Shown here in pieces: positions 1 through 7,080 of a stretch of 7,080 nucleotides of DNA. The position numbers and the translations under genes are program-made. This DNA comes from a virus (taxonomy: Duplodnaviria > Heunggongvirae > Uroviricota > Caudoviricetes). Position 1 is the first letter of the stretch; the number at the start of each line of letters is the position of its first letter. The DNA is taken from IMG/VR virus record IMGVR_UViG_2698536511_000012. One strand, 5' to 3'. The notes below the pieces were generated by a model. The model was not told the origin of the DNA, did not search any database, and saw only the letters and a program-made list of their open reading frames with translations.

Positions 1-189
1 GAACAGGAGGGACAGCTGATAGAAACAGAAGCCACTGGAGCACCTCAAAAACACCATCATACACTAAATCAGTAAGTTGGCAGCATCACCGGGGGCGCAG
101 ACCCTGATTATGTTATCTGGGCGAAAGAAGTTCAGGGTATTAACCGTGCATGGACTTTCAGACACTGGAAAGGCACTGGAACGGTTGGC

Positions 190-588
190 GTGATGGTGGC
201 GACAAACGATCCGGAACGCCCGGCCCCGGATGAAAGCGTGATTAACGCAGTCAGGGACCACATCCTTCCTCTGGCACCTGTTGCCGGAAGCGGATTGTAT
301 GTATTCGGTGCCACAGAAAAAGTCATCCCGATGACGATTGCATTATCGAAAGACACACCGCAGATCAGGACTGCAATAAAAGCAGAGCTGAATGCACTGA
401 TGTTACGGGATGGTGTGCCAGAGGGGCGTATGTATCTGTCCAGAATCAGTGAGGCCATCAGTTTGTCTGCTGGTGAAGTGGCCCACCGGTTAATCGTCCC
501 TTCATCGGATATTGACCTGGGGGAGACCGAGCTTCCGGTGCTCGGCGAGATCACCTGGCAGGCTTATGACCCGGCAAGGAGTAAATAA
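190..588 (+). CDS. Baseplate assembly protein J-like (gp47/P2 gpJ family), C-terminal portion only; probably a 5'-truncated remnant
   Basis: The translation resembles the C-terminal third of P2 gpJ/Mu gp47-type baseplate proteins. Similarity in the same frame extends upstream to about position 76 with no start codon, and an in-frame TAA sits at 73-75. Sequence upstream of 73 in all three frames does not resemble the J family. The stop overlaps the next gene's ATG (TAATG at 586-590), which is typical operon coupling. Confidence 0.6.
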   Translation: MMVATNDPERPAPDESVINAVRDHILPLAPVAGSGLYVFGATEKVIPMTIALSKDTPQIRTAIKAELNALMLRDGVPEGRMYLSRISEAISLSAGEVAHRLIVPSSDIDLGETELPVLGEITWQAYDPARSK

Positions 589-1178
589 TGGATTCGTTAC
601 AGGATGATTATACAAAGCTGCTGTACGGACTGATGCCGCCGGGGCCTGCATGGTCAGATACCGACGGTGTACTTGACGGTCTGGCACCATCGCTTGTGCG
701 TGTTCACCAGCGGGCTGATGAACTGGTGATTGAAATCGATCCCGGTCAGTCCACAGAGCTGATTGAACGTTATGAAGAATTGTATGGTTTACCTGATTCC
801 TGTTCCCCTGTCGGAACCCAGACATTACGCCAGCGTCAGCAACGTCTTGAAGCAAAAGCCAATGTGGCTGGTGGCATAAATGAGCAGTTCTTCCTGGATC
901 AGCTTGAGGCGCTGGGATATACCGGCGTAACGATCGAACAGTTCCAGCACTTGGATGCAAGCCCCGATCCGGAATGGGGAGATCGCTGGCGTTATTTCTG
1001 GCGTGTGACGTTGCCGATGGATGCCGGTGCTCAGTGGCAGACATGCACGGACGCCTGCAACACACCGATCCGGACGTGGGGGGATACGGTTGCGGAGTGC
1101 GTGATTAATAAATTATGTCCGTCACACACCGTCGTTTTATTTTCCTATCCAGATGAGGATGAAGATGCACAGGATTGA
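588..1178 (+). CDS. Phage tail protein I-like (P2 gpI / YmfQ-like, DUF2313-type) baseplate protein
   Basis: 196-aa ORF with an AGGAG Shine-Dalgarno at 576-580 upstream of ATG 588. It sits between the J-like and tail-fiber genes as in the P2/Mu baseplate order J-I-fiber. The protein resembles YmfQ/gpI-family proteins as I recall them. Confidence 0.75.
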   Translation: MDSLQDDYTKLLYGLMPPGPAWSDTDGVLDGLAPSLVRVHQRADELVIEIDPGQSTELIERYEELYGLPDSCSPVGTQTLRQRQQRLEAKANVAGGINEQFFLDQLEALGYTGVTIEQFQHLDASPDPEWGDRWRYFWRVTLPMDAGAQWQTCTDACNTPIRTWGDTVAECVINKLCPSHTVVLFSYPDEDEDAQD

Positions 1179-2205
1179 TACGCTGACTGCGGTAAAAGAT
1201 AAGTTTGGTCCGGGTAAGAACGGATTTACTGACGGAAATCTTCGCACAGGACGTCTTGCTACCTGGCTGAACAGTGCCATGTGGAATGCCATTCAGGAGG
1301 AAATCTGTGGTGTCATTGAGAAGGCCGGGATAGAACTGAATAAAGAAGAACACGACCAGCTATATAAGGCTATATTATTGCTGGTGGGCGGTGCAATTAA
1401 CGAAGAGGCATTGCTGATAAAAAATAACCTTTCGGATGTGGAAGACAGGGATGAGGCTGTTGAAAACCTCGGATTAAAACCCACGGTGGATAAGGCAAAA
1501 AATGCCGTTCAGCGTGATGGCGACACCATGACCGGAGAGCTGAAAATCCGTGGTGTTAATGCGCTGAGGATTTTCAACGAAGCTTTTGGCCTGATTTTTC
1601 GTCGTTCGGAAGAGTGCCTGCACCTTATTCCCACCAGTGAAGGTCAGGGGGAAAATGGCGATATTGGTCCCCTGCGCCCGTTCACCATTAATCTGCGGAC
1701 GGGTGAAATATCCATGTCGCATAAAGTGTCTGTTGGCGGTGGTTCGCAGGTCAATGGTGCGCTGGGTATCGGCGTTCAGAACGCCCTGGGGGGGAATTCA
1801 ATTGTTCTTGGTGATAATGACACCGGATTCAAACAGAATGGTGATGGCCTGCTGGATGTTTATGCCAATAGCGTGCATGTGTTGCGTTTTCAGAGTGGCA
1901 GTATCCAGAGTAATAAAGCTGTAAACGTTACAGGACGGGTAACACCGTCAGACTACGGAAACTTTGATGCCCGTTACCAGCAGCGAAATGGTGGCGTGCA
2001 GGATGTGCGGTATGGTTATGAAATGTATTACCCCCCCGGCAGTAACACCGTTTCGTGGACATTTCGCTCACCTTCGGGACACGGGCTGTCAGGGATATCG
2101 ATATCGGATACCGGCCGTAACTCAGCGGATAACGTCAACGGCGTGTATTACCGACCGCTGCAAAAACTGATTAATGGCACCTGGTATAACGTAGCGAGTA
2201 TTTAA
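1165..2205 (+). CDS. Phage tail fiber protein (Mu S / P2 gpH-type C-terminal receptor-binding domain); alternative starts at ATG 1153 or 1159
   Basis: The C-terminal ~160 aa (IVLGDNDTGFKQNGDG...DVYAN...NFDARY...INGTWYNVASI) closely match the conserved C-terminus of P2 gpH and related Mu/P1 S fibers as I recall it. The N-terminal region has the W-N-x-IQEE...AGI pattern of fiber baseplate-attachment domains. A GAGGA motif lies 5 nt before ATG 1165. Confidence 0.8.
   Translation: MHRIDTLTAVKDKFGPGKNGFTDGNLRTGRLATWLNSAMWNAIQEEICGVIEKAGIELNKEEHDQLYKAILLLVGGAINEEALLIKNNLSDVEDRDEAVENLGLKPTVDKAKNAVQRDGDTMTGELKIRGVNALRIFNEAFGLIFRRSEECLHLIPTSEGQGENGDIGPLRPFTINLRTGEISMSHKVSVGGGSQVNGALGIGVQNALGGNSIVLGDNDTGFKQNGDGLLDVYANSVHVLRFQSGSIQSNKAVNVTGRVTPSDYGNFDARYQQRNGGVQDVRYGYEMYYPPGSNTVSWTFRSPSGHGLSGISISDTGRNSADNVNGVYYRPLQKLINGTWYNVASI
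1457..1482 (+). other. Relic DNA-invertase (hix/gix/cix-type) crossover-like motif at the constant/variable junction of the tail fiber gene
   Basis: CTGTTGAAAACC-TC-GGATTAAAACCC: the left half is close to the Hin hixL half-site TTCTTGAAAACC, and the AAAACCTCGG core is identical to the reverse complement of the Mu gixL core (site sequences recalled from memory). The right half is degenerate. It encodes the ENLGLK junction motif at 1462-1479. Confidence 0.35.
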
Positions 2206-2207
2206 CA

Positions 2208-2753
2208 ATGTTGCATTTAAAAAATATTACGGCAGGTAATCCGAAAACCGCGGAATAATATCAGCTGACAAAACAGTATGATGTCACCTGGCTTTTTTCG
2301 GAAGACGGCAAAAACTGGTATGAAGAACAGAAGAACTTTGCCAGTGACACCATAAAAATGGTTTACACCGGAGACGGGCGCGTGGTGTGGGTCGGTAAGG
2401 ATGTGACAGGCATTGAACCCCGTAACGCCAGTGTTATTGAAGTTCCTGATATTACCGCCAACCGCCGCATTACCGCGCCGGGTTACTGGTTTTACCGCAA
2501 TGATGAATTTGTCTTTGACTACAGACTCAAAGCGGAAGATGAGCGTGATGCCCTTCTGGCTCAGGTCAGTGCCCGGACAGGGGAATGGGAAGAAGACCTG
2601 CTGCTGGGGCTAATCAGCGACGAAGACCGGGAAAAACTGAAAGCGTACCGTATTTACGCGAAATCGCTGCAGGCGATGGATTTCAGCACCATCACTGATA
2701 AATCCTCATATAACGCCATTGAATGGTCCGTCTCTCCGGAAGGTTCTTCCTGA
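2208..2753 (+). pseudogene. Tail fiber assembly protein (P2 gpG / Tfa family) interrupted by an in-frame TAA at 2256-2258; longest intact ORF is 2358-2753
   Basis: ATG 2208 opens with MLHLKNITAGNPKTAE, matching the conserved Tfa/gpG N-terminus (MxHLKNI..GNPKTKEQYQLTK), then hits TAA where the family has a glutamine codon (CAA). The same frame continues as YQLTKQYDVTWLFSEDGKNWYEE... into the 2358-2753 ORF, which carries the SVIEVPDITANRR motif of gpG. Confidence 0.7.
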
Positions 2754-2776
2754 TTTAATTTATCGCGAGAAAAACT

Positions 2777-4045
2777 ATGTCTGTAGTGATATCAGGTGCG
2801 CTGACTGATGGCGCAGGCATCCCCATGTCCGGATGCCAGATTATTCTGAAATCCCGTGTAAACACCTCAGAAGTGGTGATGCGTACCAGGGCTGATGTAG
2901 TGACCGGAAATAACGGTGAATATTCGTTTGAGGCACAGGTCGGAAAATATTGCGTGTATCTGAAACGGGACTGGCGCGACGAGTACTGTGTTGGCGACAT
3001 TGCTGTATACGACGACTCAAAGCCCGGCACGCTGAATGACTTTCTGATTGCTCCTGATGAGGGCGACCTGAAACCGGATGTCGTCAAACGCTTTGAGGAA
3101 ATGGTGGCGCAGGCGCAGCAGAGCGCCGGGGCCGCAGCCGGAAACGCACAGCAGACGGCGCAGGATGTGGCGGCAGCCGCAGGTTATGCCCGCGCAGCAG
3201 AGCAGGCCAAAAATGACATTGATGCTGCGCTGACCGGCACTCTGAAAACGGCTAACCATCTGTCTGAAATCGCAGCAGCAGGCGAAAAGGCACAACAGAA
3301 GTCCCGGGATAATCTGGGGCTGAAAAGTGCGGCCACGATGGAAGCACAGAGCGACATTTACGACCGGACAAAAGGCCGTCTGGCGATACCCGGCGCATTC
3401 GGCTTTGGGTGTGCTTTTCTGCCTGAAGATGTTATCCGTTTTGACACTAAGAGTGATTTCCTGGCCTGGGTAAGGAATGCGCTGCCAGGTGAATATTCCG
3501 TTGCTGGCCCCTACGACATCATCATACCCGACACACGGTTTGAAGGGGTGCTCAGCATCCGGTGGACTGATGCACGCCCTGAGACAACAGAACCGAGGTA
3601 CAGAGCCAAATCCCTTACTTTTTACGGCATTAACGGCCCCATTTATCACACCCGCTACTGCTACTGGCCCATATCCAGACTGACTGGCTGGGTGAAAATA
3701 AATATAACCACAGAAGATATTATTTACAGAATCGTGGCGAGCTCTGTCTGCAACAGATGGGGAGACCCTGACATTGGCGGGCTGATTATTGCTGCGTACC
3801 AGGGAGAAGCTGACGGTGATAAAGTCATCAGACTTGTCAGGGGGCAGTCATACAGAGGCTCACGACTGGGACCGGTGGGGATTTCAGTGCCCAGTACTCC
3901 CACCGGAACGTATATAGCATCCCCACAATTTTTCATTACGGGATGTTCAGAGCATTCATTACCGGGGTCATATAGCGCCCTGTCCGGGGTGCCGGATGCT
4001 CATGTCTCTGGCGCAATGCCCGGGCTTTTTATTCGCACATCGTGA
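2777..4045 (+). CDS. Tail fiber protein with a lambda Stf-like N-terminal domain, Ala/Gln-rich shaft, and a ~230-aa C-terminal domain of unrecognised family
   Basis: The N-terminus (MSVVISGALTDGAGIPMSGCQIILK...YDDSKPGTLNDFL...RFEEMV) parallels the lambda side tail fiber N-terminal domain (MAVKISGVLKDGTGKPVQNCTIQLK...YEDSQPGTLNDFL...). It is followed by an A/Q-rich segment and a DNLGLK junction at 3308-3325. The C-terminal half matches nothing I recognise. Confidence 0.75.
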   Translation: MSVVISGALTDGAGIPMSGCQIILKSRVNTSEVVMRTRADVVTGNNGEYSFEAQVGKYCVYLKRDWRDEYCVGDIAVYDDSKPGTLNDFLIAPDEGDLKPDVVKRFEEMVAQAQQSAGAAAGNAQQTAQDVAAAAGYARAAEQAKNDIDAALTGTLKTANHLSEIAAAGEKAQQKSRDNLGLKSAATMEAQSDIYDRTKGRLAIPGAFGFGCAFLPEDVIRFDTKSDFLAWVRNALPGEYSVAGPYDIIIPDTRFEGVLSIRWTDARPETTEPRYRAKSLTFYGINGPIYHTRYCYWPISRLTGWVKINITTEDIIYRIVASSVCNRWGDPDIGGLIIAAYQGEADGDKVIRLVRGQSYRGSRLGPVGISVPSTPTGTYIASPQFFITGCSEHSLPGSYSALSGVPDAHVSGAMPGLFIRTS

Positions 4046-4055
4046 GGAATGCACC

Positions 4056-4757
4056 GTGGAAATTAAAAAAATCATTAATCCCCGTTATACCGAAAGTGGC
4101 GCAGTAGACTGTGACGTTTTTTTTGACGACAGGGACCAGGCAGTCCCCTACACAGCCACCGCTGATGATGTCGCACCGACGGGTCAGCGAATCTGGCAGG
4201 AACTGCAAAGTGGCAAATGGGGTGAGATAGCCCCATTCACTGTGACACCAGAAATGCTGGAAGCGGCCAGAGAGGCCAGACGTCAGGAAATTGAAGCATG
4301 GCGCACAGAACAGGAGGCGAAGCCGTTCACGTTTGAATGGAANNNNNNNNNNNNNNNNNNNNNNNNNNNNNNNNNNNNNNNNNNNNNNNNNNNNNNNNNN
4401 NNNNNNNNNNNNNNNNNNNNNNNNNNNNNNNNNNNNNNNNNNNNNNNNNNNNNNNNNNNNNNNNNNNNNNNNNNNNNNNNNNNNNNNNNNNNNNNNNNNN
4501 NNNNNNACTCACTGGGCCGCCTGTCCCCGGTAGTCATGCTGGCAAAATCTGTCACAGCACAAACGCATATGGCGTGGGGTGATGCCGATAATCAGCAGGT
4601 GAAACTGTCGATGCCGGAACTGGAAGAACTGGCGGCAGCAATGGTGCAGGCGCAGGTCGATCGCAACGATGAGATTTATCGCCGTCAGCGTGAAATGAAA
4701 GAGGAGCTGAGTGGTCTGGAGGATTTGGGAACAATTAGAGCGTTTGATGTTACGTAA
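4056..4757 (+). CDS. Putative tail fiber assembly/chaperone-like protein (possibly DUF4376-type); internal region 4343-4506 is N-masked
   Basis: The ORF follows the fiber gene immediately. The likely start is GTG 4056, preceded by GAGG at 4044-4047, rather than the out-of-context ATG 3996 that overlaps the fiber gene by 50 nt. The reading frame is continuous across the N-run in absolute coordinates. The family assignment is from memory and uncertain. Confidence 0.55.
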   Translation: MEIKKIINPRYTESGAVDCDVFFDDRDQAVPYTATADDVAPTGQRIWQELQSGKWGEIAPFTVTPEMLEAAREARRQEIEAWRTEQEAKPFTFEWXXXXXXXXXXXXXXXXXXXXXXXXXXXXXXXXXXXXXXXXXXXXXXXXXXXXXXXXSLGRLSPVVMLAKSVTAQTHMAWGDADNQQVKLSMPELEELAAAMVQAQVDRNDEIYRRQREMKEELSGLEDLGTIRAFDVT

Positions 4758-4803
4758 TTGGTAAGCTGCATCGTGTTAAATTGTTACCCTTATTTACAAC
4801 TAG

Positions 4804-4837
4804 AAAAGCCTCTGACTTCATAATCAGAGGCTTTTTT
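4804..4837 (+). terminator. Rho-independent terminator (possibly bidirectional) closing the tail-fiber operon
   Basis: GC-rich stem GCCTCTGA (4808-4815) pairs with TCAGAGGC (4824-4831) around an 8-nt loop, followed by TTTTTT (4832-4837). An A-run precedes the stem, so the reverse strand also shows a hairpin plus a short T-run. Confidence 0.55.
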
Positions 4838-4838
4838 G

Positions 4839-4854
4839 AAATGCACGTGCATTT
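4839..4854. repeat. 16-bp perfect palindrome AAATGCACGTGCATTT
   Basis: Exact reverse-complement symmetry read directly from the sequence, immediately 3' of the terminator T-run in the gap between the prophage genes and ssrA. Function unknown. Confidence 0.4.
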
Positions 4855-4955
4855 TGCGTGTATATTTTTGTCTTTTTCTGGTCCGCTTACTGTCTGGTCA
4901 GTGTCCGTAAGTGACTGTTTTTATAGTCTCTGTCCGGTTGCAGTCCTGTCAAAAG

Positions 4956-5361
4956 TGGTGGAGCTGGCGGGAGTTGAACCCGCGTCCGAAATTCCTACAT
5001 CCTCGGTNNNNNNNNNNNNNNNNNNNNNNNNNNNNNNNNNNNNNNNNNNNNNNNNNNNNNNNNNNNNNNNNNNNNNNNNNNNNNNNNNNNNNNNNNNNNN
5101 NNNNNNNNNNNNNNNNNNNNNNNNNNNNNNNNNNNNNNNNNNNNNNNNNNNNNNNNNNNNNNNNNNNNNNNNNNNNNNNNNNNNNNNNNNNNNNNNNNNN
5201 NNNNNNNNNNNNNNNNNNGAGAGGGCTCTAAGCAGGTTATTAAGCTGCTAAAGCGTAGTTTTCGTCGTTTGCGACTATTTTTTGCGGCTTTTTACGAGGC
5301 CAACCGCCCCTCGGCATGCACCTTGGGTTTCGCAAATCCCGTCGAATCCAGAATCAGCCCC
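4956..5361 (-). ncRNA. ssrA: tmRNA (SsrA / 10Sa RNA); middle portion N-masked (5008-5218)
   Basis: The reverse complement of 5219-5361 reads GGGGCTGATTCTGGATTCGACGGG...GCTTAGAGCCCTCTC, identical to the first 143 nt of E. coli tmRNA. The reverse complement of 4956-5007 reads ACCGAGGATGTAGGAATTTCGGACGCGGGTTCAACTCCCGCCAGCTCCACCA, the tmRNA 3' end with CCA. It lies downstream of smpB on the same strand, as in E. coli. Confidence 0.9.
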
Positions 5362-5369
5362 AATGTGTA

Positions 5370-5410
5370 AAGGTAAGTATACCAGATTTATGAGCGCCAT
5401 GACCAGCCTC
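5370..5410 (-). promoter_or_regulatory. Putative ssrA promoter (-10 TATACT on the minus strand at 5376-5381)
   Basis: A TATACT hexamer lies about 7-15 nt upstream of the mature tmRNA 5' end, consistent with a short precursor leader. The -35 region is only a weak match (TGGTCA). Sequence-only inference. Confidence 0.3.
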
Positions 5411-5575
5411 AATGGCGTTATCGTTAAAGATTTAGCACCCATGTAGCCTGATTTTTATTCGATTAAGCAATGGGATGGCAACATTTGTGTCGGATGTGAT
5501 AGCCAATAAGATGTTCATTCGCGCCGCCGGAGAGGGAGGCGCGGTGAGGAACTGGTCAATAATTGGAGTGCAGGT

Positions 5576-6058
5576 TTAACGGTGGGCGTTTTTCATGATA
5601 CGTGCTTTATCCACCTGCCATTCGCGTTCTTTGATATCTGAACGTTTATCGTGCTGTTTTTTACCTTTGGCGACGCCGATTTTCACTTTGCACCAGGCAT
5701 TTTTCCAGTACAGGGAGAGCGCCACTACGGTATAGCCTTCTCGATTGACGCGACCGTACAATGAGTCCAGTTCGCGCTGGTTGAGAAGTAACTTGCGGGT
5801 ACGGGTAGGATCGCACACCACATGCGTGGAGGCCACGGCCATTGGCGTGATGTTAGCGCCAAACAGAAATGCCTCTCCGTCACGCAGAAGGACGTAGCTG
5901 TCGCTGATATTGGCTTTTCCTGCGCGCAGGGATTTAACTTCCCAGCCTTGCAGGGCAAGTCCCGCTTCGAACTCTTCTTCGATAAAGTATTCGTGACGGG
6001 CGCGCTTGTTAAGCGCGATGGTCGCTGAACCAGGTTTATGTGCTTTTTTCTTCGTCAT
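5576..6058 (-). CDS. smpB: SsrA-binding protein SmpB
   Basis: The 160-aa translation ([81 protein letters not shown]...) matches E. coli SmpB. It sits directly upstream of ssrA on the same strand. Confidence 0.95.
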
Positions 6059-6189
6059 AAGCGTCGTGAATCATCGGTAATCTGAAATCGAAAACACCCC
6101 ATATCAATCCTGCGGGGGACAAGGCTCTATCTTAGCATGAACCCGATGTTACCCAGCGCCGGGATAGCGTTTTTTTTACAGCAGGATAA

Positions 6190-6666
6190 ATGATATTATT
6201 TGTTGGATTTTTGTTGATGGAAATAGTTATGCCTCAGATTAGCCGGACCGCACTGGTACCCTACAGCGCGGAGCAAATGTATCAGTTAGTGAATGACGTT
6301 CAGTCTTATCCTCAGTTTTTGCCGGGTTGTACCGGAAGTCGGATTCTGGAGTCCACTCCTGGGCAGATGACTGCGGCGGTAGATGTCTCTAAGGCTGGGA
6401 TCAGCAAAACGTTTACTACCCGCAACCAGTTGACCAGTAACCAAAGTATTCTTATGAATCTGGTGGATGGGCCGTTCAAGAAATTGATTGGTGGATGGAA
6501 GTTTACGCCGCTGAGCCAGGAGGCGTGTCGTATCGAGTTTCATCTCGACTTTGAGTTTACCAATAAGTTGATTGAACTCGCCTTTGGTCGCGTGTTTAAA
6601 GAGCTGGCGTCTAATATGGTCCAGGCTTTTACGGTTCGTGCGAAAGAGGTTTACAGTGCTAGGTAA
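6190..6666 (+). CDS. ratA: Ribosome association toxin RatA (YfjG; SRPBCC/polyketide cyclase-like fold); alternative start at ATG 6229 ([10 protein letters not shown]...)
   Basis: The translation matches E. coli RatA/YfjG as I recall it. It is divergent from smpB, as in the E. coli chromosome. Which of the two in-frame starts is used cannot be decided from sequence. Confidence 0.85.
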
Positions 6667-6946
6667 AATTGCCGTTGAGGTGGCTTATGCGCTACCTGAG
6701 AAGCAGTACCTGCAGCGCGTGACGCTGCAGGAGGGCGCGACGGTTGAAGAAGCTATTCGCGCCAGTGGCTTGCTGGAATTGCGTACCGATATCGATTTAA
6801 CTAAAAACAAAGTCGGCATTTACAGCCGTCCGGCAAAACTAAGCGATAGTGTGCATGATGGCGATCGGGTGGAGATTTATCGCCCTCTCATTGCCGATCC
6901 GAAAGAGCTTCGCAGGCAACGAGCAGAAAAATCAGCGAATAAATAA
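6656..6946 (+). CDS. ratB: RatB (YfjF, UPF0125 family) protein
   Basis: A GTG start at 6656 gives a 96-aa product ([38 protein letters not shown]...[11 protein letters not shown]) matching E. coli YfjF. It overlaps the ratA stop by 11 nt. The longer six-frame ORF from 6572 is an in-frame upstream extension inside ratA. Confidence 0.8.
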
Positions 6947-7023
6947 CAGACAGAAAAAAGGTGCTCATTGAGCTAATGCCGATCAGTTAAGGATCAGTTG
7001 ACCGATCCAGTGGCTGTGTAAGA

Positions 7024-7057
7024 ATCCGGAAACGCTCACTTGTTTCCGGATTTTTTT
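7024..7057 (+). terminator. Rho-independent terminator downstream of ratB
   Basis: Stem ATCCGGAAAC (7024-7033) pairs with GTTTCCGGAT (7042-7051) around a loop, followed by TTTTTTT (7051-7057). Confidence 0.55.
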
Positions 7058-7080
7058 ATGCACATTGGACAGGCTCTTGA

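Follow-up and report, generated by a model that had tools for sequence, protein, structure and literature searches.

The 7,080-nucleotide stretch of DNA analyzed here (the window) very probably shows the attR junction and the tail-fiber end of an old phiP27-like prophage that entered ssrA in an ancestor of Shigella sonnei and was inactivated stepwise, as judged from sequence comparison. The window is 100% identical at all unmasked bases to S. sonnei 2015C-3566 (CP022457.1; strain name from PMC6456863), and the source records of its proteins name S. sonnei. An earlier interpretation made from the letters alone (the sequence-only reading) described a tail-fiber operon adjoining the 3' end of ssrA with no integrase in view. 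This description holds: the operon ends at 4757, the 3' end of ssrA lies at 4956, and Pfam detected no integrase domain in any of the ten substantial ORFs of the window.

The tail-fiber operon and its lesions

Window bases 1–90 are the end of an insertion sequence and not phage DNA. They match the terminal 90 bases (IRL end, minus strand) of a 768-bp IS1, whose complete copy occupies 6547–7314 of L009, a locus 100% identical to the window, with the InsA and InsB Pfam domains on the minus strand. The complete element lies within a baseplate J gene, bordered by the 9-bp target duplication GGGGGCGCA, one copy of which forms bases 91–99. The window retains the C-terminal 165 codons of this J/gp47 gene (91–588, plus strand; Pfam Baseplate_J, 1e-24; PHROG baseplate wedge/tail protein), and its N-terminal fragment (224 aa) is found on the far side of IS1 in S. 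sonnei genomes. The J gene that the sequence-only reading had described as truncated is thus split by IS1, and it is not lambda J, an identity we rejected since the sole Pfam hit is Baseplate_J (PF04865) and the PHROG is a baseplate wedge. The exact IS1/J junction gave no match in the genome contig collection searched.

The remaining genes of the operon are all on the plus strand. An intact gene for a Mu gp48/YmfQ-type baseplate wedge protein (588–1178; 196 aa; Pfam Phage_Mu_Gp48, 2e-25; PHROG 203) is followed by a tail fiber gene (1165–2205; full-length match to PHROG 6859, 5e-209), which S. sonnei genomes call as 346 aa and which has an alternative ATG at 1153 giving 350 aa. The tail fiber assembly gene tfa (2208–2753; Pfam Caudo_TAP, 7e-25) is a pseudogene: in the alignment, codon 17 (2256–2258) is TAA here versus CAA in the EIEC, C311 and phiP27 orthologs, and the Gln17-to-stop change is present in 21 of the 21 S. 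sonnei-type loci checked. The second tail fiber gene (2777–4045; 422 aa) encodes a prophage tail fiber N-terminal domain (Pfam phage_tail_N, 2e-63; PHROG 2636), and the exact protein, assigned to S. sonnei in its source records, occurs on 674 contigs. The last gene (4056–4757) is a tail-fiber-associated DUF4376 gene (Pfam DUF4376; PHROG 1141, match from residue 19). Its ORF is open from 3996, and an overlap with the 422-aa fiber gene was considered and rejected, the likelier start being the GTG at 4056, which is preceded by GAGGAA and lies 11 bases past the fiber stop codon. An invertible fiber segment was likewise rejected: all fiber genes are on one strand, the window has no invertase ORF of a fiber-switching cassette (Mu G, P1 C or e14 P type), and no significant inverted repeats were found in the window.

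The window contains two runs of N, at 4343–4506 and 5008–5218, behind which an otherwise 100% identical locus has 26 and 168 real bases, respectively. In L009, where the 26 bases are visible, the DUF4376 gene is an uninterrupted 207-codon ORF. The "interrupted" state of this last gene and a tmRNA of 406 nt are masking artefacts. Regarding the interrupted tfa reported from the sequence alone, one interruption is real, namely the CAA-to-TAA change, and the other is the mask.

The closest known system is phiP27 (NC_003356 / AJ298298), an inducible Stx2e-converting phage with an stx2e gene and an 11-bp att for integration into yecE (Recktenwald and Schmidt 2002). Its right end reads L52(J)-L53-L54-L55(tfa)-L56-L57-L58-attR, with int at attL, and the window shares this order: J/gp47, gp48, fiber, tfa, fiber, an L57-like gene and attR. 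Window 91–3144 is 91.6% identical to phiP27 at the nucleotide level, and the S. sonnei fragments described below, which are probably parts of one element, share with it a P27-type small terminase, head genes of the HK97 type and a Mu-type tail. In contrast to phiP27, the element studied here occupies ssrA, carries no stx, has distal fiber and DUF4376 genes of another type, and is broken. For window 3145–4342, no megablast match to phiP27 was obtained past 3144. The closest relatives of this portion are ipaH-linked prophage remnants of EIEC and Shigella rather than phiP27, so that the fiber end may have been exchanged by recombination.

An alternative is that the fiber genes were kept because they are useful, as a reservoir with which incoming phiP27-like phages recombine or as part of a tailocin-like structure, which could add to an account based on decay. 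In many genomes, full-length ORFs persist for the two fiber genes, gp48, DUF4376 and all of the tail module from the sheath gene to gp46. One draft genome has a copy of the fiber block beside ipaH at 100% identity, and EIEC copies match the block at 98%. However, the baseplate requires J, which is split here, and one of the chaperone genes is inactive. Since S. sonnei is clonal, intact ORFs need not reflect selection, and we regard such usefulness as rather unlikely. The sequence-only reading had proposed that finding the block in an inducible prophage, or at loci other than ssrA, would argue against a decayed ssrA remnant. A homologous block does occur in the inducible phiP27 at yecE and, at further loci, beside ipaH; these occurrences indicate a module shared between phages and do not prove that the present copy is intact.

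The attachment junction at ssrA

The tmRNA gene is a textbook integration site. In the window, ssrA is intact (4956–5361, minus strand; ARAGORN and Rfam RF00023, 140 bits; tag ANDENYALAA), and its strand places the 3' end at 4956. The mask at 5008–5218 replaces 168 real bases, so the true gene measures 363 nt, as it does in the identical locus that has no mask. At its 3' end, the gene does not differ from canonical E. coli ssrA.

The att core, AAAAG plus the final 27 bases of ssrA (4951–4982), was recognized by its recurrence at other junctions. The same 32 bases are repeated at attL of the C311 prophage and again at the internal junction in S. sonnei genomes with a second prophage in tandem; identity is lost at window position 4983. 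The core includes the 25-bp attP/attB reported for Citrobacter rodentium PhiNP, an active myovirus that integrates at the 25-bp ssrA 3' end and rebuilds the gene (PMC6456863); the PhiNP core TGGTGGAGCTGGCGGGAGTTGAACC is identical to window 4956–4980, and the likeness concerns the integration site.

Between the end of the operon and the 3' end of ssrA are 198 bases, of which 4758–4950 (plus strand) constitute the phage arm of attR by homology to the prophage arm of E. coli C311. The C311 prophage (NZ_CP062204.1, about 1,220.8–1,264.4 kb) is a full 43-kb relative at the same ssrA site and in the same orientation, ordered int-xis-cI-replication-Q-lysis-terminase-head-tail-fibers-ssrA, with a copy of the ssrA 3' end beside int. 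It shares the late gene order, a homologous attR arm and the core, and is 91.5% identical over window 91–3144. Unlike the element described here, it retains int, xis, the repressor, the replication genes, the capsid and attL, and its distal fiber has 759 aa versus 422 aa. The ssrA-adjoining stretch 4569–5007, with the phage arm at 4569–4955, is 87.5% identical to its equivalent in C311, and the phage arm beside ssrA is 93.3% identical to E. coli cq9. A stretch covering at least 80% of 4740–5007 is present beside ssrA in 461 of 5426 E. coli genomes. None of the complete RefSeq E. coli genomes has the block at more than 97.8% identity, and none has the same junction, a result that directed attention to Shigella.

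The window therefore presents an intact tmRNA gene whose last bases border foreign DNA, together with an arm homologous to those of complete prophages at ssrA. Because a full relative exists in the same orientation with int at the far end, tail fibers beside ssrA are the normal attR arrangement, the first of two origins that the sequence-only reading had offered. In both phiP27 and the C311 ssrA prophage, int lies about 40 kb away at attL, and this lambdoid layout explains the missing integrase in the window.

The second proposed origin was a deletion that removed an int-proximal part once abutting ssrA and thereby brought the tail fibers to it. The element did undergo large IS-associated deletions, and in CP4-57 of E. 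coli K-12 it is intA that adjoins ssrA. However, the 198-base arm has its homolog in the attR arm of a full-length prophage located at ssrA, the att core comes immediately after it, and the polarity is the same in phiP27 and in the ssrA prophage of O157:H7. We consider a deletion origin of the juxtaposition very unlikely. In the O157:H7 case (F8952 locus), the prophage likewise has its tail-fiber side at ssrA, with an arm 84% identical to window 4781–5007, but it is a different phage, with type III effector cargo (espW, espM2, nleG-like) between the fibers and ssrA.

Within the arm, a hairpin at 4801–4838 has a 15-bp stem between a run of A and a run of T, with minimum free energies of −20.6 and −20.8 kcal/mol on the plus and minus strands, respectively, and a z score of about −5. 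We infer that it is likely a bidirectional terminator, acting on the phage late operon and on read-through from ssrA.

The remainder of the element in S. sonnei

Beyond ssrA, the window continues into host DNA (5576–6946) carrying smpB (5576–6058, minus strand), ratA (6229–6666, plus) and rnfH/yfjF (6656–6946, plus), identified by the Pfam domains SmpB, Polyketide_cyc and Ub-RnfH. This flank is 99.7% identical to E. coli C311, and its order after ssrA is that of E. coli. The window then ends in the first 107 bases of a 1426-bp IS4 (6974–7080, plus strand; 100% match to an annotated IS4 end), which sits in the terminator hairpin after yfjF at the target GCTCATTGAGC (6963–6973). Gene calls in S. 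sonnei loci include the IS4 transposase, and this copy is one of three whose recombination split the prophage.

The sequence-only reading had advised inspecting the region upstream for head and tail genes, an integrase and a second att copy. About 24 kb of phage DNA outside the window survives in S. sonnei genomes, including genes for the sheath, tube, tape measure, baseplate and terminase, most of the portal gene, the lysis genes, Q and a helicase. The element is defective, as that reading had suggested, but it does not retain mainly host-range genes. No second copy of the ssrA core was found in the window or in the S. sonnei fragments read, and no tyrosine integrase or attL was found within about 10 kb to the left of TerL. 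The far-end core copy was presumably deleted.

The surviving DNA lies in two fragments. In the tail fragment, the left flank reads clpB-yfiH-rluD-bamD, then IS4, then a portal stub; further on, the protease gene ends at codon 120 at an IS600 that is joined directly upstream of the sheath gene, and about 3.5 kb are absent at this junction relative to C311. The other fragment reads ypjA', an IS3-family element, helicase through TerS-TerL-portal (1–379), IS4 and a host segment; homology to the C311 early region starts only at the helicase, with the IS3-family element and ypjA to its left. TerS (P27), TerL, portal codons 1–379 and protease codons 1–120 are present in S. sonnei, on a separated fragment, and the capsid gene is deleted. 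The two fragments probably belong together, being tied by the 12-bp duplication GTCCCGGTGGTG, which is shared out between the two portal junctions; the 14-bp CAGCCCTTGAGCTG is divided likewise, with one part at the bamD junction and the other at the raiA junction. For the left-hand fragment, the tracing used Ss046, CP104423.1 and other complete S. sonnei chromosomes rather than CP022457.1.

These junctions bear on the proposal that the window shows an intact, inducible prophage from its attR side, the truncations being effects of the window edge and the masks. The gene order does match the right end of inducible phiP27, and masking does account for one "interruption" and for the excess length of the tmRNA. 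However, IS1 lies inside J with its target duplication, the tfa nonsense codon is fixed, the capsid region is lost at IS600, IS4 divides the portal gene and there is no early region; the junction sequences contradict an intact prophage, which we consider extremely unlikely. The locus is full of repeats (IS1, IS4, IS600) and one draft contig (L024) joins the block to a different flank, but an assembly chimera has a practically negligible probability, given that over 20 complete, independent chromosomes, Ss046 and ATCC 29930 among them, have the same junctions, and that the split target duplications are consistent with a coherent recombination history.

Probable stepwise inactivation and chromosomal rearrangement

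The anatomy, homologies and IS junctions can be read directly, and from them we infer the following history, in which the steps of decay may have come in another order. A phiP27-like temperate myovirus, combining a lambdoid gene order with an HK97-type head and a Mu-type baseplate, very probably integrated into the ssrA 3' end of an S. sonnei ancestor, its tyrosine integrase using a core of about 27–32 bases. Since the phage also carried this core, integration restored an intact ssrA and brought the tail-fiber end of the late operon next to it, with the integrase about 40 kb distant at attL. IS1 entered the baseplate gene J, and a tail-fiber assembly gene acquired a nonsense mutation. IS600 took out the protease C-terminus and the capsid, connector and tail-terminator genes, and the IS3-family element deleted the early region together with int and attL, so that ypjA now borders the helicase gene region. 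IS4 entered the portal gene and recombined with two other IS4 copies, inverting segments; a 17.5-kb host block now separates the tail half from the terminase-portal half. With J::IS1, tfa Q17*, the capsid deletion, the portal::IS4 split and the loss of the early region and attL, the element is predicted to be able neither to excise nor to build particles.

The terminase-portal half lies about 25 kb off, beyond a block of host genes. The 17.5-kb bamE-to-raiA block, whose genes include recN, grpE, ffh, rpsP, rimM, trmD and rplS, lies between the two prophage halves and occurs in two orientations among S. sonnei strains, so the inversion may still switch. We tentatively propose, with a confidence slightly below even, that the IS4 copies in the portal, at yfjF/bamE and at raiA/bamD make the dead prophage a hinge of nested chromosomal inversions, that switching could alter gene expression in the block, and that the fiber block by ipaH may mark recombination between phiP27-like remnants, moving effector-linked DNA.

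The ssrA site itself is still usable, since some S. sonnei strains hold a second, newer prophage there in tandem, between this remnant and ssrA. A 61.7-kb viral contig was considered as a long element upstream and rejected: it begins at the protease gene and must run rightwards, and it probably extends into the tandem second prophage.

IS-driven decay and rearrangement are hallmarks of Shigella, and the element is an ordinary, already catalogued kind of genomic fossil. The findings have little significance beyond annotation, in which this prophage should be entered as two fragments of one element, linked by target duplications of IS4 that are split between them. Published lists already contain phiP27-like regions of S. 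sonnei: for strain 75/02, a 57-kb phiP27-like region was labeled "intact" by PHAST, a gene-content score only (PMC5447701). That report gives coordinates and PHAST labels, with no IS junctions or split structure; its regions share the species and the closest reference phage, phiP27, with the present locus. Separately, the terminase and portal genes have near-identical counterparts in an unrelated S. sonnei prophage of siphovirus type.

The attR end at ssrA

The window carries the attR side of a decayed prophage at ssrA, as the sequence-only reading had proposed in general terms, and a native phage arm, an att core and a series of lesions bear this out. ssrA, called by ARAGORN and Rfam at 4956-5361 on the minus strand (tag ANDENYALAA), has its 3' end pointing left, at 4956, and smpB, ratA and rnfH/yfjF lie to its right, arranged as in E. 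coli. The phage genes, all on the plus strand, are the C-terminal 165 codons of baseplate J/gp47 (91-588), Mu gp48/YmfQ (588-1178), a 346-aa tail fibre (1165-2205), a Caudo_TAP assembly gene, the first tfa (2208-2753), a 422-aa fibre with a prophage tail fibre N-terminal domain (2777-4045) and a DUF4376 gene ending at 4757. No integrase domain was found among the substantial ORFs of the window. The earlier coordinates were correct.

The phage arm appears in relatives. Window 4569-5007 aligns at 87.5% identity with the stretch adjoining ssrA in E. coli C311 (locus L002, NZ_CP062204.1), indicating that the arm is native to the ssrA site. At least 80% of 4740-5007 adjoins ssrA in 461 of 5426 E. 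coli genomes, and in the remainder similarity to the window begins only at 4951-4956. The core, 4951-4982, consists of AAAAG and the final 27 bases of ssrA; it is repeated beside the C311 integrase (attL), identity with that copy ending at 4983, and contains the 25-bp att of PhiNP, an ssrA-integrating myovirus (PMC6456863). Within the arm, a strong hairpin (4801-4838) flanked by an A run and a T run looks like a bidirectional terminator, a role suggested by its form.

The closest phage is the Stx2e phage phiP27, with 91.6% identity across window 91-3144. Its deposited prophage map runs attL-int-xis through Q-stx-lysis-terminase-head-sheath-tube-tape measure-baseplate to L52(J)-L53-L54(fibre)-L55(tfa)-L56(fibre)-L57-L58-attR. 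At ssrA, C311 holds a relative of 43 kb, oriented as in the window, with integrase and excisionase at the opposite end, and the O157:H7 ssrA prophage shares this polarity. Fibres that adjoin the att site, and an integrase out of view, are the standard polarity of phiP27-type phages. Of the two explanations previously offered for this layout, the normal attR arrangement holds and deletion does not.

All unmasked bases match Shigella sonnei locus L009, CP022457.1, the strain named 2015C-3566 in PMC6456863; CP026802.1 (S. sonnei ATCC 29930) also matches. The window proteins are assigned to S. sonnei in their source records and occur on hundreds of contigs, and the block was not found at >97.8% identity in any complete RefSeq E. 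coli genome. The two N runs (4343-4506 and 5008-5218) do not preserve length: by comparison with L009, 164 N stand for 26 real bases and 211 N for 168. The tmRNA call is therefore inflated to 406 nt (the true ssrA has 363 nt), and spurious ORFs arise, such as 4781-5251. Without the mask, the DUF4376 gene of L009 is an intact 207-codon ORF, probably starting at GTG 4056. ssrA itself is untouched. A sigma-70-like promoter match just 5' of its start (5376-5405, minus strand; TGGTCA, 18 bases, TG-TATACT) did not exceed the shuffled-control expectation.

Lesions in the tail module

The decay is made up of one nonsense mutation, two deletions that adjoin IS elements, and insertions of IS1, IS4 and IS600. 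Window 1-90 is one end of a complete IS1 of 768 bp, flanked in genomes identical to the window by the 9-bp duplication GGGGGCGCA; directly past it lie a 224-aa N-terminal J fragment, gp46, gp45, gp44 and the remaining tail module. J, which had been described as truncated, is indeed disrupted, but it is split by IS1, its N-terminal part lying right across the element. Codon 17 of the first tfa (2256-2258) is TAA in all S. sonnei-type loci compared and CAA in the EIEC, C311 and phiP27 orthologues. This stop is real, whereas another interruption that the sequence-only reading may have had in mind is a mask artefact. Further frameshifts or deletions affect the first fibre, 422-aa fibre, DUF4376 or tape measure gene in individual S. 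sonnei genomes (L007, L008, L014, L017, L018, L020 and L021), part of which may be sequencing errors.

To the left, the genes for DNA circularisation, tape measure, assembly chaperone, tube and sheath remain full-length in S. sonnei chromosomes. In most of these the tape measure gene is followed by another IS1, flanked by a 9-bp duplication of its own; CP022672.1 has an IS5-like element at this position. IS600 lies directly upstream of the sheath gene, and beyond it the prohead protease gene survives only as its initial 120 codons, about 3.5 kb (capsid, connector and tail-terminator genes) being absent relative to C311. The exact 120-aa product occurs on 622 contigs and has been annotated in S. 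sonnei genomes, Ss046 among them. In 8 complete chromosomes the final ~90 bases of the portal gene stand ahead of the protease stub; before them comes IS4, and before that bamD, rluD, yfiH and clpB in inverted order.

Probable IS4 inversions and the separated half

A further IS4 occupies the terminator hairpin after yfjF (window 6963-7080; L009:14017-15442; target GCTCATTGAGC). bamE follows it in CP060117.1, ATCC 29930 and CP029794.1, which represents the ancestral order, and in the first two of these strains the element is flanked by a simple 11-bp duplication, GCTCATTGAGC. In a second group, which includes CP022457.1 and CP104423.1, raiA follows and the 17.5-kb bamE-raiA block is inverted. 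The bamD-side flank ends in CAGCCCTTGAGCTG, and the same 14 bases open the raiA-side flank of the IS4 that starts at window 6974 in L009-type genomes. From these junctions a third was predicted, in which the 5' portal part would meet the distal end of the bamE-raiA block, and it was confirmed at the locus of the S. sonnei large terminase.

The separated fragment reads, on its left, ypjA', an IS3-family element and helicase-RusA-Q-ORF6N-holin-lysozyme-Rz, and on its right HNH-TerS(P27)-TerL-YmfR-portal(1-379), then IS4, followed by bamE in one strain set and raiA in the other. The portal fragment ends in GTCCCGGTGGTG before its IS4 and the portal stub starts with GTCCCGGTGGTG after its own, so the two represent the 12-bp duplication from one IS4 insertion. 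In CP104423.1 the two portal pieces lie ~43 kb apart in opposite orientations. Split duplications and the two observed configurations suggest two successive IS4-IS4 inversions. Before this, to judge from its relatives, a tyrosine integrase would have inserted the phage at the ssrA core.

About 24 kb of phage DNA survives, as two pieces. Homology to the C311 early region ends left of the helicase, where the IS3-family element links it to ypjA, a chromosomal gene that lies beyond the ssrA island region, and no ssrA core copy was found in the S. sonnei fragments examined. The integrase, attL and immunity region thus appear to have been deleted. Upstream, where the sequence-only reading had advised looking for head and tail genes, an integrase and a second att copy, tail genes are present and the capsid gene is gone, with neither integrase nor second att copy in these fragments. 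The remnant would be unable to excise or assemble.

In S. sonnei contig CXFI01000117.1 (L460), a different prophage, with a lambda-type siphovirus tail and a protease gene broken by IS4, shares HNH, TerS, TerL and portal genes with the split element at 99.9% identity over 4.3 kb; owing to this duplication, draft contigs end within the portal gene.

The observation is real. Integration at ssrA and IS-driven decay are well known in Shigella, and phiP27-like regions have been listed before in PHAST analyses of S. sonnei (PMC5447701).

Other loci and reuse of ssrA

phiP27 integrates at yecE, whereas the window element lies at ssrA; the fibre block is a module common to related phages with different integration sites. 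EIEC-like strains carry it at 94-98% identity beside ipaHe near zinT. The nearest E. coli copies, in FDAARGOS_944 (98%) and RMDEC465 (94%), adjoin ipaHe and a methyltransferase gene there and have their own IS4 and IS66 insertions. Draft GCA_950287405.1 (L024) matches window 92-4342 at 100% identity on a 40.6-kb contig, tfa stop included, and diverges only in the last 250 bases, inside the DUF4376 gene. In place of ssrA, a gene for a 587-aa IpaH effector follows, with ybhB and bioA-bioB-bioF; this link may reflect recombination between remnants or an assembly join. Occurrence away from ssrA had been put forward as evidence against an ssrA-site remnant. Such copies do exist, in phiP27 and beside ipaH genes, and the conclusion on the window copy is unchanged.

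In C311, another island is stacked on the displaced ssrA core past attL (L002:14378-15607), with a second integrase gene and a response-regulator/ATPase gene pair. Certain S. sonnei genomes (L006, L010 and L016; CP032523.1, CP044191.1) carry a second lambdoid prophage just right of the att core, between remnant and ssrA, whose early genes include those for a 391-aa integrase and an S24 repressor. The 32 bases of the att core (4951-4982) are repeated at the inner junction, where the newcomer has left a degenerate copy of the ssrA core at the end of the remnant. The ssrA site is still in use.

Follow-up and report, generated by a model that had tools for sequence, protein, structure and literature searches.

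A decayed Pin/Gin-type crossover site in the first tail-fibre gene of a phiP27-type prophage is probably a vestige without present recombination function

The recombination sites of the Din family (hix, gix, cix, pix and mix) are 26 bp long and consist of two imperfectly inverted 12-bp half-sites that flank a 2-bp core (PMC3241671). The P segment of e14 (pixL/pixR, pinE) and the G segment of Mu (S/U, U'/S', gin) are the closest described systems to the locus of our study. In Mu, P1, e14 and all the relatives that we surveyed, the invertase gene and the partner site follow the fibre-gene site at a distance of 2-4 kb downstream. We compared the sites of a curated table (PMC3241671, Table 3), gix, cix and pix as read from the Mu, P1 and E. 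coli K-12 (e14) records, and 6 further PacBio-verified EC958 sites (PMC4134206, Table 3), and we derived a matrix for half-sites from the 19 curated halves that are distinct. The inner, variable-side half was represented by GGTTTRNNNGAA, with at least 12.3 bits, in every curated fibre-type functional site and in 6 out of the 6 EC958 sites. Poor halves in known functional sites were without exception outer halves, as in hixR, mix and EC958 Phi2_3'.

We examined a stretch of 7,080 nucleotides (IMG/VR record IMGVR_UViG_2698536511_000012; hereafter the window), which represents the right-hand end of a prophage of the phiP27 type, inserted at ssrA. The window follows the phiP27-like layout (baseplate J, YmfQ/gp48, fibre, chaperone, PF08400 fibre, DUF4376 and phage end), and ratA and ratB are found beyond smpB. 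The features were the following:

1..90, strand not given: terminal part of an IS1 insertion within the baseplate J gene
91 to 588: C-terminal remnant of the baseplate J gene
588..1178, + strand: baseplate gene of the YmfQ / Mu gp48 family, directly 5' of fibre gene 1
1153..2205, + strand: tail-fibre gene 1 (350 aa), with an N-domain homologous to e14 StfP and collinear with Mu S
1419..1535, + strand: linker or module-junction zone, NNLSD...ENLGL...NAVQRDGDTMTG, where homology blocks start in other E. coli prophage fibres
1457..1482, + strand: decayed orphan Din-type (pix/gix-homologous) site, with the constant-side half at 1457-1468, the core TC at 1469-1470 and the variable-side half at 1471-1482
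2208..2753, + strand: tail-fibre assembly (chaperone) gene tfa1, Caudo_TAP, homologous to the phiP27 chaperone
2777..4045, + strand: tail-fibre gene 2, directly oriented and with a PF08400 N-terminal domain of its own
3311-3322, + strand: NLGL motif of fibre 2, AAT CTG GGG CTG, not Din-like
3996..4757, + strand: DUF4376 gene, the last phage gene before ssrA, N-masked at 4343-4506 and with no invertase after it
4956..5361, - strand: ssrA (tmRNA), partly N-masked, the prophage attachment locus
5576-6058, - strand: smpB

The prophage is defective, with IS1 in the baseplate J gene and a nonsense codon in tfa1; in particular, tfa1 (ATG at 2208) has an in-frame TAA at 2256-2258, where its closest relative has CAA (Gln). 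The phiP27 genome matched 81% of fibre gene 1 with 90.6% identity, and the prophage of E. coli FDAARGOS_944 matched 97% of window positions 1-4340 with 98% identity. Both have the same tandem arrangement of fibre, chaperone, fibre and small gene, followed only by the phage end.

A first-pass annotation, made from the letters of the window, had described one near-consensus and one degenerate half-site at 1457-1482, and the matrix confirmed this description. The 26-mer, CTGTTGAAAACCTCGGATTAAAACCC, reads on the + strand as CTGTTGAAAACC, TC and GGATTAAAACCC, while in the orientation of the curated table it corresponds to GGGTTTTAATCC GA GGTTTTCAACAG. The core, TC in the fibre-strand reading and GA in that of the table, is of the type found in gix and bix. 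The site lies in the fibre ORF 1153-2205 in the frame (G)CT GTT GAA AAC CTC GGA TTA AAA CCC, which translates as AVENLGLKP. The constant-side half scored 10.2-10.4 bits and ranked third among the 13,344 12-mers of the window. The variable-side half scored 0.5 bits and agreed with 2 out of 7 consensus positions, against the at least 12.3 bits found for the inner half of functional sites. The invariant GGTTTRNNNGAA has been lost through a synonymous change of GGT to GGA, which breaks the AAACC arm and is present in nearly all members of the phiP27-like family, and through the replacement of Q/R/G-E by K-P. The window thus shows the reverse of the known functional sites, as it is the inner half that is lost.

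The whole site reached 10.7 bits, the top score of the window, yet it was level with the best chance matches in 30-45 kb of related phage DNA, which peaked at 10-13 bits in our matrix scan. The true sites of e14, Mu and P1, which belonged to the training set of the matrix, scored 26-29 bits. The summed score was dropped as a measure of function, since the independently verified EC958 Phi2_3' reached only 11.7 bits, near the 10.7 bits of the window; we therefore judged function by the inner half and not by the sum.

The comparison with e14 placed the site in a homologous gene. The ymfQ-stfP order of e14 corresponds to the YmfQ-family gene followed by the fibre gene in the window, and the N-domain of StfP (MHRIDT.TA.KDKFG...) is common to the window fibre, with 48% identity over aa 5-108. 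In e14, pixL (CTCTCGAAAACCTTGGTTTGGGAGAA) lies on the stretch ...ALENLGLGEG... of StfP, and the alignment between StfP and the window fibre stops right there, between NLG and L. The constant-side half of pixL (GGTTTTCGAGAG) and that of the window (GGTTTTCAACAG, both in table orientation) were identical at 10 out of 12 positions, so that the likeness to curated sites proposed in the first-pass annotation was borne out for this half, with a core of the gix type (TC) where pix has TT. Four features of e14 are missing from the window: pinE, an undamaged variable-side half (GGTTTGGGAGAA), a partner site in inverted orientation at a distance of 1.8 kb, and a tfaE-stfE' cassette that is likewise inverted.

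Mu S, in its G(+) form, is collinear with the whole window fibre on both sides of gix. The Mu protein reads ...ALLIKNNLSE...IQNLGL followed by QETVNRARNAVQKNGDTLSG...NGTWYNVASA, and the window protein reads ...ALLIKNNLSD...VENLGL followed by KPTVDKAKNAVQRDGDTMTG...NGTWYNVASI; both end in the C-terminal NGTWYNVAS, and in each the module after the site follows the pattern GL-x-x-TV-x-x-A-x-NAVQ-x-x-GD. Mu gix and the window site also agree fully in their central 10 bp (AAAACCTCGG) and in the TC core. The two sites differ in that Mu has GGTTTACAGGAA where the window has GGATTAAAACCC; neither half of the Mu site is decayed, and it is accompanied by gin and by a perfect partner in inverted orientation. 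The constant region of Mu is also longer than that of the window and about 32% identical to it. The block of DNA homology to a Yersinia Muvirus, which has a G segment and an invertase, begins at window position 1463, inside the site, and the S protein of this virus is 61% identical to the window fibre after the site. The 26-mer aligns, in frame, with both e14 pixL and Mu gix on the N-L-G-L codons.

The likeness could also be coincidental, if NLSD...NLGL is a widespread fibre linker whose codons happen to resemble a Din site and there is no recombination-site ancestry. We weighed the codons against a null comprising every synonymous recoding of AVENLGLKP, weighted by local codon usage. An identity of 16/26 to some curated site was attained by 24% of the recodings (P = 0.24), which is not significant alone and is what coincidence would predict, as is the background level of the full-site score. 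The motif was also present in the invertase-less fibres L062, L063, L135 and L140, and in fibre 2 of the window. However, the score of the constant half was equalled by 2.3% of the recodings (P = 0.023) and the summed score by 1% of them (P = 0.01), so that the DNA similarity to Din sites exceeds what the peptide demands, although modestly.

The choice of codons at the NLGL motif also argues against coincidence. The Din-type codons AAC CTY GGT TTR were found in every N-domain relative with a full or truncated invertase, while invertase-less loci had 0 to 4 of them and the sister clades 0-2 out of 4. The window family has AAC CTC GGA TTA (3 out of 4), whereas other NLGL motifs use AAT TTG GGG... 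or AAT CTG GGG CTG. Fibre 2 served as an internal control: its DNLGLK is encoded by GAT AAT CTG GGG CTG AAA, with none of the 4 Din-type codons and a score of -16 bits. Moreover, homologues that align with the window gene both before and after the site have a working pix or gix at the same codon. Positional homology to pixL and gix, taken together with the codon choice, lifts the site above chance, and we consider coincidence unlikely.

We found no second site in inverted orientation in the window with the matrix scan, the mismatch search and the inverted-repeat search, and no partner site in the complete phiP27, in the complete FDAARGOS_944 prophage (the closest complete one in E. coli) or in 45 related viral loci. 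With PinE and Gin as queries, tblastn recovered the invertases of e14, Mu and P1, our positive controls, but none in the window, the complete phiP27 genome (42.6 kb), the FDAARGOS_944 prophage or 45 phiP27-like loci. The absence of both from the window, which had been noted before, thus held in all these searches. According to annotation and tblastn, complete phiP27 and the complete FDAARGOS_944 prophage (integrase to DUF4376) have a tyrosine integrase and no serine invertase. In the 45 phiP27-like viral loci the 26-mer was identical or nearly so, and the fetched flanks contained no invertase; neither an inverted Sv'/tfa' nor an invertase had left a remnant in 45+ phiP27-like loci. The window did not contain an inverted alternative fibre C-terminus with its chaperone either; tfa1, fibre 2 and the DUF4376 gene are all on the + strand. 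The first-pass annotation had named two findings that would count against a relic: an element that lacks both invertase and partner, and a match that goes no further than the ENLGL codons force. The former is the case in the complete relatives, but the latter is not.

Some other sequences were considered and rejected. An inverted repeat between 1474-1491 and 4049-4066 (78% complementary) at the 3' end of the site is not a partner, as it lacks the core and has no matrix score. The second-best matrix match (2238, 8.4 bits) is direct, not inverted, and falls in the N-terminal codons of tfa1, beside the nonsense codon. Fibre gene 2 was ruled out as an inverted alternative C-terminus by its own PF08400 N-domain and its direct orientation. 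Finally, E. coli strain cq9 gave the sole ssrA-adjacent match among complete E. coli genomes, but it corresponds to a different Stx2e prophage with a P2-like tail and is thus uninformative about the prophage of the window.

A working inversion switch whose partner and invertase lie beyond the 7-kb window is extremely improbable. The left edge of the window falls in IS1, and what lies beyond it is seen through relatives: the absence from the whole element rests on the close relatives phiP27 and FDAARGOS_944, and the prophage itself is seen to about 10 kb upstream (L006). Nevertheless, the complete relatives have no invertase anywhere, the space that partner and invertase usually occupy (2-4 kb downstream) holds tfa1, fibre 2 and DUF4376, all direct, and then ssrA and the chromosome, and the variable-side half lacks the invariant motif.

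We used the N-domain alignment as a search query and recovered 51 genomic and 80 viral loci. Each locus was scored for invertase homology and for its highest-scoring sites, one in the fibre gene and one downstream. The N-domain relatives form a graded series, which spans about 120 relatives and runs from the working switch through truncated invertases, orphan sites and decayed sites to fibres without the motif:

Site, inverted partner and full invertase: L077 and L090 (Mangrovibacter); L100, L102 and L107 (e14 type)
Good site and truncated invertase: L066, L070, L080, L085, L101 and L049/50
Good orphan site, no invertase within 8 kb: L096/97, L082/87, L093, L095 and L098
NLGL motif with decayed DNA: window family (10.7 bits), L069 (9.0), L073 (4.2), L062/63 and L135 (2-5)
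No motif: many loci

In a neighbour-joining tree of the N-domain (72 residues, poorly resolved), the site-bearing lineages were placed in at least 3 separate clades, interleaved with motif-less ones. The tree was built to polarise gain against loss but, poorly resolved and confounded by module exchange, it gives no polarity for the clade of the window.

The first-pass annotation had placed the site exactly at the junction between the constant and variable parts of the fibre. At deep divergence this is so: the homology to the window fibre ends at aa 108 in e14 StfP and at aa 112 in L044-46, and the site is also a module boundary towards L058 and, at the DNA level, towards Mu-like phages. Within the phiP27-like family it is not, as the fibre is conserved to about aa 185-190, some 80 codons past the site; the conservation per residue is 0.6-0.9 as far as about aa 185 and drops only beyond that. 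Among complete E. coli genomes, homology blocks started at gene position 267 (the NNLSD codons, with a P2-type tail-collar N-terminus as partner), at 308, 323 and 335 (at or just beyond the site, which occupies gene positions 305-330), at 376 (the GDTMTG codons) and further on at 628-649. L058, a prophage fibre of E. coli ETEC6333 (...AVKIAMDNANARLAKNRNGSDIPNKPLFIENVGLKPTVDKA...), has Mu-type constant sequence before the site and window-type sequence after it. In this hybrid, the one that we examined, the switch point was found in the outer constant half, between TTAT and TGAAAAC, about 8 bp outside the core dinucleotide, at a resolution limited by divergence. With junctions at 267, 308-335 and 376, and with the L058 switch off the core dinucleotide, the site as such is not established as a recombination hotspot. 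The site is one junction among several in a linker zone of about 120 bp with several conserved motifs. Fibre modules have been joined in this zone more than once, most likely by recombination across short conserved motifs and not by the action of an invertase.

These junctions also bear on whether the half-site and core are still used, if rarely, by Pin-type invertases acting in trans, which would capture or exchange distal fibre modules. The L058 hybrid, which joins a Mu-type constant region to a phiP27-type post-site module at the site, counts in favour. Iida and Hiestand-Nauer are said to have described quasi-sites of Cin in 1987, which would also count in favour. Functional sites with one poor half do exist (hixR, mix and EC958 Phi2_3'), so that, by sequence alone, some residual binding may persist. 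Invertases acting in trans on sites paired in cis have been documented, and a heterologous invertase has been inferred to act in this way (PMC4134206). However, the poor half of the known functional fibre sites is the outer one and the window has lost the inner one, and the L058 switch lies about 8 bp off the core, with other junctions spread over several motifs of the linker zone. Wild-type invertases require two sites in cis and Fis/enhancer on supercoiled DNA, and the invertasome confines them to intramolecular inversion; therefore, intermolecular exchange of modules driven by an invertase is unlikely. The synonymous diversity at the site was at the median for the gene (rank 87 out of 182 nine-codon windows), a weak test with 8 unique ungapped sequences only; being average, it gives no sign of selection on the DNA itself, and no added synonymous conservation was seen at the site within the phiP27-like family (8 unique ungapped sequences). 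We consider rare use in trans very unlikely, and there is even less reason to expect that the orphan half-site and core are kept as a docking point for Pin/Gin-type invertases from co-resident prophages. If the latter were true, phages without an invertase would capture distal fibre modules at quasi-sites, a way of changing host range distinct from inversion.

We thus regard the 26-mer as probably the vestige of a Pin/Gin-type crossover site without present recombination function. By position and descent it is the counterpart of a Din invertase site (Pin of e14, Gin of Mu). The constant half and the core would survive because they code for the conserved ...ENL(G) of the NLSD...NLGL linker, which connects the baseplate-proximal N-domain to the distal fibre. 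The sole role of the 26-mer today would be to code for protein, because the inverted partner, the invertase gene with the enhancer inside it and an inverted alternative fibre tip are all missing. The first-pass annotation had suggested a fossil of an invertible host-range switch: the site is a positional homologue of the Pin/Gin sites, but a past invertible segment in this lineage is not established. The vestige may have arisen through in-situ loss of an invertible segment or through import of the constant half by module exchange, and we hold the two to be about equally probable. The post-site module (GLKPTVDKAKNAVQRDGDTMTG...) bears on this choice, as an ancestor with GGTTTRNNNGAA would favour decay in situ, while a GGAYTRAAACCC of long standing would suggest that the constant half came in by exchange.

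By itself, the site is one more invertase-site-like scar in a tail-fibre gene and carries little weight, as the class has been recognised since the early 1990s. Nonetheless, one fibre N-domain family spans the full decay series from working switch to scar. The codon signature AAC CTY GGT TTR, then NNN GAA, tells sites that are or recently were live apart from a mere NLGL motif in the protein, and it could aid the annotation of invertible host-range switches and curb over-calling.

Recombination site-like sequences that bound tail-fibre gene segments and mark exchange points were reportedly described by Sandmeier in 1994 (Mol Microbiol 12:343, pmid 8065255). The parts of PMC4134206 and PMC8986868 that deal with such sequences at fibre module boundaries credit them to Sandmeier 1994. 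The window site fits this class, being Din-site-like, in a fibre gene without an invertase and, at deep divergence, at a module boundary, and it is an instance specific to phiP27-type prophages. The exchange-point idea corresponds to the second reading of the first-pass annotation, a hotspot for module exchange; our data favour exchange across several short linker motifs over exchange catalysed by an invertase at the core. Among known phages, phiP27 itself (genes L53-L57) has the same order of the tail module, with 84-91% identity, and a 26-mer identical to that of the window; the final small gene is DUF4376 in the window and in FDAARGOS_944. The copy of the window differs from phiP27 in being integrated at ssrA and defective. 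Finally, the phiP27-type prophages, which are Stx2e-related, have two complete fibre and chaperone cassettes in tandem, whereas Mu, P1 and e14 have a single cassette with a switch.

The second fibre gene of the window encodes the same NLGL peptide as the first, and it served as an internal control for the crossover site at window 1457-1482 in fibre gene 1.

3311-3322, linker motif of fibre gene 2 (...HLSEI...SRDNLGLKS), with NLGL codons AAT CTG GGG CTG

These codons have no resemblance to the sites of Din invertases (Pin/Gin-type serine recombinases); therefore, the DNA is not dictated by the peptide.

In E. coli ETEC6333 (locus L058, NZ_CP122600.1, ~4990-5030), we found a natural hybrid fibre, in which a Mu-type constant region (...NKPLFI) is joined at the site (TTATTGAAAACGTCGGACTGAAACCC) to a phiP27-type post-site module (ENVGLKPTVDKA...); this fibre is followed by a tandem second fibre and then by a DUF4376 gene, and an invertase is absent from the locus. 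The fibre gene of another relative, locus L043 (= L134; ~10270-11050), has an IS1 within its NNLSD linker codons, ~25 nt upstream of the site and with a 9-bp target duplication, CGGATATCG. Finally, the site of the phiP27-like relative L122 (~8293-8318) codes for NLEL and not NLGL (GGA to GAA); therefore, the glycine is not an absolute requirement of the linker motif.

Two lesions were identified in genes of the window prophage:

1-90, IS1 end, with the terminal inverted repeat at ~68-90
91-588, baseplate J remnant
2208-2753, tail-fibre assembly gene downstream of fibre gene 1, with an in-frame TAA at 2256-2258

The baseplate J gene, uninterrupted in relatives (e.g. that of E. coli FDAARGOS_944), is split by IS1, and the first base of the window already lies within this element. 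In the near-identical contig L006, a second, inverted copy of the same 91 bases was found 5.8 kb upstream. The TAA is codon 17 of the tail-fibre assembly gene, where the 98%-identical relative has CAA (Gln), and because of it the listed ORF begins only at 2358. The IS1 insertion and this TAA, combined, mark the prophage as defective.

The window sequence is masked by two runs of N, one within the DUF4376 gene (4343-4506) and one within ssrA (5008-5218); window ORF translations spanning them carry no meaning, and the tmRNA length given by ARAGORN (406 nt) may be affected by the run in ssrA. In E. coli cq9 (L054, NZ_CP031546.1), ssrA is occupied by another, Stx2e-carrying prophage, which has a P2-like tail module, yet ends in the same pair of PF08400 fibre and DUF4376. 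Phages that use the ssrA attachment site but are otherwise different thus seem to have the terminal fibre cassette in common.

The invertase appears to have been often lost within the fibre family of the window. Din invertase genes truncated to fragments of 44-125 aa (L066, L070/L156, L080, L085, L101 and L049/L050; hosts Sodalis, Arsenophonus, Mangrovibacter, Shigella and Scandinavium) adjoin fibres that retain good crossover sites. Intact, high-scoring pix-type sites were present in fibres of L096/L097 (Shigella flexneri / E. coli chromosomes) and L082/L087 (Edwardsiella anguillarum), with neither invertase nor partner site within 8 kb downstream. These are orphan sites less advanced in decay than that of the window, and the one in L096/L097 is exactly pixL, the crossover site of the e14 StfP fibre gene.

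Follow-up and report, generated by a model that had tools for sequence, protein, structure and literature searches.

The closest described counterpart of the locus studied here is the normal right genome end of the inducible Stx2e phage phiP27, where the four genes L54-L57 stand just before attR and L56 (putative tail fiber, 490 aa) is followed by L57 (hypothetical protein, 188 aa). In lambda (Ur-lambda), the accessory fiber Stf joins an N-terminal collar domain to a coiled-coil shaft and a T4 gp37-like tip, and its Caudo_TAP chaperone gene lies directly downstream. Lambda side fibers speed adsorption, and the Stf-type N-terminal domain clamps the non-contractile tail tube at the gpV-gpM junction (PMC12617516). 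Twelve of these domains form the collar at this tube-tip junction. A fiber gene followed by a DUF4376 gene is likewise found in Alteromonas phage V22 (gp26/gp27) and at the H-fiber of Campylobacter CJIE1. V22 gp27 is essential for active fibers (PMC7289586, PMC10579305), and the CJIE1 H-fiber depends on its downstream DUF4376 gene (PMC7882524). Phage Mu places two fiber specificities, S/U and the invertible S'/U' of the G segment, side by side at its right end, with the Mu-type baseplate genes upstream.

Herein, we analyzed a 7,080-nt stretch of viral DNA (IMG/VR record IMGVR_UViG_2698536511_000012, referred to as the window). Positions 2777-4757 very probably represent the second tail-fiber cassette of a temperate myovirus that is of the phiP27 type and has a Mu-like tail. 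The features of the window are collected in Table 1. Its backbone is of the Mu/phiP27 type (Mu gp45, gp46, Baseplate_J and Mu gp48/YmfQ), and the gene order J, gp48, fiber, Tfa, Stf-N fiber, DUF4376 and att is identical in phiP27 (L52-L57, attR), in E. coli C311, whose prophage occupies the same ssrA site, in FDAARGOS_944 and in Rac-SA53. The open reading frames and this synteny bear out the original prediction of two tandem fiber-plus-chaperone cassettes. The same prediction had likened the position of the second cassette to the Z/fun accessory locus of P2. This analogy fails because the backbone is of the Mu/phiP27 type. The P2 slot lies between G and FI and holds a non-structural gene, whereas the cassette of the window precedes a terminator and ssrA, not sheath and tube genes. 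Only 200 nt separate the partner gene from ssrA, and none of 200 shuffled sequences matched the stability of the hairpin in this interval (z -6.55).

Table 1. Features of the window, with coordinates, strand and supporting evidence
Feature	Coordinates	Strand	Evidence or remark
IS1 element end	1..90		terminal repeat stops at 90; truncates baseplate J gene
Baseplate J / Mu gp47-type gene, C-terminal fragment	190..588	+	PF04865 E 3e-8; PHROG 1608 E 1e-40
YmfQ / Mu gp48-type baseplate wedge gene	588..1178	+	PF10076 E 2e-25; PHROG 203 E 5e-73
First tail fiber, 346 aa	1165..2205	+	PHROG 6859 E 6e-209
First fiber assembly gene (Caudo_TAP/Tfa)	2208..2753	+	PF02413 E 7e-21 on 2358-2753 product
Second tail fiber, 422 aa, phiP27 L56 type	2777..4045	+	PHROG 2636 E 7.8e-205; phiP27 synteny
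Residues 1-131, Stf-type N-terminal "collar" (virion attachment) domain	2777..3169	+	PF08400
Residues 132-190, Ala/Gln-rich coiled-coil-like shaft	3170..3346	+	read from sequence
Residues 191-321, module D1, alpha/beta knob	3347..3739	+	D1-only matches cover profile positions 1-146
Residues 322-422, module D2, terminal beta-rich tip	3740..4042	+	D2-only matches, profile positions 145-248
DUF4376 partner, phiP27 L57 type	4056..4757	+	PF14301 and PHROG 1141 on unmasked sequence
N run, 164 positions	4343..4506		stands for 26 real bases only
Terminator-like hairpin and U tract, closes tail operon	4804..4837	+	-20.6 kcal/mol
ssrA (tmRNA), attachment site at right prophage end	4956..5361	-	coordinates mapped from relative; annotated in C311

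The N runs of the window are not true to length, which calls for caution from its readers. Recovery of the masked bases at 4343-4506 had been suggested with the original prediction, and the genome L008, which matches the window at 100% wherever letters are unmasked, carries 26 nt at this place (TGGTCGTATCTGGAATGCTGGCCCCG). The true partner is therefore 187 aa long, not 233 aa. The 164-N run makes the partner look as if it had gained 46 aa, an insertion that was rejected on the same ground. Likewise, ssrA appears 406 nt long because the N run at 5008-5218 replaces 168 nt; the tmRNA in L008 measures 363 nt (ARAGORN).

The second fiber shares with phiP27 L56 both the PF08400 N-terminus (90% identity over 120 aa) and the family of the tip, and L57 is the same DUF4376 partner with 74% identity. 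The tips are just 35-38% identical, the shaft of the window's fiber is about 50 aa shorter, phiP27 uses a different integration site, and the window's copy sits in a broken prophage. Residues 1-131 matched phage_tail_N at E 2.4e-63 (profile positions 1-131 of 134), and a PDB sequence search matched them to the solved collar domain of lambda Stf (9e7m) at E 4.6e-17, in agreement with the Stf-type N-terminus first proposed. This domain would dock the fiber on the virion, and the Ala/Gln-rich coiled coil would form a short shaft of what is probably a trimeric accessory (side) fiber. Compared with lambda, the window pairs its collar domain with a D1+D2 tip and a DUF4376 protein (PF14301, not PF02413), and its Mu-like backbone implies a contractile tail where that of lambda is non-contractile.

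The place of attachment could differ from that in lambda. A sheathed tail offers no docking site of the gpV-gpM type. The second fiber could instead be a whisker-like neck or collar fiber whose Ig-like N-terminal domain binds the head-tail connector, as in XM1 gp40. The N-terminal 198 aa matched this "collar spike protein" of the Vibrio myovirus XM1 (7kjk) at E 1e-6 in the PDB sequence search, the N-terminal domain of gp40 binds the neck (PMC10457771), and in a contractile tail the sheath would hide the tube-tip junction used by lambda. However, the match to lambda Stf is far stronger, and the gene is grouped with baseplate and fiber genes, not with neck genes. We consider a neck fiber possible though unlikely; it is a variant of the side-fiber reading that differs from it in the mounting place only.

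The Ala/Gln-rich shaft and the DNLGLK motif at 3308-3325 were found where the original prediction placed them, the motif lying near the end of the shaft. The claim that both fibers share this junction stood for NLGLK, which recurs in the first fiber at 1465-1479, and not for the full motif, which is ENLGLK there. Some 5-mer was common to 11% of shuffled fiber pairs, and the DNA around the two junctions (38/105 identities) has no similarity, so that a shared 5-mer would be weak evidence alone. It becomes meaningful because its residues are conserved, nearly invariantly, across the tip family. A second mosaic joint was located where PF08400 ends, near nt 396-400 of the second fiber gene.

The residues past the DNLGLK junction had been described as about 240 aa that could not be assigned to any family. 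Searches of Pfam, NCBIfam, PADLOC and PDB sequences with the C-terminal 247 aa indeed gave no match. The tip by itself nevertheless matched PHROG 2636, named "tail fiber protein", with an E-value of 1.9e-97 over positions 330-567 of the 568 in the profile, and is a member of a small, uncharacterized but clearly fiber-type family. In a set of 1.84 billion representative proteins, this family amounts to about 120 clusters, and its named matches are all from Escherichia, Shigella or Salmonella. Two modules were delimited within it. D1 stands alone in some relatives and is repeated in-line 2-3 times in others (P0108 and P0109), while D2-only matches are invariably C-terminal; D2 ends in GLFIRTS, and the GLFxR ending is conserved in the family. 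The same C-terminal family occurs on PF08400-type, PF12571-type and long P2-H-like N-terminal parts, in-line inside long fiber shafts, and in fiber genes of lytic phages. Its presence on three kinds of N-terminus supports the modular swapping of receptor-binding ends that had been predicted.

An initial AF2 run with 12 sequences gave a pLDDT of 69, and Foldseek against the PDB with this low-confidence model returned nothing significant (best E 0.04). It was replaced by a run with 43 sequences, which reached a pLDDT of 90.6 (about 90-97 in D1); this model is a monomer of what is probably an intertwined trimer. Its best structural neighbors were exclusively phage fibers and receptor-binding proteins, namely the knobs of the R2 pyocin fiber, T4 gp34 and the phage K gp144 / phi812 receptor-binding proteins, which are small alpha/beta or beta domains strung along trimeric fibers. 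The predicted fold of the tip is thus shown to be fiber-like at the level of the model. Together, the D1 knob and the terminal D2 tip would form the host-recognition end. Between loci, the tips fall to 30-50% identity while their partners keep 70-86%, a pattern expected for a diversifying receptor-binding end.

The two modules might not share this role. D1 alone may bind the receptor, with D2 as a conserved trimerization and chaperone-docking module comparable to an intramolecular chaperone foot. D2 carries the most strongly conserved motifs (GGLxLAAY, GSRL, LPGxYxALSG and GLFxR) and is paired with a conserved partner, the subtypes of D1 and D2 recombine independently, and D2 is also found without D1. 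However, D2 is as divergent between loci (30-49% identity) as D1, the Pfam search found no autoproteolytic motif of the Peptidase_S74 type, and D2 is the most distal part, the usual receptor contact of fibers. This division of labor appears doubtful to us, and we favor a recognition end built from both modules.

The chaperone-like partner noted earlier was borne out as a DUF4376 protein. The unmasked 187-aa sequence matched PF14301 with 61.6 bits against a cutoff of 25 (E 1.1e-16) and PHROG 1141 at E 1.2e-87; a PDB sequence search gave no match. Its gene starts at GTG 4056, with GAGGAA 7 nt upstream. An alternative start at ATG 3996, which would overlap the 3' end of the fiber gene in another frame, was rejected because homologues begin at the GTG 4056 position. 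In every intact locus examined, the DUF4376 gene starts at -23 to +1 nt of the fiber stop. Among the 77 IMG/VR loci, 44 have an upstream ORF with a fiber-motif end at this distance from the partner start, and the rest are frameshifted Shigella-type copies. The IMG/VR search for diverse partner homologues brought back no relative below 73% identity. The arrangement was also found in L012-L014 and in the lytic phage Av-05 (Vequintavirinae), which keeps the pairing at 32% (fiber) and 38% (partner) identity to the window's proteins. Tight co-variation of partner and tip was not seen among close relatives and appears only at the larger distance of Av-05; the partner may recognize only the conserved D2 core.

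By analogy with V22 and CJIE1, whose pairs are related to this one at the level of Pfam domains only and whose fiber tips are unrelated, the partner is presumed to be an intermolecular chaperone of the second fiber. Like the tested DUF4376 proteins, it would trimerize at the distal tip and nucleate folding from the C-terminus, and it may remain on the fiber as a cap.

The genes of the two cassettes are separated by gaps of 23 nt (upstream of the second fiber) and 10 nt (upstream of the partner), with no terminator between them. Since one late operon contains both cassettes, the virion would carry two fiber sets, a Mu S-type baseplate fiber and a Stf-type side fiber. The Mu G segment and the e14 P segment switch their fibers with inverted repeats and the Gin/Pin invertase. 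In the window, no inverted repeats flank the fiber genes and no invertase ORF was found. Because the second fiber brings a complete N-terminal anchor of its own, the two fibers can be made at once, not alternately as in Mu.

The prophage at ssrA of Shigella sonnei is a remnant. The IS1 end matches IS1B in thousands of plasmids at 100%, and all phage relatives align from position 91 onward only. The first fiber begins at ATG 1165, the start annotated in L001 (the listed ORF begins at 1153), and comparison with L001, which has an intact 181-aa first Tfa, revealed that a TAA at 2256-2258 (codon 17) inactivates the window's copy. With baseplate J cut by IS1 and a nonsense codon in the first chaperone, no particles are possible. 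The exact 422-aa fiber protein, annotated as prophage tail fiber, is intact on 674 Shigella sonnei contigs despite the broken neighboring genes, as might be expected if Shigella had co-opted the cassette, for example as an adhesin or a tailocin part. We regard co-option as very unlikely. In a clone as recent as S. sonnei, this identity is no sign of selection; among the full-length fiber copies of IMG/VR prophage contigs, 8/19 carry frameshifts, the IS1 cut leaves no tail structure to be built, and a secretion signal and a separate promoter are absent.

The reservation that the tip might have a non-fiber function found no support: accessory cargo (defense, exclusion or an enzyme) carried on a fiber N-terminus in a moron slot like P2 Z/fun is extremely improbable, for although the tip lacks sequence matches in Pfam, NCBIfam and the PDB and the cassette lies at the extreme prophage end, a frequent moron site (in FDAARGOS_944 an ipaH effector gene comes next), no defense or enzyme family was found by PADLOC or NCBIfam, the top structural neighbors are all fiber-related, the domain is embedded between shaft segments and present in lytic-phage fibers, a fiber-chaperone-type gene always adjoins it downstream, and the backbone is not P2-like.

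Our findings identify the cassette as a standard host-recognition module that is already annotated as tail fiber in hundreds of Shigella genomes. Situated in a dead prophage, it has little importance alone. It does define a compact two-module tip family, with a D1 knob and a D2 terminal domain, that has neither a Pfam entry nor a solved structure and could serve to retarget tailocins or phages to E. coli and Shigella. We further propose, tentatively and as an idea that is rather less than probable, that phiP27-type contractile phages may mount the second fiber set away from the baseplate, possibly at the neck collar since a Stf-type collar domain cannot reach the sheathed tube, and that the D1/D2 family is a plug-in receptor-binding kit for neck, side and P2-H-type fibers with one generic DUF4376 cap. 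Prophages of the phiP27 type, the ipaH islands of Shigella among them, as a rule carry two fiber cassettes, and two fiber sets would permit a broader host range or a two-step adsorption.

Each sequence feature listed for fiber 2, the product of the second tail fiber gene in the window, was found at its expected position. Its Stf-type N-terminus matched PF08400 over residues 1–131 (E 2.4e-63) and is followed by an Ala/Gln-rich shaft and a DNLGLK junction at 3308–3325. The junction motif is common to both fibers, reading ENLGLK in fiber 1, the first tail fiber, with NLGLK at 1465–1479. This common 5-mer is poor evidence alone; some 5-mer was shared in 570 of 5000 shuffled fiber pairs, and no DNA relationship was seen in the sequence flanking the two motifs (38/105 identities). 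The junction residues are nearly invariant throughout the tip family. The last 247 aa of fiber 2 gave no match in Pfam, NCBIfam, PADLOC, or PDB sequences, and matched PHROG 2636, "tail fiber protein", with E 1.9e-97. The fiber 2 cassette consists of an Stf-type anchor and shaft, an exchangeable two-module tip, and, within one operon with them, a gene of chaperone type. Elements of this kind are ordinary and have been annotated before, and the original prediction was right in its main reading of a second fiber-plus-chaperone cassette. The + strand of the window carries the last genes of a phage tail operon, beyond whose terminator lie ssrA, smpB, ratA, and ratB.

Features of the tail operon end in the window
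Feature	Coordinates	Strand	Details
Baseplate J fragment	190-588	+	
Mu gp48/YmfQ-type wedge gene	588-1178	+	
Fiber 1	1165-2205	+	
Caudo_TAP assembly gene	2208-2753	+	
Fiber 2	2777-4045	+	
DUF4376 gene	4056-4757	+	
Strong terminator hairpin	4804-4837		3' of DUF4376 gene; -20.6 kcal/mol, z -6.55

A word-indexed search returned 107 tip relatives, and every one with a named source was from Escherichia, Shigella, or Salmonella. When 1.84 billion representative proteins were searched exhaustively with a tip profile, only 120 clusters emerged. The tip comprises two modules, D1 (residues ~191–321) and D2 (~322–422). D1 sometimes occurs alone in mid-fiber or is repeated two- or threefold in line, alternating with P2-H-like shaft segments (relatives P0108, P0109, P0114, and P0118); in the long fibers P0108 and P0109, with two or three copies, such a segment precedes each D1. 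The jumbo phage Goslar gave a D1-only match, a "tail fiber repeat protein". D2 is always terminal, ending in GLF[IVM]R, and was found without D1 in P0189 and P0199. Three kinds of N-terminal part carry the tip family, namely PF08400, PF12571 (P2 gpH-type), and long P2-H-like shafts. Relatives share with the window either nt 1–368 of the fiber 2 gene or only the region from ~nt 396–400 onward, as in many Shigella-type copies. Sequence comparison points to a second recombination joint at the PF08400 end. The varied N-terminal parts and this joint confirm the proposed modular swapping of fiber C-termini.

AlphaFold2 with 43 diverse sequences gave a model (mean pLDDT 90.6) with an alpha/beta knob, a helical linker, and a terminal domain rich in beta structure. 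Its structural neighbors were phi812, AS12, R2 pyocin, T4 gp34, Belisarius, phage K gp144, phi11, Pa193, Mu S, and NF5, unchanged from an earlier, weaker model. Foldseek of the first low-confidence model against the PDB returned no significant match. Based on these neighbors and this null result, the predicted fold is fiber-like in kind, without a close solved relative. Among the structural matches, no enzyme or defense fold competes with the fiber-type neighbors, leaving the reservation that the tip might be non-fiber cargo unsupported.

The masked part of the DUF4376 partner gene was read from L008 (CP022457.1), one of the S. sonnei genomes that encode the exact fiber 2 protein; apart from the N runs, it matches the window with 100% identity. 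The N run at 4343–4506 has 164 positions in the window and 26 nt in L008, and that at 5008–5218 has 211 positions and 168 nt; L008 also carries a tmRNA of normal 363 nt (ARAGORN). The window N runs are therefore not length-true, and ORF and tmRNA lengths taken from the window are inflated. From GTG 4056, the partner has 187 aa, not 233 aa. An upstream start at ATG 3996 was disfavored, as the N-terminus from GTG 4056 aligns with homologues including phiP27 L57. The unmasked partner matched PF14301 (61.6 bits) and PHROG 1141 (E 1.2e-87), with ~1800 relatives at E ≤ 0.001. At intact loci, it starts −23 to +1 nt from the stop of a fiber with the D2-motif end. The lytic Vequintavirinae phage Av-05 also has the pair (fiber 32% identical, partner 38%). 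In temperate relatives, the partner retains 70–86% identity while D1 and D2 fall to 30–53%, which suggests that the partner may recognize the conserved D2 core.

A distant DUF4376 protein, Alteromonas V22 gp27, is required for active fibers (PMC7289586), as is the distant downstream DUF4376 gene of Campylobacter CJIE1 (PMC7882524), and the term "transient caps" has been applied to V22 gp27 (PMC10579305). Fiber 2 would be trimeric, with a DUF4376 trimer folding the tip from its C-terminus, and the virion would bear two fiber sets. Two precedents bear on where fiber 2 may dock, namely the tube-tip junction, clamped in lambda by twelve N-domains (PMC12617516), and the neck, bound in the myovirus XM1 by a related domain (PMC10457771); the fiber 2 N-domain matched XM1 7kjk with E 1e-6.

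The cassette matches in order the right end of the inducible Stx2e phage phiP27, which runs fiber L54, assembly protein L55, fiber L56, L57, and L58 with attR. L56 is a 490-aa fiber with the same N-domain as fiber 2, and L57 has 188 aa. E. coli C311 has the four genes in the same order before the prophage end, also at the ssrA site, and Rac-SA53 has them ahead of its prophage end. The four genes also precede the prophage end in E. coli FDAARGOS_944 (L001, 10874–12515), where the cassette is nearly identical and the next gene is an ipaH effector pseudogene with a frameshift; phiP27-type remnants like this one are the elements called "ipaH islands" in Shigella and enteroinvasive E. coli. The genes upstream at sister loci belong to the Mu gp44, gp45, and gp46 types. 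Judged from these genes and the phiP27 order, the backbone is Mu/phiP27-like, not P2-like. The double fiber cassette is the normal end of phiP27-type phages, and thus the suggested analogy to the P2 Z/fun slot fails. Two further loci, L012 and L013 (4440–9785), carry one block with identical gene coordinates and the same second-fiber protein, P0046, containing Tfa, the second fiber, DUF4376, a 237-aa gene, HP1_ORF34, and a 565-aa gene. The baseplate backbones ahead of it differ, one being DUF2590/Baseplate_J-type and the other Mu gp45-48-type. The gene coordinates and P0046 identity suggest transfer of the whole fiber block between phage types.

An IS1 end at window 1–90, 100% identical to IS1B, truncates the baseplate J gene. 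In sister genomes, the IS1 transposase lies immediately upstream. Codon 17 of the first assembly gene is TAA (2256–2258), and CAA in an intact relative; this first chaperone is a predicted pseudogene, or else must use an internal restart. The exact fiber 2 protein occurs on 674 contigs, annotated [quoted passage not shown]. Because of the IS1 cut, the nonsense codon, these contigs, and the L008 identity, the window shows the right end of a decaying prophage inserted at ssrA, its attachment site in S. sonnei. Certain S. sonnei genomes (L005, L009; 8152–10693) have an integrase and other phage genes after the cassette in place of ssrA/smpB, a sign of either rearrangement or a second copy. Many Shigella-type copies of the fiber 2 gene are frameshifted; in IMG/VR prophage contigs (loci L016–L070), this applies to 8 of 19 full-length copies. 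In the S. sonnei genome, the fiber 2 cassette is most likely a relic.
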